Positions 1 to 53,294 of a stretch of 53,294 nt of DNA are shown here, piece after piece (position 1 is the first letter of the stretch; every line of letters starts with the position of its first letter). This stretch comes from Hymenobacter sp. GTDB taxonomy: Bacteria; Bacteroidota; Bacteroidia; Cytophagales; Hymenobacteraceae. The notes under the pieces are model-generated. The model searched no databases and was not told where the DNA came from. It was given only the letters and a program-made list of their open reading frames with translations. The position numbers and the translations under genes are program-made. The stretch is taken from the NCBI GenBank assembly GCA_025356245.1, contig JANXUO010000023.1, forward strand, positions 1 to 53,294. The letters are read 5' to 3'.

Positions 1-81
1 AAGGCTGCGGCCGCCCGTAAGGCACGGAAATCAAAATCTAGCCCCAAGGCCACCCTTACCACTGAATCAACCAGCGGCTGA
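1..81 (+). CDS. 3' end of an upstream CDS (partial)
   Basis: Frame 1 is open from the window start and reads KAAAARKARKSKSSPKATLTTESTSG to TGA at 79-81. A long hairpin follows. Confidence 0.5.
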   Translation, partial: KAAAARKARKSKSSPKATLTTESTSG

Positions 82-111
82 CAAGCAGACAACTGGAATG
101 GAGCTGACCAG

Positions 112-178
112 CTTACGTCTCCTTTCTACTTAAAACAATCAACAACTCGTTGATAAACAAGTAGAAAGAAGACGTAAG
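112..178. repeat. Long nested inverted repeat
   Basis: CTTACGTCTCCTTTCTACTT (112-131) pairs 19/20 with AAGTAGAAAGAAGACGTAAG (159-178). Inner stem ATCAAC (138-143) / GTTGAT (149-154). Confidence 0.85.
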
Positions 179-292
179 ATGGGCATTTATTGTACGTATT
201 TAATCACGAAATTGGGGAGGGGAATCGAAGCGCAGTCCCTACCTTAGCCGTGTGCTTGGTTCGTTTGGGTTGCCAACTCCGGGACAGGGGCT

Positions 293-694
293 ATGTTGTT
301 CTACCCCGTTACCGCCTTTTTATCCCCGTTGTCGGTTCCCGTCTGTCCAGTGACCAATACTGCCCCCGATTTACTCACCCCTGCCAATGTTCAGACTCCG
401 GGCACCAGTAGACGCACCTTCCACGGCATCGTACTGGACCGGCAGTTCACTGTGCGCCGCCTGTGCAACGAACTGCACGTGGCGGCTGAGTCCCTGCGAG
501 CAGCATACGACGAACCGGGACGCTTGAGCCTGAACGCCGTGATGGCTTTCTCCGGACTACTGGGCGAGGAACCCGAAAAGGTAAGCGCGGACTTGTTTGC
601 GGAGACTCGGGAACTGCGAAAAAAAGGACCGGCTCCCGAAGCTCCCAAACGTAACCGGACCCTCAAAGCCAAAGCCAAGTCGGACCGCGCGTAA
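293..694 (+). CDS. Small putative HTH (XRE-like) DNA-binding protein; start uncertain
   Basis: Segment FTVRRLCNELHVAAESLRAAYDEPGRLSLNAVMAFSGLLG has XRE-like helical spacing. Basic C-terminal tail. Confidence 0.5.
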   Translation: MLFYPVTAFLSPLSVPVCPVTNTAPDLLTPANVQTPGTSRRTFHGIVLDRQFTVRRLCNELHVAAESLRAAYDEPGRLSLNAVMAFSGLLGEEPEKVSADLFAETRELRKKGPAPEAPKRNRTLKAKAKSDRA

Positions 695-1404
695 ACTTTC
701 AGCTCGTTGCTTGGGCACCCAGTCATTCCAGCGATGATGGTCAGAAAAGCCCTCATCAGCCAAAGGAACACCACACCAGCAACAGTGGCAGGAGAAGGTG
801 GTCAGACGTGGTGGAGAAAGCCAGGGTGATTCGGGTAAGGTCCAGCGGGAAGAGTCGTCAGAACAGTCAGGGGCCGGGCACTGAAAAAGTTCTCATGGGC
901 GAACATGAGACGAACACAGGCAAAGAAGGTCGCCGGTTTTTCGAACAATGCAACGAGAGGTAGGAAACCGCAGAGAGGGTGGTCGAGGCACACTGCCAGG
1001 AGTCAAATAATTGGGCGCGGAGGATGGGTGGCCAGACAGGAGGGGGCACAAAAAACAAAAAAAGGCGCAGGTAGAGCTGGCTGAACGGGCTGGAAAAGGC
1101 AGCTGTTCACCAGCACAACCTGCGCCTGATTTTCTGCAAGCCGAAAAAATCACCTGCCAGTCGAATGAAACCAATCGGCTGGCAGGTGAAAGGACAAGAG
1201 TAACGAGGTGGGAAGGAGCAAGGGTTCTGGCTGGAGTGGGCAGGCGAGAAAATCGGTTAAAACCGGGGTAGAGCAATTGGGTTGAGCATCGAAGAACGGA
1301 GGCCAGCGGTGGATGAGCAGCAGAGGAGGCAGAAAGAAAACAGGGAGCCGGGGGAAAGAACAAACGGGCACAAAAAAGGGGGGCGGGCAAAGAGGACCGA
1401 AAAC

Positions 1405-1442
1405 AAAAAAACGACTGGTTTTTCCTGGCCAGTCGTTTTTTT
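1405..1442. terminator. Intrinsic terminator (bidirectional form) downstream of ORF 1523-1837
   Basis: AAAAAAACGACTGG ... CCAGTCGTTTTTTT. Confidence 0.75.
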
Positions 1443-1449
1443 GATGAGG

Positions 1450-1500
1450 AAGCTGTTTAGAAAGTGGGCTGGCGCGCGTTCTTAACTTTCTAAACAACTT
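1450..1500. repeat. Inverted repeat
   Basis: AAGCTGTTTAGAAAGT / ACTTTCTAAACAACTT (15/16 match). Confidence 0.7.
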
Positions 1501-1522
1501 CAAGGTATTCAGGGAAACCAGG

Positions 1523-1837
1523 CTATTTTATCAGACCGAGGCGCGTGAGTTCAGCCAGCATTTTGGGGGGAAACTCATCGCCGTGCTTCTGCATGATGCC
1601 TAGGTGGCGTGCAATGGCATCCTGGACAATTTGAATCCCGGACTGGGGTTTGGAAGTATCAGCCAGCATGAACGATTGATACCGGATTGCTTTGTCCTGG
1701 AGAGGGTGCAGCGTGTATGTGGCGGATTGCTTCTTGCTCTTTTTAGATTCGGCCAAAATAACAGGTTGAGTGGCGGCGAAACCAGCAGCAGTGGGTGATT
1801 CAGCGGGTTGGTCAGCGACGTTGTTTTTGTCAGGCAT
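1523..1837 (-). CDS. Small putative ribbon-helix-helix (ParG/CopG-like) DNA-binding protein
   Basis: Disordered N-terminus, then a beta strand (KQSATYTL) and two helices (LQDKAIRYQSFML; GIQIVQDAIARHL). ATG start, terminator downstream. Confidence 0.55.
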   Translation of the reverse strand: MPDKNNVADQPAESPTAAGFAATQPVILAESKKSKKQSATYTLHPLQDKAIRYQSFMLADTSKPQSGIQIVQDAIARHLGIMQKHGDEFPPKMLAELTRLGLIK

Positions 1838-3373
1838 GAGCGGAAAAGCGGGTAAGGTGAGAAAAGGGCAACCGGGGGCTTGTGCGTATCGGGTTACACA
1901 AAGAAACGACTAAAATCGAAAAAACGGAAGGAGTCCAAAAAAGCTTCGGACGGAAGGGAGGGTCCGGGCAATAAATTAAATCCGAGCCAAGTGAAGCAAG
2001 GTGGGAATACCGGCGTGACTCACGGGGACAGAAACGGGGGGAGGCAGCCAGAAACCGGGCGGGGTCGGAGTTGCCGGGAAGGAGGAAATCAGGGGCGGGC
2101 AGAAAGTCAGGCAGCATCCCATCGAGCCAACAATGGAAAAAGCGGCGAGTGGAATAAGCACGAATTGGGAGACAGGAGGAAAATAATACTGGCACCAAAA
2201 AGGAGCATCGACGGTCGGAGAAGAGGAGGCAGGGATGGAACAACCCTTCTTTTCCCCACTGCCTGTTTTTTGGACGACAGGGCAGGAAGGGTGACGCTGA
2301 AAACTGCTGGGGCTGCGGAAAGCAGATAGTTTGGAGTATGTAAGGTGTTGGGCCAAGTGGGAGTTATCGGCTGGGGTGTTGAGCCGGGAAGGGGCCGGTT
2401 GTAATCGGGGCGTGAAAGGCAGGAATTGGGGCTGTGTGGATGGTCGGACGCTGGGCAAGGGACCGAGAAAATAGCGGAGAAAAAATTAGTGCTCGGCAAA
2501 AAACGAACGATGGCGAAAGTATCGAGGGCGGTGAAAAGTGACGGTTGCTGAAAAATAGAGGGAGTGATTTTGCGGGGTTGTGAGAAAAAATATGTCAACG
2601 AGTTTTGAGGTCCCGCGAGCAAAAAAAGGCTCACTCAAAAAGCATGGTTAGGTAAAACGGATGGCTGGGTAAAAATGGGTAGACGAGGAAAAGTTAATGC
2701 GAGTGGAAAACCGGAAACTCGAAAAAGCAGTCGGGTATTCTGAATAACAGAGCGGGAAAAATGACTGGGTTGGTTATATAGCGGGCAGGACCGTTGGGGA
2801 TGGACGTTGGTGTTGCTTGAACAGGAGGAAAGCAGGAGGTCGGGTGAGCCAACATGTCAGGCCGATTGATTTTGAGAAAGCCGTAGAAAAAGGAGTCGTA
2901 GGGAGAAGCACTGGGGACGATGGAGCTGGGGCGATACGGGGCCAGAAAAGAGAGCGGCTCCGTAGTCAGGCAACAGGCTGGTGGATGAGGTTGCGGGCGG
3001 GTGCTGGTCGGTGTATTTAGCGGTATTCCAAAAATTTCAGGTGCCGGGAAAATCGGGCGGGATGGGAAGGACGGTGGTGCAGAAAATCGGGGGTGGGTTA
3101 AAAAGGAGGGGAGGCGCTGGTAATCGAGGTAGCGGTTTCGGGGGGTAGGGGATCGGTGGTGCTGGGCAGGAGTTTAGCCAGGGCGGGGGGAAGCCGATGC
3201 CTGGGAGAAGGCCAGTTGTCAGGAGCAGGCGGTAGTGGATTGAGCGGCCAAGAAGACGACGGGGAGGTAGGGGGGAACGGATGGCCGTAGTCAGGGTAGA
3301 AGCAGGTCGGAGGGGGAAATGGGGCGGGCTTGGCGTAGATTGGGAACGGCCTAGGGTTTCAACGGCAGTCGTT

Positions 3374-3640
3374 CTAGTCATAGTTAGCTAGTCATAATTA
3401 GCAAGAGGAGGCTCTCAAATCAAATCTACCGCTTTGATTATCAGTGACAAACATAGTTTGTCAGTAGAAATAAAATGCTACCGCGTTAGCAATCAGTGGC
3501 AAAAAGTAGAAATAACCTTCCTGAACAAGCGGAAAACAAGCCAAAATAAGCCTCACTTACGGGTTTTGGTGGAATCAAACCCCTAACGAATTGTAAGCCA
3601 AGTTCAACAAGTAGAAACAACACCAATATTCCCGAAGCAA
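3374..3640. promoter_or_regulatory. Candidate oriT / mob promoter region
   Basis: AT-rich non-coding DNA directly upstream of the mob genes. Perfect hairpin TGACAAAC-ATA-GTTTGTCA (3445-3463), imperfect direct repeats CTACCGC..ATCAGTG..AGTAGAAATAA (3426-3473, 3478-3515), and a 14-bp tandem repeat (3374-3401). Confidence 0.5.
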
Positions 3641-3643
3641 CCG

Positions 3644-4363
3644 ATGGAACCTGGAAAACGAAAAGCGCAGCGGCGGCGCCCGCTGAGCGCGGCCGAAAAT
3701 CCGCTTACCTCACTGAAAATCTCGAAGGTTGCGGATGGGCAGCTAACGGGCCATGCGAAAAAACTCAGGATTGGAAAGGGCGAGTACGCCAGTGCGGCGA
3801 TTGCCTATTTTGCCGAAACCGGCCTCGACCCGACGCAGGAGCGGCCGCAGGGACTGGCCAGCGTGTCAGCGAAAGTCAGCCAGGAAACGCGGGCCGTCCG
3901 GGAGCAAAACGTGGACATTGGCAACCGCCTGATTTCGATTTTGCGCGGGTGGGAGCGGACGCTCTACGGTTTCTTGCAGCAGCAGCAGGGCGGCACCCTC
4001 AACTACCTGGAACGGATTGAGGAGAACATCCTGGCCCACCAGGTGCAGGTCGAGTCCTCGCTGCTGGCCCCGATGGTGGAGCAGTTGTTCAAGGTGAATC
4101 TGGAGGCATTCATCACCCGGGGGCTAACGGCGGATTTGTTGGTCAAGTCCTCGAACCTGCCCGCCAGCAGTTACGAACAACAGATGGAACTTTCCACCAA
4201 CGGACGGGACCAACAGCTGGCAACGGCCCTGCGCGAGTTCATAAAAACTAACAGCGTGGCCAAGCCAAACCTGAGCCCTAAACCCCAGGTTCCCGCTGCT
4301 CCAGCCAAAGCACCGAGCACACCGACCGGGGCAGCCCCGGCGGCGGCGGCCCCGCCAAAGTAG
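3644..4363 (+). CDS. BfmA/BtgA-family mobilisation (relaxosome accessory) protein
   Basis: N-terminal RHH-like segment, YFAETGLDP and NRLISILRGWE motifs. Lies directly upstream of the relaxase. Confidence 0.7.
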   Translation: MEPGKRKAQRRRPLSAAENPLTSLKISKVADGQLTGHAKKLRIGKGEYASAAIAYFAETGLDPTQERPQGLASVSAKVSQETRAVREQNVDIGNRLISILRGWERTLYGFLQQQQGGTLNYLERIEENILAHQVQVESSLLAPMVEQLFKVNLEAFITRGLTADLLVKSSNLPASSYEQQMELSTNGRDQQLATALREFIKTNSVAKPNLSPKPQVPAAPAKAPSTPTGAAPAAAAPPK

Positions 4364-4544
4364 CGGACCGGAGACAACAACGCCCCGCCAGGATGCAGCG
4401 GAAACCATTGCCCGGCCGCCGGGCATTCCTTCGGATTTTTGCGCTTACCACCAACGCTGCAACCGGGGACACACCGGCAGTTTCAACGGCTTGCAACCGG
4501 GGAAGTAACGCCCACTTTTCTCCCGCTATCCGTTCCTATCTCCG

Positions 4545-5699
4545 ATGTATGCCAAGGTAATCAACCCCCAGACCAACGGCCGGAAAGTTTACAATAACGC
4601 TGGCAGTTCTCAGCGGTGCGCGAACTATTTGGCGAAGGAATCTAAGGAAGCCGGCCAGGAAGTCACGTTCTTCGGTGCCCCTGGCACCGAAGCAAAAACA
4701 GTCGCCGAGGTGGTGGAAATGCTTGACGGCAACGCGAAGGGGTTGGGAAAAGACGACCCCAAGTTTCATTCGCTGGTGCTGAGCCCGAGCAGTGACGAGT
4801 TGCTGCTGATTGGCAATAATCCAACGGCGCTGGAGGAATACACCCGCAACGTGATGGACCTCTACGCGAAAAACTTCAACCTCAAAAACGGGCGCGAACT
4901 GGGCGAGGCCAACCTGGTGTGGGCGGCAACCATTCACCAGGAACGCACCAACCGGGGCACCGACGAAGGCGTACAGGGCGAGAAAAAGGACGGACTGCAA
5001 ACCCACGTCCACGTCATGGTATCGGCTCGGGATGCCGCTCAGAAAATCACGCTTAACCCGCTGGGCAAGGCCGACCGTTTCAACCGGGTGCAGTTTCAGG
5101 CCGAGGCCGTGACCCAGATGGAAGTACAGTTTGGGCGGGTCGTACCCCAGGACATGGGCGCTAAAAATCCGACCCGGCAGCAACGGGTGGCGCAGAAAGC
5201 CGAGGAGATAACGCGCAAGGCGGCAGCCAGCCGGGGGGAGAAAAAACCCCTGACCCCGGAACAGATAGCAACCAAGAATGCCCGGCTCGACACCCAGGTT
5301 GCCCGGCTCAATTCCAAGCTTGACCCTGGCTTGCAGCTCGACCCGAACCGGGTGAAAGAGATTGCCTGCGAACGGAAATACGACCAGGTTTTCTATACCA
5401 CACTGGGGCAAATTGAGCGCAACGCCGAGAAAGGAACCTTCACCGCCCAACCCTACGAATACCTGGCCACGGGCCGCGTGGTCCGCGAGCCGCAACTGCG
5501 CACGGGCCGGGCCATCGAACCCAACCGCGAGTTTTCAACCTCCTCTCCCGGGCAGCGGGAGGAGCCAGCCCAGGCGGCGGGGATGCAGGCGCTGGGGCGT
5601 TCGGTCAAAAAGCTGGGCACGGCGCTGGCTCCCAAAGGCCGGACCCAGGACGTGCGCAGCGACGCAGAAAGGGAGCGGGACCACGAGAATGAAATGTAA
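4545..5699 (+). CDS. Relaxase, DUF5712/BfmB-MobB type
   Basis: NAGSS..NYLAKE (catalytic Tyr region), FHSLVLSPS, TIHQER and the HUH motif GEKKDGLQTHVHVMVS. Confidence 0.85.
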   Translation: MYAKVINPQTNGRKVYNNAGSSQRCANYLAKESKEAGQEVTFFGAPGTEAKTVAEVVEMLDGNAKGLGKDDPKFHSLVLSPSSDELLLIGNNPTALEEYTRNVMDLYAKNFNLKNGRELGEANLVWAATIHQERTNRGTDEGVQGEKKDGLQTHVHVMVSARDAAQKITLNPLGKADRFNRVQFQAEAVTQMEVQFGRVVPQDMGAKNPTRQQRVAQKAEEITRKAAASRGEKKPLTPEQIATKNARLDTQVARLNSKLDPGLQLDPNRVKEIACERKYDQVFYTTLGQIERNAEKGTFTAQPYEYLATGRVVREPQLRTGRAIEPNREFSTSSPGQREEPAQAAGMQALGRSVKKLGTALAPKGRTQDVRSDAERERDHENEM

Positions 5700-5746
5700 A
5701 TCCGTGCCCAGTCCTGTACCTTTATACGCACACCATTTTTTTCTTT

Positions 5747-8623
5747 ATGGCCACTCCCATTCCCATAGCCAAGCCAAATTCCTCGGGCACCGGCGGGCTC
5801 ATTGCGCTGCCACTATTACTGGCCCTGCTGGGCGGCGAGTACTATCTGCTCACCACCCGCGATGCCCAACTTCACCCCACGCCCGAGATGCTGGCGCAAG
5901 CCGCACGGGTAAAAGCCGAAGTGGCTTCGGCCAGGCTCGCGGCCGCCAAGGCTCAAAAGAACAAGGTGGCCCCGCCACCCGGCCAGCCGCAGCCGCTCGA
6001 CCTGAGTTCCCTGATGGGTCCGACCGCCGATGGTGCGCCGGGCATGATGGAACAGGGCATGGCCACGGTCAACAAGTACCTCGAAATGGGCGCGGGCCTG
6101 GGCATTCGGTTCGTGATGATTCTCGCGTGCGTGGCCTTGCTGTTCCTGCAAAAGCCGCCCGCCCCAAAAGTAGGCGCGCAGCGCCGGTACGCCCGCAATC
6201 CAAAAACCATCGTCGTGCCCTTGCAACTACTGGGCGTGCTGCTGGGCTTTAGCGCCCTGGCCCTGCTGGGCGTTGGGGCGGCCACTGGCACAGTGCTCAC
6301 CTACGGCTACCCGTTGGCGGCAGCCCTGTGCCTGGCCTGCGGTTTTATCGGCGGGATGCTTAAGGCCAGTACCGTCCCGGCCGAGGGCCGCCTGATGGCC
6401 GAGAAGGTCCGGCGCGATACGGATTATGGCATTGTGCTCAATGCCGAGGCAGGCAAGTTCGTAAACGTGCCCAATCCCTTTCGCGGAACCCTGGTGCTCG
6501 GGGGCGCGGGGGCAGGGAAAACCTACTCCATCGGGGAGCCCTTCCTGGAGCAGTTTCTGCAAAAGGGAATGTGCGGCATCATCTACGATTTTAAATTCCC
6601 GGTGCTGGCGGGCGCGGCCCAAAAGTCGCTGCTCTACGCCCAGCCCGCGCACGAAAAACTCCTGGCCCAGTACGAGGCCAACAAAAAGAAAGGGGAGAAA
6701 AACGCAGCTGGCCTGCGCAAGCCCATCCGGCACCGGGTCGTGAATTTTCTCGACATGGAACGCACGGAAAAAGTAAATCCGCTGCGCCCGCAGGATATGC
6801 CGGTGCCGGCCTACGCGATGGAATACGCAACCACGATTCTGGCCAACCTGAGTCCGGGCGGGGCCAAGAGCGGCGACAACTTTTTCACCAAAAGCGCCCA
6901 GGCTTACCTGACCGGCATCATCTGGTACTACCGCAATAATTACCCCGCGCTCTGTACCATTCCCCACGTGGTGGCCACGGCCGTGTACGACGACTTCACC
7001 TTCGTGCTCCATATGCTGAGCGAGGACCCGAGCTGTCAGGTGCTGGTGCAGAGCTTGATTACCGCCGTCAAGCAGGGGGCCGAGAAGCAGATTGCCGGCA
7101 TCGTCGCGTCCCTTCAAGTTGATATGTCGGGCCTGGCCACGCCGGAAATCAGCTGGGTGCTGGCCCCCGACGAAGACCCGCGCCTGGGCGACCAGGCCGA
7201 GGGATTTTCGCTAAACCTCAACGACCCCAACAATCCCACGCTGCTCACTATCGGCAACGACCCGACGCTGGCCCGCACGTTCTCACCCGTGATTTCGTGC
7301 GTGATTGCCGTGGCCCTGAAACTGATGAACCAGCAGTACAAGCACCCCAGCTTTGTACTCATTGACGAGGGCGCAACCATCTACGTGCCGGGCCTGGAAA
7401 CCATCCCGGCCACGGCCCGCAGCAACAAAGTGGCCATGCTCTACATGACGCAGGACATGGCCCAGCTCATCGACGCTTACGGCAAGGACAAGGCCCAGGT
7501 GCTGGTATCGAACCTGAACAACCAGTTTTTTGGGAAGATAAATTCGGCCGAGACCGCCCGCCTCGTGTCCGAGATGGTGGGCAAGGAGGACGTGGAAATG
7601 GTATCGGTGAGCACCGGCCAGAGCATGGGCGGCACCGGCGGCAGCAACAAAGGCCAAAGCGTGAGCATCCAGGAACGCCAGGTGGTACGGGTGCAGGATG
7701 CTTACACGCTGCGGCAGGGCGAGTTCATCGGCCAGACCGTCGAAACGCCCCAGAGCTTTTTCATGGCCCTGCTGGAACGGGAAGTAGAACCCGGAAATTA
7801 TCCCATTGAGGTGTTTACCCACTTCGCCGCCGCCAAGGGGGTAGTGGATTCACGCATCCGGTCCAAAGTGGAAAGAGAAGCAGCGGCCGAAGCAGTCGCC
7901 AAGGCCCAGGGCGAAACCGAGCGCCGACGTAAAAAAGAAGAGCGGGCCCTGGCGAAAGCCGCCACAAAGTCGGCCGAGCGGAAGGCGTTGATTGCCGAAA
8001 ACAAGCTGGCCCTGCCGGACCGGGAGAACATGGACCCGTTGCTGGCCGACAGCACCCCGGCCGCGGCGCAGGGCCGGCAAGACCAGTCAGCGCAATCCCT
8101 TTCTCCTGACCTTACGCCCAACATTTTAAATACTTACCTGGCAGTGGGCGAAAGTCCGGACGAGCCGGGCGGGGAACCAACAGCCGAGGCCGAGTGGGAC
8201 TGGGAAGCCGGGCACGTAAACAGCCCGCAGCAGGGGCCGAGCTGGAAGCCCAGCGCAGCCGAGCAACTAGCCCTGGAACAACGGGCGGCGGCTTCGCGGC
8301 ACCAGCGCGGCCGCACCGAGCGGCTACCAGACGCGGCCAACAACGAAAACTGGCAATCCGAGGCCCAGCGCCACGAGGCCAACGAGAAACTGGCCGAAGC
8401 GCAAGCCGAAGAACGGGCAAGGGAGCGCACCACCCAGGTCAAGGACCGTCCCACGGGCTCGGTACTGGCCGACATGATTGCTAAAAACCACGAGCGTATC
8501 CGCAAAGAAGTGGCGCAGGCCATCGAGCAAAGCGGCCCGAACAAGCTTTCCAAGGAAGGATTGGCTAAATCGGCAGCAGAAGCCAAAAGCAAGGCCATGA
8601 ACGAGGACGGAAAAGTTTTCTAA
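5747..8623 (+). CDS. Type IV coupling protein (VirD4/TraD; MobC-type) with extended C-terminal tail
   Basis: N-terminal TM helices, NPFRGTLVLGGAGAGKT (Walker A), YDFKFP, FVLIDE (Walker B), ATARSNKVA, TQDMAQL. Confidence 0.92.
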   Translation: MATPIPIAKPNSSGTGGLIALPLLLALLGGEYYLLTTRDAQLHPTPEMLAQAARVKAEVASARLAAAKAQKNKVAPPPGQPQPLDLSSLMGPTADGAPGMMEQGMATVNKYLEMGAGLGIRFVMILACVALLFLQKPPAPKVGAQRRYARNPKTIVVPLQLLGVLLGFSALALLGVGAATGTVLTYGYPLAAALCLACGFIGGMLKASTVPAEGRLMAEKVRRDTDYGIVLNAEAGKFVNVPNPFRGTLVLGGAGAGKTYSIGEPFLEQFLQKGMCGIIYDFKFPVLAGAAQKSLLYAQPAHEKLLAQYEANKKKGEKNAAGLRKPIRHRVVNFLDMERTEKVNPLRPQDMPVPAYAMEYATTILANLSPGGAKSGDNFFTKSAQAYLTGIIWYYRNNYPALCTIPHVVATAVYDDFTFVLHMLSEDPSCQVLVQSLITAVKQGAEKQIAGIVASLQVDMSGLATPEISWVLAPDEDPRLGDQAEGFSLNLNDPNNPTLLTIGNDPTLARTFSPVISCVIAVALKLMNQQYKHPSFVLIDEGATIYVPGLETIPATARSNKVAMLYMTQDMAQLIDAYGKDKAQVLVSNLNNQFFGKINSAETARLVSEMVGKEDVEMVSVSTGQSMGGTGGSNKGQSVSIQERQVVRVQDAYTLRQGEFIGQTVETPQSFFMALLEREVEPGNYPIEVFTHFAAAKGVVDSRIRSKVEREAAAEAVAKAQGETERRRKKEERALAKAATKSAERKALIAENKLALPDRENMDPLLADSTPAAAQGRQDQSAQSLSPDLTPNILNTYLAVGESPDEPGGEPTAEAEWDWEAGHVNSPQQGPSWKPSAAEQLALEQRAAASRHQRGRTERLPDAANNENWQSEAQRHEANEKLAEAQAEERARERTTQVKDRPTGSVLADMIAKNHERIRKEVAQAIEQSGPNKLSKEGLAKSAAEAKSKAMNEDGKVF

Positions 8624-8649
8624 TTATTTTACCGTTAGCATTTTACCCC

Positions 8650-9198
8650 ATGTCTGTTCCATTCACCCCACCCGAGGCCGCCGATATGACGGTACTGCGT
8701 GCCTGCCACCACCTGAGCTATCCGGGTCAGCAGGCTATCCTGGACGAGTTTGCCGCCGGTATCATCGGTGTTGAGACCACCGCTTACCGGCTGATTAAGG
8801 AAGCCAAGGAGCAGTTTCCGGCCGTGAAAATCGCCCGGCAGGAAGAGGCTTACGGCCGTGCCACCAGAGCCCGCGAGCTAAAGGAAATGGCCGAAAACGA
8901 GAAAGCCGCCGGACCCACCTTCGTGGACTACACGCCGGCAGGACGACCGCTCAACGAGCCTACGCCCTTACTGGCTGGCTCACTGGTGGCCACCGTGGCA
9001 GGTCCTGCTGCTGCCGCCTCGACTGCAACCGCGCCCGTCGTAGCTGATGCTGTAACCGAAGTGGCCGAACAACCCCAGACTGCCGGGAAAACCGACCCCG
9101 AGGACGAAACCAACGACAGCGGACAAGACGACGATGATTCCGATTGGGCGGTTGGCGGAGCGAACGAGGAGGAAAAAATGCCTGACAGCGACGACTAA
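8650..9198 (+). CDS. Hypothetical protein with weak FicA/VbhA-antitoxin-like N-terminus and acidic tail
   Basis: LSYPGQQAILDEFAAGIIGVE resembles the VbhA-type second helix. Located directly upstream of a fic gene. Confidence 0.55.
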   Translation: MSVPFTPPEAADMTVLRACHHLSYPGQQAILDEFAAGIIGVETTAYRLIKEAKEQFPAVKIARQEEAYGRATRARELKEMAENEKAAGPTFVDYTPAGRPLNEPTPLLAGSLVATVAGPAAAASTATAPVVADAVTEVAEQPQTAGKTDPEDETNDSGQDDDDSDWAVGGANEEEKMPDSDD

Positions 9199-9231
9199 CT
9201 ATTTATTTTTAAAAATTTAACATCAAAAATC

Positions 9232-10362
9232 ATGGCTGACAACCTGCGCGATGTGTTTCAAACCACGGGAAGTGACCCGGGAGGCAAAGAATCAGGTTCC
9301 GAACCGGGCCAACCAACAGAACAACAAGTAGCGCCCGTGCCCAGAAACCTACTGGGCACCACCGAGCCGCTGCTGCTGCAAATGGCTGAGGATGCCAACG
9401 GCAGCCTTCGAGCCTGGGAGGTGCAGGTAGGTGATGTGAACCTGCCCGGCAAGTTCGACGCGGCCCACCTGCGCGACATTCACGCCCACATTATGCAGGA
9501 CATTTACCCCAAACCTGGAGCGACCCGCGGCGACGAGCGCCTACTGGCCGAGCAGGCGGTAAAGGCCGACCCGAGCAAGACAATGCCCCTGGAATACGAC
9601 ACCCGCGTTGGCACCAACGGCGAGTACATCACGCTGCTCGACGCGGGCAAAGTCAACAAGCGACTCGATGATTTGAGCGGCTTGCTGGAACGTGAAAACA
9701 CGTTGCAAGGGCTCGATAAGAAGGACTTCGTAGCCAAGCTGGCCGATTATTACACCGAGTACAGCCACGCCGCCCCGTTCCGGGCCGGTAACGAGCACGT
9801 GCTGGGCGTTGCACTGAATCAAATCGGTGTCGAGGCGGGCTACACCGTGTCGCCCGCTGCTGCCCGGCACTTGCGCGAGGCCACTGATGCCACGCTCGAG
9901 GCCGGTGTCACCAGCGACAAAACCCGGCTGATTCAGGTGCTCGACAGCGTGAGCACCGAAGCACCCGGCCGCGAGGCCCAGGCCCGCCGCCATCCGACCC
10001 AGTGGGCCCTGCCGCTGGAGGTTTCCGCCGAGATTAAGAAAAGACAGGCTGAGGAGGACCTGGGGCAAGCCGGCTCCAAATTAGCAGGGCGGGTGGGTGG
10101 GGTGGAAGGGGAGCGATTCAAGGAAAGTATGCGGGCCATCATCGCCGGTGATAGTGCCCCGGAGCACCTCAACGTGGTGCGGACCGCAGCCCTTCGGTAC
10201 GCTGGTCCGGAATTAGCCGCCGACATCGGGCGCATTGAGAGGGGCACGGCTTTTCTCGATGACTACCGCCGTCAGGAGCAGCAGCAGGGCCGGCTTAACG
10301 ACCAGCAGCGGGTAAGCCCCCGTGAGAGCAGCCGGACCGTCCCCAGCGAAATCACCCGGTAG
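9232..10362 (+). CDS. Fic-domain protein with non-canonical active-site loop
   Basis: FDAAHLRDIHAHIMQDIYPKPGATR, NTLQGLDKKDFVAKLADYYTEYSHAAPFRAGNEH (canonical loop is HPFxxGNGRxxR). Confidence 0.85.
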   Translation: MADNLRDVFQTTGSDPGGKESGSEPGQPTEQQVAPVPRNLLGTTEPLLLQMAEDANGSLRAWEVQVGDVNLPGKFDAAHLRDIHAHIMQDIYPKPGATRGDERLLAEQAVKADPSKTMPLEYDTRVGTNGEYITLLDAGKVNKRLDDLSGLLERENTLQGLDKKDFVAKLADYYTEYSHAAPFRAGNEHVLGVALNQIGVEAGYTVSPAAARHLREATDATLEAGVTSDKTRLIQVLDSVSTEAPGREAQARRHPTQWALPLEVSAEIKKRQAEEDLGQAGSKLAGRVGGVEGERFKESMRAIIAGDSAPEHLNVVRTAALRYAGPELAADIGRIERGTAFLDDYRRQEQQQGRLNDQQRVSPRESSRTVPSEITR

Positions 10363-10397
10363 AAATCACCCGGTAGCGTACCAATGCCTTCGCTTCT

Positions 10398-10443
10398 CAC
10401 AAAAGAGCCCCCGCAACCAGGAAGGTGCGGGGGCTCTTTTGTG
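10398..10443. terminator. Bidirectional terminator between the convergent mob and tra operons
   Basis: CACAAAAGAGCCCCCGCA ... TGCGGGGGCTCTTTTGTG, a perfect 18-bp stem. Confidence 0.85.
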
Positions 10444-10518
10444 GTCGACAGCTACGTCCGCAACGGGCATCGTGCTGGCAGTAAGGGGAAAAGAAAGCGG
10501 CCCCTAGCGGGGCACGAA

Positions 10519-10779
10519 CTAAACCTGGGCGGCAACCGGCACGGAAGAGGCAGTCGTTTCGGCAGGCGCCGGACTCTGGGCCAGTGCTTCGGCGGCCGCT
10601 TTTTTACGCTTACGCAATGTTACCCGCAGGTCGCGGATTTCCTGACGGCGCAGGGTGCTGCCGGTCAAACTGATTAGTTCTTTCTCCTCCAGATATTCCT
10701 GACGGGCAAGCAACCAGTCATCGGTTTTATCGGAGTAAGAGGATACCCAGGGAGACGTGGGCTTGGTGGAGGCGGCCAT
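10519..10779 (-). CDS. Small hypothetical protein, last gene of the tra run
   Basis: ATG start, helical charged core, co-oriented with the tra genes. Confidence 0.6.
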   Translation of the reverse strand: MAASTKPTSPWVSSYSDKTDDWLLARQEYLEEKELISLTGSTLRRQEIRDLRVTLRKRKKAAAEALAQSPAPAETTASSVPVAAQV

Positions 10780-10833
10780 ACGTATGAAAAGGGGGAATAA
10801 AATTTAGGAAATAGGTAAGGGGAAAAAAATGAG

Positions 10834-11508
10834 CTAGTCCAGATTGGACTCGATGGGAGAGGCGGGTAGTTCGACAGCGGCGGGTTCCGGCGGTTTTTCG
10901 CTGGGGCGGCCGCGCCGCAGGAACGCCGGCACGGCGGGGGGCCGGGCATTATTTCCCGCATTTTCCGCCTGCAAGCGGGCGTAGGCTTCGGCCAGCTGCA
11001 ACTGCTGGCCCTGGAGGACCAGCAGTTGCGCGTGGAGTTCTTTGACGGCCTCGACCAGGATGGGCGTGAGCTGCGCCGTGTTGATGCTTTGCGTCCCGTT
11101 CATCAGGTTGGTGCGCACCAGTTCGGGGTACACGCGGGCCAGGTCGCCGGGCAGCAGGCCATACTGGGCTCCCTCCTCGCCCTGGCCGGGCAGGAACCGG
11201 AAGCGCACCGGGCGGAGCTGGGTGAGGGTGGGCAGTACCCCGACCAGGGGCGAGGGGTCGCCCTTGAGGCGGGCCGTGCCAGCCGGCTGGGCCGCGTTGG
11301 GCAGCAGGCCGGCCGCCGGGCCGCTGACACTTACCGTGGCGGGCAGCCGGGTCGCTTTTGCCGGCGTTGCTTCGATGGCCGACCATTCCTGCATCGTCTG
11401 GGCCCGGACGGCAGGCAGGGTCACCAGCCCGGCCGCCGCACAGAGGGCAGCACGAAGGCCGGCACGGAAGCCGGCGGGGGACGATACGAAAAAAGGGGTG
11501 TGAAGCAT
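10834..11508 (-). CDS. Signal-peptide protein with Peptidase_S74-like (tail-fibre intramolecular chaperone) domain
   Basis: Signal peptide ending AVRA-Q; RLK..LTQLRPVRFRF..YGLLPGDLARVYPELV..SINTAQLTPILVEAVKEL followed by a coiled coil. Confidence 0.75.
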   Translation of the reverse strand: MLHTPFFVSSPAGFRAGLRAALCAAAGLVTLPAVRAQTMQEWSAIEATPAKATRLPATVSVSGPAAGLLPNAAQPAGTARLKGDPSPLVGVLPTLTQLRPVRFRFLPGQGEEGAQYGLLPGDLARVYPELVRTNLMNGTQSINTAQLTPILVEAVKELHAQLLVLQGQQLQLAEAYARLQAENAGNNARPPAVPAFLRRGRPSEKPPEPAAVELPASPIESNLD

Positions 11509-11517
11509 AATCCGGGC

Positions 11518-12498
11518 TCAGTGGTAGGAGTAGGTTTGCCACAGCGCCCCATTGGCATCGGTCGAGGGCAGCAGCCCCAGGGGCAGGCCCTGCACCAGTT
11601 CCTGGGTTTCCTGGATATAGCGCCGGCCTTGCCACCACGACACGAGCACCTGGGCCACCAGGGCTCCGGCCACTGGCACCAGCATGGTGGCCAGCGTCGG
11701 GGTGGGGGAGGCAAGGAGGAGCAGCAGCACGAGCAAAAAAGCGGTGAGCAGCAGCAGCGGTGGCCACCACATCAGCGCCCACGGGGCGCTGGCCAGCTGG
11801 GCGGCAACGAGCGTCGAGTTGGGGCGCAGGCGGGCCGGACGGGCCAGCCAGGCCCGGGCAATGCCCAACCGCCACCCGCGCAAGCGACGGAACAAAAACC
11901 CGCCGAAGGCCAGGGCCCCGAGTAGCGGTACCGCGAGCAAGGGCCAGAGCGCAGGACCCCGGCCGGCGTTCCAGATGTACACGTCAAGCAGGCCCAGGGA
12001 CAGCGCGAGCAGGGGGACGGCCTGCACGAGCCAGCGGCCGAGCCGGGGCGCGGCCAGGGCCGCGGAGGGCGGCTGCCAGGTGATATCCACTTCGGGCAGT
12101 TGCAAAAACGTGTCGGCCGGCGAGAGTGCCTTGAGGCGCAGCACTGCCAGCGAACGCTGCCGCAGCCAGCTGCCGGTGGTCGGGTCCACGGGGGAAGGCT
12201 CACTGACGACCTCACTGAGCAGGGCATCGAAGCGGTCGGCCGCTTCGGGGTCAGTCTGGTACACCACGTCGGGGCCGCCGGGTTGGCCGGAGCCGGTGAG
12301 CAGCAGAACCGAAGTGGCAATGCCGGCCCGCTCCAGCGTTTGCTTAATCAGCGCTGCGCCCACGCTCACGGCCGCCCGCGAGGCGGGCACCTGGCGCAGC
12401 AGGCCCAGGGCCAGCACTTCGGCCAGGTGGTGGGGGATGAGCGGCGCGGGCAGGGCCTGTTCTTGCCAGCTGCGGGTAATTGAAGGGGCGCTTTCCAT
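11518..12498 (-). CDS. Hypothetical membrane protein (about 4 TM)
   Basis: Four hydrophobic stretches in the C-terminal half. Tight spacing with neighbouring genes. Confidence 0.7.
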   Translation of the reverse strand: MESAPSITRSWQEQALPAPLIPHHLAEVLALGLLRQVPASRAAVSVGAALIKQTLERAGIATSVLLLTGSGQPGGPDVVYQTDPEAADRFDALLSEVVSEPSPVDPTTGSWLRQRSLAVLRLKALSPADTFLQLPEVDITWQPPSAALAAPRLGRWLVQAVPLLALSLGLLDVYIWNAGRGPALWPLLAVPLLGALAFGGFLFRRLRGWRLGIARAWLARPARLRPNSTLVAAQLASAPWALMWWPPLLLLTAFLLVLLLLLASPTPTLATMLVPVAGALVAQVLVSWWQGRRYIQETQELVQGLPLGLLPSTDANGALWQTYSYH

Positions 12499-12524
12499 TG
12501 CGGGAAGTGGGGAAACATTCAGGG

Positions 12525-13112
12525 TTATTGTCCCAGGTACAGAGTCAGCCCCCCGCCGACGTAGCGGGGCGTGGAGTTTTGGGGGCTGCCCACCGGATAC
12601 CAGCCCTGCCGGGCTTCGCCGGTCACCGAAACCCGGTCGTGCAGGTACACTTCGGCGGAGAGGCCGAGCGAAGGACCCACGGAAAAGCCGTCTTCCCGGG
12701 CCGGGCCGGTGGGCGGCAGGCGCTCGTAGCGGGTGCGGACCTGAAAAGGCAGGCGTAGGTAGAGGATTTCGCCCAGGCGCAGCAGGCGCGGGGCCACGCC
12801 GATGCCCAGCTCGTAACCCCGGAAGGAGGATTGGTCTTCGCCGGCGCGGGAGTCGGTACGCGGTCCCTGCTCCACAGCCCCGGATACCTCGAAGCGCACG
12901 GGGTCACTCAGGAAACGGCCGTAGGTACCCTGGTAATAGCTGGCGGTACTGCTGATGCCAGCCGTCACGCTCACGGCACTCAACCGGCGCACTTCCCGTT
13001 GGGCAAAGGCTGGAACCGCTGTTGCTACACCCAGCCCCAGCAGGACCGGTAAAAGCAGTGTGCGCCGCGTAGGAAGCTGGCAGCGAGTAGGGGAAATGAA
13101 AAAAAGCATCAT
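12525..13112 (-). CDS. Outer-membrane beta-barrel protein, TraO-like
   Basis: Signal peptide ending PAFA-Q, alternating beta strands, C-terminal GGGLTLYL, position in the tra operon. Start uncertain. Confidence 0.55.
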   Translation of the reverse strand: MMLFFISPTRCQLPTRRTLLLPVLLGLGVATAVPAFAQREVRRLSAVSVTAGISSTASYYQGTYGRFLSDPVRFEVSGAVEQGPRTDSRAGEDQSSFRGYELGIGVAPRLLRLGEILYLRLPFQVRTRYERLPPTGPAREDGFSVGPSLGLSAEVYLHDRVSVTGEARQGWYPVGSPQNSTPRYVGGGLTLYLGQ

Positions 13113-13190
13113 AGGAAAAAGAGATGGGAAAATCAAAAATGTTTGTGTCTATCTACGCACGTTGTGCCTATTTACGCACAAAGTAACAAC

Positions 13191-13235
13191 TAAAAAACGG
13201 GGAGTTGGCAGCCCGCGCCACCAACCCCCCGTTTT
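13191..13235 (-). terminator. Terminator-like hairpin inside the tra run
   Basis: AAAACGGGAGTTGG ... CCAACCCCCGTTTT. Confidence 0.55.
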
Positions 13236-13268
13236 CTGTTTTGCGGCGACGACCCGCCCACTTTGTCC

Positions 13269-14189
13269 CTAGTAGGCGGGGTCCTCGTTGGGGTGCATGG
13301 CCGAGTGCATGGCCGTGAGGCCCGCCACCTGCATCTGGTCGGCAAGAACCTTTTCCGCCGCGAGCTGGGTGGGGCCCTTCTGGGCAGCGGAGGCCATAAG
13401 TTCCGCCGCCAGCCCGCGCAGTTTCTGGGCTTCGAGGAGCATTTCGTTGGCCCGGGCATTGGCCGCCACGCGCTCGCCGTCGGTCATGCTCATGGCATTA
13501 ACCGTGTTGGTCGAGGTCTGTAGCTCAACGGCCGCCGCCACCTGCTCGTCGGCCGCCTTCTTGTATTGAAAAGCCTGAGTAATCTTGTCCTGCTGGGCCT
13601 TGTTTTCCAGGGCCAGCTGCGACATGACGGCCGTGGTCTGCTGCTCGCGCATATCACGGGCCGTGCGGCGTACACCGGCTTTGGTCGATACCACCGTCAG
13701 CGCTTCTTTAACGGTTTCCGCGTCCGCGTCCGTACCAGTGGCCAGCGCCTGGGTGAAACGCTGGGTCTGGCCCAGCGAAGGCAGGGAAGAGGCGAAGTTC
13801 AGAGTCGACAGGTTGAGCGCCAGGTTCTTGAGGTCCGTCATGTTGGACACCCGCAGGTTGCGGATGTTGGCCACCATTTTCAGGTCGTTTTGAATCTGCT
13901 GCTGGAGAGCCAGGCCCTGGTTGGTCAGGTCGCGCACCTGGTTGGTCACGCTCTTGATGTTATCGGCGATGTTGTTGGCCGTTTGGGCGGCATCGAACAC
14001 GTCGCGCACGACCGCGTAGTTGCGGATGGTGTTGGCCCACTCGCGGGCCTTGGTGGCAAATTCGGCCAGTTGGACCCCGATGTGCGGCACGTCCGTAGTG
14101 AGAAACTGCGCCCGGACCGGCAGGGCGGCGGTGGAGACGAATAGGGCAACGGCCGCAACGCGGCCCGCCCAGGGGAAAGATTTACGCAT
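13269..14189 (-). CDS. Secreted coiled-coil Tra protein (VirB5/TrbJ/DUF4141 TraI-like)
   Basis: Signal peptide ending VRA-QFLTTD, then a long Q/A-rich helical body. Located in the tra operon. Confidence 0.6.
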   Translation of the reverse strand: MRKSFPWAGRVAAVALFVSTAALPVRAQFLTTDVPHIGVQLAEFATKAREWANTIRNYAVVRDVFDAAQTANNIADNIKSVTNQVRDLTNQGLALQQQIQNDLKMVANIRNLRVSNMTDLKNLALNLSTLNFASSLPSLGQTQRFTQALATGTDADAETVKEALTVVSTKAGVRRTARDMREQQTTAVMSQLALENKAQQDKITQAFQYKKAADEQVAAAVELQTSTNTVNAMSMTDGERVAANARANEMLLEAQKLRGLAAELMASAAQKGPTQLAAEKVLADQMQVAGLTAMHSAMHPNEDPAY

Positions 14190-14423
14190 GATGAAAATGA
14201 GGTAAAAAAGGTGAAAAAAACAAAAACCTGGCTAACAGAAACCTGGTGATACCGGACCGAAAACCTTCATCGCGCCCAATATAAGTGAGATTAACTGCCC
14301 GAGACGACAGCCGTTTGTGTCTGAATACGCGCAGGCTCCAACAAAGGCCCGGAGCACCCGGCTGGCCGCCTCCCTGGCTGCCTTTATTTCCCCACTGCCT
14401 GCTTGACCTACTGCCTGCTTGAC

Positions 14424-16124
14424 CTACTGCCGGCCAGCAGGCCGGGGCACGGGGTAGTAGAGCGGCGGTACCACGCCCTGGTTGCCCTGGTAGCCGCCCT
14501 GGCCCTGGCCCGACATGAGCAGGGATTGGAAGGGGTTGCCTTCCTGGCCCATAATCCCGGCCGGAGCCATCACACCCGCCTGACGCAGCCCACCGGCCCC
14601 ACCCTGCCCGGCCTGGGACTTGGAGAGCAACAACGGGTAGCCATCGGGCAGGGCCACCGTACGCAGCTTCTGGCCCGACTTGGGAATGCGGCCAATCATA
14701 GTGACGGCCATGCGACCGGCAATGCCGGTGAGCGAGTTGGCCGCCTGCTGGCTTTGGGCAATGGCGTTGCTCAGCTCCTGGGTGCCGGACTGCTGCATCG
14801 AGCCCGTAAACGACTCGCCCCCCTGCACCGGAGCCCGCTTGCCGGGGTCAATCATGATGCCGGGCATATAAGCGTAGTTGAAAGTCTGCACCTTGACCCG
14901 GTGCGGGCCGAGCCGGTCAATACTCAGGTTGACGCGGTTGGCATCCACGCTGGCCAGGGCCGAAAAGAGCATATTGCGCGGGAAGGTGATGCCGTTGAAG
15001 GTCGCATCCTCCGCCAGGCGCAGCACAACCACGGTACCGGTTTTAACAACCTGGTTGCCTTGGACCGAACAGCGGTAAAAGATGTCGGGAATCGGCGCTT
15101 CTTCCTCTTCCTGCGGACCCTGGCCCGGACCACGGTAGCGGATGGTGTTGAAGCCGTCCATACCGGGGACGTAGGCCATTTCGGCCCGGCGGTTCTGGGC
15201 CGCGTTGCCCGCCTGCTGGCCGGCGCTGGCCGGCAGGGGCCGGTAACGGCGGCCGCTCATCTTCTCGTAGGTGGCCTGCACTTCCGGGGGCAGGCCGGCA
15301 ATCATGAGGTTGATTTCGTCGTTCGTTTCAAACGGTACGCCGTCCGTATCATACTTGGGCTGCGGGGGCTCCCGGCGTTCCGGCCGCTGCTCGTCGCTGT
15401 TCTGGTTGGCGGGCGTGACGCCGGAAAAGCCGCCGTTGGTCGGGCCCGTGTAATAGTTGGGCTGGGCCGGCCGGTTGCCAATGTAGCGGGAACGCCGGGC
15501 AGGACCCGTGCCCACGGCCACCTTCTGAACGGGCTCGCGCCGTTGCACGAACTGGCCGGTGCGCGGGTCGCGCCCGGTGACGGTCACCGAATCGGTGTTG
15601 TTGGCGCGGGCTGCCAGCTCCATCTGGGCGCGGTAGTCCGCGCGTTGCTGGGCCGTGGGCGGCGTTTCACCCGTGGGGGCCGTGGCGCTGCCATCGGCCA
15701 GCATTGCGCCTTCGGGCGGGGCTTCCTCTTTCCGGTCGCGGTCGAGGCTTTGCTCAACGCCTTCCACGGGGTCGGGAGCCGCTTCGGGCTTGGGGGCCAC
15801 GGTGAGGGTGCCGAGCTCGGCGGCCACGGCCGAGGGTGGTGCCTGTGAGGCCATTTCGCTGGTCAGGCTCAGGTACCACCAGCCCATACCGGCCAGAAAA
15901 AGCACCCCCAGCACCCCCAGTACCTTAAACTTATTGGCTACCAGCATCTGGCCCCAGTCAACTCTGGGCTTGGGGGTGTCGGCTTCATCTTCCGCGCCGC
16001 CGGGCGGGTCAGGGAAACCGACAGGCGGCTCAGCAGAGGCCGTGGGGGAGGGCAGGGGGCCCGCAGGGGCCGGGCCGCCGGCGGAAAGCGACGGCGGGGG
16101 AGTCGAAGGGTCTTGTGTGCTCAT
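14424..16124 (-). CDS. traM: Conjugative transposon TraM (VirB10-like)
   Basis: Single TM, Pro-rich linker, C-terminal VQGNQVVKTGTVVVLRLAEDATFNGITFPRN..RVNLSID..VALPDGYPLLL. Confidence 0.85.
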   Translation of the reverse strand: MSTQDPSTPPPSLSAGGPAPAGPLPSPTASAEPPVGFPDPPGGAEDEADTPKPRVDWGQMLVANKFKVLGVLGVLFLAGMGWWYLSLTSEMASQAPPSAVAAELGTLTVAPKPEAAPDPVEGVEQSLDRDRKEEAPPEGAMLADGSATAPTGETPPTAQQRADYRAQMELAARANNTDSVTVTGRDPRTGQFVQRREPVQKVAVGTGPARRSRYIGNRPAQPNYYTGPTNGGFSGVTPANQNSDEQRPERREPPQPKYDTDGVPFETNDEINLMIAGLPPEVQATYEKMSGRRYRPLPASAGQQAGNAAQNRRAEMAYVPGMDGFNTIRYRGPGQGPQEEEEAPIPDIFYRCSVQGNQVVKTGTVVVLRLAEDATFNGITFPRNMLFSALASVDANRVNLSIDRLGPHRVKVQTFNYAYMPGIMIDPGKRAPVQGGESFTGSMQQSGTQELSNAIAQSQQAANSLTGIAGRMAVTMIGRIPKSGQKLRTVALPDGYPLLLSKSQAGQGGAGGLRQAGVMAPAGIMGQEGNPFQSLLMSGQGQGGYQGNQGVVPPLYYPVPRPAGRQ

Positions 16125-17332
16125 TAGAAGGGAGTGGTGAAGGTGGGGGCCGTGTTAATGACGCGGGAAGGAATTTTAAGGGCAATGGCCCGGGCCCCGC
16201 TCAGCTCGCGCACCCCCACGGCCAGGTGCCCTTCGTTGGTGGCCGCGTACAGCGGCACGGCGTAGTAGAGGAAGCCCCGGGAGTTGGCCGGCACGCGTTG
16301 GTTGGCCCGGCCCGCCGCCGGCATCATCGGCCGCCGCGCCTCGTTGCGCTTCTTGCCCATAAACCGCTTCTTGTCGTTTTCGACCAACGTGAAGTCAGCA
16401 AAGTCCACCTGGTAATCGATGCTGCTTTTGTTAACCAACTGAAAACGCAGGTAGGTGAACTGCTTGTCGTTGCGCACGTTTACCAGTGAGAAGCTCAGGT
16501 AATTATCGACCGTGGCCACGGCGTGCAGCCGAACGTCTTCTTTGCCCAGCGTACGCAGGCGGGCGTTGAGGCGCTCCTTGGCGGTCGGGGCGCGGTCAAT
16601 GGCCAGCTCGTTGTCCGGCCCCACGCCGGGCGAGGTGCGCTGGAGCACGGTTCCGGTGGAAGTTTGCAGGCCGGAGAGGTTGGAGTCGGCCACATCTTCG
16701 GCATCGATTTCGGCATTGACACCGTCGAGCGACGGGCGGTCAAGCGAAGGGCCAACGATGGCATCCGGGCCGAGCATTTCGCCGGGTTTCACCGGCGCTT
16801 TCGCTTCCGGGGGAACCAGCGCGCCCGGCTTGGTGAAGTCGTAGAGCATGAGCACCGGGCGCTGCACGGTCACGAGGCGGCCCATCCAGTATTTATTGCC
16901 GTAACGGACCATGACGGGCGTGGGCGGTGTGCTCTTCTTGCGGGCCCGGATGAAGACGCTCGTGGCCTCAATCTTGATGAGGTAGTTGTTGAGCATCCCC
17001 ACGTCCACCAGCGACACCGCGCCGGGAAATACGAGGTAGGTGGTGCTGGAGTCCGACACGGCCACGTCGAGCAGCGTAGGCGTCGCCCCGAAGGGTGTGC
17101 GCGGCGGCGGGGTGACCAGCCGCTCCTGGGGCAGGTTCCGGCGCTTGGGCACGAAGGCCCGCGAAACGTCGGCCGTGGTGGCATCGGCCGGGACCGGCCG
17201 GGCCGCCTGAGCCGGTTGAATAGTCGGCAGCGTGGCCGGAACACCGACCGGCAGCTGCTGGGCGGTGGCAACGTCGGTCGATGCCAGCAAAGCCGCCAGC
17301 GACAAAAGGGAAAGGGAAAGGGAAATCCTCAT
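16124..17332 (-). CDS. traN: TraN (DUF4138, VirB9-like)
   Basis: Signal peptide, VSDSSTTYLVFPGAVSLVDVG, NKSSIDYQVDF, VRELSGAR. Stop/start coupled to traM. Confidence 0.8.
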   Translation of the reverse strand: MRISLSLSLLSLAALLASTDVATAQQLPVGVPATLPTIQPAQAARPVPADATTADVSRAFVPKRRNLPQERLVTPPPRTPFGATPTLLDVAVSDSSTTYLVFPGAVSLVDVGMLNNYLIKIEATSVFIRARKKSTPPTPVMVRYGNKYWMGRLVTVQRPVLMLYDFTKPGALVPPEAKAPVKPGEMLGPDAIVGPSLDRPSLDGVNAEIDAEDVADSNLSGLQTSTGTVLQRTSPGVGPDNELAIDRAPTAKERLNARLRTLGKEDVRLHAVATVDNYLSFSLVNVRNDKQFTYLRFQLVNKSSIDYQVDFADFTLVENDKKRFMGKKRNEARRPMMPAAGRANQRVPANSRGFLYYAVPLYAATNEGHLAVGVRELSGARAIALKIPSRVINTAPTFTTPF

Positions 17333-17412
17333 GGGGGAAAAAGTAAAATAAAAACGGATGACGGGGCGGTAAATCTATTCGTTTTTGTGCCTTTATACGC
17401 ACAAAATCAGAC

Positions 17413-17442
17413 AAAAAAAGGCCGCAGCTTCCTGCGGCCTTT
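17413..17442 (-). terminator. Intrinsic terminator between traK and traN
   Basis: AAAAAAAGGCCGCAG-CTTC-CTGCGGCCTTT, with a U-tract on the minus strand. Confidence 0.7.
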
Positions 17443-17468
17443 CCAGGAAAGTCCGGGGAGCGGGGGCG

Positions 17469-18182
17469 CTATTCCTCTACTTTGGGGGGCTTGGCGGCGG
17501 CAGCGGCTTCGGCGGCGGCCGCCAGCTCGGCGGCATCACGCTCGGCCTGCCGTTCGAGGGCCCGCTTTTCGGCAGCATTGGCACCCGGCTGATAAGAAAA
17601 GTAGTCAAAGCGCGTGAGCTGCATCCCAAAGGGGTTGCGTTCCGAGCGGTAGGTGTTGGTCAGCTCAAAGGCAACGCCCATCGGCTGGGACTTGCTTTGC
17701 CGGTCGCCGAGGAAACCCGTCTGCCGCATATAGAGCCGGCCCCGCACGGGCAACTCCTGGGTGTTGAGCACGATGCTGTCCACGGCTACCGTGGTGCGGG
17801 CCCCGAACTTGGTGTAGGTGCCCAGCACGTCCTGCCGTTTGAAGTCGGTGTAGATGCGGCGCCCCCCCACGTCGTCAATCAGCGGCAGGGCCGCGTTGAG
17901 GTTGTTCTTGTAGGTGTACTGGTCATGGCCGTACATATTGAGGGCGAAGTAGCGCACGAGATTGCGCATTTCGTAGGCCGTATGGTTTTCCGGCGAGTCG
18001 GACATGGCCATCTGCGACGTGCCGGACTGGCCCACCACGTACACGCGCTTGCCCACCGAGCCGTAGGCGTGAACGCCCATCGCCACGGCGGCGAGCACGG
18101 AAAGAGCGGCCACCAGCAGCGAGCCGAGCGTAATGAGCCGCATGGTGGAATAGGTTTGGGTGAGGTCTTTGAGCTTATCCAT
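17469..18182 (-). CDS. traK: TraK (VirB8-like)
   Basis: N-terminal TM, KRVYVV, VAVDSI, RSERNPFGMQL. Confidence 0.85.
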   Translation of the reverse strand: MDKLKDLTQTYSTMRLITLGSLLVAALSVLAAVAMGVHAYGSVGKRVYVVGQSGTSQMAMSDSPENHTAYEMRNLVRYFALNMYGHDQYTYKNNLNAALPLIDDVGGRRIYTDFKRQDVLGTYTKFGARTTVAVDSIVLNTQELPVRGRLYMRQTGFLGDRQSKSQPMGVAFELTNTYRSERNPFGMQLTRFDYFSYQPGANAAEKRALERQAERDAAELAAAAEAAAAAKPPKVEE

Positions 18183-18243
18183 TGGAAAAAGAAAAATGAA
18201 AAAAGAGAATTAAGGTGAGGTAAGAACGGTGAGGTAAGAACGA

Positions 18244-20142
18244 TTAAGTGCGGCTGCCGCTGAGCGTCGGCGGCTGCTGATTAGGGGCAATGGCAATGGC
18301 GGGCGGAGCCGGGCGCAGCAGCGCAGAAGCCGCCCCGGCAAACCCGCCACTGCGTCCGCCCACGTCCGCTGCGGAGCTGGCCACGGCCTGCTGCACGGTG
18401 GCCGCGGCGGGTGCCGCCGCCGAAGCGTTCATGTTCGGGGCCGCCGGCCCGGCCGAGGCCACGGTCTGGCCCCCGTTGGGGCCCGCCGAGGAGGCCACGT
18501 TCTGCGCGCTCATGGCCGAGCCGCCGGTGGCGTACTGGGAACTGGCGGCCGCTGCGCTTACGCTGGGCGTTGCGCCCTGGGGAGCCGATGAGCGCACCGC
18601 CGAAGTCTGCGCGGCTTCGGTGGCCGCACCCGCCATTTGGGGAGCTGCCTGGGAAAGTGCCTGGCCGCCACCGCCGCCGCCACCGCCGCCGCCAAAGGCC
18701 CCACGGGCAAAGGCCGCAACCTGACCGCCGGTGCCCGCCCCGGCCGCACTGGCGGCCCCGGCCGCCGACTTGCCAGCCGACACCGCCCCACTGACGGCCC
18801 CACCGGCAGCCCCGGCTGCGCCGGCCAGCGCGGGCGCGGCGGCGGCACCGCCCGAGGCCACGGAGGTGCCAACGCGCATGGCCGAGCCAACGAAGCTGTC
18901 GGCCGCCGAAGAGCCCACAATCAGGCTCGACATATAGGGCACCATGATGTACATGATGATGAACACGATGCAGGCCACGGCATACTTGGTTTGGGCGATG
19001 CCCGTCATGTTCATCAACGCGGCCGCGCCGCTGCTGGCGGAAAGGGCCGCCTCGTGGGCGGAGTAATAAACGAACACGCCGGCAATGATTTGAAAGGCAA
19101 TGCTCCACATATGAATGCCGATGAGCGATTGCAGCCAGGACTTGGCCACCCCTCCGAAGCCCGGGATGAAGGAAAAAGCAATGGCAATCGGACCCGACAC
19201 GTAGAGAAAGGCCAGCAAAAAAGACTGGATAAACTCCATGATTGCCTGGATGATGCTGGTCATGAAGTCGGTGGCCAGCCCCATGAGCAGCTTCTGGGGC
19301 GAGAGCGCCTGCTGCAAGGTGAGAAAGGAATCGCTGATGGAGCTGCCCAGCGAGGCGAGCAGGCTGCCCCCGTCCTGGGTGCCCGCGCCGGCCTGCCCGG
19401 GGTTGGGGGCCGTGGGACTGCCCCCGGCCGGCTGTTGGGCCTGGTCACGCATTTGCTTGAGCACGGTGTACGCGGAGGTCGAGCCGTTGCCCGCGTTCTG
19501 TTTTATCAGTTGGGCGACACCACCAATCAGGTTGCCGACCTGCGGCACGAGCACGTTGTAGCTCAGCAGGCCAATGTAGAGAAACATGACGCGGAAAATT
19601 GGCCCCAGCTCAAACTGCACCGAGCCCGAGCTGATGAAGCCGCGCACCACCGTCAGGGCAACGGTAGTAAAGAGCAGCAACGGGACCACCGTGGTCAGCA
19701 TGGTGTCGAGTACGCCCTGGGCCATCTGGTAGGCCCCGCTCGAAACGGCCTGGTTCAGGTTGCTGTTGCCGATGCTGCCGATGGCCGCCGTCGGGGCCGA
19801 CCACGTGCCGAGGTTATCCCGAAAGAAGGAGCCCCAGCCAAAGAAAATCACCAGCCCGCCCGCAAGCCACAAAAACGAGGAGAACGACTCCGGGCTGCCA
19901 CTGAGAAAGTTTTTGGCCACCTTGAGCAGGGCGATAATCAGGCCGATGGCCATCAGTGCCCGCAGGAACACCACGGCGAAAGTCTTGACCGTGTTCATGG
20001 TCGCCGCAGGTGTCGGACCCGATTGAGCAAAAGCCGGCGTCAGGGCCACCAGCAGCACCAGGCCGAGCAGCAACCCGCCCCGCAGCGCGGCGGAGCCAGC
20101 CAGCCGGGAGAAGAAGGGTGCGTAAATGGATTTAGGAAGCAT
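18244..20142 (-). CDS. traJ: TraJ (VirB6/TrbL-like) with N-terminal pilin-like domain and Ala/Gly-rich tail
   Basis: Polytopic membrane core with LYVSGPIAIAFSFIPGFGGVAKSWL..W. ATG at 20142. Confidence 0.8.
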   Translation of the reverse strand: MLPKSIYAPFFSRLAGSAALRGGLLLGLVLLVALTPAFAQSGPTPAATMNTVKTFAVVFLRALMAIGLIIALLKVAKNFLSGSPESFSSFLWLAGGLVIFFGWGSFFRDNLGTWSAPTAAIGSIGNSNLNQAVSSGAYQMAQGVLDTMLTTVVPLLLFTTVALTVVRGFISSGSVQFELGPIFRVMFLYIGLLSYNVLVPQVGNLIGGVAQLIKQNAGNGSTSAYTVLKQMRDQAQQPAGGSPTAPNPGQAGAGTQDGGSLLASLGSSISDSFLTLQQALSPQKLLMGLATDFMTSIIQAIMEFIQSFLLAFLYVSGPIAIAFSFIPGFGGVAKSWLQSLIGIHMWSIAFQIIAGVFVYYSAHEAALSASSGAAALMNMTGIAQTKYAVACIVFIIMYIMVPYMSSLIVGSSAADSFVGSAMRVGTSVASGGAAAAPALAGAAGAAGGAVSGAVSAGKSAAGAASAAGAGTGGQVAAFARGAFGGGGGGGGGGQALSQAAPQMAGAATEAAQTSAVRSSAPQGATPSVSAAAASSQYATGGSAMSAQNVASSAGPNGGQTVASAGPAAPNMNASAAAPAAATVQQAVASSAADVGGRSGGFAGAASALLRPAPPAIAIAPNQQPPTLSGSRT

Positions 20143-20206
20143 AAGACAAAAAGCGAAAAGGGGAAGGGCCGGCCGGTGCGACCGGCCCGTTGAACCTGGC
20201 AGGGGC

Positions 20207-22882
20207 TTAGCGGCCCGCTGCCTCCAGCACCTGCACGGGCTCTTTGCCGCCCGACTCCACGAAGGCATCGACAGCAAACTGGAGCCGCTGTTCGTAAACC
20301 GTTGTGTAGAGTGGCAGCCGCGTCACGGGGTCCAGCTTGGGCAGGCCCCGGTGGTCGAGCACGGGCTGCGGGCGGGCACGCTGGTAGTGGTTGATGAGCT
20401 TGTTGAGGTAGTTGCGCTCGTCGGGCCGCGAGGAGAGGATGGCGTTAAGTTGTGGGCTGGCTTCGAGGGCAAAAATGGTGGAAATCTGGCCCTGCTTGAT
20501 GAAAAACTCCCGAAAGTCGTTGCCGCTGCGGATGGAGCCGATGAGGGCCATGTCCTGCGGGGTGAAGCCCAACGGGTTTTGCAGCCGTTCGCGGGTGGAC
20601 TCCGAGCTGTGGCGCAGGATAATCTTCGTGGCCGAGTTGTCAATCAGCGCCAGTCCGATGGGCGAGTTCATAATCTCGGTAATGCCCTGGGTGATGATGC
20701 CAATGCTGCCCTTTGTCTTACGAATGGTGCGGTACATATTCTCGATGAAGTCCTGCAACGTGCCCGAGAGCATACTCCAGGCCTCGTCCATGAGAATGTA
20801 TTTCACGTCGTCCGGGAAACGTCGGAACAGGTCCAGCGACAGTTCAGTGATGAGCATGGCCACAACGGGGTAGAGCGTCGGGTCGCCCTTGACGCGGGCC
20901 ATGTCAAAGCAGATGAGCGGGTACTCGCTCAGGTCCACGTCGCGCTTGGCGTTGAGTACCTTTTCGTAGCGGCCGCCCTGGGCGTATTCGCCCACGACAA
21001 GGAAGAAATTGTCCATCTGCACGTACACGATGTCCTTGCGGTACTGCTCGCGCTCCACCACGAAGTCCAGGTCGCTGAGTTGAGCAGGGGTGAGCAATTC
21101 TTCCTTGCCGACCAGCAGGTAGTGGGCCTGCCGCACGAACTGAAAGAACGAGTCCATGCCCGGGAATTGCTCGTCGTGGTGACCCACCGAGTCCTGGTCG
21201 TTGAGGAAGGCGTAGTAATCGCGCAGGTAGCGGGCCAGCACCACGGTCTCGGCCTTGTCGAGGGACCCGCTGCCTTTCCAGAGGGTGCCCAGCAACGAAA
21301 GGTGAAACGTCACCTTTTCGTCGGGATAAACCCAGTGGTTGTTGGTGGGGTTGCGCGGCAGAAAGAAAGGGTTGAACTCAATCGGGTTCTGCGGGTCGTA
21401 CTCAAAATAAGTATTGATGAAATCGTTGCCCGTCAGGGCCTGGCACACGTTGCGGTAGGAGCCGCCCACGTCAATGATGATTTGGCGGGCCTTGTTCTCG
21501 AAACGCTGGATAATGAAATTACCCATCGTGTAGCTCTTGCCCGAGCCCGAGGGCCCGATGGTCAGGCTGTTCTGGTTGTCCTGCCCCATGTCAAAGAGGT
21601 TGACCCGTTTGAGGTTGCGGAAGCGGTCGCAGATGTACTCGCCGGTGCGGGTGCTGCGGTAGGATTGCGTCCAGTGGAAGTAGCAGGCCGCCCGGTCAGT
21701 GGTCGTGGGCAGCCAGCGGTCGGGCACCTGGTAGCCGTTGCCGGGCAGCGTACCGAAGAAGATGGGCAGCGTGAGCCAGCTCTCGACGGCGGCCTCCGAG
21801 GAGTAAAGCGAACGCAGGGCGGCGGAGGCCAGCTCGATGTTCTGCTTGCGGAGCTTGTCGGCCGTTTCCCACACCAGCACCGACACGTGCAGCAAACAAA
21901 GCTGCTTGCCTTCGGCCCGCACTTCGGCCGAAAACAGGTCAATCTCCGCCATGCGGATTTCGTTGTCCTGGGTGCCGAAACGGCTCAGGCCCGCGTTGAG
22001 GCGCTTGTCGAGGTCGAGGTCGGCCAGGGCCGTCTTGGTGTCCTGAATCTGAATGGACTGGGTGAAAATGTGGGGGACCAGCAGGAAGTTGGTGAGCGGG
22101 TACACCATCGGCGACACCACGCCGTAGGAGTTGGTCACGCAGGGGTGGACCTCCGAGCCCTGCCCCACCATGCTGATGCAGGACACTTTTTGTTCCCCCA
22201 CGGCAATCGTGCCGGTGTCGTTGAGGATTTCGCGCTCGTAGTGCAGCGGCTGCGAATCAAACTCCAGGTTCATGAACTGGAAGTAGAGCAGGCGAATCTG
22301 ATTTTCGTCCAGGCGGGTGAGCCGCACGTCGGGCAGTGACCGCAACGCCTCCATAAACTCGGAGGCGTAGCGCTCGGCTTCGGCCAACGAGGCCGACACG
22401 GACGCGAAAACACTTTTCGGCAGCGCGTCCTCGGCCTTGTTGATGAGCGCGTTAAGGCCCGAAGTCGGGCGCGGTGTTTTGAGCTTGGCGTTGGTATCGA
22501 GGGCACCGTTCTTTTTGGTCGGCAGCGGGGCAAACGAGAGAAAAATATAGCCGTCGTAGTAAAGCACCAGCCGGTTGCCGAAGTAGTCGCCCATCCGCTG
22601 GGTAAAATACTGTCCGGGGGCCGGCGGGTGAACGTAGGGGCGGTCGTAGTACACGTCGGTTTTCTGCACGACGCAGCCCACGGGCAGGTTTTTGAGAGCG
22701 GACTGGAAGCCCACCCAGGCCGAGGAAAAGCCGTCCGGGTCCCAGCGTTCCATTTCGGCGGCTTCGACCTTGAAGCCCACCGCCACGCGGCCGTCTTTGA
22801 AAATGACTTTGTTATCCTCGTAGGAATAAACCGGAAAAGCGTCGAGGAGGGAGGCCGTCTTGCCGGCTTTACTTTTTGACAT
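20207..22882 (-). CDS. traG: TraG conjugative ATPase (VirB4)
   Basis: GCVVQKTDVY, GPSGSGKS (Walker A), IDVGGSY, ILMDEAW (Walker B), RTIRK..GIITQ. Confidence 0.95.
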   Translation of the reverse strand: MSKSKAGKTASLLDAFPVYSYEDNKVIFKDGRVAVGFKVEAAEMERWDPDGFSSAWVGFQSALKNLPVGCVVQKTDVYYDRPYVHPPAPGQYFTQRMGDYFGNRLVLYYDGYIFLSFAPLPTKKNGALDTNAKLKTPRPTSGLNALINKAEDALPKSVFASVSASLAEAERYASEFMEALRSLPDVRLTRLDENQIRLLYFQFMNLEFDSQPLHYEREILNDTGTIAVGEQKVSCISMVGQGSEVHPCVTNSYGVVSPMVYPLTNFLLVPHIFTQSIQIQDTKTALADLDLDKRLNAGLSRFGTQDNEIRMAEIDLFSAEVRAEGKQLCLLHVSVLVWETADKLRKQNIELASAALRSLYSSEAAVESWLTLPIFFGTLPGNGYQVPDRWLPTTTDRAACYFHWTQSYRSTRTGEYICDRFRNLKRVNLFDMGQDNQNSLTIGPSGSGKSYTMGNFIIQRFENKARQIIIDVGGSYRNVCQALTGNDFINTYFEYDPQNPIEFNPFFLPRNPTNNHWVYPDEKVTFHLSLLGTLWKGSGSLDKAETVVLARYLRDYYAFLNDQDSVGHHDEQFPGMDSFFQFVRQAHYLLVGKEELLTPAQLSDLDFVVEREQYRKDIVYVQMDNFFLVVGEYAQGGRYEKVLNAKRDVDLSEYPLICFDMARVKGDPTLYPVVAMLITELSLDLFRRFPDDVKYILMDEAWSMLSGTLQDFIENMYRTIRKTKGSIGIITQGITEIMNSPIGLALIDNSATKIILRHSSESTRERLQNPLGFTPQDMALIGSIRSGNDFREFFIKQGQISTIFALEASPQLNAILSSRPDERNYLNKLINHYQRARPQPVLDHRGLPKLDPVTRLPLYTTVYEQRLQFAVDAFVESGGKEPVQVLEAAGR

Positions 22883-22926
22883 GGGGAAGGGGAATACTGG
22901 AATGGCAAATAAGACAGGCGGACTCG

Positions 22927-23268
22927 TTACTTCCGGGCGGCTTTCTGGGCGGCGGCCATCATTTTGGCTTTGGCCTGGGCCGTGCGGGGCAAGCCAATGC
23001 TCAGACGCTTGGGCTGGCGGATGTGGTAGCTGACAAAGCCCATTGCAAAGCCCGGCGGCCGGTGTTTGGCCAGGTACTTGAAGGTGAAAAACAGGCCCGC
23101 CGAGAGCAGGATGAGCAGCACGTATACTATCCAGTGAATGTCCAGCACCATGCCGAGCAGGCCCACGAGGATGGCCCCCACGACGACAAAGCCCATCACG
23201 AGAAACAAGTTGTTAATGTCGATTCCCAGCACCTGGGAGGGTTGTTCGATGCTTTTGTACGTGCGCAT
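22927..23268 (-). CDS. traF: TraF-like (VirB3-like) membrane protein
   Basis: YKSIEQPSQVLGI followed by two TM helices. Sits between traE and traG. Confidence 0.7.
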   Translation of the reverse strand: MRTYKSIEQPSQVLGIDINNLFLVMGFVVVGAILVGLLGMVLDIHWIVYVLLILLSAGLFFTFKYLAKHRPPGFAMGFVSYHIRQPKRLSIGLPRTAQAKAKMMAAAQKAARK

Positions 23269-23307
23269 ATAGACACAAGGTAAGGCGGGATTTTGAATTC
23301 AGCGAAC

Positions 23308-23345
23308 AAAAAAACGGGACGGCACTGCTGCCGTCCCGTTTTTTT
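23308..23345 (-). terminator. Strong intrinsic terminator between traE and traF
   Basis: AAAAAAACGGGACGGCA-CTGC-TGCCGTCCCGTTTTTTT. Confidence 0.85.
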
Positions 23346-23361
23346 CCGGCAATGAGACCGG

Positions 23362-23811
23362 CTATTGACCGAGCAAGCCGTCTGCCGTGCCGCCACCGGC
23401 CGCGCCGCTGCCCACGAGCGAGGTCTTCAGGGCCGAGAACCCGAAGAAGATGAGCACACCGCCCACCAGCCACATGAGCGAAGTCATGGCATCGGGCTCA
23501 CCGCCCATGAACTTCTTGGCCACCTTCACCAGGGCGATGACCAGGAACACGGCGAAAATGCCCTGGGCCACGGTGAAGACGAGCGACTTGAGGGAAGTCA
23601 CGGCCGCCTGGGTGGTGCTCACGCTCTGCGCCGTGGCCTGGTGGGCCACGGCCGCGCTCAGAAACAAGCCGCCGAAGATGCGCTGGTCCCACTTGCTCAT
23701 GCGAGCGGCGGGGGTCGAGAAAGAAGCGACACCGGCACCAACACGGCGGGCTACCGCGTCACTGATTTTTTGCCCCGTGCGGCGGGCCGCCGTGATAAAA
23801 GAACTTTTCAT
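23362..23811 (-). CDS. traE: TraE-like (VirB2/DUF4134) propilin
   Basis: Long leader ending ATA-Q, two hydrophobic helices flanking KVAKKFMGGEPD. First gene of the tra run; ATG at 23811. Confidence 0.75.
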   Translation of the reverse strand: MKSSFITAARRTGQKISDAVARRVGAGVASFSTPAARMSKWDQRIFGGLFLSAAVAHQATAQSVSTTQAAVTSLKSLVFTVAQGIFAVFLVIALVKVAKKFMGGEPDAMTSLMWLVGGVLIFFGFSALKTSLVGSGAAGGGTADGLLGQ

Positions 23812-23858
23812 GGAAAAGTGGGGGGGTGAAAAATGAAAAAAAAGAAATTTACTGACAC

Positions 23859-23876
23859 TGTGCGTATATACGCACA
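23859..23876. promoter_or_regulatory. Perfect 18-bp palindrome TGTGCGTATATACGCACA (best copy of a dispersed operator-like motif)
   Basis: Exact palindrome between the traE promoter and the traE start. Degenerate copies occur throughout the backbone. Confidence 0.8.
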
Positions 23877-23957
23877 TCAGGAGTCGTACCTGGCTACGCA
23901 CACGCAACCCTTTCGGGTTGTTGTAGATAAGCCGGTAAAAAAACCCTACGTCCTTCG

Positions 23958-23986
23958 CAAATATAAGCGGGTCCGGGGCTTTCCAA
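23958..23986 (-). promoter_or_regulatory. Bacteroidota housekeeping-sigma promoter for the tra operon
   Basis: Minus strand TATATTTG (TAnnTTTG, -7 box) at 23965-23958, with TTG about 18 nt upstream. Confidence 0.6.
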
Positions 23987-24024
23987 CGATTTGCCAAAAA
24001 ATATTTTTCGGCGGGCTCTGGGCT

Positions 24025-24321
24025 CTAGCGGGGCGGCACCGGCCGGGCTTCGGCCGGGTGGAGCCGGACGTACACCTCCAGCAGGTGTTCCTCTTCCGGC
24101 GTGGGCCGGGCCATGTTGCGCGTCAGGTAGTACTGCCGCGGAGGCAAAGAGCGGTGATTCTGGCCTTTTTTGGGTGGCTTCAACCCGGCAAGCCGCTGGA
24201 GCTGGGCGGCCTTTTGTGCCTCTCTACGCACTTTGACCAGGAAAGCCAGCGCCGCCAGGGTAAAAAAGCAGACCAGCATGAGGGGAACCACAAACTGATT
24301 GAAGGTAAGGGCAAAGGGCAT
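24025..24321 (-). CDS. Small hypothetical single-TM protein
   Basis: ATG at 24321, hydrophobic N-terminus and basic C-terminus. A TAGGTTTG box lies upstream (24383-24376). Confidence 0.55.
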   Translation of the reverse strand: MPFALTFNQFVVPLMLVCFFTLAALAFLVKVRREAQKAAQLQRLAGLKPPKKGQNHRSLPPRQYYLTRNMARPTPEEEHLLEVYVRLHPAEARPVPPR

Positions 24322-24550
24322 GGGCGACGGATTGAAGAGAACAGGGCAAAGGCGGGGTACACGCACCCGGTTTTACAAACCTACGTGTTTATGTACACAC
24401 AAGCAATGACCCAGGCAAAAGCTGCCCTTATATTGGGTACGACCTAGGGTTTTCCGGCCCCGAATCAGGCCAGTCTACGCTCGGCCCGGTGCCTATGTAG
24501 TCACTTCCCCACTGCCTTTTCTTTTTCCTGATTTTCTTTCCCCCGTACCG

Positions 24551-27500
24551 ATGACTAAAATTGACCGTTTCCGCTCCCCCGAGGAAGTGGAACGCCTGGC
24601 CGACCTGAAACGTGGCGTAAACCTGGTGGCCCTGGCCACCGAACGCTACGGGCTGACCATAACCGAAAAATCGCGCGACGAAAGCGCCTACACCCTGGAA
24701 AACAAGGCCCAGGGAGAGCGCATCACCGTGAAAGTAGGCCCCGAAGGCTACCACATCTACAACAACCACAACAACGACCGCGACAAAGGGTCGGTAGTCG
24801 ACTTCTTGCAGCAGCGCCACCCGGAGCGCAACCTGGGCCAGGTCAAGGGAATGCTCCAGGAGATGGTGCCCGGCGCGAAGCAGGCCCTGGACTACGAGAA
24901 GTTCCAGGCCCAGCAGGTACGAAAGGCCCCGAGCGCGGCCGATGCCCGCTACGAGGCCCTGCCGGCCGCCGAGCGCCGCGCCGCGATGGTGCGCGAAACG
25001 ATGGGCCCGAACCCGCAGCTCACCGACGCTTCCTATCTGCTGGAACGGGGCCTGAGCAAGGAAACTGTCAGCGACCCGGCCTTCAAAGGCCGGGTTTTCA
25101 CCGACCAGCACTCCGAGCGCCAGGAGCGCCTGGGCCAGGCCCAGCGCAACGTGGGCTTCCCCTTCTATAATGAGAAGGGTGTCCAGAGCTGGGAGCTGCG
25201 CAACCGCGCCCCCGAAGGCGAAACCGACTCGTTCAAAATGATGATGAAGGCTCCCGGTGACGAGTTCGGGGCCAAAAACGGGGTTTGGAGCAGCAACCTG
25301 CTCGCTGGCCGGGGCAGCCAGCCCGAGCGCATGGTCATCGGCGAGTCGCCCATCGACATGATGAGCAAGTACCAGACCGAGCGGGCCGCTGCCACCGAGG
25401 CCGGCCAGGACTTGCCCAATACGCGCTACGTGGCCACCGGCGGCACCCCATCCATTGAGCAGAAGGCCATCATCCAGGCCATCATCGACCGCGAGCAGCC
25501 CAGGCAGGTAATTCTGTCCAACGACAACGACGCGGCCGGGCAGGCTTTCAACGTCCGTTACCTGAACGATTTGCGCCCCCCCGTGGCGGGCCTGAGCCCC
25601 GAGCAGCAGCAGGAAGCCGCCGCCGCCCGCGAACGCACCACCTGGATTGCCGGCGACAACGGCAAAAAAGGGGAAGAGAAGCTCTTGACCATGACCATTT
25701 CGTTTCAGCACGGCAACGCCAAGGAAGGCCGCGACGCGGTGGAGAGCCTGCGCACCCAGGCTGAAATGCGCGGGTTGCCCGCCGAGGAGCCCACTGCGTC
25801 CGGCACGGCGGGTTTGCAAATGCGCCGCAACGCCCCCGAGGTAACGGAGGTGGTGCTGCGCGTGGCCCCGGAGCAGGCCGCCGCCGTGGTAGACCTGGCC
25901 CGGGAGCTTCGCCGCGAGCGTGAGCAGGCCATGCCCGAGGCGGCCCGCACCCCCGAAAACTACTTCGTAGTGGAAAAGGCCACTGGTAAAGACTACAACC
26001 AGGACATTCTGCAAGGCCGGGCAGGTGCCCAATTGGATGCACAGCGCCGCGAAGCCGGTTTTGTGGCAGCGCCGGAAATGGCTCCCGCAGTTGCACCGGT
26101 AGTAGCGGCTGCGCCGGTAACAGGGCCTGCCCCTGTCGTAGTGGCCACCGAACAGTACGCGCCCAGCCCGCAGGTTGCTGCCCGGCAGATTGCCGCAGAT
26201 ATCGACAACAGCGGCTCGACCAGTGCTGAGGAAATTTTGCGGGCCGACCGCAACCGCGACGGCTTGGTTTCGGGCTCCGAACTCGATGCCGCCCGCTTCG
26301 ATGCCCGCCAGAACCGTGAGCGGCCAGGTGAGCAGCCAAGTGAGCAAAAAGTAAGCGGGCCAGTTGCCGCTGACATTAACCTGAATGGTTCGACTTCGCA
26401 GGCCGAGATACTTCGCGCCGGTGCCAACCGTGACGGCGTAGTAACCGACACGGAACTGGCGACCGCCCGCTTTGAAAGCAATCAGGCCAACGAGCGCAGC
26501 ACGGCAGATGCCGGGGGGCAAACCGAAGCCGAACGGCAAGCCGGAATCCGCCGCCGTTACGAGGAGCAGCGCCAGCAGCAAGCGGCGGAGCAGGAGCCGC
26601 AAGCCACCGCCCGCGACACCAGCGGCCCGCTGCGGTCGGCAGCCATCATCATTTTTGAGGCCGAGGGCCTGCCCGCCGGCACACTGACCGCCGGCAGTAC
26701 CACCCTGGTTACCCTGGCCGATAAGATGAAGGAAGCCATTGAGGGCCAGGGCAGCGAAGTTAACTTGCAGCCGGGCCGGGACAAAAGCACGGACCAGCCC
26801 TACTCCATGTTGTCCTTCACCTACCACGAGGGCAGCGCCGAACACGGCAGGATTCAGGAATCGCTGCGCGATGCCCAGACCCAGGGCCCAACCAAATATT
26901 TTGGCATCGAGCCGGGCGTAGAAACCCAGCGCGAAACGGCACCCATCACCCGCACCGTGGCCCTGACGGAGCAGCCGCTGGCCATTGCCCTGGATGCCCC
27001 GAACCCCTTGCTGGAGAGCCAACTGCGGGCCACCGGCGCAACCGTTTCCAACGAGCCGGTGCAGGACCGCCCAGGTCTGGTCGTCGTCGTGGACACTAAC
27101 AAGGGCGAGCAGTTGGCCAGCGTCGAGCAGACGCTCAGCAAGCTGCCCGCCGCCGCCGTGGTAGTTGAAGGCCCCGAGGCCACCGAAGTGCGCCAGCAGC
27201 TGACCCTTGCATTCCGCGAGCAGGGCGGAATGGCCCCGGCCCTCCAGGCCGAAGCCCTGCTGCCCGGTCGCATCCGGGACGACGTGCCCGAGCGCCTGCG
27301 TGAAGCCGGGGCCACGGTGGTCCCGGCCAACCCCGCTACCCGCCTGGAAGCGGGCGAGGGCGCGCTCAGCGTGCGCTACCCGCTTGAACAGCCCCAGGTA
27401 CTGGGCCGCGTGAGCGTGGTGCTGGACGAGGTAAACAACCGCAGCGCCCAAGTAGCCGCCGACCTGGGCCAGGTCCCCAACGCCAGCACCGGCAGCGTCG

Positions 27501-30500
27501 TAGAAACGCCCCTGGCCCAGCAGACCCGGCAACTAGTGGCCAGGGAACAAGGAATGGAAGCCACGCCCCCCCGGGGGCTGCCCGAGCGGCAACCCACCGA
27601 GGACCGCGTAATTGACCGGCCCAGGAGCACGGTTATCCTCGACGCGGGCGAACAGGGGCCGGTGGGCCCCAAAGCCGAAGCACCGGCCGTGCGCCCCATC
27701 AGCGCGGCCCCCGCCGCCCACGCCATCGAGCGCCGCATCATCTTCGACGTGAACAACGAGAAACCCGGCCTGGCCCCGACGCTCGAAGCCGCTTTGACCC
27801 GGGGAGGTTTTCAGGTTGCCACGGCCTCGATTGAGGCCGTGGGGGAGGAAAAAGGCGGCACCCGCATTGAGGCGCTTTACCGGACCACGGATTCCGTCGC
27901 CCAGCGCGGGCGGCAGGCAGATGAGCTGGCTAAAATCGGCAAGATGAGCCCGGCCGACGTGACCCTGCGCGAGTCTGATGCCCAGGCCCGGGAGCGCGAG
28001 CAGGCCCTCAAAGGCCCGGGCAAGCCCGAGGCCGGCCAGATGGTAGCCGCCGGGCAAACACTACGGGCTACCATTACGGTGCTGGAGGTGGACGGCGAAA
28101 AGGACCGCACCACCCGGTTGTGGACGGACTTGCGCGATGCCGGAGCCAAAGTAGGCCACGTGGCCAAAACGGAGATAAGCGGGGAGGGCACCCGGTACGC
28201 CTTTCCCGTCGATTACCGCCCCAGCGATGCCCGCCTACCCCTGGTGAGCGCCACGCTCGAAGCAGCGGCCCGGAGCGAAGGCATCCAGGTTACTGAAACC
28301 GACAATATGCGCCTGGAACGGCTGGCCCGTTCCGGGGCGCGCGAGAGCAAGCTGCTGGCCGAAATGACCCCTGCCGCCCGGCAGGAATACAAACGTCCCG
28401 ACGACAAGGATTATTCCGCCAGCCGGCCCGGTGCTTACGAACAGGTGGCGCTGGTCAGCGAAGACCTAAAAACCGCCGCCGGGGTGAAAGCCCTGCGCGA
28501 AGAATTAAAGGAAACCGGGGCCGTGGTCGCCGTGCGGCAGCTCGACGGCCAGGCCGCGAACAGCGGGGCGGTCACGTTGAGTTTCGCGGCCGATTCGCCC
28601 AAAGCCGGGGCCGTGAACGAGGTTTTGCGGTCGGCGGTCGAAAAAGGCGGCACCGTGTACGACCTCAAGGCCGGAGCGGACCGGAATGCCGATGGGCAGG
28701 CAACGGCGGAAGCAGCCCCCCGGGGGCCGCTGACCGCAGCGCAGGAGCGCGATGCCAACCTGGCCGAGCTGCACAGCCTGGAGGCCCGGCGCGACGCGCT
28801 GCGCGAGAGCCAGCGCGAGGCCACGACCCGGAGCCAGCTGGCCGAGCAGTACCTGCTGCCAGCCGCCGGGGTGGCCGGGGAAGTGGTGGAAGCCAGGCCC
28901 TGGGTCGGGTTCGGGCCGGACTTGCGGGGCGAGGACCTGCGCAACACCGACGCGGCCGGCATGGACCTGCGCGGGGCCGATTTGCGGGGCGTGGACCTGC
29001 GTTCGACTGACTTGCGCGGCAGCGATTTGCGCGAAGCCAACCTGAGTGGAGCCGATTTGCGGGGAACCAACCTGACCGGCGTACGCCTGGAAGGGGCCGT
29101 GCTGGAGGGAACCAACCTCGAAGGCGCGTTGCGCGTCGTTGAAAACGGTGAGGGAAAGCGGCAGATTGAGGAAAACCTGACCCCTGCTGCCCTGGCAGGC
29201 CCCGGGCGTGACGGACCCGCTTACCCGCCCGCCGTGACCCTGGACGAGCCGCGCCTGGCCAGCGCCGAGCGGGCGGCGGCGGGCGAGGAAAACAGCCCGG
29301 CCGCAGCACCCCGGCTGGCCCAGGTGCTGGACCCGCAGTATTCGGGCCTGAGCCTGCCAACGGAGGAGGAAGTGCGCCGGCAACCATTGCCGCTGGCAGA
29401 GGAGTCGACCCGGCCGCTGACCCCGGCCGGGGCCCCGGCCAGCGGCACGCTCAGCCCCTACGAGGAGTTGGAAGAAGCCGGCACGCGGCGGCACGCGGTG
29501 GCCATTCACGTCACGCAGCCCGCGTGGGCCGAAGGGATTGAGCGGACCGACCGGGTAAAGGAAATCCGGGACCAGCTGACTGCGGCGGGCGCGGAGATGG
29601 AACGCGGAACCGGCCGGACGTTCGACGAACGCAGCAACACCGAAATCACCGTGCTGCGCCTGACCTACGCGCACGACGCGCCCACCCTGCCGGCGTTGAG
29701 CCAGGCCCTGGAGGAGGTGGCCCGCGTGCCCACCGGCAGTGACTACGGCGTGCGCATCGAGGACGAAAATGCGGCGGCCCGCGTGGCCACTGCCGGGAGC
29801 CGGATGCAAAACACGCCCGAGGCGGCAAAGGCCCTGGCCGCCGAACTGCACGACGGGGACCGCAGCACGGCCCGGCTCCTCGTCACGCAGCCCGCCCTGG
29901 AGGACGTGTGGGCCCTGGAGGCAGCCGGGGCAAAGGTGGCCCGCATCTACCTGCCCGACGGCCCGGCCGCGCTGGTCAGCTACCCGGCCGCCGAACCCGG
30001 CACGACCGGGACCGTGAGCATCGAGCTGGACCGCATCGCCCGCGAGAGTTCCCTGGCCCGCCCCCCCCACAACAGCGACGAGCGGAGGCTGAGCGGTCCG
30101 CTGCTGGGCGAGGACCCCGCGCAGCAGGAGAGCCGGCAGGGCCAGGCCCGGGCCGAGGGCTTGGCCCTGGAGCCCCGGCCCCGCTACGAACTCAATGAAA
30201 TGAGCGAACGCGACGCGCGGGCGAAGGCTTATTTTCGGGAAGAAATTACGCAGCCCAGCGAGCTGATAACGGGGAAAATTGCCAACGGAGAAACTTTCAA
30301 AGGTAATTTGACGGAGCTGCTGAGCCTCGGGCAGCCCGACCGCGAGGCGCTCCAGACTGAGTGGAAAGCCGGAACCACGACCCTGCTGCTGGTGGTGCAG
30401 GAAGCGCCCGCGCTGGACCGGGGCGACGGGCAGGCCGCCCCGTGGCCTGACCGCGTAGCCGAGGCCCTGCGCGAAGCCGGGGCGGAGGCCCGGGTCAGGG

Positions 30501-32365
30501 CCTTGGGCGTAAGCCCCGACACCGGCTTGGAAAAACACGTGGTGACCGTCACCTTCGACAACAACAATCCCGAGCTGGGTCGTATTCAGGCCACGCTGGG
30601 CCAACTGGCCGGTCAGGACGGCGTCCGGGTGCCCACCGAGGGCTACTGGGAGCGCGAAGTCCGGCGGGACCCCAACGGCACCGCGCCGCCGGCGGAGCCC
30701 GTGCTGGCCGTCCGCGACCGCCCCTGGCTGGAAGCAGTGGTGGCCATCAGTGAGCCCACGCCGCAGGAGCGGCGCGAGCTGACCCAGGCCGGGGCCCGGC
30801 TGGAGAATGCCGGCATGGAGCAAATCGAGGGGCACGCGGGCAAGCTCGGGGTGCTGGTGTACTACGACCTGGACAACCCCCTGACCGTGGCCCGGGTGAG
30901 CACCGTGCTTGACCAGGCCGGGGAGCAGGGTCGGCTGCTGGGCGAAACGGCCAACGCCCGCGATGCCCGTGCCGGCCGCGTAGAACAATACCAGGCCGAT
31001 ATTCGTCAGGAAAAGCAGCAGGAAGGGGCTTCGCCGGAGCAACTGCCCCAGAAAGTGGCCGGGGCTGGGGCGCAGGCGGAAAACGAAATCGCCGGGCCAC
31101 TGAGCTTTGCCGACAGGCTCCGCGCTGCCGTCAATGACCAGCTGGCCGACATCCGCAAGGGCTGGGAAGCCGCCGCGCCGGAGAAAGTGGCCATCTACGT
31201 GGCCGAGCAAAAAGGCATTGCCGACCGTAAAGCACTGGAGCAGCAGCAGGCGGCCGAAGCGGCGGCCGCCCCCCAGCGGGAAGCTGAAAAAGCTGCCTAC
31301 GAGCGCGGTTTCAACGGCACACCCACCGGCGCAACGCCAGCACCGGAGCCGGCGAAGGAGGCAGGAAAAGAAAAGGAGCCGGGAATGGCCCCGTTGGAGC
31401 CGGTCGCCGCCGCCCTCCCGGGCTCGGGCGGCGTAGCGGCCGGCTCCAACGGGGCAGCCGCCGAGGTGTTCACGGATAAGGTGCTGCGCGAGCGCCGCGA
31501 CGACGAGCGCACGCTACCCGTCGTGGTGGACGGGGCGAAAGAAGGCAAGGTGCTCGAAACCACCGAGCAGGTGAAGCCCGGCATTGCCGCGCAGCCCGAA
31601 CAGCCCACGGGCGACAAGGCCCGCGAAAAGGACGGGGCGGCCGGGGGTCCGCCGGTGGCTCCGCTGGTGCCGGTGGCCCCGGAGGTGCTGGCCCCCGTGG
31701 CCAAGGCCCCGGAAAAGGAGTTGCAGCACGGCATCATCGGCATGGAAGGCACGGCCCGCAAGTCGGCCGAGGACCGCATGGAGATGGTGCGCGGGGCGTT
31801 GCTCAGCGCCGGGGCCTCCGTGGAGGCCCTGGTCCCGTCGAGCCGCGACAACCGGGAGGCCACGCTGGCCTTTTCCTACGACCCGCAGGACAAGCAGCTG
31901 CCGGCCATCAACAAGGTGCTCCAGGACGTTCAAGCGTCCCAGCCGTCAATGATTAAGGAGGAGCCCCATTCGCTGCACTACGCCGGCATCAAACCCAACA
32001 CGCACGAGATTGAGCGGCGGGACTGGCCCGAGCGCACGGGCCAGTTCAGCAAGGCCCACATCGTCGTGGACGATGCAGACCACAAAGGACAGGCCCGCGC
32101 CGAAAACATCAAGGGGGAGCTGGGCAACGCCGGGGTAGTGGTCGGGGACGTGCAGAAGGACGGCCACGGCCACGTGGAGCTAAAGCTGACCTACCACTCC
32201 CAAAGCCCCCACATCGACCAGATAAACAGCACCCTCGACAAGGCCGGCAACTCGCCCGGCATCGAGGTGCGCGAGCTGGACTCGGACCGCACGGCCCGCT
32301 ACCAGGGGGCCATCGACCAACTCCAGGCCAAGGATACCGGCAAAGAGCGGGAACGGGGCGAGTAG
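24551..32365 (+). CDS. 2604-aa multidomain protein: DUF3991/Toprim primase-like N-terminus, EF-hand-like repeats, pentapeptide repeats and about 12 copies of an unnamed repeat
   Basis: DKGSVVDFLQ, YLLERGLS, GFPF, GESPID, YVATGG and SNDNDAAG (Toprim). DLRGA-type pentapeptides at about 28919-29128. Confidence 0.88.
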   Translation: MTKIDRFRSPEEVERLADLKRGVNLVALATERYGLTITEKSRDESAYTLENKAQGERITVKVGPEGYHIYNNHNNDRDKGSVVDFLQQRHPERNLGQVKGMLQEMVPGAKQALDYEKFQAQQVRKAPSAADARYEALPAAERRAAMVRETMGPNPQLTDASYLLERGLSKETVSDPAFKGRVFTDQHSERQERLGQAQRNVGFPFYNEKGVQSWELRNRAPEGETDSFKMMMKAPGDEFGAKNGVWSSNLLAGRGSQPERMVIGESPIDMMSKYQTERAAATEAGQDLPNTRYVATGGTPSIEQKAIIQAIIDREQPRQVILSNDNDAAGQAFNVRYLNDLRPPVAGLSPEQQQEAAAARERTTWIAGDNGKKGEEKLLTMTISFQHGNAKEGRDAVESLRTQAEMRGLPAEEPTASGTAGLQMRRNAPEVTEVVLRVAPEQAAAVVDLARELRREREQAMPEAARTPENYFVVEKATGKDYNQDILQGRAGAQLDAQRREAGFVAAPEMAPAVAPVVAAAPVTGPAPVVVATEQYAPSPQVAARQIAADIDNSGSTSAEEILRADRNRDGLVSGSELDAARFDARQNRERPGEQPSEQKVSGPVAADINLNGSTSQAEILRAGANRDGVVTDTELATARFESNQANERSTADAGGQTEAERQAGIRRRYEEQRQQQAAEQEPQATARDTSGPLRSAAIIIFEAEGLPAGTLTAGSTTLVTLADKMKEAIEGQGSEVNLQPGRDKSTDQPYSMLSFTYHEGSAEHGRIQESLRDAQTQGPTKYFGIEPGVETQRETAPITRTVALTEQPLAIALDAPNPLLESQLRATGATVSNEPVQDRPGLVVVVDTNKGEQLASVEQTLSKLPAAAVVVEGPEATEVRQQLTLAFREQGGMAPALQAEALLPGRIRDDVPERLREAGATVVPANPATRLEAGEGALSVRYPLEQPQVLGRVSVVLDEVNNRSAQVAADLGQVPNASTGSVVETPLAQQTRQLVAREQGMEATPPRGLPERQPTEDRVIDRPRSTVILDAGEQGPVGPKAEAPAVRPISAAPAAHAIERRIIFDVNNEKPGLAPTLEAALTRGGFQVATASIEAVGEEKGGTRIEALYRTTDSVAQRGRQADELAKIGKMSPADVTLRESDAQAREREQALKGPGKPEAGQMVAAGQTLRATITVLEVDGEKDRTTRLWTDLRDAGAKVGHVAKTEISGEGTRYAFPVDYRPSDARLPLVSATLEAAARSEGIQVTETDNMRLERLARSGARESKLLAEMTPAARQEYKRPDDKDYSASRPGAYEQVALVSEDLKTAAGVKALREELKETGAVVAVRQLDGQAANSGAVTLSFAADSPKAGAVNEVLRSAVEKGGTVYDLKAGADRNADGQATAEAAPRGPLTAAQERDANLAELHSLEARRDALRESQREATTRSQLAEQYLLPAAGVAGEVVEARPWVGFGPDLRGEDLRNTDAAGMDLRGADLRGVDLRSTDLRGSDLREANLSGADLRGTNLTGVRLEGAVLEGTNLEGALRVVENGEGKRQIEENLTPAALAGPGRDGPAYPPAVTLDEPRLASAERAAAGEENSPAAAPRLAQVLDPQYSGLSLPTEEEVRRQPLPLAEESTRPLTPAGAPASGTLSPYEELEEAGTRRHAVAIHVTQPAWAEGIERTDRVKEIRDQLTAAGAEMERGTGRTFDERSNTEITVLRLTYAHDAPTLPALSQALEEVARVPTGSDYGVRIEDENAAARVATAGSRMQNTPEAAKALAAELHDGDRSTARLLVTQPALEDVWALEAAGAKVARIYLPDGPAALVSYPAAEPGTTGTVSIELDRIARESSLARPPHNSDERRLSGPLLGEDPAQQESRQGQARAEGLALEPRPRYELNEMSERDARAKAYFREEITQPSELITGKIANGETFKGNLTELLSLGQPDREALQTEWKAGTTTLLLVVQEAPALDRGDGQAAPWPDRVAEALREAGAEARVRALGVSPDTGLEKHVVTVTFDNNNPELGRIQATLGQLAGQDGVRVPTEGYWEREVRRDPNGTAPPAEPVLAVRDRPWLEAVVAISEPTPQERRELTQAGARLENAGMEQIEGHAGKLGVLVYYDLDNPLTVARVSTVLDQAGEQGRLLGETANARDARAGRVEQYQADIRQEKQQEGASPEQLPQKVAGAGAQAENEIAGPLSFADRLRAAVNDQLADIRKGWEAAAPEKVAIYVAEQKGIADRKALEQQQAAEAAAAPQREAEKAAYERGFNGTPTGATPAPEPAKEAGKEKEPGMAPLEPVAAALPGSGGVAAGSNGAAAEVFTDKVLRERRDDERTLPVVVDGAKEGKVLETTEQVKPGIAAQPEQPTGDKAREKDGAAGGPPVAPLVPVAPEVLAPVAKAPEKELQHGIIGMEGTARKSAEDRMEMVRGALLSAGASVEALVPSSRDNREATLAFSYDPQDKQLPAINKVLQDVQASQPSMIKEEPHSLHYAGIKPNTHEIERRDWPERTGQFSKAHIVVDDADHKGQARAENIKGELGNAGVVVGDVQKDGHGHVELKLTYHSQSPHIDQINSTLDKAGNSPGIEVRELDSDRTARYQGAIDQLQAKDTGKERERGE

Positions 32366-32396
32366 CCCGTTCCCGCTGACCCGCTGCTGCTGAACC

Positions 32397-32424
32397 AGAC
32401 CCCCGCCGCGCCCGGCGGGGGTCT
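32397..32424 (+). terminator. GC-rich hairpin after the giant gene
   Basis: AGACCCCCGCCG-CGCC-CGGCGGGGGTCT. No strong U-tract. Confidence 0.5.
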
Positions 32425-32533
32425 GTGCGTGTATAGCTACAGCGCAACGTAGTAACTTGCGGGCAGCCGAGGGGTTGCCTGGCAGGTTCCGGGCCGTTTC
32501 GGCTGTTCTTTTCACCCCAGAAATCTCCTTCCA

Positions 32534-32776
32534 ATGTTAGAAATTTTGCTTTGGGCCGTCCTCATTGGCGGTCTGCCCGCCGCCGGCTACTACCTGTTTC
32601 AGTACGGTCGCCGGCTCCATGCCCGGGGCCGCCAGTTGAAAGAAAACGGCACCGACCCGGAAAAGGCCAGCGAGCAGTGGCGGGCCGAGCTGCTGTTTAC
32701 CGTCAACGTCTGCGTCTGGGCCGGTTTCGGCCTGATGATTTGCCGCCTGCTCGAAGCCGTTTCCCAGGCCCAGTAA
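32534..32776 (+). CDS. Small 2-TM hypothetical protein
   Basis: ATG start, two hydrophobic helices. Confidence 0.65.
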   Translation: MLEILLWAVLIGGLPAAGYYLFQYGRRLHARGRQLKENGTDPEKASEQWRAELLFTVNVCVWAGFGLMICRLLEAVSQAQ

Positions 32777-32866
32777 CGAACGGACCCCGGCCCGCACCGC
32801 CCGGCCGGGGCCTTTCTTTTTCCCCACTGCCTTTTTCCCGCCTCCCCTCCCCTCTTATCCAGCCCC

Positions 32867-35287
32867 ATGAAATTACTCATCGTCGAAAGCCCCAACAAGG
32901 TGCAAAAAATCAAGGGCTTCCTCGGGGCCGACTGGCTCGTAGGGGCCAGCGTAGGCCATATCCGGGACATACCCGGCAAGGAACTGGGCCTGGACCGGGC
33001 GGGCCAGAGCTACCACATCACCTATGCCGTGGACCCGGGCAAAGTCCAGACCGTGAGCGGACTTCAGGCGATGGTGGGCCAGGTAGGCAAAGCCAACGTG
33101 TACCTGGCCACCGACCCCGACCGTGAGGGCGAAGGTATTGCCTTCCACCTGTGCGAAGTGCTGGGCCTGGACAAACAGACCACCAAGCGGGTCACGTTCA
33201 TGGAAATCACCGAGCCTGCCATCCGGGCCGCGCTGGCCGTGCCGCGCACGCTCGACCAGAACCTGGTGGCGGCCCAGGAAGCCCGCCGCGCCATTGACCG
33301 GCTCGTGGGCTGGGAGGTGTCGCCCACGCTCATGCGCTCGCAGCCCCGACCGCCGGAGGGCACCCCGGGCTTTTCAGCGGGCCGCGTGCAGAGCGTCGCC
33401 GCCCGGCTCGTGGCCGACCTGGAGGACACCATCGAAGGCTTCGCGGCCGGCTCCGGCCTGAGCTTTCCGGTAAGCGCGGCCTTCACCACCCCGGCCGGTG
33501 AGAAGTTGCCCGCCCGCTACGTGGGCAAGTCGGTGGCCACCGAGGCCGAAGCCCGCGCCCAACTGACCCGCCTGGTGGAGCCGGGTTCCGGGGACTGGCA
33601 GGTGCTGCACGTCGAGCAATCGCCGGTGAGCGGCAACCCGCTGCCGGCGTACTCGACCAGCTCGCTGCAAATGGACGGGGTGAAAAAGCTCAGGTTCTCG
33701 GTGGCAAAAATCTCGGAGCTGGCCCAGAAGCTCTTCGAGGCCGGCCACGTGACTTATATCCGCACCGACAGCGTCAACATCGGGGAAGAGGGCACCCGCG
33801 AGGCGCTGGAGCAGATAACCAGGCAGTACGGGACCGGCTACGCCTGCGCCCGCAGGTTCAAGGAAAAGGCTGGCGTGCAGGGCGGGCACGAGGCCATCCG
33901 GCCCACGCACTGGGACGTGACCAAAGCCGGAACCACGGCCGAGGAACAAGCCTTGTACCAACTGATTTACACCCGCACCCTCGCTTCGCAGATGAGCCCG
34001 GCCACCTACGCCCAGACCGTGATTACGGTGGGGCGTGCGGGCGGAGTGCCCGGGGAAGAAAGTGCCGGGGAAGGAGCCGACCGTTTCGAGAGCCGCGTCA
34101 AGGTGCTGACATTTCCGGGTTACCGGGCCGCGTACACCGAGGCCGAGGAGGAAGCCGGCGACGAAACCGGGGCCGAGGGGGCGGAGGGTGCCCCGCTGCT
34201 CACCCCGTTGGCCCAGGGCGACGCGCTGGCTCTCTTTCGGGTACAGGCCGCCGGCCGGGTGCAGAAGCCGCCCAAACGCTTCGATGAAGCCACGCTGGTC
34301 GGGGAGCTGGAAAAGCGGCAGATTGGCCGGCCGAGCACCTACGCGAGCATCCTCAAAACCATCTTTGCCCGCCAGTACGTCAAGGTCGATACCGTCGCCG
34401 GTAAAAAGGTGCCCACCAAGACCCTGAGCTGGAAAACGGGCCAGCCGCTGGGGCAGCTGGTGGAAACGGGCCGCAGCGAGACGCTGGGTGGCGACAAAGG
34501 CAAGCTGGTGCCCACCGACCGGGGCCGGGCAGCCACGAAGTACCTCAAAACCCACTTCGGGGAGTTGGTGGACTTTGATTTTACGGCCAAATGCGAGGGG
34601 CTGCTCGACCAGATTGCCGAGGGCAAGCTCGGGTACGCCGCATTGCTGCGCGACTTTGATGCCCGCCTGCTGGGTCAGAAGACCGCTGCCGATGCCAGCA
34701 ACCCGGCCGCGCCCAAAGCCCGGCTCGTCGGCGAGTGGAAGGGCCTGCCCATCCTGGCCGCCAACACCAAGTTCGGACCGTCGCTGCGCTACGGCCCGGC
34801 GGGCGAGGAAAAGCGTTACAACCTGCCCGAGGGACTCAGCCCCGACACCGTGACGCTGGAGCAGGCCATCGCTGCCCTTGAGTACGGCCTGACCCATAAG
34901 ATGCGCCAGGTCGGGGAGCTGGAAAAAATGCCCATTGAGGGCGGCATCAGCAAGGCCGAAAAACCTTACCTGCGCTGGCGGGATAAGTTCTACAACCTGC
35001 CCGAGGGCGTCACGCTCGAGCGCCTGACCCCGGACATGGCCCGCGCGGCCATCGTGGGCCAGCTGAGCGCGGCGGCCGAGGCAGTTGTTCACCGGATTGA
35101 CAAGACGTGGAGCATCGAGCGCAAGCCGGACGGCGCAGGGCTGTGGCTGAGCAACGGCGAGGACCGCTGTACGCTGCGTAACGTGAGCGAGGAAGAAGCC
35201 AGAACGTGGGATAAAACAATGGCCCAAAACGAAATGAAACGCTTCCAGGCCTGGAAGGCCAAACAACCGGCGAAGGCCGGCCGGTAG
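32867..35287 (+). CDS. topA: Type IA DNA topoisomerase with C-terminal repeats
   Basis: LIVESPNK, ASVGHIRD, LATDPDREGE, SAGRVQS, catalytic TYIRTD, GHEAIRPT, IGRPSTY. Confidence 0.93.
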   Translation: MKLLIVESPNKVQKIKGFLGADWLVGASVGHIRDIPGKELGLDRAGQSYHITYAVDPGKVQTVSGLQAMVGQVGKANVYLATDPDREGEGIAFHLCEVLGLDKQTTKRVTFMEITEPAIRAALAVPRTLDQNLVAAQEARRAIDRLVGWEVSPTLMRSQPRPPEGTPGFSAGRVQSVAARLVADLEDTIEGFAAGSGLSFPVSAAFTTPAGEKLPARYVGKSVATEAEARAQLTRLVEPGSGDWQVLHVEQSPVSGNPLPAYSTSSLQMDGVKKLRFSVAKISELAQKLFEAGHVTYIRTDSVNIGEEGTREALEQITRQYGTGYACARRFKEKAGVQGGHEAIRPTHWDVTKAGTTAEEQALYQLIYTRTLASQMSPATYAQTVITVGRAGGVPGEESAGEGADRFESRVKVLTFPGYRAAYTEAEEEAGDETGAEGAEGAPLLTPLAQGDALALFRVQAAGRVQKPPKRFDEATLVGELEKRQIGRPSTYASILKTIFARQYVKVDTVAGKKVPTKTLSWKTGQPLGQLVETGRSETLGGDKGKLVPTDRGRAATKYLKTHFGELVDFDFTAKCEGLLDQIAEGKLGYAALLRDFDARLLGQKTAADASNPAAPKARLVGEWKGLPILAANTKFGPSLRYGPAGEEKRYNLPEGLSPDTVTLEQAIAALEYGLTHKMRQVGELEKMPIEGGISKAEKPYLRWRDKFYNLPEGVTLERLTPDMARAAIVGQLSAAAEAVVHRIDKTWSIERKPDGAGLWLSNGEDRCTLRNVSEEEARTWDKTMAQNEMKRFQAWKAKQPAKAGR

Positions 35288-35340
35288 GAGCGTTTCTTTC
35301 CCCGAAACAAGTGGCGGCAGGTCTGAAAGGCCTGGCGTGG

Positions 35341-35372
35341 AAAAAACCGGCTCCTTCGGGGCCGGTTTTTTT
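35341..35372 (+). terminator. Intrinsic terminator after the topoisomerase
   Basis: AAAAAACCGGCTCC-TTCG-GGGCCGGTTTTTTT. Confidence 0.85.
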
Positions 35373-35551
35373 GAGGGCAACGGGAAAGCGAAAGGAACCC
35401 GGACATAGTTTGGGGACGGCTCTGAGAAAAGTCGCCGTGGCACGTTCATTGCCCCTTTTTAGAGCGGTTTTCGGGCCTTCCACGGCACGCGCTCTGCCGT
35501 AGTGACGGACCGGGTTGCACTAATTTTTTGTAACAATATTTTGCTTGTTTT

Positions 35552-36118
35552 ATGTCTGCTACGTTGGAAATCCCCCGGGAAATGGCTCCCCCCCGCAAAC
35601 TCGTCAGCAAGTTTCCTCGTGTTGTGGCCGGGGTAATCGCGCCGCCCCTTGCCGGGCGATACGAGGTGCTTATTCCCCAGCGGATGGAAGTGATTTTCTT
35701 TACGGAGTCCCTGGCCGGGGCTGCCCGTCACCTGGCCATTGCCCGCTGGGGCGACGCGGAGAAGGCCGATGAGGTGCTGGCCTTCCTGAGCGGCGTTAAG
35801 GAGCACGGCTTCCTGGACGTGAGCGGGTCTGGGGTGCGCGTGTACCGACCACTGGATGATGGCAGCCCGTGGGTGGCCCGGGTGCGGGGGACCCAGGCCC
35901 GGCCCCGCCCCCGGTTCGCCATTGGCGACTGCGTACAGGTCATCGGTACGCCGGAAGCGCCGCCCGGCTCAGGTCCGGGCCGGTCGCTGCGCGTGTGCGG
36001 CATCGTGGCCCTGGGCGACCCACGGGCGGGCAAGCAATACACCTACCTCGTCGGCGGGGGTAGCGGAAACCGGGTGTCCGAAGACCGTCTGCACGGAGCC
36101 GATGTCCCAGGTGCCTAG
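35552..36118 (+). CDS. Hypothetical protein with C-terminal SH3-like beta domain
   Basis: RFAIGDCVQV...YTYLV..VSEDRL pattern; GC3-rich codons. Confidence 0.65.
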   Translation: MSATLEIPREMAPPRKLVSKFPRVVAGVIAPPLAGRYEVLIPQRMEVIFFTESLAGAARHLAIARWGDAEKADEVLAFLSGVKEHGFLDVSGSGVRVYRPLDDGSPWVARVRGTQARPRPRFAIGDCVQVIGTPEAPPGSGPGRSLRVCGIVALGDPRAGKQYTYLVGGGSGNRVSEDRLHGADVPGA

Positions 36119-36179
36119 TTTTGCGTAAGCGTGTGCGTATCCACGCACGTATTCACCGTTTTCCCCAAGTATTTTTTGT

Positions 36180-36896
36180 ATGAACCATGCCCAAACCCCG
36201 CCCGCAACTACTGCGGGGGTGCCCCAGTTGGTCGAGCTGCTCTTTGAGCAAGGCCAGGAGCCGCTGCGCTACCTGCGAGCTGCCGAAGCCGGAGCGCCTT
36301 ACTACGACCTCTCGGGTGTAGAGCGCACCGTGGACCCGGCGGTGCAGTCGCAGGAGCAAATGCAGACCGTGGCCGAACGGCGCACCTGGGAACCGCTGGG
36401 GGCCGTTTACCTGCTCGCGCACACCCGGCAAACCCTGCGCTGGAGCGATTCCCCGGTACTGGCCAGTTACCATGTCGGGCGCGTACCCGAAGCGGCCGCG
36501 TACCGGTTCGTCGGCCAGGAGCACGAGTACACGTTTCCGGAGCTGGTCGCACGCCTGGAGCAGGGACCAGCGGCTTTCCGCGGCTACCCCGTGACGGCCG
36601 GAGCGGGTGGCCACGAGCCCCGCATTCAATTCACGCCCGCCCAGCCCGGTGAGACGAACAGCGAGTCAGGCGGGTGGGTCCGGGAAAGCAAGTGGCTGCG
36701 GGCCGGCCGCGAGGCCGTGCGCGACGGGGTTCATTACCAGCGCTACGACGAAGTGCAGCCTGACGGCACCCCGGTCGGCCGCAGCTACATTGGCCAGCGC
36801 ACGGCCGAAGGCGAATGGCTCAGCGAATCGGGCAGTGCCGGGAGCGTGGGCAAGTGGTTGAAGCGGCCTGGCGCGGCCTCGGGCGCAAATTTCTAG
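36180..36896 (+). CDS. Hypothetical protein
   Basis: ATG start after an AT-rich leader, GC3-rich codons, operator-like copy upstream. Confidence 0.7.
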   Translation: MNHAQTPPATTAGVPQLVELLFEQGQEPLRYLRAAEAGAPYYDLSGVERTVDPAVQSQEQMQTVAERRTWEPLGAVYLLAHTRQTLRWSDSPVLASYHVGRVPEAAAYRFVGQEHEYTFPELVARLEQGPAAFRGYPVTAGAGGHEPRIQFTPAQPGETNSESGGWVRESKWLRAGREAVRDGVHYQRYDEVQPDGTPVGRSYIGQRTAEGEWLSESGSAGSVGKWLKRPGAASGANF

Positions 36897-37179
36897 GATT
36901 ATCGGCGCAGGGCCAACTCCACTTTTGGCTAAATATACTGGGCGCATTTGCTGCCAGTCAGCCGCCAATGTTTCGGGGCAAGCAATTGGTCAACAGGAAA
37001 CAAGCGCGGCTACCCGAGGTAGTCGCGCTTGTTTGTAAAGCACATTTCCAGCTAGTCCCGTTGGGAGTTGAGCGCACGGCCGGACAGGAAGGACTGGGCG
37101 GCCCGTGTATCATTGTGCGCCGATAGGCACAGAGGATAGTCTTTTTTTCACTTAACTGCCCGGCCACCGGGCTTTCATT

Positions 37180-37773
37180 ATGCTACGTCTTTGTTCCTTT
37201 TCCTTGCTGGCCGCCCTGGGCGGGGCGTTGACCACGGGTTGTTCTTCCCCCCAGGAATCGGCCCCGCCCGGCGTTGCCGACGCACCGGTGGCTACCGGGC
37301 GGGACCCGGGTGCCCGCGCTGACTCACTCGGCGGCATTCCCGACCACAAATTTGGCCAGCCGATAAGCGCCTTTCCCGGACTGGTGCTGGCCGCCAACCA
37401 AACACCGGGCACTCGGACTTATCACTACCCGGACGGCAAGGGGGAGCCCGGTTGGTTTGGCAAGCGCAAGCAGGAGATGCCCAACGAGTTTTATTCTTTT
37501 TACACCTTCAGCGGAGGACAATTCGTGGCCTTCCAGGCCCTTGCCTACGGGGATGGCCGCCGGGCCTTGCGTGAGCAGGCACTGTATCTTTTCGGGCCAG
37601 GTAAGCAGTGGCCCACCGGCGTGAACTGGGAGGGGAAGCAGGTGCTGGCCTATTACACCACGCCGCAGTTGCCTTCCGGGCCCGGCGCGGAACTCGATGT
37701 GCAGAGCCAGGAATTTGTGCGGGCCCGGGACAAAGCGCAGCAAGATAAGCTTATGCAGGAGAACGCCCAGTAG
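37180..37773 (+). CDS. Hypothetical lipoprotein
   Basis: Hydrophobic leader with lipobox LTTG-C. Confidence 0.75.
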   Translation: MLRLCSFSLLAALGGALTTGCSSPQESAPPGVADAPVATGRDPGARADSLGGIPDHKFGQPISAFPGLVLAANQTPGTRTYHYPDGKGEPGWFGKRKQEMPNEFYSFYTFSGGQFVAFQALAYGDGRRALREQALYLFGPGKQWPTGVNWEGKQVLAYYTTPQLPSGPGAELDVQSQEFVRARDKAQQDKLMQENAQ

Positions 37774-38051
37774 CCGACAGGCGGCGGCACAACAAACGAC
37801 AGGAGCATCGGGAATATAGCAGAAAAAGAAGAGAGAAAATGGCCGTTTCGGCGTGTTTCGTGCATTCATTAAAATACGGCCGACGACGAAGTACTGCCCG
37901 TTATTTTCGACGCGTCGGAGCGGGGCTGCCAGGTGCCGTTTTTTCAGGCACGACAAGGAAAAGTTAAGGCACTTCCTTGTCCGTCACCCAGACCACCGCA
38001 ATGACGAACGCTGCCCGTGCCCTGGCCCAGTTCTTCCACCGGCAGCGGTTG

Positions 38052-39569
38052 TTAGCTGGCCCGCGCGGTTAAACGAGGCCCCTTTCGCAGGGTTTCCAGC
38101 GTCAGCTGCCACAGATGTTCGTAAGGCACGACTTCCATCTCAGCAAATGCTTCTCCTGGAACGGGGGCCCCGGTTAATTCTTTTACCAGGGAAGCACTGC
38201 GCTCAACGCAAGTACGGGGGTTGAAATCTTCCTCGTGAAGCAGAGCCAATAATTTAAGGAATAAGCGGCTGCGCAGTGTTTCTACTCCTTGCAGGTGCAA
38301 CTGCCGGTACTTGCGCAGGCGTTCCAGCCGAAGGGCTACCTCATCGAGATTGCGGCGGTGCAAGAAATATAGCAGTTGAATTATGAGCACGGCGACGTGG
38401 TAACCCCGCTTGTCGCGGTTGAAATCCGGCAGTGCCAGCGCCCACTGGGCGACGGGCTGGCGAAGCAGCCGGGTGGGGGGCAGCACGAGCACGTCGAGGT
38501 AGGCGCGGTACAACTCCCAACGCTGGCGGTCGGAAACCCGCTGCCCGGCGTAGGCCCCGTTCCGGGTCACTTCCTCGTACACCTGCCGGGCTTGGTCGAG
38601 GGCACCGGTGTGCAGGGCCAAAAGCAAGTGGTTTTCCTGGTAGGAAAACCAGCCATTGGAGGAAGGGTGAAAATCCAGCAGGTGCTGCCGGGCCAGCGCC
38701 AGGCCCTCGCCCGCCCGGCGGGCCCCCAGGTAGCCGTGCGCCATCATGAAATGGTTGTAGCGTTGGTCGAAGCGCCGGGCGTTCAGCCCGCCGCTGGCGG
38801 CCAGGCAGGCGGCTTCCGTGGTCAAACGGATGATTTCCTCGAAATTTCCGCGCACCTGCTGTACGTACAGCTTCGCCCGGTACAGGAAGAAGAACGTGCC
38901 GAAGCTGCCGCCGGCCTGCTGGTGGAGGGCTTCCAGGCGCTCGACGTACTCCGGTAGCTGCGGCAGCAAGCGCCGCTGCGCCGCGATGGCTCCCCCGGCG
39001 GCCATGCGAAACTCGGCGTACAAGTCCTCGGCCTCGCTTTCGGCCTGGTGGCGCTGCCGCCACCAGGCAAGCTCCTGCACCACGCGGCGGTACTTGGCAT
39101 CCTTGCGCTGCAACACGTAGAGGTGGCGCAGGTGACGGGCGGCCAGCAGCCCGTAGTACGTGAAATCGTCCTGCCGCGCCTGCCGCAGGCCCCGCGTTAG
39201 TAAGTACTCGGCCAGCGCGAACGCTCCTTCTTCGATTAAGATAGTGGCCTGGTGCATCGAACTGAGAATGGCCAATTCAGCCCGCCGGCCCACTAGGTGG
39301 CGGGCATCGGAAAAGTCAAGAAAATAAAGGTGGTTGAGCAGCTTGACCTGGAGCCGGCTCCGCAATTGGTAGTAGGCTTCGACTGTGGCCGGCGTATTGC
39401 TGCCGTAAATGCGTTGCACCAGGGTGCTTTGCGTGGCATCGGGAAGTTCGACCAACGCCTGCATCAACTGGTTCTCTTTCGTATTACCGGCATCTTCCGG
39501 TTTGAGCAATGGCAGTCGGGTTAGCCCTCTTGATGTCACAATTCGAGCTAATTGAACCAGATTGTTCAT
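38052..39569 (-). CDS. Putative transcriptional regulator: N-terminal winged-HTH-like region plus TPR-like helical repeats
   Basis: KENQLMQAL..TLVQRIYG..AYYQLRSRLQVKL resembles an OmpR/PhoB-type wHTH. The remaining ~400 aa are all-alpha with TPR-like units such as EGAFALAEYLLTRGLRQA and HTGALDQARQVYEEV. No signal peptide or TM. The ORF is secure; the function is inferred. Confidence 0.7.
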   Translation of the reverse strand: MNNLVQLARIVTSRGLTRLPLLKPEDAGNTKENQLMQALVELPDATQSTLVQRIYGSNTPATVEAYYQLRSRLQVKLLNHLYFLDFSDARHLVGRRAELAILSSMHQATILIEEGAFALAEYLLTRGLRQARQDDFTYYGLLAARHLRHLYVLQRKDAKYRRVVQELAWWRQRHQAESEAEDLYAEFRMAAGGAIAAQRRLLPQLPEYVERLEALHQQAGGSFGTFFFLYRAKLYVQQVRGNFEEIIRLTTEAACLAASGGLNARRFDQRYNHFMMAHGYLGARRAGEGLALARQHLLDFHPSSNGWFSYQENHLLLALHTGALDQARQVYEEVTRNGAYAGQRVSDRQRWELYRAYLDVLVLPPTRLLRQPVAQWALALPDFNRDKRGYHVAVLIIQLLYFLHRRNLDEVALRLERLRKYRQLHLQGVETLRSRLFLKLLALLHEEDFNPRTCVERSASLVKELTGAPVPGEAFAEMEVVPYEHLWQLTLETLRKGPRLTARAS

Positions 39570-39630
39570 GTTTTATTGCTTATTTACAAACATTTAGCTT
39601 TCGGCAGCTTGATGAGGGCGCTGATTTTTG

Positions 39631-39730
39631 ATGTCAGGAAGCCACCGGTTTTTTCCTATTGAGTTGGCTGTCCTTCCTCTACCTTTGATATTGGAATATT
39701 GTGCGTTTTTACAAGCGTTTATGTCAGGAA
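39631..39730 (+). promoter_or_regulatory. Two ATGTCAGGAA boxes in the divergent intergenic region
   Basis: Exact copies at 39631-39640 and 39721-39730, with a TACCTTTG (TAnnTTTG) box between them at 39680-39687. Confidence 0.6.
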
Positions 39731-39939
39731 TCGGCATTTTCTAAAGCCCAACGCCCGGCAATAGTAAGCATTTTCAGGCAATTGGAGCATAAATTATTTT
39801 GTTGATGTAGAAAAGGTTAAGTTTATTATTTTAAAAATACTGGTGAGTTTTAGCGGCTGCCTTTCCTTTTTACGCCGGCTTGACTGGGGGAATTTTGCAG
39901 TGTCAATAACAGACACTCAAACCCTTAACCCCCTAAGCC

Positions 39940-40104
39940 ATGTTGAGCCTGCTTGCCCTCGCCCTCCTCCAGTTGGCTACCCTGACGGGTAGCCCCACCA
40001 CCGGCCAACCCACCCCGCCGGCAACCACTATCCCCACCCCCCCCACCACCCCACCCCCCGCCCCCCAGGCCCCCATCGGGGACGACAAGTGGACCGGTCA
40101 GTAA
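39940..40104 (+). CDS. 54-aa secreted propeptide (not in the ORF track)
   Basis: Hand translation: MLSLLALALLQLATLTGSPTTGQPTPPATTIPTPPTTPPPAPQAPIGDDKWTGQ*. Hydrophobic leader, Pro/Thr linker, distinct C-terminal motif, own terminator. Confidence 0.8.
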   Translation: MLSLLALALLQLATLTGSPTTGQPTPPATTIPTPPTTPPPAPQAPIGDDKWTGQ

Positions 40105-40128
40105 AGCATTCCCAGCCCCCCCGTTGCG

Positions 40129-40170
40129 AAAAGCAAGGTAAGTGACCCCGGTCGCCTACCTTGCTTTTTT
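40129..40170 (+). terminator. Terminator hairpin between the peptide gene and the oppA-like gene
   Basis: AAAAGCAAGGTA ... TACCTTGCTTTTTT. Confidence 0.75.
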
Positions 40171-40193
40171 ATTGGGCCTTACCCACGCTTTAT

Positions 40194-41993
40194 ATGCCGT
40201 CCCGAAATCTGGCTCTTCGCCTCACGCCACGCGTTGCAACGTGGGCGCTGCTGGCCGTTGCCTGCTCCTGCTCCACACCGCCCGCGCCCCCGGTCGCGGG
40301 CGCGGTCCGCATCCGCTGGGCGCAGGACCCGGAGAACCTCGACCCCATGGTGCTGCCCAACCCCCAGGCCATTGAGGCGGCGAACCTGCTGCATGGCAGC
40401 CTGCTGCAACTTGATTACGCGCAGCAGCTTTTTCAGCCCGCCCTGGCCACGGGGCTGCCGGCCCGGCAGGCGCTGGGCGACTCGCTCGCCGTGCTTACCT
40501 ACGAGCTGCGCCCGGAAGCCCGCTGGGACGATGGCAAGCCGGTCACTGCCCGCGACGTTGCGTTCAGCCTCAAGCTGATGGCCTGTCCGCCCGGCCTGGG
40601 CCTCCCCAACGAGGACGCCCGGCTGGCGTACCGCTTTGTCCGCGAGGTGCGGCAGGAAGCCGCGTTCCCGCGCCGCGTGGTGCTGGTGTGCGCCGGGCAG
40701 GCCCCCACCCACCTGCAGGCCACCGGCACCTTCCCCATTTTGCCCGAACACCGCCTCGACGCGGCGGGGCGGCTGCGGCGGTTTTCGCTGGCCGCGCTGC
40801 AAAACTGGCCGGCGACGCATCTGCCGGACACCGGCCTGACGGCTTTCGCGCAACAGTACCACGCGTTTCGGGCCCGCCAGCGGGGCAACAACCTGCCGGG
40901 GTGCGGCCCCTACGCGCTCGCCGGCTGGACCAAGGACGCGCGGCTGACCTTCCGCCGGAAGCCCGCCTGGTGGGCCGACCGCCTGCCAGCTTCTGTCCCG
41001 GCCGTGCTGCGGGCCCCCTGCCCCTTGCTGACGTTCGAGATTGTCCCGGACGAGGCCACGGCAGGACTAGCCTTGCAACGGGGCGAGCTGGACCTCTTCC
41101 CGCAGGTACCGGCCCGCCTCTTCGCCCGGCTGCGCCAATCCGCCGCCGCCCGGCAGGAGCTGGCCTTCCACGCCGCCCCGTCGTTCGAGGTGGTGACGGT
41201 GGCCTTCAACACGCAACGGCCCGGCCTGGCCGACGCGCCCACCCGCCGGGCCCTGGGCCTGCTGCTGGATGCCGGCGGGCTGCTGCAAGCCACCCAGCTA
41301 GGGGAGGGGCAGCGCACGGCCGGCCTGATTGGCCCGGCCGACCCCCGGGCAGGCTGCTGCGACAGCTTGCCGCCGCTCGCCTTCGACCCGCCCCAAGCGG
41401 CGCTGCTGCTGGGGCAGGCCGGCTGGCAACGGCACCCGGACGGGTGGCACCGGCGGGCGGGTACTGCTGCCCCGGCTACCGCTTTGCGGCTGCGCCTGCG
41501 CTACCGCACCGGCGATGCCATGCAGGAAACCATCGCCCTGCAGTTCCGGGCCGCCGCCGCCCGCATCGGCGTGCCGGTGGCCCTGCTGCCCACCGAGGCA
41601 GGGGCGCTGGGCGCGGCCCTGCGGGCGGGCGACTTCGACCTCTGCGTCCGCACCGTCAAGGGCAACCCCTTCTCCTGCAACTTCATGCCCCTGCTGCACT
41701 CGCGGGCGGTGGGGGAGGGCAACGTGAGCCGCTTCGGCACGGCGGCCAGCGACGAACTGCTCGAGCAACTGGCCGCCGCCGCCACCCCCGCGCAGCAGGC
41801 GCGGCTGCTGCGCCGCTTCCAGATAATGGTGCGGGAGCAGGCCCCGCTGGTGCCCCTGTTCGTGGTGCCGACCCGCCTGGCGGCCAGCCGGCGGCTGGCC
41901 GGGCTGCGCGCCTACGGCCTGAAGCCCGGCTACGCCATCACTGCGCTGCACCGGGCCGCGGCCCCCGAACCGGCGGCCGCGCCCGCCCCGTAG
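40194..41993 (+). CDS. Oligopeptide/dipeptide ABC transporter substrate-binding lipoprotein (SBP family 5, OppA/DppA-like)
   Basis: Lipobox AVACS-C, DPENLDP, YELRPEARWDDGKPVTARDVAFS, GCGPY. Confidence 0.9.
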   Translation: MPSRNLALRLTPRVATWALLAVACSCSTPPAPPVAGAVRIRWAQDPENLDPMVLPNPQAIEAANLLHGSLLQLDYAQQLFQPALATGLPARQALGDSLAVLTYELRPEARWDDGKPVTARDVAFSLKLMACPPGLGLPNEDARLAYRFVREVRQEAAFPRRVVLVCAGQAPTHLQATGTFPILPEHRLDAAGRLRRFSLAALQNWPATHLPDTGLTAFAQQYHAFRARQRGNNLPGCGPYALAGWTKDARLTFRRKPAWWADRLPASVPAVLRAPCPLLTFEIVPDEATAGLALQRGELDLFPQVPARLFARLRQSAAARQELAFHAAPSFEVVTVAFNTQRPGLADAPTRRALGLLLDAGGLLQATQLGEGQRTAGLIGPADPRAGCCDSLPPLAFDPPQAALLLGQAGWQRHPDGWHRRAGTAAPATALRLRLRYRTGDAMQETIALQFRAAAARIGVPVALLPTEAGALGAALRAGDFDLCVRTVKGNPFSCNFMPLLHSRAVGEGNVSRFGTAASDELLEQLAAAATPAQQARLLRRFQIMVREQAPLVPLFVVPTRLAASRRLAGLRAYGLKPGYAITALHRAAAPEPAAAPAP

Positions 41994-41995
41994 TC

Positions 41996-43066
41996 ATGGG
42001 CCTGCACTTCCTCGGCCGCCGGCTACTCAACACCCTGGTGGCCCTCTGGGGGCTGGGGTCGCTCGTGTTCCTGCTGGGCCGCCACGACCCGGCCGGAGGG
42101 CCAGAGCAACAGCTTTTGTCCGATGGTACCGAATCGGGCATCGGCACTGAAAGCCGCGACCCGGCCGCAATGGCCGCCGCCCGGCAGGCGGTGCGCCACC
42201 GCCTGGGGCTCGACCAGCCCCTGTTCTATTTGAGCCAACAAGCGCCGGCCGCCGCCAACGGCGCACGGTGGCGGTGGAACGGCACCGCCAACCAGTACCA
42301 CCACTGGCTGGCCCGCCTGCTGCGCGGCGAGCTGGGGCATTCGCTGCGCACGGGCCAGCCGGTGGCCGGCCAGTTGGGGGCCGCGCTGTGCTGTACGCTG
42401 CCGCTCACCGGCACGGCGCTGGCCCTGGCGCTGGGCGCGGCCCTGTGGCTGGGGCAAGGGCTGGCCGGGCCGCGCCGCTGGTGGCAGGGGCCGGTGCGTG
42501 CGCTGCTGCTGGCCCTGCAAAGTGCCCCCCTCTTCGTGCTGGCCCTGGGGCTGTTGCTGCTGCTGGCCAACCCGCAGGCGCTGAACTGGTTTCCGGGGTA
42601 TGGCCTGGCGGACGAGGAGTTGGCCGGCTGGAACCGGCTCGGCGAATTGGCTCGGCACCTCGCGCTGCCGGTCGTCAGCCTCGTGCTGGCGGCCCTGCCC
42701 GACCTGGCCTTGCAACTGGAGGCCGCGTTGCGCCACGAGCTGGGCACCGACTACGCCGCCGCCGCCCGGGCCAAGGGACTGGGCGAGGCGCAACTCATCC
42801 GGCACCACGCCCTGCCCAATGCCCTGCTGCCCACCCTGACGCAGGTCACGGGCCTGGTGCCGGCGCTGCTGGCCGGCGCGTTGGTCGTGGAGGTGGTGTA
42901 CGCCCTGCCGGGCATGGGGCGGCTGTTAGCCGCCGCCGCCGCCCTGCGCGACTACCCGGTCGTGCTGGGCGGGGTGCTGCTGACGGGCGCGGCCCGCCTG
43001 GGGGCGCTGCTGCTGGCCGACGTGCTTTACCACCGGGCCGACCCCCGCATCCGATGGACCAGGTAG
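41996..43066 (+). CDS. ABC permease, OppB/DppB-like
   Basis: RHRLGLDQPL, QYHHWLARLLRGELGHS, DYAAAARAKGL, HHALPNALLP, ADPRIR. Confidence 0.9.
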   Translation: MGLHFLGRRLLNTLVALWGLGSLVFLLGRHDPAGGPEQQLLSDGTESGIGTESRDPAAMAAARQAVRHRLGLDQPLFYLSQQAPAAANGARWRWNGTANQYHHWLARLLRGELGHSLRTGQPVAGQLGAALCCTLPLTGTALALALGAALWLGQGLAGPRRWWQGPVRALLLALQSAPLFVLALGLLLLLANPQALNWFPGYGLADEELAGWNRLGELARHLALPVVSLVLAALPDLALQLEAALRHELGTDYAAAARAKGLGEAQLIRHHALPNALLPTLTQVTGLVPALLAGALVVEVVYALPGMGRLLAAAAALRDYPVVLGGVLLTGAARLGALLLADVLYHRADPRIRWTR

Positions 43067-44010
43067 CGCACCGGCGGCGGCAATACGCGGCGCTGGCCTG
43101 GCTGCTGCTGGTGGCGGGGGCGGGCCTGGCCGCGCCCTATCTGCCGCTGCCCTTCGCGCCCGCCGAACCGGACTTGCTGGCCGTCGGCGTTTCGCCCGCG
43201 CAAGGGGCCGGGGCCGGCCACTGGCTCGGCACCGACCCGCTGGGGCGCGACGTGCTGGCGGGCCTGCTCTTCGGTGCCCGGACGCTGGTGCTGGTGACCG
43301 TGCCGGCCGCCCTGCTGGCGGCGCTGCTCGGGGCCGTGCTCGGCAGCCTGGCCGGCTACGGGCGGCGGCTGGCGGCCCCGGCCCCCGCCTGGCTGCTGGG
43401 GGCGGGCCTGGGCTGGTGGGGGCTGGCCTTGCCCCGCCCGGCGCTGGGGCTGGCGGCGGCGGCCGGGGCCGGGGCGTGGGCGCTGGGCCAGTGGCTGCGG
43501 CATCGGTCGGGGCCGGTCTGGGCGCTTTCTCTGGATGCGCTCATCCAGGGCGCGGGGGCCCTGGTGGGCACCGTGCCGCGGCTGGTGCTGGTGGCGGCGG
43601 TGGCCACCGGCGGGCCACTCTCGCTGACCGGGCTGGGGCTGCTGCTGGTCCTGACCAACTGGCCCGGCCCCGCGCGGCTGGTGCGGGCCGAAACCCTGCG
43701 GGTGCGGGCGCTGCCCTTCGTCGAAGCGGCGCGGGCCCTGGGCCTGCCGGCGGCCTGCATCTTGAGGCGGCACGTACTGCCGCTGGCGCTGCGCCCGCTC
43801 CGCGCCGACCTGCCCCTGCGCCTGGCGGCCTTCGTGGGGCTGGAAAGCACGCTCTCGTTCCTGGGCCTGGGCCTGCCGCCCGACACGGCCAGTTGGGGCC
43901 GCCTGCTCGACGCGGCCCGGCTCGACCCGGCCGCCTGGTGGACCGCCGCCCCGCCGATGCTCGCGCTGCTGCTCACCACGGGCGCGCTGCTCATACTCTC
44001 GAAGAAGTGA
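43054..44010 (+). CDS. ABC permease, OppC/DppC-like
   Basis: HWLGTDPLGRDV, FVEAARALG, ESTLSFLGLG, SWG. Confidence 0.9.
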   Translation: MDQVAHRRRQYAALAWLLLVAGAGLAAPYLPLPFAPAEPDLLAVGVSPAQGAGAGHWLGTDPLGRDVLAGLLFGARTLVLVTVPAALLAALLGAVLGSLAGYGRRLAAPAPAWLLGAGLGWWGLALPRPALGLAAAAGAGAWALGQWLRHRSGPVWALSLDALIQGAGALVGTVPRLVLVAAVATGGPLSLTGLGLLLVLTNWPGPARLVRAETLRVRALPFVEAARALGLPAACILRRHVLPLALRPLRADLPLRLAAFVGLESTLSFLGLGLPPDTASWGRLLDAARLDPAAWWTAAPPMLALLLTTGALLILSKK

Positions 44011-44063
44011 CTGGGCAGCGGCCCGCTGGACACAAATTCTTCATCCGGCGTGGGGGCAGGCAA

Positions 44064-44228
44064 ATGTCAGGAATGCCTTATTTTTTGGAAAAAGTGCTTT
44101 GGGCTAAAACAGGTCCGAACAACTTCGTTTGCACATTTTTGAGCGACCTGACCGGTGTCGGGGGAGCCTCGACAACCGATGAGAACTGGTTTTTGGGGCC
44201 ATCAGGCGTACGTTCGAGATGTCAGGAA
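44064..44228 (+). promoter_or_regulatory. Second pair of ATGTCAGGAA boxes upstream of the T9SS cargo genes
   Basis: Exact copies at 44064-44073 and 44219-44228. Confidence 0.55.
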
Positions 44229-44945
44229 AATGGGCAAGTTATCCTTTGATTGGGGCGACGGCCCCCGTAACCTTGTGTCGCCGTTGGGCAACCGGCATAC
44301 TTGCCTGGTCGCGGGCTGCCGCACCTGCCTGCAACCCGCCACCTCACCCGCTTTGCTGACCTGATGTTCAACCCCCAGAATGCCCTACACGGGCCTGTTT
44401 GATGCGAATTCGCTTGCGTCAAACGAACCGGGAATATGCTATCTTTATACCAGCACTTACCTGCTCCGCTCTTCAAATCAGCTCTCGCACCATACCTCAA
44501 CTACGACACCGTTACGCATCACTGCGGCCAGCAGTTCTCAGCACCCTTTTTTTCACTCCCTCATGCTGATTCCGCTACTCTTTCTGAGCCAGCCGCTGTG
44601 CTGGGTCATTCGGCCTGAGCGGCCATCCTTCACTTCTTCCCCTACGACGAAATGAAAGACACCGCCCCGCGCCGCTGGCCGCTCCTGAGGCAGCCCCGGC
44701 ACTACTTCCGCAACCGCAGCACCGAACACTCCGGGCCGGCGGACAAACGGGCACCCCTGCGCGAACAGGGGGCCGTTTGTTCCGCCTTATAAATGGGCCG
44801 GCCCACCGGGAAGGTGCGCCCACCCTTTGCTTCGGATTGCCGGTTCCGGGGCCTCCAACGCGGAGGTACGGGGCAAGGACTCACCGCTTGTGACACGGCA
44901 ATTCGAAAGTTACGAGTCCTGCAAACTTTTAGCTTCGCTAAATCG

Positions 44946-46973
44946 ATGAAATCTTTAAAAACCATGACCAACGCGCTGCTTTTAGCGGCGGGGTTGGCAA
45001 GCGGTGTGGGCCTGACAGCCCGTGCCCAAACCATCACCCTTAACGGCACTACCGCCGCCGCAACTGCGGCGCAGGTGGGCGGCGGCGGGCTGCAATATGC
45101 TTGTACAGCGTACGCGCCAGCCAGCCCACAAAACCAGCAAACCTTCGTTTTCACGCCCGGCGCGAACAACGAGGTGATTGACAAGTGGACGCTGCAAGGC
45201 GACGGCGTGGCCACAACCGGCACCACCGGCACCACGTTCAGCTTTTCCCCCATCGGCTTCGGCAAGGCGCGGGTGACGGTGAACTACTACTACAATACGG
45301 GTGCCACCACGCCCGTGTTCTGTTCCGGCGGCACAGTACCCATCACCTGCCCCGGTGGTGGGCAACTCACCACACCCGTGCGGGCCTACGCCACGCGTTC
45401 GTACGACTTTTTCAAGGTCTTCACGAAGGCACAAGCTGGCTTCGATGTCAAGGGGCCAACGTGTGTGCCAGTAGTCAACCCCTCGGTGGTTTACTCAGTG
45501 GAGCCGGGGGTCATCTCGACTCAGAACCAGATAGCGGCCGGAATCGACATCGACAAGTACACTTGGACTGTTACCTATACCAGCGGGTTAGCTATTGGCA
45601 CTAATGTGCCCAGAATTACCTCTGGCGATGGTAGCACAATAACCATTCCCCAAACGTCGTACACTGGCCCGAACGCCGGTTCTTTCAAGGTTGCGGTTAA
45701 GGTAGGAACGTGTAATACTGTCCAGCCTGATATTCTCGTTACCCTAGTTGGGGATTTAGGCGCTTCGGTTTCCAATTTCCCTGCCTGCATACCGATTGGT
45801 TCGACCGCCAGCACCAGTTTCACCCTTAATACTGTGGCTGGCGTGAATTACACTCTCAACACCACGATTGGCTTGTTGTCGTCCACAACCCCCGTCGTGA
45901 TTCCGGCGGCCAACAGCATCGCTATTACGGGCACAGGGAACGCCGTTACCGTCAACCTAACGGGTATCACAACAACCAACACTGGAACCGTCACTATTTC
46001 CGGTGTGGGTGGCAACGGCAACTGCTTCGGCACCCAAACCATCGTGCGGCAGGTAACGCGGCAACTGGTGGGCGGCACGAACCTCATCACCCCCGTGTGC
46101 GTCACGCCCAATTCCACGGCGGTGCTCACGCTGAGCAACGCCCCGCAGGCAACGGCCGGGCAGGCCATCAACTGGGTGGTGCCGACTGGTGCCGGCTGGG
46201 CCATCACCAGCGGGCAGGGCACCAACGCTATCACTGTCACGACGGGCGCAGCGGCGGCTACGATTACGGCCCAAGCGGGAACCTGCAACAACGGCGGCAC
46301 CGGCATCATCTCGCAGGCGGTGGGGGTCAGCGGCCCGGTGAGCGGCTGCAACCTGACCATATCCAACTCGGGCGGGGCCACACCGGGCTGCTCGTTCACG
46401 GCTTCGGTGCCGGCCGCGCCTTGCCCCCTCAACAACGCCAACCGCTACACAACGTGGCGCCTTTACGACCTGAGCCGCCCGCTGCCTGTGTCCAACCAAC
46501 TGGTGGAAACAGTTACTGTGCCCCTGAACTTTCAAAGCACGGGCTCGATTTCGTTTGCCTACCAAACCAGCATCGCGGGCACGGCCCGCGTAGAGGTGGA
46601 CGTGGTGAACACGGCCCCCGGCGGTTCTTGCCTTCGCAGTACGTTCGGCACGTCGGGCCTGGACTTTGTTTTCTGCCCACCCGGCGGGCGGGCGGCGGCC
46701 CCCGGCAGCAGCGCAGCCGCGAAACTGGCCCGGCAGGAAGTGCGGGCGTATCCTAACCCGTCGAATGGCCTGCTGACTGTTGACCTGACCCCGGCCGAAG
46801 GCACGACCCAACTTAGTTTAGTGGATGCACTGGGCCGCACCGTGCAAACGACGACGACCGACCACGCCCGCGCCGCACTAGACGTGCGCGGGTTGCCCGA
46901 GGGTACCTACACCTTGCGGGCTGTGCGCCCCGGCGGCAAGGTGCTGACCCAAACTGTGCAGGTGCAGCACTAG
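44946..46973 (+). CDS. Cys/Thr-rich secreted protein with Ig/PKD-like domains and T9SS type A C-terminal domain
   Basis: Signal peptide ending ARA-Q, WAITSGQGTNAITVT (PKD-like), C-terminal AYPNPSNG..LVDALGRTV..GLPEGTYTL. Confidence 0.88.
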   Translation: MKSLKTMTNALLLAAGLASGVGLTARAQTITLNGTTAAATAAQVGGGGLQYACTAYAPASPQNQQTFVFTPGANNEVIDKWTLQGDGVATTGTTGTTFSFSPIGFGKARVTVNYYYNTGATTPVFCSGGTVPITCPGGGQLTTPVRAYATRSYDFFKVFTKAQAGFDVKGPTCVPVVNPSVVYSVEPGVISTQNQIAAGIDIDKYTWTVTYTSGLAIGTNVPRITSGDGSTITIPQTSYTGPNAGSFKVAVKVGTCNTVQPDILVTLVGDLGASVSNFPACIPIGSTASTSFTLNTVAGVNYTLNTTIGLLSSTTPVVIPAANSIAITGTGNAVTVNLTGITTTNTGTVTISGVGGNGNCFGTQTIVRQVTRQLVGGTNLITPVCVTPNSTAVLTLSNAPQATAGQAINWVVPTGAGWAITSGQGTNAITVTTGAAAATITAQAGTCNNGGTGIISQAVGVSGPVSGCNLTISNSGGATPGCSFTASVPAAPCPLNNANRYTTWRLYDLSRPLPVSNQLVETVTVPLNFQSTGSISFAYQTSIAGTARVEVDVVNTAPGGSCLRSTFGTSGLDFVFCPPGGRAAAPGSSAAAKLARQEVRAYPNPSNGLLTVDLTPAEGTTQLSLVDALGRTVQTTTTDHARAALDVRGLPEGTYTLRAVRPGGKVLTQTVQVQH

Positions 46974-47006
46974 CTCGTAGCCCCGCTACCCGACCCCTCC
47001 CGATGG

Positions 47007-47047
47007 CTAGGGGCGGCGGGCCTTGTTGGCCCCTTCCCCGCCCCTAG
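47007..47047 (+). terminator. Intergenic hairpin
   Basis: CTAGGGGCGG ... CCGCCCCTAG. Confidence 0.45.
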
Positions 47048-47135
47048 CCGGCCTTGTGCCCCCTGCGGCTGCTCCATCGGGCGGCGGCAGGGGGCTTTGG
47101 GGTTATCCATCCTTCTGCTTTTCCCTCTTCGTACC

Positions 47136-50100
47136 ATGCCGACGCTACCCTTTTGTTCCAGCCCGTTGCGTACCCCGTACCTGCTTGCCTGCTGGCTGGC
47201 CGCCAGCGGCCTGGCACTGCTGGCGCTGACGGCCACGGCCCAGCCCACGTCGCCGCCAGCACCCATTCAGGGTCTACCTTTTTGGACGTGGCAGGCCCCG
47301 CAGCCCACGGGCTACGGCTTCAACGCCCTCCACGTTTTCAACGACTCGACCGTCATCGCCGTGGGCAACCACGGCACGGCCGTGAAGACCACCGACAACG
47401 GGCGCACATGGCAAACCCTGCCCACCGGGGCCGTCGGGGAAGTGGCTTCCGTGTCGTTCGCCAACGACCGCGTGGGTTGGATTGGCACCGAAACTCGCAT
47501 GACCACAGCCCGCCATTACTACACCGGCTCGGGGCAGATGCGGCGCACCACCGACGGCGGCCAGACCTGGACGGCGCAATCCATCGGCGTGGACGTGCTG
47601 AGCGTGGTCAACCCGCAGGTGGTGGCCATCTCGCCCACCGAAGCCTACGTCACGTACCGGCTGACCGGCTACGACCCCTTGGCGGGCATACTGAGCCAGG
47701 AACCGATGATGAGGCACACCGTAAACGGGGGGCAGAGCTGGCAACTGGTGCCGCTTCCCTTCTCCTACAGCGTGAATTTCACCATGTACCCCCCGGTTTT
47801 TCCCACGCCGACCCGGGGGTTCCTAATGGTGAAATCGACACCTGGCCTGACCAGCAACCTGCTGCGGACCACGGACGGGGGCCAAACCTGGCAGGACATC
47901 CTGCCCAGCGTGGCCAGCAACTACCTGCCCTTCGCCCTCACGTTCCTCACCCCCCAACTGGGCTGGCTCCTGGGCTTGGACGTTCCCAGCAACACCAACA
48001 TTTTGTACAAAACCCTCGACGGTGGCACGACCTGGACGCGGGTGGCCCCCCTCGTGGCGGTGCCGGCATCTGCTTATTTTTTGCCCAAATTATCCTTCAG
48101 CGACCCGCTGCACGGCCTGGCGTCGGACGTTACCGCCAATGCCGGCACCGACTACTGCACCACCGACGGGGGCCTGACCTGGGCACCGGGCAGCACGGCG
48201 CTGCCCCTGTCGCTGGGCGGTTTCCGGGCGAACCGGTTGCGCGCCGGGGGCAGTGGCTGGGCCGTGAGCAGCTTCGGCGGCCTCTACCGCACCCGCGACT
48301 ACGGCAACAGTTGGCAGGCCTGCGTGCCCGCGCCCCAGGCGTACCGGTACAAGTCGCTTGATTTTCCGGAACCGACTCACGGCTGGGCCCTTCCCTTGAC
48401 CCTCGACCCAAAGGACCAGACCACCCTGATGCGGACCGCGCGCCGGAGCCAGCCCTGGCAGGCCCTGAAGCTAGACAATGCCTTGCCCGGCGTAGATTAC
48501 ACCAACACCGCGATACAGTGCGTGGCCTTCCCCGACGCCGACACCGGCTGGGTGGCGGTCAGCAGCTCGGTGCAAACCATTCCGCTGTTGCGTACTACCA
48601 ACGGGGGCCGCAGTTGGGTGCCGCAGCCCGTGGGCACCACCCCCGCTGCCGGCTCCCTAACCGACCTGGGCTGCTGGAATACCCAGCGGGCCGTGGCTGT
48701 GGGATACGGACCAGGCGCGGCGCTATTCCGCACCCGCAACGGCGGGCGCACCTGGACAACGGCGGTTAACCCCCTGCCGCGTCAAACCCCGGGCTATGTG
48801 CTGTGGGTCGATTCAGTGACGGTGTACGTCAAAACCGACTCGGCCTATTTTCTTAAAAGCCGCGATGCCGGCCGCACCTGGCAGGCGTTGCCCTTGCCGG
48901 GGATGAATCGAATGTTTAGCTTTCGCCACAAACCGTGCTTTACTTCGGCCACCGTGGGCTACTGGACTGACAGCGGGGGTGTGTGGAAGACCACCGACGG
49001 CGGCCTGACTTGGCGCTTCACCGACCTGAACCCCCTGGCTGACTTCGACCGTGGCGGCAACCGGCAAGTTAGCCTGGCAGGTATCAGCTTCCGCAACGCA
49101 CGAGTGGGTTGGGCCTTTGGCACCAACGTCTTCCAAACCCTGGATGCCGGGCAAACCTGGAGCCTGGTGGCCAACGTAGAAGGCGGCACCGGGGCTGTGG
49201 GCAGCTTTGGACAAGCCAGTTCTGGCCCTAGCGTTTTGATAGACCGCTACAACGCCTTTACCACCGGCAGCGGTATCGTGCGCTACTCCGAGAAGTTCAT
49301 CCAAGCCGACACTTCGGCCGCCCAGCCCCGGCGCTACTGCGCCGGGCAGGACATTACCCTGGCCTACACCAACGAGGGCAGCCTCACCGCCGCCGAGCGG
49401 GCCGCCCTGCGGGTGCAGCTTTCCAACAAGATGGGGCGCTTCCGCAAGGGCCAGGCCTGGCTGCTGGCCCCGGCCCCCGGCGGCACGGCCACCGCCCTGC
49501 GGGCCACGCTGCCCGCCGTGCTGTCAGCGGGCTCCCGCTACCGGCTGCGCGTCATCACGGCCGACAGCGCCCTGCTCGGCGGCGACAACGGCCGCGACCT
49601 GACCATCAGCCCGCTGGCTACGGCCAGCATCAGCCCCGTCGGGCCAACGCTGGCCGTGTGCCAAGGTGCCACAGCCACGCTCACGGCCCCGGCCGGGCTG
49701 GCGCAGTACCTGTGGAGCACCGGGGCCACCACACCCACCATCACGGTGGGCGTGGTGGGTAGCTATACGGTGCAAGTAGCCAGCACGGCGGGCTGCCTGG
49801 GAGCACCCTCGACGGCGGTGGCTGTAACCGTAGTCCCGCTCCCCCCCGCACCCGTACTGGTGCGTAACGTAGCCAGCGGGCAGTTGACCATAGCAGCGCC
49901 GCTGGCAGGAGCTACCTACCGGTGGACGTTCAACAACGGCGTACTGGCGGGCGTGACGGGGGCCCAATACCCGGCCATGGGGGCAGCCCCGGCGGGCACC
50001 TATACAGTGGTGACGGTGAGCGCGACAGGCTGCGCGTCGGTGGCTTCTGCCCCGCTGGTGGTGATTTTGGCCGTGCGGGCCGCGACGCAAACCGAGCTGC

Positions 50101-50330
50101 GGCTCTTCCCCAACCCGGCACGGGAGGTGTTTTTTGTGGAGCGGGCCGAGGGCAGTTCCCCGGCCGAGCTGACGGTGCTTGACGCGCTGGGACGCTGCCA
50201 GTGGCGGGGCACGTTGCGGGGCGGGCAACTCCGGGTGCCGGTGCAAGGGCTGGCCCCCGGCCTCTACGCGGTACGCCTGCACAACGCCGATGGCAGCGTG
50301 GTAGTGCGCCGGATGACGGTGGAGCACTGA
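47136..50330 (+). CDS. YCF48/BNR (Asp-box) beta-propeller protein with T9SS type A C-terminal domain
   Basis: Many TTDGGxTW repeats, YLWSTGATTPTITV, C-terminal LFPNPARE..LDALGR..GLAPGLYAV. Confidence 0.9.
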   Translation: MPTLPFCSSPLRTPYLLACWLAASGLALLALTATAQPTSPPAPIQGLPFWTWQAPQPTGYGFNALHVFNDSTVIAVGNHGTAVKTTDNGRTWQTLPTGAVGEVASVSFANDRVGWIGTETRMTTARHYYTGSGQMRRTTDGGQTWTAQSIGVDVLSVVNPQVVAISPTEAYVTYRLTGYDPLAGILSQEPMMRHTVNGGQSWQLVPLPFSYSVNFTMYPPVFPTPTRGFLMVKSTPGLTSNLLRTTDGGQTWQDILPSVASNYLPFALTFLTPQLGWLLGLDVPSNTNILYKTLDGGTTWTRVAPLVAVPASAYFLPKLSFSDPLHGLASDVTANAGTDYCTTDGGLTWAPGSTALPLSLGGFRANRLRAGGSGWAVSSFGGLYRTRDYGNSWQACVPAPQAYRYKSLDFPEPTHGWALPLTLDPKDQTTLMRTARRSQPWQALKLDNALPGVDYTNTAIQCVAFPDADTGWVAVSSSVQTIPLLRTTNGGRSWVPQPVGTTPAAGSLTDLGCWNTQRAVAVGYGPGAALFRTRNGGRTWTTAVNPLPRQTPGYVLWVDSVTVYVKTDSAYFLKSRDAGRTWQALPLPGMNRMFSFRHKPCFTSATVGYWTDSGGVWKTTDGGLTWRFTDLNPLADFDRGGNRQVSLAGISFRNARVGWAFGTNVFQTLDAGQTWSLVANVEGGTGAVGSFGQASSGPSVLIDRYNAFTTGSGIVRYSEKFIQADTSAAQPRRYCAGQDITLAYTNEGSLTAAERAALRVQLSNKMGRFRKGQAWLLAPAPGGTATALRATLPAVLSAGSRYRLRVITADSALLGGDNGRDLTISPLATASISPVGPTLAVCQGATATLTAPAGLAQYLWSTGATTPTITVGVVGSYTVQVASTAGCLGAPSTAVAVTVVPLPPAPVLVRNVASGQLTIAAPLAGATYRWTFNNGVLAGVTGAQYPAMGAAPAGTYTVVTVSATGCASVASAPLVVILAVRAATQTELRLFPNPAREVFFVERAEGSSPAELTVLDALGRCQWRGTLRGGQLRVPVQGLAPGLYAVRLHNADGSVVVRRMTVEH

Positions 50331-50384
50331 GTTGGCAAGATTGAGCCGCAATACGCACAAAATCTCATTTCTACGGCCTTTGTA

Positions 50385-53294
50385 ATGAAGCTTTTCTTCT
50401 TGCTTGCGTTTGTCCTGCTCGGCCAATGGTGCCTGGCTCAAGTGCCCGATTGGGGCTGGGCTATCCATGCGGGGGGTCATACCACTGGCCGGGCTGTAGC
50501 CCGCGCCACCAACGGCACCTACGCTGTGGCAGGGCAGTTGAGCGACGCGGCCAGCTTCGGTGGCCAAACCCTGGTTAGCAGCGGCAGCAACGACCTGTTG
50601 CTCGTGCAGTACAGCGCCGCTGGCTTACCGTTGTGGGCAAGCCGAGCGGGTGGTGCCGGCTGCGATGGGGCCACCAGCCTCGCGGCCGATGCCAGCGGCA
50701 ACCTCTACGTAGCTGGATATTTCGCTGGCAACGCCGTCTTTGGCAACACCACGCTCGCCGGCACGGGGGAATATGATGGCTTCCTGGCCAAGTACTCCCC
50801 CGCCGGGGCGTTGCTGTGGGTGCGTCAGTTGGGCGGCCCCCAGTTTGATTACGCCACCTCCGTGGCCGTGGACAATGCCGGCGCGGTGGTGGTGGCAGGC
50901 CAGTACCAGCAAACCCTGACCTTGGGGACGGTCACCCTGACCAGTGCAAACACCAGCGCATTTTTGGCCAAATACGACGACCAAGGCAGCCTGCTGTGGA
51001 GCCAAAGCTTACCCGGCAGCGTCAGCGGCCTTGCCACCGACGCTGCCGGGCAGGTGTACGCAACCGGGGTGTTGCCGCCTTCGGGCGGCCTCGTGGCCAA
51101 GTTTACTGCTGGCGGGGTGCCGCTCTGGACGAGCCTAGGCACCGGCGGGGCGGCGGCCGGCACGGGAGTGGCCGTGGACGGGCAGGGCGGCGTGTTCGTG
51201 GCCGGGCGCTTTAACGGCACGTTGTCGGTTGGCCCGGCTGTTGCCACCAGTGCCGGCAATTACGATGGCTTTTTGGCGAGCTTCGACGCGACGGGGACCG
51301 GGCGCTGGGTGCAGGCCCTTGGCGGGGCAGACGAAGACCAGGCCACCGCCGTGGCGCTGGCCGGGCCGGGCACGGTGGCGGTGACGGGCTACGTGCGGGG
51401 CAGTGCCACGCTGGCCGGTCAGGCGCTCAATACGGGCGGGGCGTGCGCGGGCGCGTTCGTCGCCGGCTTTGACCCGCAACAGGGCACCCCGCAATGGCAG
51501 CGAAGCCCCGGCGGCACGGTATCGGCTATGGGCAGCGGGCTGGCCTTTGAGGCAACGGGCAGCAGCGGCGTGGTGGTGGGCACGTTTTGGGGCGAACTGA
51601 CTCTTGGCACCAACCACCTCAACAACGCCTGCGTCGATGATTGGTTGCTGGCGCAGCTCACCACCACTTTCCCCGACCTCACCGTGAGTACCGCGCAGCC
51701 CGTACAGGGCAGTTACCGCAACGTCACAATTACCGGCACGGGCGTGGCCACCCTCACCGGGCCGTTGCAGGCGACGGGCATCCTGCTGGTGCAAGGCGGC
51801 GGCCGGTTGCAGGCCAATAACCAGGTAATCACCGGTCCGGGCAGCTTTGCCCTGGCCGACGGGGCGACGCTCGCCGTCGGGCACCCGGCGGGCCTGGCCG
51901 CAACGGGCCCGACCGGGGCCATCCAGGTGGCCGGCCCGCGCAGCTTCAGCGCCGGGGGGCGCTACGGCTACACCGGCCCGGCCGCGCAGGTCACGGGGCC
52001 GGGGTTGCCGCCGCAGGTCCGCAGCCTGGCCGTGGACAACCCCGCCGGGCTGACGCTGACCACCCCGCTGGCCGTGGCCGAAACCCTGACCCTGGCCCAG
52101 GGCCCCCTGGTGCTGAACGGGCAGATGCTCACGCTGCTCTCCACGGCGGCGGGCACGGCGCAGGTCGATAATTCCGGCGGCGCGGTGCAGGGCATCGCCA
52201 CGGTGCAACGCTACCTCGACCCCGCCCGCAACGCCGGCAGCGGCTACCGCCACCTGGCAGCCCCCGTGCGAAACCCGCCCGTGGCCGACCTGGCCACGGC
52301 CACTTTCACCCCCGTCACCAACCCGGCTTACAACACCAACACAGCGCCCAACACCGTCACGCCCTATCCCTCGGTGTTCGCCTACGACGAAACCCGCCTG
52401 GCCACCGTTGCTAACAATCTCAGCGGCTTTGAAAAAGGCTGGTATTCGCCCGCCAGCAACGCGGCCCCGCTGCTGCCCCTGCACGGCTATTCGGTACAAC
52501 TGGCCGCTGCCCAAACCGTGGCCTTTGTGGGGCCGCTCAACGCCGGCCCCTACGCCCGCACCCTGAACCGGGGCAGCGCCCCCGACGCGGGCTGGGCGCT
52601 GGTGGGCAACCCTTACCCGGCCACCCTCGACTGGCACCGCGTGGCCGTGCCCGCCGGGCTCGACAACGCCGTGTACGTCTTCGAGAGCAGCGGCCCCTAC
52701 GCCGGGCAGTACCGCAGCTACGTCAACGGCATCGGCAACCCGCGCATTGCCCTGGGCCAGGGCTTCCTGGTGCGCGCCAGCAGCCCCAATGTTCCCGTCA
52801 CGCTGACCCTTACCGACGCGGCCCGCGCTCCCGATTGGGCCAGCGCCCCGCCGCTCTACCGCCCCGCGCCCGACCGCCGCCCGCGCCTGGTGCTGGCCCT
52901 GCGCGGCGCGGCCCCCGGCCCGGCCGCCGAAACCACGGTGTACTTTGAAGCCGGGGCCACGGCCGGGGTGGATGCCCGCTTCGACGCGCTACAGCCGCAG
53001 CCACCCGTTCCCCCCGACCTGGAACTGTCCACGGCCACAGCCGGCGGCGAGGCCCTCTCCATCAACGGCCTGCCGCCGCTGCAAGCCCCGCGTGCGGTGC
53101 CCGTGTCCATCCGAACGGCCCAGGCGGGTTCTTATGAGTTGGTGGTGCGTGAACTGGCCAATTTTCAGGGCCTCCGCTGTACGCTGACGGATGCGGTCAC
53201 GGGCCGCACTGTGCCGCTGGTGGCGGGTGCCACCTACGCCTTTGCGGCCACGCCCGGCAGCAGCCAGCGGTTCCGGTTGCGCTTTTCGTTGCGG
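50385..53294 (+). CDS. Large secreted SBBP-type beta-propeller protein, probably T9SS cargo (runs off the window)
   Basis: ATG at 50385, MKLFFLLAFVLLGQWCLA-Q, DASGNLYVAGYF, DGFLAKYS, GWALVGNPYP and YFEAGATAGVDARFDA, the last confirmed in the same frame. Absent from the ORF track, presumably because no stop lies inside the window. Confidence 0.85.
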   Translation, partial: MKLFFLLAFVLLGQWCLAQVPDWGWAIHAGGHTTGRAVARATNGTYAVAGQLSDAASFGGQTLVSSGSNDLLLVQYSAAGLPLWASRAGGAGCDGATSLAADASGNLYVAGYFAGNAVFGNTTLAGTGEYDGFLAKYSPAGALLWVRQLGGPQFDYATSVAVDNAGAVVVAGQYQQTLTLGTVTLTSANTSAFLAKYDDQGSLLWSQSLPGSVSGLATDAAGQVYATGVLPPSGGLVAKFTAGGVPLWTSLGTGGAAAGTGVAVDGQGGVFVAGRFNGTLSVGPAVATSAGNYDGFLASFDATGTGRWVQALGGADEDQATAVALAGPGTVAVTGYVRGSATLAGQALNTGGACAGAFVAGFDPQQGTPQWQRSPGGTVSAMGSGLAFEATGSSGVVVGTFWGELTLGTNHLNNACVDDWLLAQLTTTFPDLTVSTAQPVQGSYRNVTITGTGVATLTGPLQATGILLVQGGGRLQANNQVITGPGSFALADGATLAVGHPAGLAATGPTGAIQVAGPRSFSAGGRYGYTGPAAQVTGPGLPPQVRSLAVDNPAGLTLTTPLAVAETLTLAQGPLVLNGQMLTLLSTAAGTAQVDNSGGAVQGIATVQRYLDPARNAGSGYRHLAAPVRNPPVADLATATFTPVTNPAYNTNTAPNTVTPYPSVFAYDETRLATVANNLSGFEKGWYSPASNAAPLLPLHGYSVQLAAAQTVAFVGPLNAGPYARTLNRGSAPDAGWALVGNPYPATLDWHRVAVPAGLDNAVYVFESSGPYAGQYRSYVNGIGNPRIALGQGFLVRASSPNVPVTLTLTDAARAPDWASAPPLYRPAPDRRPRLVLALRGAAPGPAAETTVYFEAGATAGVDARFDALQPQPPVPPDLELSTATAGGEALSINGLPPLQAPRAVPVSIRTAQAGSYELVVRELANFQGLRCTLTDAVTGRTVPLVAGATYAFAATPGSSQRFRLRFSLR

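Follow-up and report, generated by a model that had tools for sequence, protein, structure and literature searches.

The 53,294-nucleotide stretch of Hymenobacter sp. DNA analyzed here (the window) carries a cassette that we read, at a probability of roughly 0.6, as a peptide signaling circuit, in which an 8- to 9-residue peptide would be exported, cut out, re-imported, and bound by the TPR-like part of a predicted HTH regulator, which would thereby be switched at a common DNA element. A leader would drive the propeptide across the inner membrane and proteases would release its core, with one to more than ten identical cores per precursor raising the peptide yield. The peptide would leave and re-enter through the outer membrane, be imported by OppA-B-C with an ATPase encoded elsewhere, and bind the TPR groove of the receptor, and the response may depend on cell density. 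An earlier note on this DNA had proposed an RRNPP-like system; the logic, the conservation of the small ORF, the predicted HTH plus TPR-like fold, and the match between core and receptor clade support that reading, but no sequence homology to RRNPP receptors was detected. We regard the circuit as RRNPP-like in logic, a likeness that the sequences do not extend to family membership.

The predicted peptide-sensing transcription regulator is a 505-aa protein coded on the reverse strand (38052 to 39569), where the earlier note had put an ORF, with a predicted HTH at residues ∼31 to 83 and a TPR-like superhelix at residues ∼93 to 496. Its AF2 model has a pLDDT of 93.5, and its top VIA match is NprR-NprX (Z 15.8, rmsd 4.8, 276 aligned). 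NprR ranks first among 48,161 chains and RapH, AimR, and PlcR are within the top 20, with AimR aligning over receptor residues 2 to 496 (Z 13.7); eukaryotic TPRs score little below NprR (Z 14.4 to 14.5), and Foldseek gives no match at E ≤ 0.001 with either the whole receptor or the N-domain. The majority of the top 50 structural matches to the N-domain are HTH domains, but they are weak (Z ≤ 6.0), the best row is an ISWI module, and the domain model has a pLDDT of 70. Neither receptor model has a beta-wing, so the N-domain is probably a plain three-helix HTH; the "winged" part of the earlier description is rejected, and the TPR-like fold stands.

The receptor family, whose full-length members are about 485 to 520 aa, has no name in Pfam or NCBIfam. 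Among 69 members none is matched by TPR HMMs and four match HTH_24 weakly (E ≥ 0.02), and a 149-sequence profile searched against PDB sequences gives 19 matches at E ≤ 1, none of them an RRNPP chain. The ESM Atlas places the receptor in unnamed Bacteroidota clusters, one of which has TPR_2 in 13% of its members. A conserved Asn that contacts the peptide backbone in the groove is described as an RRNPP feature (PMC6458997); Asn272, Asn306, Asn337, and Asn391 are conserved across this family. His stands in place of Asn391 in three receptors, those paired with a core bearing Asp at −3, and Gly replaces Asn306 in the window alone, where the core carries Lys at −1; each is a single event. Co-folding of receptor residues 88 to 500 with the last 30 propeptide residues scored 0.06 (mark 0.32), which we count neither for nor against binding. 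Receptor-core mutual information is not concentrated in the TPR region: for 114 pairs (effective number 51), the top 30 divide 9, 9, and 12 over residues 1 to 90, 91 to 220, and 221 to 505.

The propeptide gene (39940 to 40104, forward strand) codes for 54 aa, with a hydrophobic leader (residues ∼1 to 16), a Pro/Thr spacer, and a C-terminal core; the ORF ends in IGDDKWTGQ. As claimed earlier, it is divergent from the regulator gene, and it lies 370 bp from the start of that gene; the gap is mostly 330 to 390 bp in relatives, whose propeptides are from 47 to about 250 aa long with repeats. The ORF is conserved next to receptor homologues and under purifying selection, not a chance one, with pN/pS values of 0.28 for the leader and 0.21 for the core (20 sister pairs). 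Two of eight propeptides are present in the protein collection, both annotated as hypothetical. Propeptides bear 1 to 11 or more tandem x-G-x-x-x-W-x-x cores, and tandem cores within a gene (34 genes) differ by 225 synonymous and only 4 nonsynonymous changes. They are 98 to 100% identical at positions −5 to +2 around the Trp and 62% identical at −6, and this sharp boundary delimits a peptide of 8 to 9 residues, the flanking residues varying freely. Boundaries obtained independently from these tandem cores in relatives give IGDDKWTG(Q) (40075 to 40101, forward strand; 890 to 1018 Da) as the predicted mature peptide, which agrees with the C-terminal core proposed before, and a second cassette copy on contig C42 has the identical core.

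The leader lacks a basic N-region and is atypical for a Sec signal: the first five residues include Lys or Arg in 2 of 74 propeptides and Asp or Glu in 38. No protease, exporter, ATPase, or outer membrane transporter is conserved within 6 kb on either side of the cassette in 80 loci. The acidic or neutral N-terminus and the lack of a conserved nearby protease, together with the absence of opp from many distant pairs, would suit an unprocessed small protein that acts as a membrane-anchored tether facing the cytoplasm (N-out, C-in), its repeats holding the regulator at the membrane while the transporter senses something else. We consider this improbable, as the hydrophobic stretch is just ∼10 to 12 residues with Gln11 in 54 of 74, oppA stays linked even at rearranged loci, and the core-flanking residues are free to vary.

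Across relatives, the cassette supports the signaling reading. Of 150 Hymenobacter genomes, 140 have the receptor, which is near-universal and mostly single copy in the genus. The propeptide adjoins it in 73 of 80 genome loci, in 72 of the 75 loci with at least 5 kb of upstream sequence, and divergently in all 26 close metagenomic loci; among 64 further loci (receptor identity ≥38%), 56 have a partner small ORF and none has one on the opposite strand. All 27 propeptides outside the seed set carry G-x-x-x-W. The co-occurrence of small ORF and regulator homologue that the earlier note proposed to check is thus observed, and core class follows receptor clade, with distant clades having other core classes and a similar leader, an agreement with the tree that is expected from shared descent alone. 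Outside Hymenobacteraceae, a partner ORF accompanies only 18 of 59 receptors (by eye), very few have opp alongside, and one 17-row receptor clade has no partner ORF. Named receptor relatives are from Hymenobacteraceae and other Bacteroidota. We note that a record labelled Janthinobacterium nests among the Hymenobacter rows.

Opp-like genes directly follow the peptide gene on the forward strand, as reported earlier, and code for a family 5 OppA/DppA-like solute-binding protein (SBP_bac_5; 40194 to 41993; PF00496, E 3e-38), probably a lipoprotein with a Cys after a hydrophobic stretch, and two BPD_transp_1 permeases (PF00528), one OppB-like (41996 to 43066; Opp2B/NikB-like, below equivalog cutoffs) and one OppC-like (43054 to 44010; Opp4C-like, below cutoff). 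The true starts are probably the ATGs at 40194, 41996, and 43054. The cassette has no ABC ATPase gene, and a 600- to 700-aa oligo_HPY ATPase is encoded elsewhere in 5 of 5 genomes; each of five genomes also has a separate second family 5 binding protein, so the cassette OppA is an extra one. Downstream of the peptide gene, oppA is present in 68 of 72 loci and the A-B-C order is kept in 65, and at rearranged loci oppA is the only opp gene remaining beside the receptor. A strong Opp link is confined to Hymenobacteraceae and a few neighbors.

The earlier note had given the peptide gene its own terminator. The window does have a strong hairpin with a U-run (40128 to 40169, forward strand; z −5.4), the 3′ arm of which bears a TAnnTTGY box at 40157, but it is specific to the window lineage, and a conserved terminator is rejected, terminator-like hairpins being present in 4 of 73 relatives versus 1.8 in shuffles. 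Sigma-70 and terminator scans are uninformative for Bacteroidota and missed this hairpin. The TAnnTTGY promoter-like box 5′ of oppA is conserved in 60 of 68 loci, so the opp genes have a promoter-like box of their own. No RNA holder is listed for the cassette region.

Two further explanations were weighed. Multi-core RiPP precursors also combine a leader with repeated cores, and the cassette binding protein is as near to nickel/metallophore binders as to Opp, such that the small ORF could encode the precursor of a RiPP or bacteriocin, or a peptide secreted to scavenge nutrients, with neighbors for immunity or uptake. This is very improbable given that the conserved neighbors (80 loci, 6 kb each side) include no modifying enzyme or peptidase-ABC exporter, that the receptor is near-universally single copy in the genus, and that core class changes with receptor clade. 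The second keeps the same ligand and receptor but has the peptide, once freed in the periplasm, return to the cell that made it, reporting outer membrane leakiness, confinement, or growth timing instead of neighbor density. OppA is a periplasm-side protein, the cassette has no conserved outer membrane transporter, and 890 to 1018 Da exceeds the usual porin limit. We nonetheless regard such a private loop as unlikely, because the species-level diversity of 89 distinct cores among 114 distinct receptors, the precursors with more than 10 identical core copies, and the diverged variant on a conjugative element are better suited to kin-specific signaling.

The proposed circuit would act through a composite DNA element upstream of the peptide gene. 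Element P1 (39632 to 39687, forward strand; TGTCAG box-N16-TCCT(A/T)-N25-TTTG, the last being −7-like) is conserved in the genus alignment and is the predicted regulator site and promoter facing the peptide gene. It is followed by a lone upstream box, TGTCAGGAA (39722 to 39730, forward strand; TGTCACA in most relatives), and by P2 (39843 to 39917, forward strand), located ∼40 nt 5′ of the peptide start, with a degenerate box, TCCTT at 39864, TTTG at 39894, and a short 5′ inverted repeat. The consensus, TGTCA(C/G)-N16-TCCTT-N25-TTTG, precedes the peptide gene and a few others: 11 of 15 genus genomes contain 19 matches, 10 of them outside the region from which the pattern was derived, compared with none for the reversed pattern in the genus and none for the pattern in 10 other families. 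The window-type pattern has five matches in G000 versus none when reversed; a looser pattern loses specificity (10 matches versus 8 in the control). At positions 5 and 6, one intergenic box matches the other in 28 of 31 loci, 4 of which have a variant.

The weak HTH matches, the non-palindromic element with its promoter-like parts, and the box variants that map only loosely to the HTH recognition helix are consistent with a peptide-binding TPR protein whose output is through protein-protein contacts (Rap-like), or with an element that serves a different factor, for example an alternative sigma factor. We give this only a slim chance, as Tyr55, Arg72, and Lys76 are invariant in the HTH region and the element is rare, concentrated at the cassette, and altered in concert in the window lineage. 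As a DNA-binding regulator, the receptor would be an activator at the composite element, since the box is located ∼55 to 60 nt 5′ of the predicted start and the −7 box is degenerate in most cases. We lean toward a PlcR-like scheme, in which activation depends on the peptide and feeds back positively on its gene; an AimR-like scheme of peptide-dependent inhibition is somewhat less likely.

A second control region in the window (44065 to 44275, forward strand) has a lone box at 44065 and a composite element at 44220 to 44275, and is predicted to act as a regulated promoter for the genes beyond it. Contig C42 has the same arrangement, and the composite element is also present 3′ of oppC in relatives. 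Two predicted T9SS-secreted proteins follow (PKD-like and BNR beta-propeller; 44952 to 50330, forward strand, starts approximate; PF18962, E 2.6e-9 and 1.7e-5, with the latter hit falling below its cutoff), and the motif ∼680 nt upstream makes them candidate regulated targets. The window also carries a conjugative element (4545 to 35287) coding for DUF5712, a coupling protein, TraM, DUF4138, VirB8, a TraG ATPase, a Toprim protein, and a topoisomerase; its diverged specificity variant of the circuit would control the T9SS cargo genes. The tra genes have no window-type box nearby, so control of conjugation is not supported. A conserved 70- to 90-aa gene 3′ of oppC, which has no Pfam family, would be the first target in chromosomal copies; we do not accept it as a pheromone or bacteriocin precursor, as the Atlas leads are only subthreshold (0.82).

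In the NprR-NprX and PlcR-PapR systems of Bacillus, too, a cytoplasmic HTH plus TPR receptor is encoded beside a small propeptide whose core is C-terminal, and repeated cores are known in nprX and phr (PMC5199041, PMC9765709). The cassette differs from NprR and PlcR in its diderm host, non-palindromic composite element, divergent genes, and dedicated oppABC. Its predicted HTH resembles LuxR, OmpR, and sigma-4 types, whereas that of RRNPP receptors is of the Cro/XRE type. RRNPP/RRNPPA receptors are given as 250 to 500 aa (285 to 473 if validated), their propeptides as 10 to 100 aa with genes −60 to 400 bp from the receptor gene, and their export as by Sec signal peptide or, for SHP/PrgQ, PptAB (PMC10075063). 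At 505 aa the receptor here is marginally above that range, while the 54-aa propeptide and 370-bp spacing fall inside it; the host is one of the Bacteroidota, in contrast to the Bacillota or their mobile elements.

With AimR-AimP (arbitrium), the cassette shares an entirely helical receptor, its HTH joined with no linker domain to a long TPR-like array unseen by TPR HMMs, as well as a small gene downstream that is the likely output and a copy on a mobile element. AimR is described as binding two inverted 6-mers 25 bp apart (PMC6458997), unlike the direct-repeat composite here; also unlike AimR, the receptor query finds no relative in the viral contigs searched, and the cassette is mostly single copy in the genus. 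Rgg-SHP and PrgX of Lactobacillales are reported to have a TPR-like fold without recognizable TPR sequence (PMC9765709) and a propeptide that is not a standard Sec substrate (PMC10075063). The cassette shares the first trait, and its leader is likewise atypical for Sec. It also shares the divergent layout of Rgg-SHP, but has a long spacer, multicopy cores, a much longer receptor, and no linked PptAB-like exporter. N-acyl-cyclolysine signaling is known from the same phylum (cited in PMC13419125), although that signal is an enzyme-made small molecule and the one here is a predicted ribosomal peptide.

Peptide export, re-import, and cytoplasmic sensing are described for Bacillota; for Gram-negative phyla, PMC10075063 and PMC13419125 list small molecules. 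At about even odds, Bacteroidota may own a phylum-wide intracellular peptide quorum-sensing family unrelated in sequence to RRNPP, spanning more than 2,000 receptor clusters at 50% identity and three or more core classes (G..W, IDRxED, and IxDPxG), near-core in Hymenobacteraceae and with species dialects, multicopy precursors, a dedicated importer, a 1-kDa peptide crossing the outer membrane both ways, and conjugative elements with private dialects controlling secreted cargo. The circuit is cheap to test, because for dozens of cultured type strains the peptide sequence can be read from the tandem repeats, and the motif supplies a reporter promoter. The analysis also suggests a likely role for a large receptor family annotated as hypothetical and for small genes that are often unannotated. 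If true, such a peptide circuit in a diderm phylum, conserved, under selection, and highly polymorphic, would broaden the Bacillota-centered picture and prompt the question of how the outer membrane lets a 1-kDa signal through.

An ORF check and a Pfam search place the genes around 38052..44010, with their types, where the earlier note had put them: a 505-aa receptor (38052..39569, minus strand), a divergent 54-aa propeptide (39940..40104, plus strand), and oppA-oppB-oppC (40194..44010, plus strand). The small ORF was expected to be conserved beside receptor homologues and is: a divergent ORF with a common leader is present in 73 of the best 80 of 604 confirmed receptor loci, in 56/64 additional loci with receptor identity of at least 38% (0/64 on the opposite strand; nine receptors with <520 bp upstream were dropped, and some genome loci repeat the first set), and in 26/26 of their metagenomic subset. 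The leader profile was seeded with 46 of the 73 propeptides, and the remaining 27 all carry G-x-x-x-W, though this was not a search criterion. Among the seven exceptions, L006 and L013 have scarcely any upstream DNA, and the leader-profile scan of these best 80 of 604 detected no propeptide ORF in L039, L042, L056, L060, and L067; the eight additional loci without one all lie in regions fetched as second copies. Below 38% receptor identity, the profile finds a propeptide in 9/32 loci. Second receptor copies without a propeptide occur in genus genomes (L304, L308, L309, L310, and L311), four at a common site. The records of L019 and L060 are named Janthinobacterium, yet their receptors are Hymenobacter-type and L019 falls among Hymenobacter rows in the tree; these contigs are probably mis-binned or mislabelled.

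The repeat unit of the propeptide, the core, has Gly(-4) and Trp(0) in 74/74 propeptides and is tandemly repeated (2 to 11 copies) in 34 of these genes. Neighboring cores within a gene differ by 225 synonymous versus 4 non-synonymous changes (pS 0.39, pN 0.002), and over 20 sister pairs pN/pS amounts to 0.28 in the leader and 0.21 in the core. Within-gene identity (112 comparisons) is 98 to 100% from -5 to +2, dropping to 89% at +3 and 62% at -6, which bounds the mature peptide as an 8- to 9-mer; the resulting IGDDKWTG(Q) matches the C-terminal signal that the earlier note had picked out. The leader is atypical, with Lys/Arg among the first five residues in 2/74 and Gln11 in 54/74. The propeptide gene is present in duplicate at two loci (L041 and L115), and one precursor (L192) carries two different cores; gene duplication and differing cores are likewise described for phr, and excerpts of PMC5199041 and PMC9765709 report intragenic repeats and gene duplication for both phr and nprX.

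The receptor is assigned to no Pfam or NCBIfam family. Its relatives form 2,361 clusters (50% identity; E ≤ 0.001), and it is present, mostly as a single copy, in 140/150 genus genomes (138/148 without G610 and G627, which are counted only in the former figure), in 63/201 genomes order-wide (E ≤ 1e-15), and in 35/301 phylum-wide (E ≤ 0.001), about half of the latter being weak partial matches. The phylum also seems to contain a further family, more distantly related. Elsewhere in the window's genome (C116:1946-2431), the receptor profile matches weakly (E 6e-6) in a 546-aa frame. An AlphaFold2 model (149 sequences; pLDDT 93.5) is helical throughout and, as a prediction, establishes the TPR-like superhelix that had been proposed. 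Of 48,161 chains, the NprR-NprX complex ranks first (Z 15.8, rmsd 4.8, 276 aligned), followed by Scc4 (14.5), CNOT10 (14.4), LGN (14.4), RapH (13.8), AimR (13.7), MalT domain III (12.2), and PlcR (12.0). These matches give no proof of RRNPP kinship; helical repeats generally score high and Foldseek with the model returned nothing at E ≤ 0.001. The N-terminal domain alone (residues 1 to 100, pLDDT 70) matches chiefly HTH domains (EsrB, WhiA, AfsR, ArlR, DesR, and sigma region 4) at Z ≤ 6.0; the wing of the proposed wHTH is absent.

The Opp-like genes noted beside the propeptide recur as well: of the 75 loci that extend 5 kb or more upstream (from the best 80 of 604), 72 have the propeptide, 68 of these with a co-directional oppA and 65 in A-B-C order. 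In L001, L002, and L023 the order is altered with oppA still close to the receptor, as in L302, L305, and L306, which may be their duplicates. At L305/L306 a lone oppA is flanked by two receptors, and at L302:8400-17900 the receptor is followed directly by oppA and then by a cluster encoding a contractile injection system (Pvc16, sheath, and tube). L149 (G308) has a split oppA and a short receptor frame (478 aa), reflecting decay or assembly error. In 5/5 genomes, another family-5 binding protein is encoded apart from the cassette, as is a large oligo_HPY ATPase that is not linked to it. The terminator reported after the propeptide is present as a hairpin in the window and is lineage-specific rather than conserved. 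A TAnnTTGY box, resembling motif SM5 of Flavobacterium psychrophilum in an excerpt of PMC9723704, lies upstream of oppA in 60/68 loci (opposite strand, 5; shuffles, 7.6). No gene for proteolysis, peptide export, peptide modification, or outer-membrane transport recurs in the neighborhoods.

The ~370-bp gap between receptor and propeptide contains two direct copies of GTCAC-N16-TCCTT-N25-TTTG with a lone box in between. The TTTG occupies the expected place of the phylum's -7 box (TAnnTTTG in an excerpt of PMC9723704), oriented toward the propeptide gene. A short inverted repeat (39899-39917; GTGTCA..TGACAC in many relatives) right after the -7-like box of the proximal element is a candidate 5' RNA hairpin or operator. 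The strict pattern has 19 sites in 11/15 genus genomes, versus no site in 10 genomes from other families and one overall when reversed. Of the 19, 9 lie in the gap, from which the pattern was derived, 4 follow oppC, and 6 are elsewhere; by regex, the element lies 3' of oppC in 12/68 loci versus one reversed. Boxes 1 and 2 match at variable positions in 28/31 loci, 24 of them with the common type, and box variants are loosely linked to recognition-helix residues. In the window's lineage TGTCAG replaces the common box, and a sister-clade locus (L303) has GTCAG too. ATGTCAGGAA occurs 9 times in the window's genome (2.3 expected), 8 at two cassettes and 1 on contig C189; the full window-type element occurs five times (reversed, 0), at 39632, 44220, C42, C189, and C478. 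The C189 site (L316:1279-3910), beside an integrase-like fragment, precedes genes for DUF1508 and 604-aa ThiF-domain proteins, candidate trans targets.

A candidate output gene (70 to 90 aa, F-x-T-I-D-G, Gly-rich hydrophobic tail, annotated hypothetical) lies 3' of oppC in 58/80 loci (best 80 of 604; 33 were seeds), as at L053:1024-1260 (minus strand) and 57 others among L001-L080. It occurs only where opp is present, is preceded by the composite element in several loci, and was not detected in the window's genome. In the window, the element after oppC sits upstream of two T9SS cargo genes. The ~680 nt from that element to the first of these, kept in the C42 copy, hold only short unassigned ORFs, and 44380-44960 is possibly a leader RNA.

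The window contig belongs to a genome that is 82% complete with 3.4% contamination, with Hymenobacter as nearest named relatives, and bears conjugation, Toprim, and topoisomerase genes; a conjugative element (4545-35287) codes for a coupling protein, TraG/TraM/VirB8, a Fic protein, and a 2604-aa protein that combines Toprim with pentapeptide repeats. The second cassette copy, on C42, has 90% DNA identity across 6.2 kb, a receptor 95% identical across 280 aligned residues, and an identical core; given the contamination, it could stem from a co-binned strain.

The 114 receptors carry 89 different cores that group by receptor clade in a quick tree, as shared descent alone predicts. Receptors of other families have similar leaders and different cores (IDRxED-type in f36, IxDPxG-type in 4 to 7 copies in f10, IVIDPLS, IITDDFGG, and more G..W types), and in FastTree these classes correspond to receptor clades. 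Tandem IxDPxG precursors at L121:12950-13123 (four cores) and L124:9838-10041 (seven) each lie beside a distant receptor, with extra orphan receptors near. Outside the window's family, a partner ORF was seen by eye within ~1 kb of 18/59 receptors and of none in a 17-row clade, and oppA matches only at L119 and L158, many flanks being merely 1.5 kb.

Other diderm peptide signals, PatS-HetR, a Thermotoga peptide, and E. coli EDF, differ in design from the cassette, which by analogy would work like RRNPP in logic. Against the five-point RRNPP signature (excerpts of PMC10075063), size and adjacency agree, TPR is recognized by fold and not by HMM, the 505-aa receptor narrowly misses the length, and Sec export may apply, the leader being hydrophobic and conserved yet lacking a basic N-region. 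RRNPP receptors anchor the peptide by a conserved Asn (excerpt of PMC6458997). We do not claim membership, since no sequence homology of the receptor to RRNPP was detected, the HTH is of another type, and the phylum differs (RRNPPA is assigned to Firmicutes in excerpts of PMC9765709). Excerpts of PMC13419125 name N-acyl-cyclolysines as Bacteroidota signals, and those of PMC12282955 hold nothing further on such systems; searches of an open-access library found no description of this cassette or of any peptide/TPR system in Bacteroidota.

The core is very probably the ligand of the receptor, and in the window's family it likely crosses the periplasm and comes back via the linked transporter; action between cells is somewhat favored. 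Our best mechanism, at a probability of about 0.62, is that the core is exported, re-imported by the Opp-like transporter, and bound by the TPR domain, switching the HTH regulator at the shared DNA element, with the export route and outer-membrane passage as its weakest links. The predicted regulon is small. The cassette itself is real, conserved, and under selection, and is most likely a peptide signaling family so far undescribed.

What the first reader, a model, noticed from the sequence alone, without database searches (positions are those of the whole stretch)
39940..40104. Overlooked 54-aa propeptide gene with three-part architecture
It is absent from the ORF track, whose shortest entries are 60 aa. 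Residues 1-16 are a hydrophobic leader (MLSLLALALLQLATLT), 17-45 are mostly Pro/Thr, and the last nine (IGDDKWTGQ) hold all the charged and aromatic residues. That is the pattern expected if only the C-terminus carries information. The strong hairpin at 40129-40170 suggests much more peptide mRNA than opp mRNA.
Basis: partly seen in the sequence, partly recalled or inferred. Interest (0 to 1): 0.8.

Follow-up and report, generated by a model that had tools for sequence, protein, structure and literature searches.

The report
Peptide signalling cassette in Bacteroidota
This 54-residue gene is real and conserved across Hymenobacter and relatives, and it likely encodes an exported signal whose tryptophan-containing tail is predicted to be re-imported and to switch the regulator next door, which would be a Gram-positive-style peptide communication system in a Gram-negative phylum.

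Summary
The ORF (39940-40104) and its three parts are as described. It is one gene of an undescribed cassette: a divergent 505-aa regulator (predicted HTH-like N-terminus plus TPR superhelix; best structural match NprR, tied with unrelated TPRs), the propeptide, and an extra OppABC importer. 119 of 129 Hymenobacter regulator loci carry the propeptide, with 1-19 tandem cores [IVGH]G-x-x-x-W; repeats are under strong purifying selection (pN/pS 0.04). Core changes track the TPR domain (partial rho 0.37-0.50), not the HTH or OppA. An operator-like box (ATGTCAGGAA here) sits four times in the cassette (chance 0.03), including before downstream T9SS cargo genes. Regulator-plus-small-ORF pairs recur in other Bacteroidota orders and classes, and in one complete temperate phage. 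The window copy lies on a conjugative element. Best reading: an RRNPP-like export/re-import peptide signalling system in a diderm phylum, working like RRNPP but not shown to be a member (no basic n-region, no sequence homology, non-Bacillota host). Export, processing, binding and density sensing are inferred, not shown.

The parts
38052..39569 (-). 505-aa regulator, predicted N-terminal HTH-like domain (about residues 1-90) plus TPR superhelix; putative peptide receptor
   Evidence: ORF; no Pfam/NCBIfam family; AlphaFold pLDDT 92.5; VIA-align top NprR Z 15.7, rmsd 5.5, 278 aligned; N-terminal model matches HTH DNA-binding domains weakly, Z up to 5.8
39533..39542 (+). Operator-like box A (ATGTCACAAT) inside the regulator's coding sequence, codons 10-12
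   Evidence: Synonymous positions nearly fixed: ATT 112, GTG 111, ACA 109 of 123 loci
39631..39687 (+). Box B (ATGTCAGGAA) with second box at +21 and a -7 element TACCTTTG (39680-39687): predicted regulated promoter towards the propeptide gene
   Evidence: -7 consensus from PMC6847099 passages
39721..39730 (+). Box C (ATGTCAGGAA)
   Evidence: 6-7 of 7 matches to ATGTCAC at about +152 in 112 of 123 loci against 10 of 984 background windows
39862..39897 (+). Proximal promoter-like elements of the propeptide gene (TTTCCTTTT and GAATTTTG)
   Evidence: Sequence; consensus TgTCCTTTt...cAacTTTGTgTCA at this distance across loci; function inferred
39940..39987 (+). Propeptide residues 1-16: conserved hydrophobic leader without basic residues, Q11 nearly invariant
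   Evidence: Q11 in 117 of 125, A8 and L9 in 115 of 125; no K/R in residues 1-6 in 122 of 125
39988..40074 (+). Propeptide residues 17-45: Pro/Thr spacer, free to drift
   Evidence: 8 non-synonymous and 6 synonymous changes against the second copy on C42, while leader and core have no amino-acid change
40075..40104 (+). Propeptide core IGDDKWTGQ and stop; predicted mature signal; a divergent allele of the family pattern [IVGH]G-x-x-G-W-x-x-D
   Evidence: nearest regulators carry IGDNGWGHD and IGDSGWGHD
40128..40169 (+). Hairpin; its 3' arm holds the conserved -7-type box TACCTTGC (40157-40164), 37 nt before the oppA ATG
40194..41993 (+). OppA-like lipoprotein (SBP_bac_5), an extra copy beside the housekeeping SBP5
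41993..43066 (+). OppB-like permease
   Evidence: BPD_transp_1, E 7e-25
43054..44010 (+). OppC-like permease; no ATPase gene follows
   Evidence: BPD_transp_1, E 2e-18; neighbour clustering
44064..44073 (+). Box D1 (ATGTCAGGAA)
44219..44275 (+). Box D2 (ATGTCAGGAA) with second box at +21 and -7 element TAACCTTG (44268-44275): predicted regulated output promoter
   Evidence: same architecture after oppC in 44 of 49 other loci
44946..46973 (+). T9SS cargo protein with PKD-like domain; likely output gene (start inferred at the second ATG)
   Evidence: a paralogous pair follows the second cassette copy
47097..50330 (+). T9SS cargo protein with BNR repeats; likely second output gene (start uncertain)

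Best explanation
The 54-aa ORF is a conserved, purifying-selected gene of a five-gene cassette, and it is likely the precursor of a signal peptide that is predicted to be exported, cut down to its W-containing core, re-imported by the cassette's own OppABC and bound by the TPR domain of the divergent regulator, which would then switch promoters carrying the ATGTCA box. Steps: (1) shown: gene, selection on the core, linkage to regulator and opp, conserved DNA boxes. (2) Inferred: the hydrophobic leader takes it across the inner membrane (Sec or another route; it lacks the usual basic n-region). (3) Inferred: periplasmic or outer proteases release one or many copies of an 8-10 residue core; Ala-rich spacers flank the repeats (A most frequent at W-8, W-7 and W+6). 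(4) Inferred: OppABC imports it, borrowing the genome's single fused OppD/F-type ATPase. (5) Predicted: the core binds the TPR groove; allele-specific, so different cores act as different pherotypes. (6) Inferred: the HTH-like domain binds ATGTCAxxAA boxes placed about 50 nt before -7 elements, most likely as an activator, giving feedback on peptide synthesis and control of a small local output (a 67-aa ORF at the chromosomal locus; T9SS cargo genes in this mobile copy).
For: Co-occurrence: 119 of 129 Hymenobacter-like regulator loci have the propeptide, oppA follows in 96 of 102; three regulator-less Hymenobacter genomes give no propeptide match, and the one of them tested also lacks the extra SBP5. 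Selection. Receptor fold: NprR-NprX first (Z 15.7), RapH 13.6, AimR 13.5 and 13.0, PlcR 11.9 among the 50 rows; profile hit to kinesin light chain TPRs E 4e-4; N-terminal model ranks mostly HTH domains. Co-evolution on 46 full cassettes, 88-90 branches: core with TPR region partial rho 0.37-0.50 (0 of 2000 permutations), with HTH -0.04 to -0.11, with OppA 0.08-0.16, with OppB+C -0.15 to 0.01. The window has both the longest regulator branch in its clade (0.59) and the most divergent core. 81 core types among 124 loci; one genome holds three cassettes with three cores. Boxes: ATGTCAGGAA 4 times in the window, chance 0.03; after oppC in 44 of 49 loci, 0 on the reverse strand, 1.6% of shuffles; none upstream of 7 stand-alone peptide-less regulators. 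Breadth: divergent hydrophobic-leader small ORF at 43 of 124 regulator loci outside the genus against 1 of 124, 3 of 113 and 0 of 113 control positions. Tandem pheromone copies and mobile-element carriage are known RRNPPA traits (PMC9765709 passages; PMC11343458 abstract).
Against: No direct evidence of translation, export, processing, binding or density dependence. The leader has no basic n-region (122 of 125), unlike the canonical RRNPP propeptide profile. The NprR match is tied with eukaryotic TPRs (LGN 14.8, CNOT10 14.7), and the tool warns that Z near 13-14 is common for helical repeats; Foldseek gave nothing at E below 0.001. The HTH matches are weak (Z up to 5.8; top row is an unrelated processome subunit). 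The leader also tracks the regulator a little (partial rho 0.17-0.28), so some of the co-evolution signal may be linkage; parsimony branches are not fully independent. No outer-membrane exporter or importer is in the conserved neighbourhood, which a diderm needs for cell-to-cell signalling. 70 of 99 regulator loci outside the family show no propeptide by my rule, and opp genes are mostly absent there. Exact-box search in five near-complete genomes shows no large regulon (30 hits, 20 in the control).
Confidence: 0.63

Rival explanations
1. Same ligand and receptor, but a private loop: the core is released in the periplasm and re-imported by the same cell, so the system is a timer or a sensor of export, protease activity or outer-membrane leakiness rather than cell-to-cell communication.
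For: No outer-membrane transporter among conserved neighbours; OppA is a lipoprotein, so capture can be periplasmic (sequence); an 8-10 residue peptide is large for general porins (own knowledge).
Against: 81 core types with receptor co-variation, several alleles per genome, and carriage on a conjugative element and a phage fit kin or element discrimination better than a private timer; up to 19 cores per precursor fits signal amplification.
Confidence: 0.16
2. The product is not exported: the leader is a membrane anchor with the cores facing the cytoplasm, where they tether or inhibit the TPR regulator (anti-activator).
For: No basic n-region and often an acidic residue at position 3 (66 of 125 have D/E in residues 1-6); most pairs outside Hymenobacteraceae have no opp genes; co-evolution with the TPR domain fits this too.
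Against: A dedicated extra OppABC travels with the pair (96 of 102) and is duplicated with it; the hydrophobic stretch is only about 13-15 residues with a central Gln.
Confidence: 0.09
3. It is a RiPP or metallophore precursor (leader plus repeated cores) modified by enzymes encoded elsewhere; OppABC takes up the product and the regulator only controls expression.
For: Conserved leader with tandem Gly/Trp cores resembles multi-core RiPP precursors (recalled); SBP5 proteins also bind metallophores (NCBIfam nickel and staphylopine SBP hits below cut-off).
Against: No radical SAM, P450, YcaO, protease or exporter among neighbour clusters seen in 4 or more of 93 loci (11 representatives scanned); cores co-vary with the regulator's TPR region and not with OppA; distant relatives use unrelated cores without Trp.
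Confidence: 0.08
4. A chance or decaying ORF in an intergenic region.
For: Low-complexity, C-rich middle; the exact protein is not in the 15-billion collection.
Against: Conservation, frame-specific selection and fixed position; 4 of 10 family members looked up are deposited as hypothetical proteins.
Confidence: 0.01

Closest known systems
RRNPP(A) systems of Bacillota, especially NprR-NprX, PlcR-PapR, Rap-Phr
   Same: Adjacent small propeptide and HTH-TPR receptor; Opp-type import; C-terminal core; allelic pherotypes; tandem core duplication; orphan receptors; chromosomal and mobile copies (PMC10075063 introduction; PMC9765709 passages and section 5).
   Different: Gram-negative host with an outer membrane; no sequence similarity to RRNPP models; receptor 472-522 aa; leader without basic n-region; dedicated oppABC inside the cassette; repeats are the rule (87 of 113) rather than 6.7% of long propeptides, and reach 19 copies; Gly/Trp cores.
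Arbitrium (AimR-AimP-AimX) and PrgX/RapI control of mobile elements
   Same: AimR is among the structural matches (Z 13.5, 13.0); one complete 44-kb temperate phage record carries the regulator-propeptide pair next to its integrase; the window copy is on a conjugative element; a small operator-preceded output ORF follows the chromosomal cassette.
   Different: Only one phage case in three productive-pattern scans plus one plasmid orphan; no box was found before the tra genes of the window (one weak PWM score at 15082), so control of conjugation or lysogeny is not shown.
Rgg-SHP and ComR-ComS of streptococci
   Same: Divergent regulator and small peptide gene; non-canonical export is known for these; ComS-type cores rely on Trp (recalled).
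   Different: Precursors here are longer (46-291 aa) with spacer and repeats; no PptAB-like exporter nearby.
N-acyl-cyclolysine signalling of Bacteroidota (Linares-Otoya 2025)
   Same: A widespread signalling system of the same phylum (seen only as cited in PMC13419125 passages).
   Different: Small-molecule signal; here the signal is gene-encoded. The paper itself was not available, so its receptor was not compared.

Membership tests
RRNPP(A) peptide quorum-sensing systems | Propeptide of 10-100 aa | tested here: met
   54 aa; complete relatives 46-291 aa, the long ones through repeats. Criterion from PMC10075063.
RRNPP(A) peptide quorum-sensing systems | Propeptide secreted by Sec (SignalP) or PptAB | not testable with these tools
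   No SignalP here. Mean hydropathy of residues 4-16 is 2.06 across 125.
RRNPP(A) peptide quorum-sensing systems | Canonical leader profile: short basic region, then hydrophobic region | tested here: not met
   No K/R in residues 1-6 in 122 of 125; profile from PMC10075063 passage.
RRNPP(A) peptide quorum-sensing systems | Receptor of about 250-500 aa | tested here: not met
   505 aa; family 472-522, median 506. A marginal miss.
RRNPP(A) peptide quorum-sensing systems | Receptor harbours TPRs | tested here: met
   Predicted TPR superhelix, residues about 93-489, Z 15.7 to NprR with rmsd 5.5 over 278 residues; KLC TPR profile hit E 4e-4. Pfam TPR models do not hit the window protein.
RRNPP(A) peptide quorum-sensing systems | Receptor and propeptide genes are direct neighbours | tested here: met
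   Divergent, 370 nt apart; 119 of 129 loci.
RRNPP(A) peptide quorum-sensing systems | N-terminal HTH (or three-helix bundle) | tested here: inconclusive
   Model of residues 1-95 (pLDDT 72) matches EsrB, WhiA, sigma-4 and OmpR-type DNA-binding domains at Z 4.2-5.8, below a clear match.
RRNPP(A) peptide quorum-sensing systems | Mature peptide binds the receptor's TPR groove and changes its activity | not testable with these tools
   Needs experiment; indirect support from branch-wise co-variation.
RRNPP(A) peptide quorum-sensing systems | Common descent with Rap/NprR/PlcR/Rgg/PrgX/AimR | tested here: inconclusive
   No NCBIfam hit for 21 family members or the window protein; structural scores tie with eukaryotic TPRs at 8-12% identity.
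RRNPP(A) peptide quorum-sensing systems | Host in Bacillota | tested here: not met
   Named relatives are Hymenobacter; RRNPPA profiles hit only Firmicutes in 13,513 genomes (PMC9765709 section 5).
RiPP precursor with multi-core architecture | Conserved leader plus repeated cores | tested here: met
RiPP precursor with multi-core architecture | Clustered modifying enzyme, protease or exporter | tested here: not met
   Conserved neighbours within 8 kb are OppABC, a hybrid kinase, LytTR, PKD, OmpA, RmlD-like, cyclophilin, HemC. Enzymes encoded elsewhere were not tested.
Double-glycine leader peptides | Leader ending in GG/GA/GS before the core, C39 exporter | tested here: not met
   G at W-5 in only 49 of 124 core types, I/V/H in 63; the window has PIGDDKW; no exporter nearby. 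Motif definition recalled.

The most novel reading that the evidence does not exclude
A phylum-wide family of one-component peptide-pheromone systems in Gram-negative Bacteroidota, unrelated in sequence to RRNPP: polyprotein-like precursors with up to 19 cores, dozens of pherotypes, a dedicated importer in Hymenobacteraceae, carried also by conjugative elements and by a temperate phage as an arbitrium-like lysis/lysogeny switch, and in this genome controlling T9SS cargo genes and a ubiquitin-like (E1-E2/JAB) operon.
Probability: 0.5. Interest if true: 0.95.

Novelty: new variant of a known kind. Interest (0 to 1): 0.86.

Why it matters
Intracellular peptide-receptor signalling is described as a Bacillota trait, with Gram-negative bacteria using enzyme-made small molecules (PMC10075063 introduction). 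How Bacteroidota communicate has been largely open; a 2026 review names only N-acyl-cyclolysines for the phylum in the passages seen. This cassette supplies everything for a direct test in cultured, non-pathogenic Hymenobacter: predicted ligand sequences that can be synthesised, cognate and non-cognate receptors, operator boxes and reporter promoters. The regulator is in 144 of 150 Hymenobacteraceae genomes searched. It also raises the question of how a linear peptide signal crosses an outer membrane, and offers a candidate arbitrium-like system outside Bacillus phages.

Tried and rejected
Complex prediction of regulator with the peptide was not available, so no binding model exists. No RNA holder was listed for the region; the four DNA runs come from one study and give contigs only. 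Pfam, NCBIfam, PHROGs and PADLOC name neither the peptide nor the regulator; ESM Atlas gives only hypothetical Bacteroidota clusters, one with TPR_2 in 13% of members. Rfam: no match in 37700-45000. Foldseek: no match at E below 0.001 for either model. The first genome-contig scan with the single protein found nothing. Viral scans: 1 locus with one alignment, the same locus with its own protein, none with another alignment; no match in GenBank phages. A leader matrix trained on Hymenobacter was too narrow for distant loci (16 of 124 against 0-2 in controls); the looser rule was set after seeing and is controlled only by the three other positions. A strict box-plus-T-tract pattern found 1 site in 5 genomes; the plain 10-mer found 30 against 20 control, 10 of them in the cassettes, so a large regulon was not found. 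Per-column co-variation points at residues 94-112, 369 and 382-383, but ranks shift when the window is dropped, so no pocket is claimed. The sigma-70 promoter scan is not suited to Bacteroidota. The 67-aa output ORF was not found in this 82%-complete genome (best E 0.34) and has no Pfam, PDB, PADLOC or PHROGs match. Earlier-findings look-ups returned nothing. Literature searches that found no description of this system; the library lacks most subscription papers, and no supplements were read.

Full report
Observation. It lies 370 nt from the start of a divergent 505-aa gene (38052-39569) and 90 nt before oppA-, oppB- and oppC-like genes. Named relatives of the 505-aa protein are Hymenobacter hypothetical proteins. 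The genome is an 82%-complete assembly; the window is a conjugative element (coupling protein, TraG, TraM, DUF4138, VirB8, DUF5712, primase-like protein, topoisomerase).

The gene is real. I collected regulator homologues and removed duplicates, leaving 179 loci, 173 with at least 450 nt upstream. These are best hits, not a random draw. A leader matrix built from the first 26 leaders picked a divergent ORF in 125; within Hymenobacter-like loci 119 of 129. Starts lie 283-384 nt from the regulator. Trp was not used for selection, yet 124 of 125 carry it after the leader, with Gly four residues before it in 488 of 493 cases. Of 113 complete precursors, 26 have one core and 87 have 2-19. Between repeats of one gene (93 genes) pN/pS is 0.039, against 11.8 and 1.3 in shifted frames; leader pN/pS is 0.47 against 0.76 and 2.75. 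There are 81 core types. Against the second copy in this genome (contig C42, 90% nucleotide identity) leader and core are unchanged in amino acids while the spacer has 8 replacements. A is the commonest base at -3 (71 of 119) and -13 (75 of 119) of the start codon, as described for Bacteroidetes initiation (PMC6847099, passages). A peptide profile finds only the two cassette copies in this genome and nothing in three Hymenobacter genomes that lack the regulator.

The neighbour is a predicted HTH-TPR protein. No Pfam or NCBIfam family names it. AlphaFold gives an all-helical model at pLDDT 92.5. VIA-align ranks NprR-NprX first (Z 15.7, rmsd 5.5, 278 aligned), tied with LGN (14.8) and CNOT10 (14.7), then RapH 13.6, AimR 13.5, PlcR 11.9; Foldseek has no hit at E below 0.001. 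So the TPR fold is supported, kinship with RRNPP is not. The N-terminal 95 residues, folded alone (pLDDT 72), match mainly DNA-binding HTH domains (EsrB, WhiA, sigma region 4, OmpR type) at Z 4.2-5.8: consistent but weak.

Core and TPR domain change together. On the regulator tree, core types follow clades, and the window has the longest branch of its four-member clade and the most unusual core. For the 46 of 125 loci with a full regulator and OppA, B and C, I mapped changes on branches by parsimony. Core changes correlate with the TPR region after controlling for HTH, OppA and OppB+C (partial rho 0.39; 0.50 without the window; 0.37 on a tree built from Opp proteins alone; 0 of 2000 permutations each), not with the HTH (-0.04 to -0.11), OppA (0.08-0.16) or OppB+C (-0.15 to 0.01). 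The leader shows a weaker link to the regulator (0.17-0.28), so some linkage is present, and branches are not fully independent.

The importer is dedicated. oppA follows the peptide in 96 of 102 loci; the six others are rearranged or differently built copies. Three near-complete genomes have a housekeeping SBP5 plus the cassette one; a regulator-less genome has only the first. No ATPase is in the cassette; each of five genomes has a long ORF with two oligo_HPY motifs elsewhere, which I infer is shared. In public contigs of one study, depth doubles only over about 38054-44000, so regulator, peptide and oppABC are the duplicated unit.

DNA boxes mark likely targets. ATGTCAC(AA) recurs at -37 (inside the regulator's codons 10-12, whose synonymous positions are nearly fixed), +61 and +152. 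The window's variant, ATGTCAGGAA, occurs 4 times in the window (chance 0.03): twice between regulator and peptide and twice after oppC; 9 times in the genome, 8 of them in the two cassette copies. A matrix trained on the divergent region scores at least 10 in the 310 nt after oppC in 44 of 49 other loci, never on the reverse strand, and in 1.6% of shuffles. Boxes B and D2 have the layout ATGTCAxxAA, a second box T[GTA]TCCT at +21, and a -7-type element at about +50 (consensus TANNTTTG, PMC6847099 passages), which suits an activator site; that role is inferred. At the chromosomal locus the D boxes precede a conserved 65-80 aa ORF of unknown family (45 of 49 loci); here they precede two T9SS cargo genes about 670 nt on, and a paralogous pair follows the C42 copy. 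A composite matrix trained without this genome gives 7 genome hits (2 in the reversed control); the 5 with a -7 element are the four cassette promoters and one before a DUF1508, E2-E1, JAB-like operon on C189 (JAB recognised by eye). Seven stand-alone regulators without peptide show no box upstream. No broad regulon emerged.

The hairpin argument fails. Only 12 of 112 loci fold with z below -3 after the peptide, and the window's 3' arm contains TACCTTGC, a -7-type box seen before oppA in 73 of 102 loci against 4% of shuffles, mostly 30-49 nt before the first ATG.

Range. The regulator is in 144 of 150 family genomes, 67 of 301 order genomes and 28 of 401 phylum genomes. Outside Hymenobacter, a divergent 38-110 aa ORF with a hydrophobic, basic-free start is found at 43 of 124 regulator loci, against 1 of 124, 3 of 113 and 0 of 113 control positions; outside the family 29 of 99 (rule set after viewing). 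Cores differ by lineage: W-ending acidic tails, tandem IDPAGNK or IVTDPNGK, C-terminal IDRxED or IIDP. Most of these lack opp genes, and 70 of 99 regulators have no such partner by this rule. One complete 44-kb phage record with terminase and integrase carries the pair beside the integrase, with a G-x-x-x-W core.

Mechanism. Shown: gene, selection, linkage, boxes, co-variation. Predicted: fold. Inferred: export, processing, outer-membrane passage, Opp import, binding, activation. I put 0.63 on an exported and re-imported cell-to-cell signal, 0.16 on a private periplasmic loop, 0.09 on a membrane-anchored anti-activator, 0.08 on a RiPP or metallophore precursor.

Comparison and novelty. It meets three of the five RRNPP criteria of PMC10075063 (introduction part 1 and passages read), misses the length limit by 5 residues, cannot be tested for Sec export, and lacks the basic n-region and the Bacillota host (PMC9765709, section 5 and passages). 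It therefore works like RRNPP but is not filed as a member; homology or convergence is open. Tandem pheromones are known in RRNPPA (PMC11343458, abstract only) but are the rule here. A structural-phylogeny preprint on RRNPPA does not mention Bacteroidota or Gram-negative hosts (10.1101/2023.09.19.558401, term search only). Searches (listings and abstract starts) found no description of this system; the known Bacteroidota signal, N-acyl-cyclolysine, was seen only as cited in PMC13419125 (passages). Subscription papers and supplements were not seen and could hold an earlier mention. Four of ten precursors looked up are deposited as hypothetical proteins. Verdict: new variant of a known kind, interest 0.86.

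Noticed in passing
L213:5678-8751 (IMGVR_UViG_3300034140_000006): Complete 44-kb phage record (direct terminal repeats, terminase, integrase) with a 44-aa propeptide divergent from a 500-aa regulator homologue, convergent with the integrase: an arbitrium-like arrangement in a likely Bacteroidota phage.
   Followed up: partly
L111:2637-2837 (-) and 44 other loci, between oppC and the RmlD-like gene: Conserved 65-80 aa ORF preceded by the box pair; no Pfam, PDB, PADLOC or PHROGs match; ESM Atlas neighbours are phage hypothetical proteins (0.92). Candidate output of the chromosomal system; not found in this genome.
   Followed up: partly
G000:C189:1278-4400 (L313): Two ATGTCAG(G/A)AA boxes and a full promoter layout before a DUF1508, Prok-E2/ThiF (PADLOC E1-E2) and JAB-like operon, next to recombinase remnants: a ubiquitin-like, possibly defence, operon that may be under this regulator.
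   Followed up: partly
G000:C215 (L315): The genes that flank the cassette in other Hymenobacter (LytTR and PKD on one side, RmlD-like and cyclophilin on the other) are about 250 nt apart here: the ancestral site is empty, while two copies sit elsewhere.
   Followed up: partly
G000:C42 and C585; window 38054-44950: Second cassette copy, 90% identical, same core and same box variant, followed by a different pair of T9SS PKD and BNR cargo genes; both copies at similar depth in four runs of one study.
   Followed up: yes
window 4545-35287: Bacteroidota conjugation module (coupling protein, TraG, TraM, DUF4138, VirB8, DUF5712, Fic, topoisomerase) and a 2604-aa primase-like protein with pentapeptide repeats.
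   Followed up: partly
L063, L095, L127; L053, L055-L057, L300, L302: Double-regulator cassettes: one regulator faces the peptide and a second faces the opp genes; in a sister genus two regulators stand in tandem.
   Followed up: no
L066 (G129:C66): A peptide-less regulator homologue is divergent from a long ORF that begins like a polyketide synthase (recognised by eye, not scanned).
   Followed up: no
L225, L229, L219-L222, L236-L238, L253-L261, L281-L286: Distant lineages use unrelated cores (tandem IDPAGNK or IVTDPNGK, terminal IDRxED, IIDP, acidic tails ending in W or F) behind the same kind of basic-free leader.
   Followed up: partly
window 39533-39542: An operator-like box lies inside the regulator's own coding sequence and fixes synonymous codons in a GC-rich genus.
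   Followed up: partly
L132, L135, L145: Records titled Janthinobacterium or Rhodanobacter carry Hymenobacter-type cassettes nested in the Hymenobacter tree; likely mislabelled or mixed bins.
   Followed up: no
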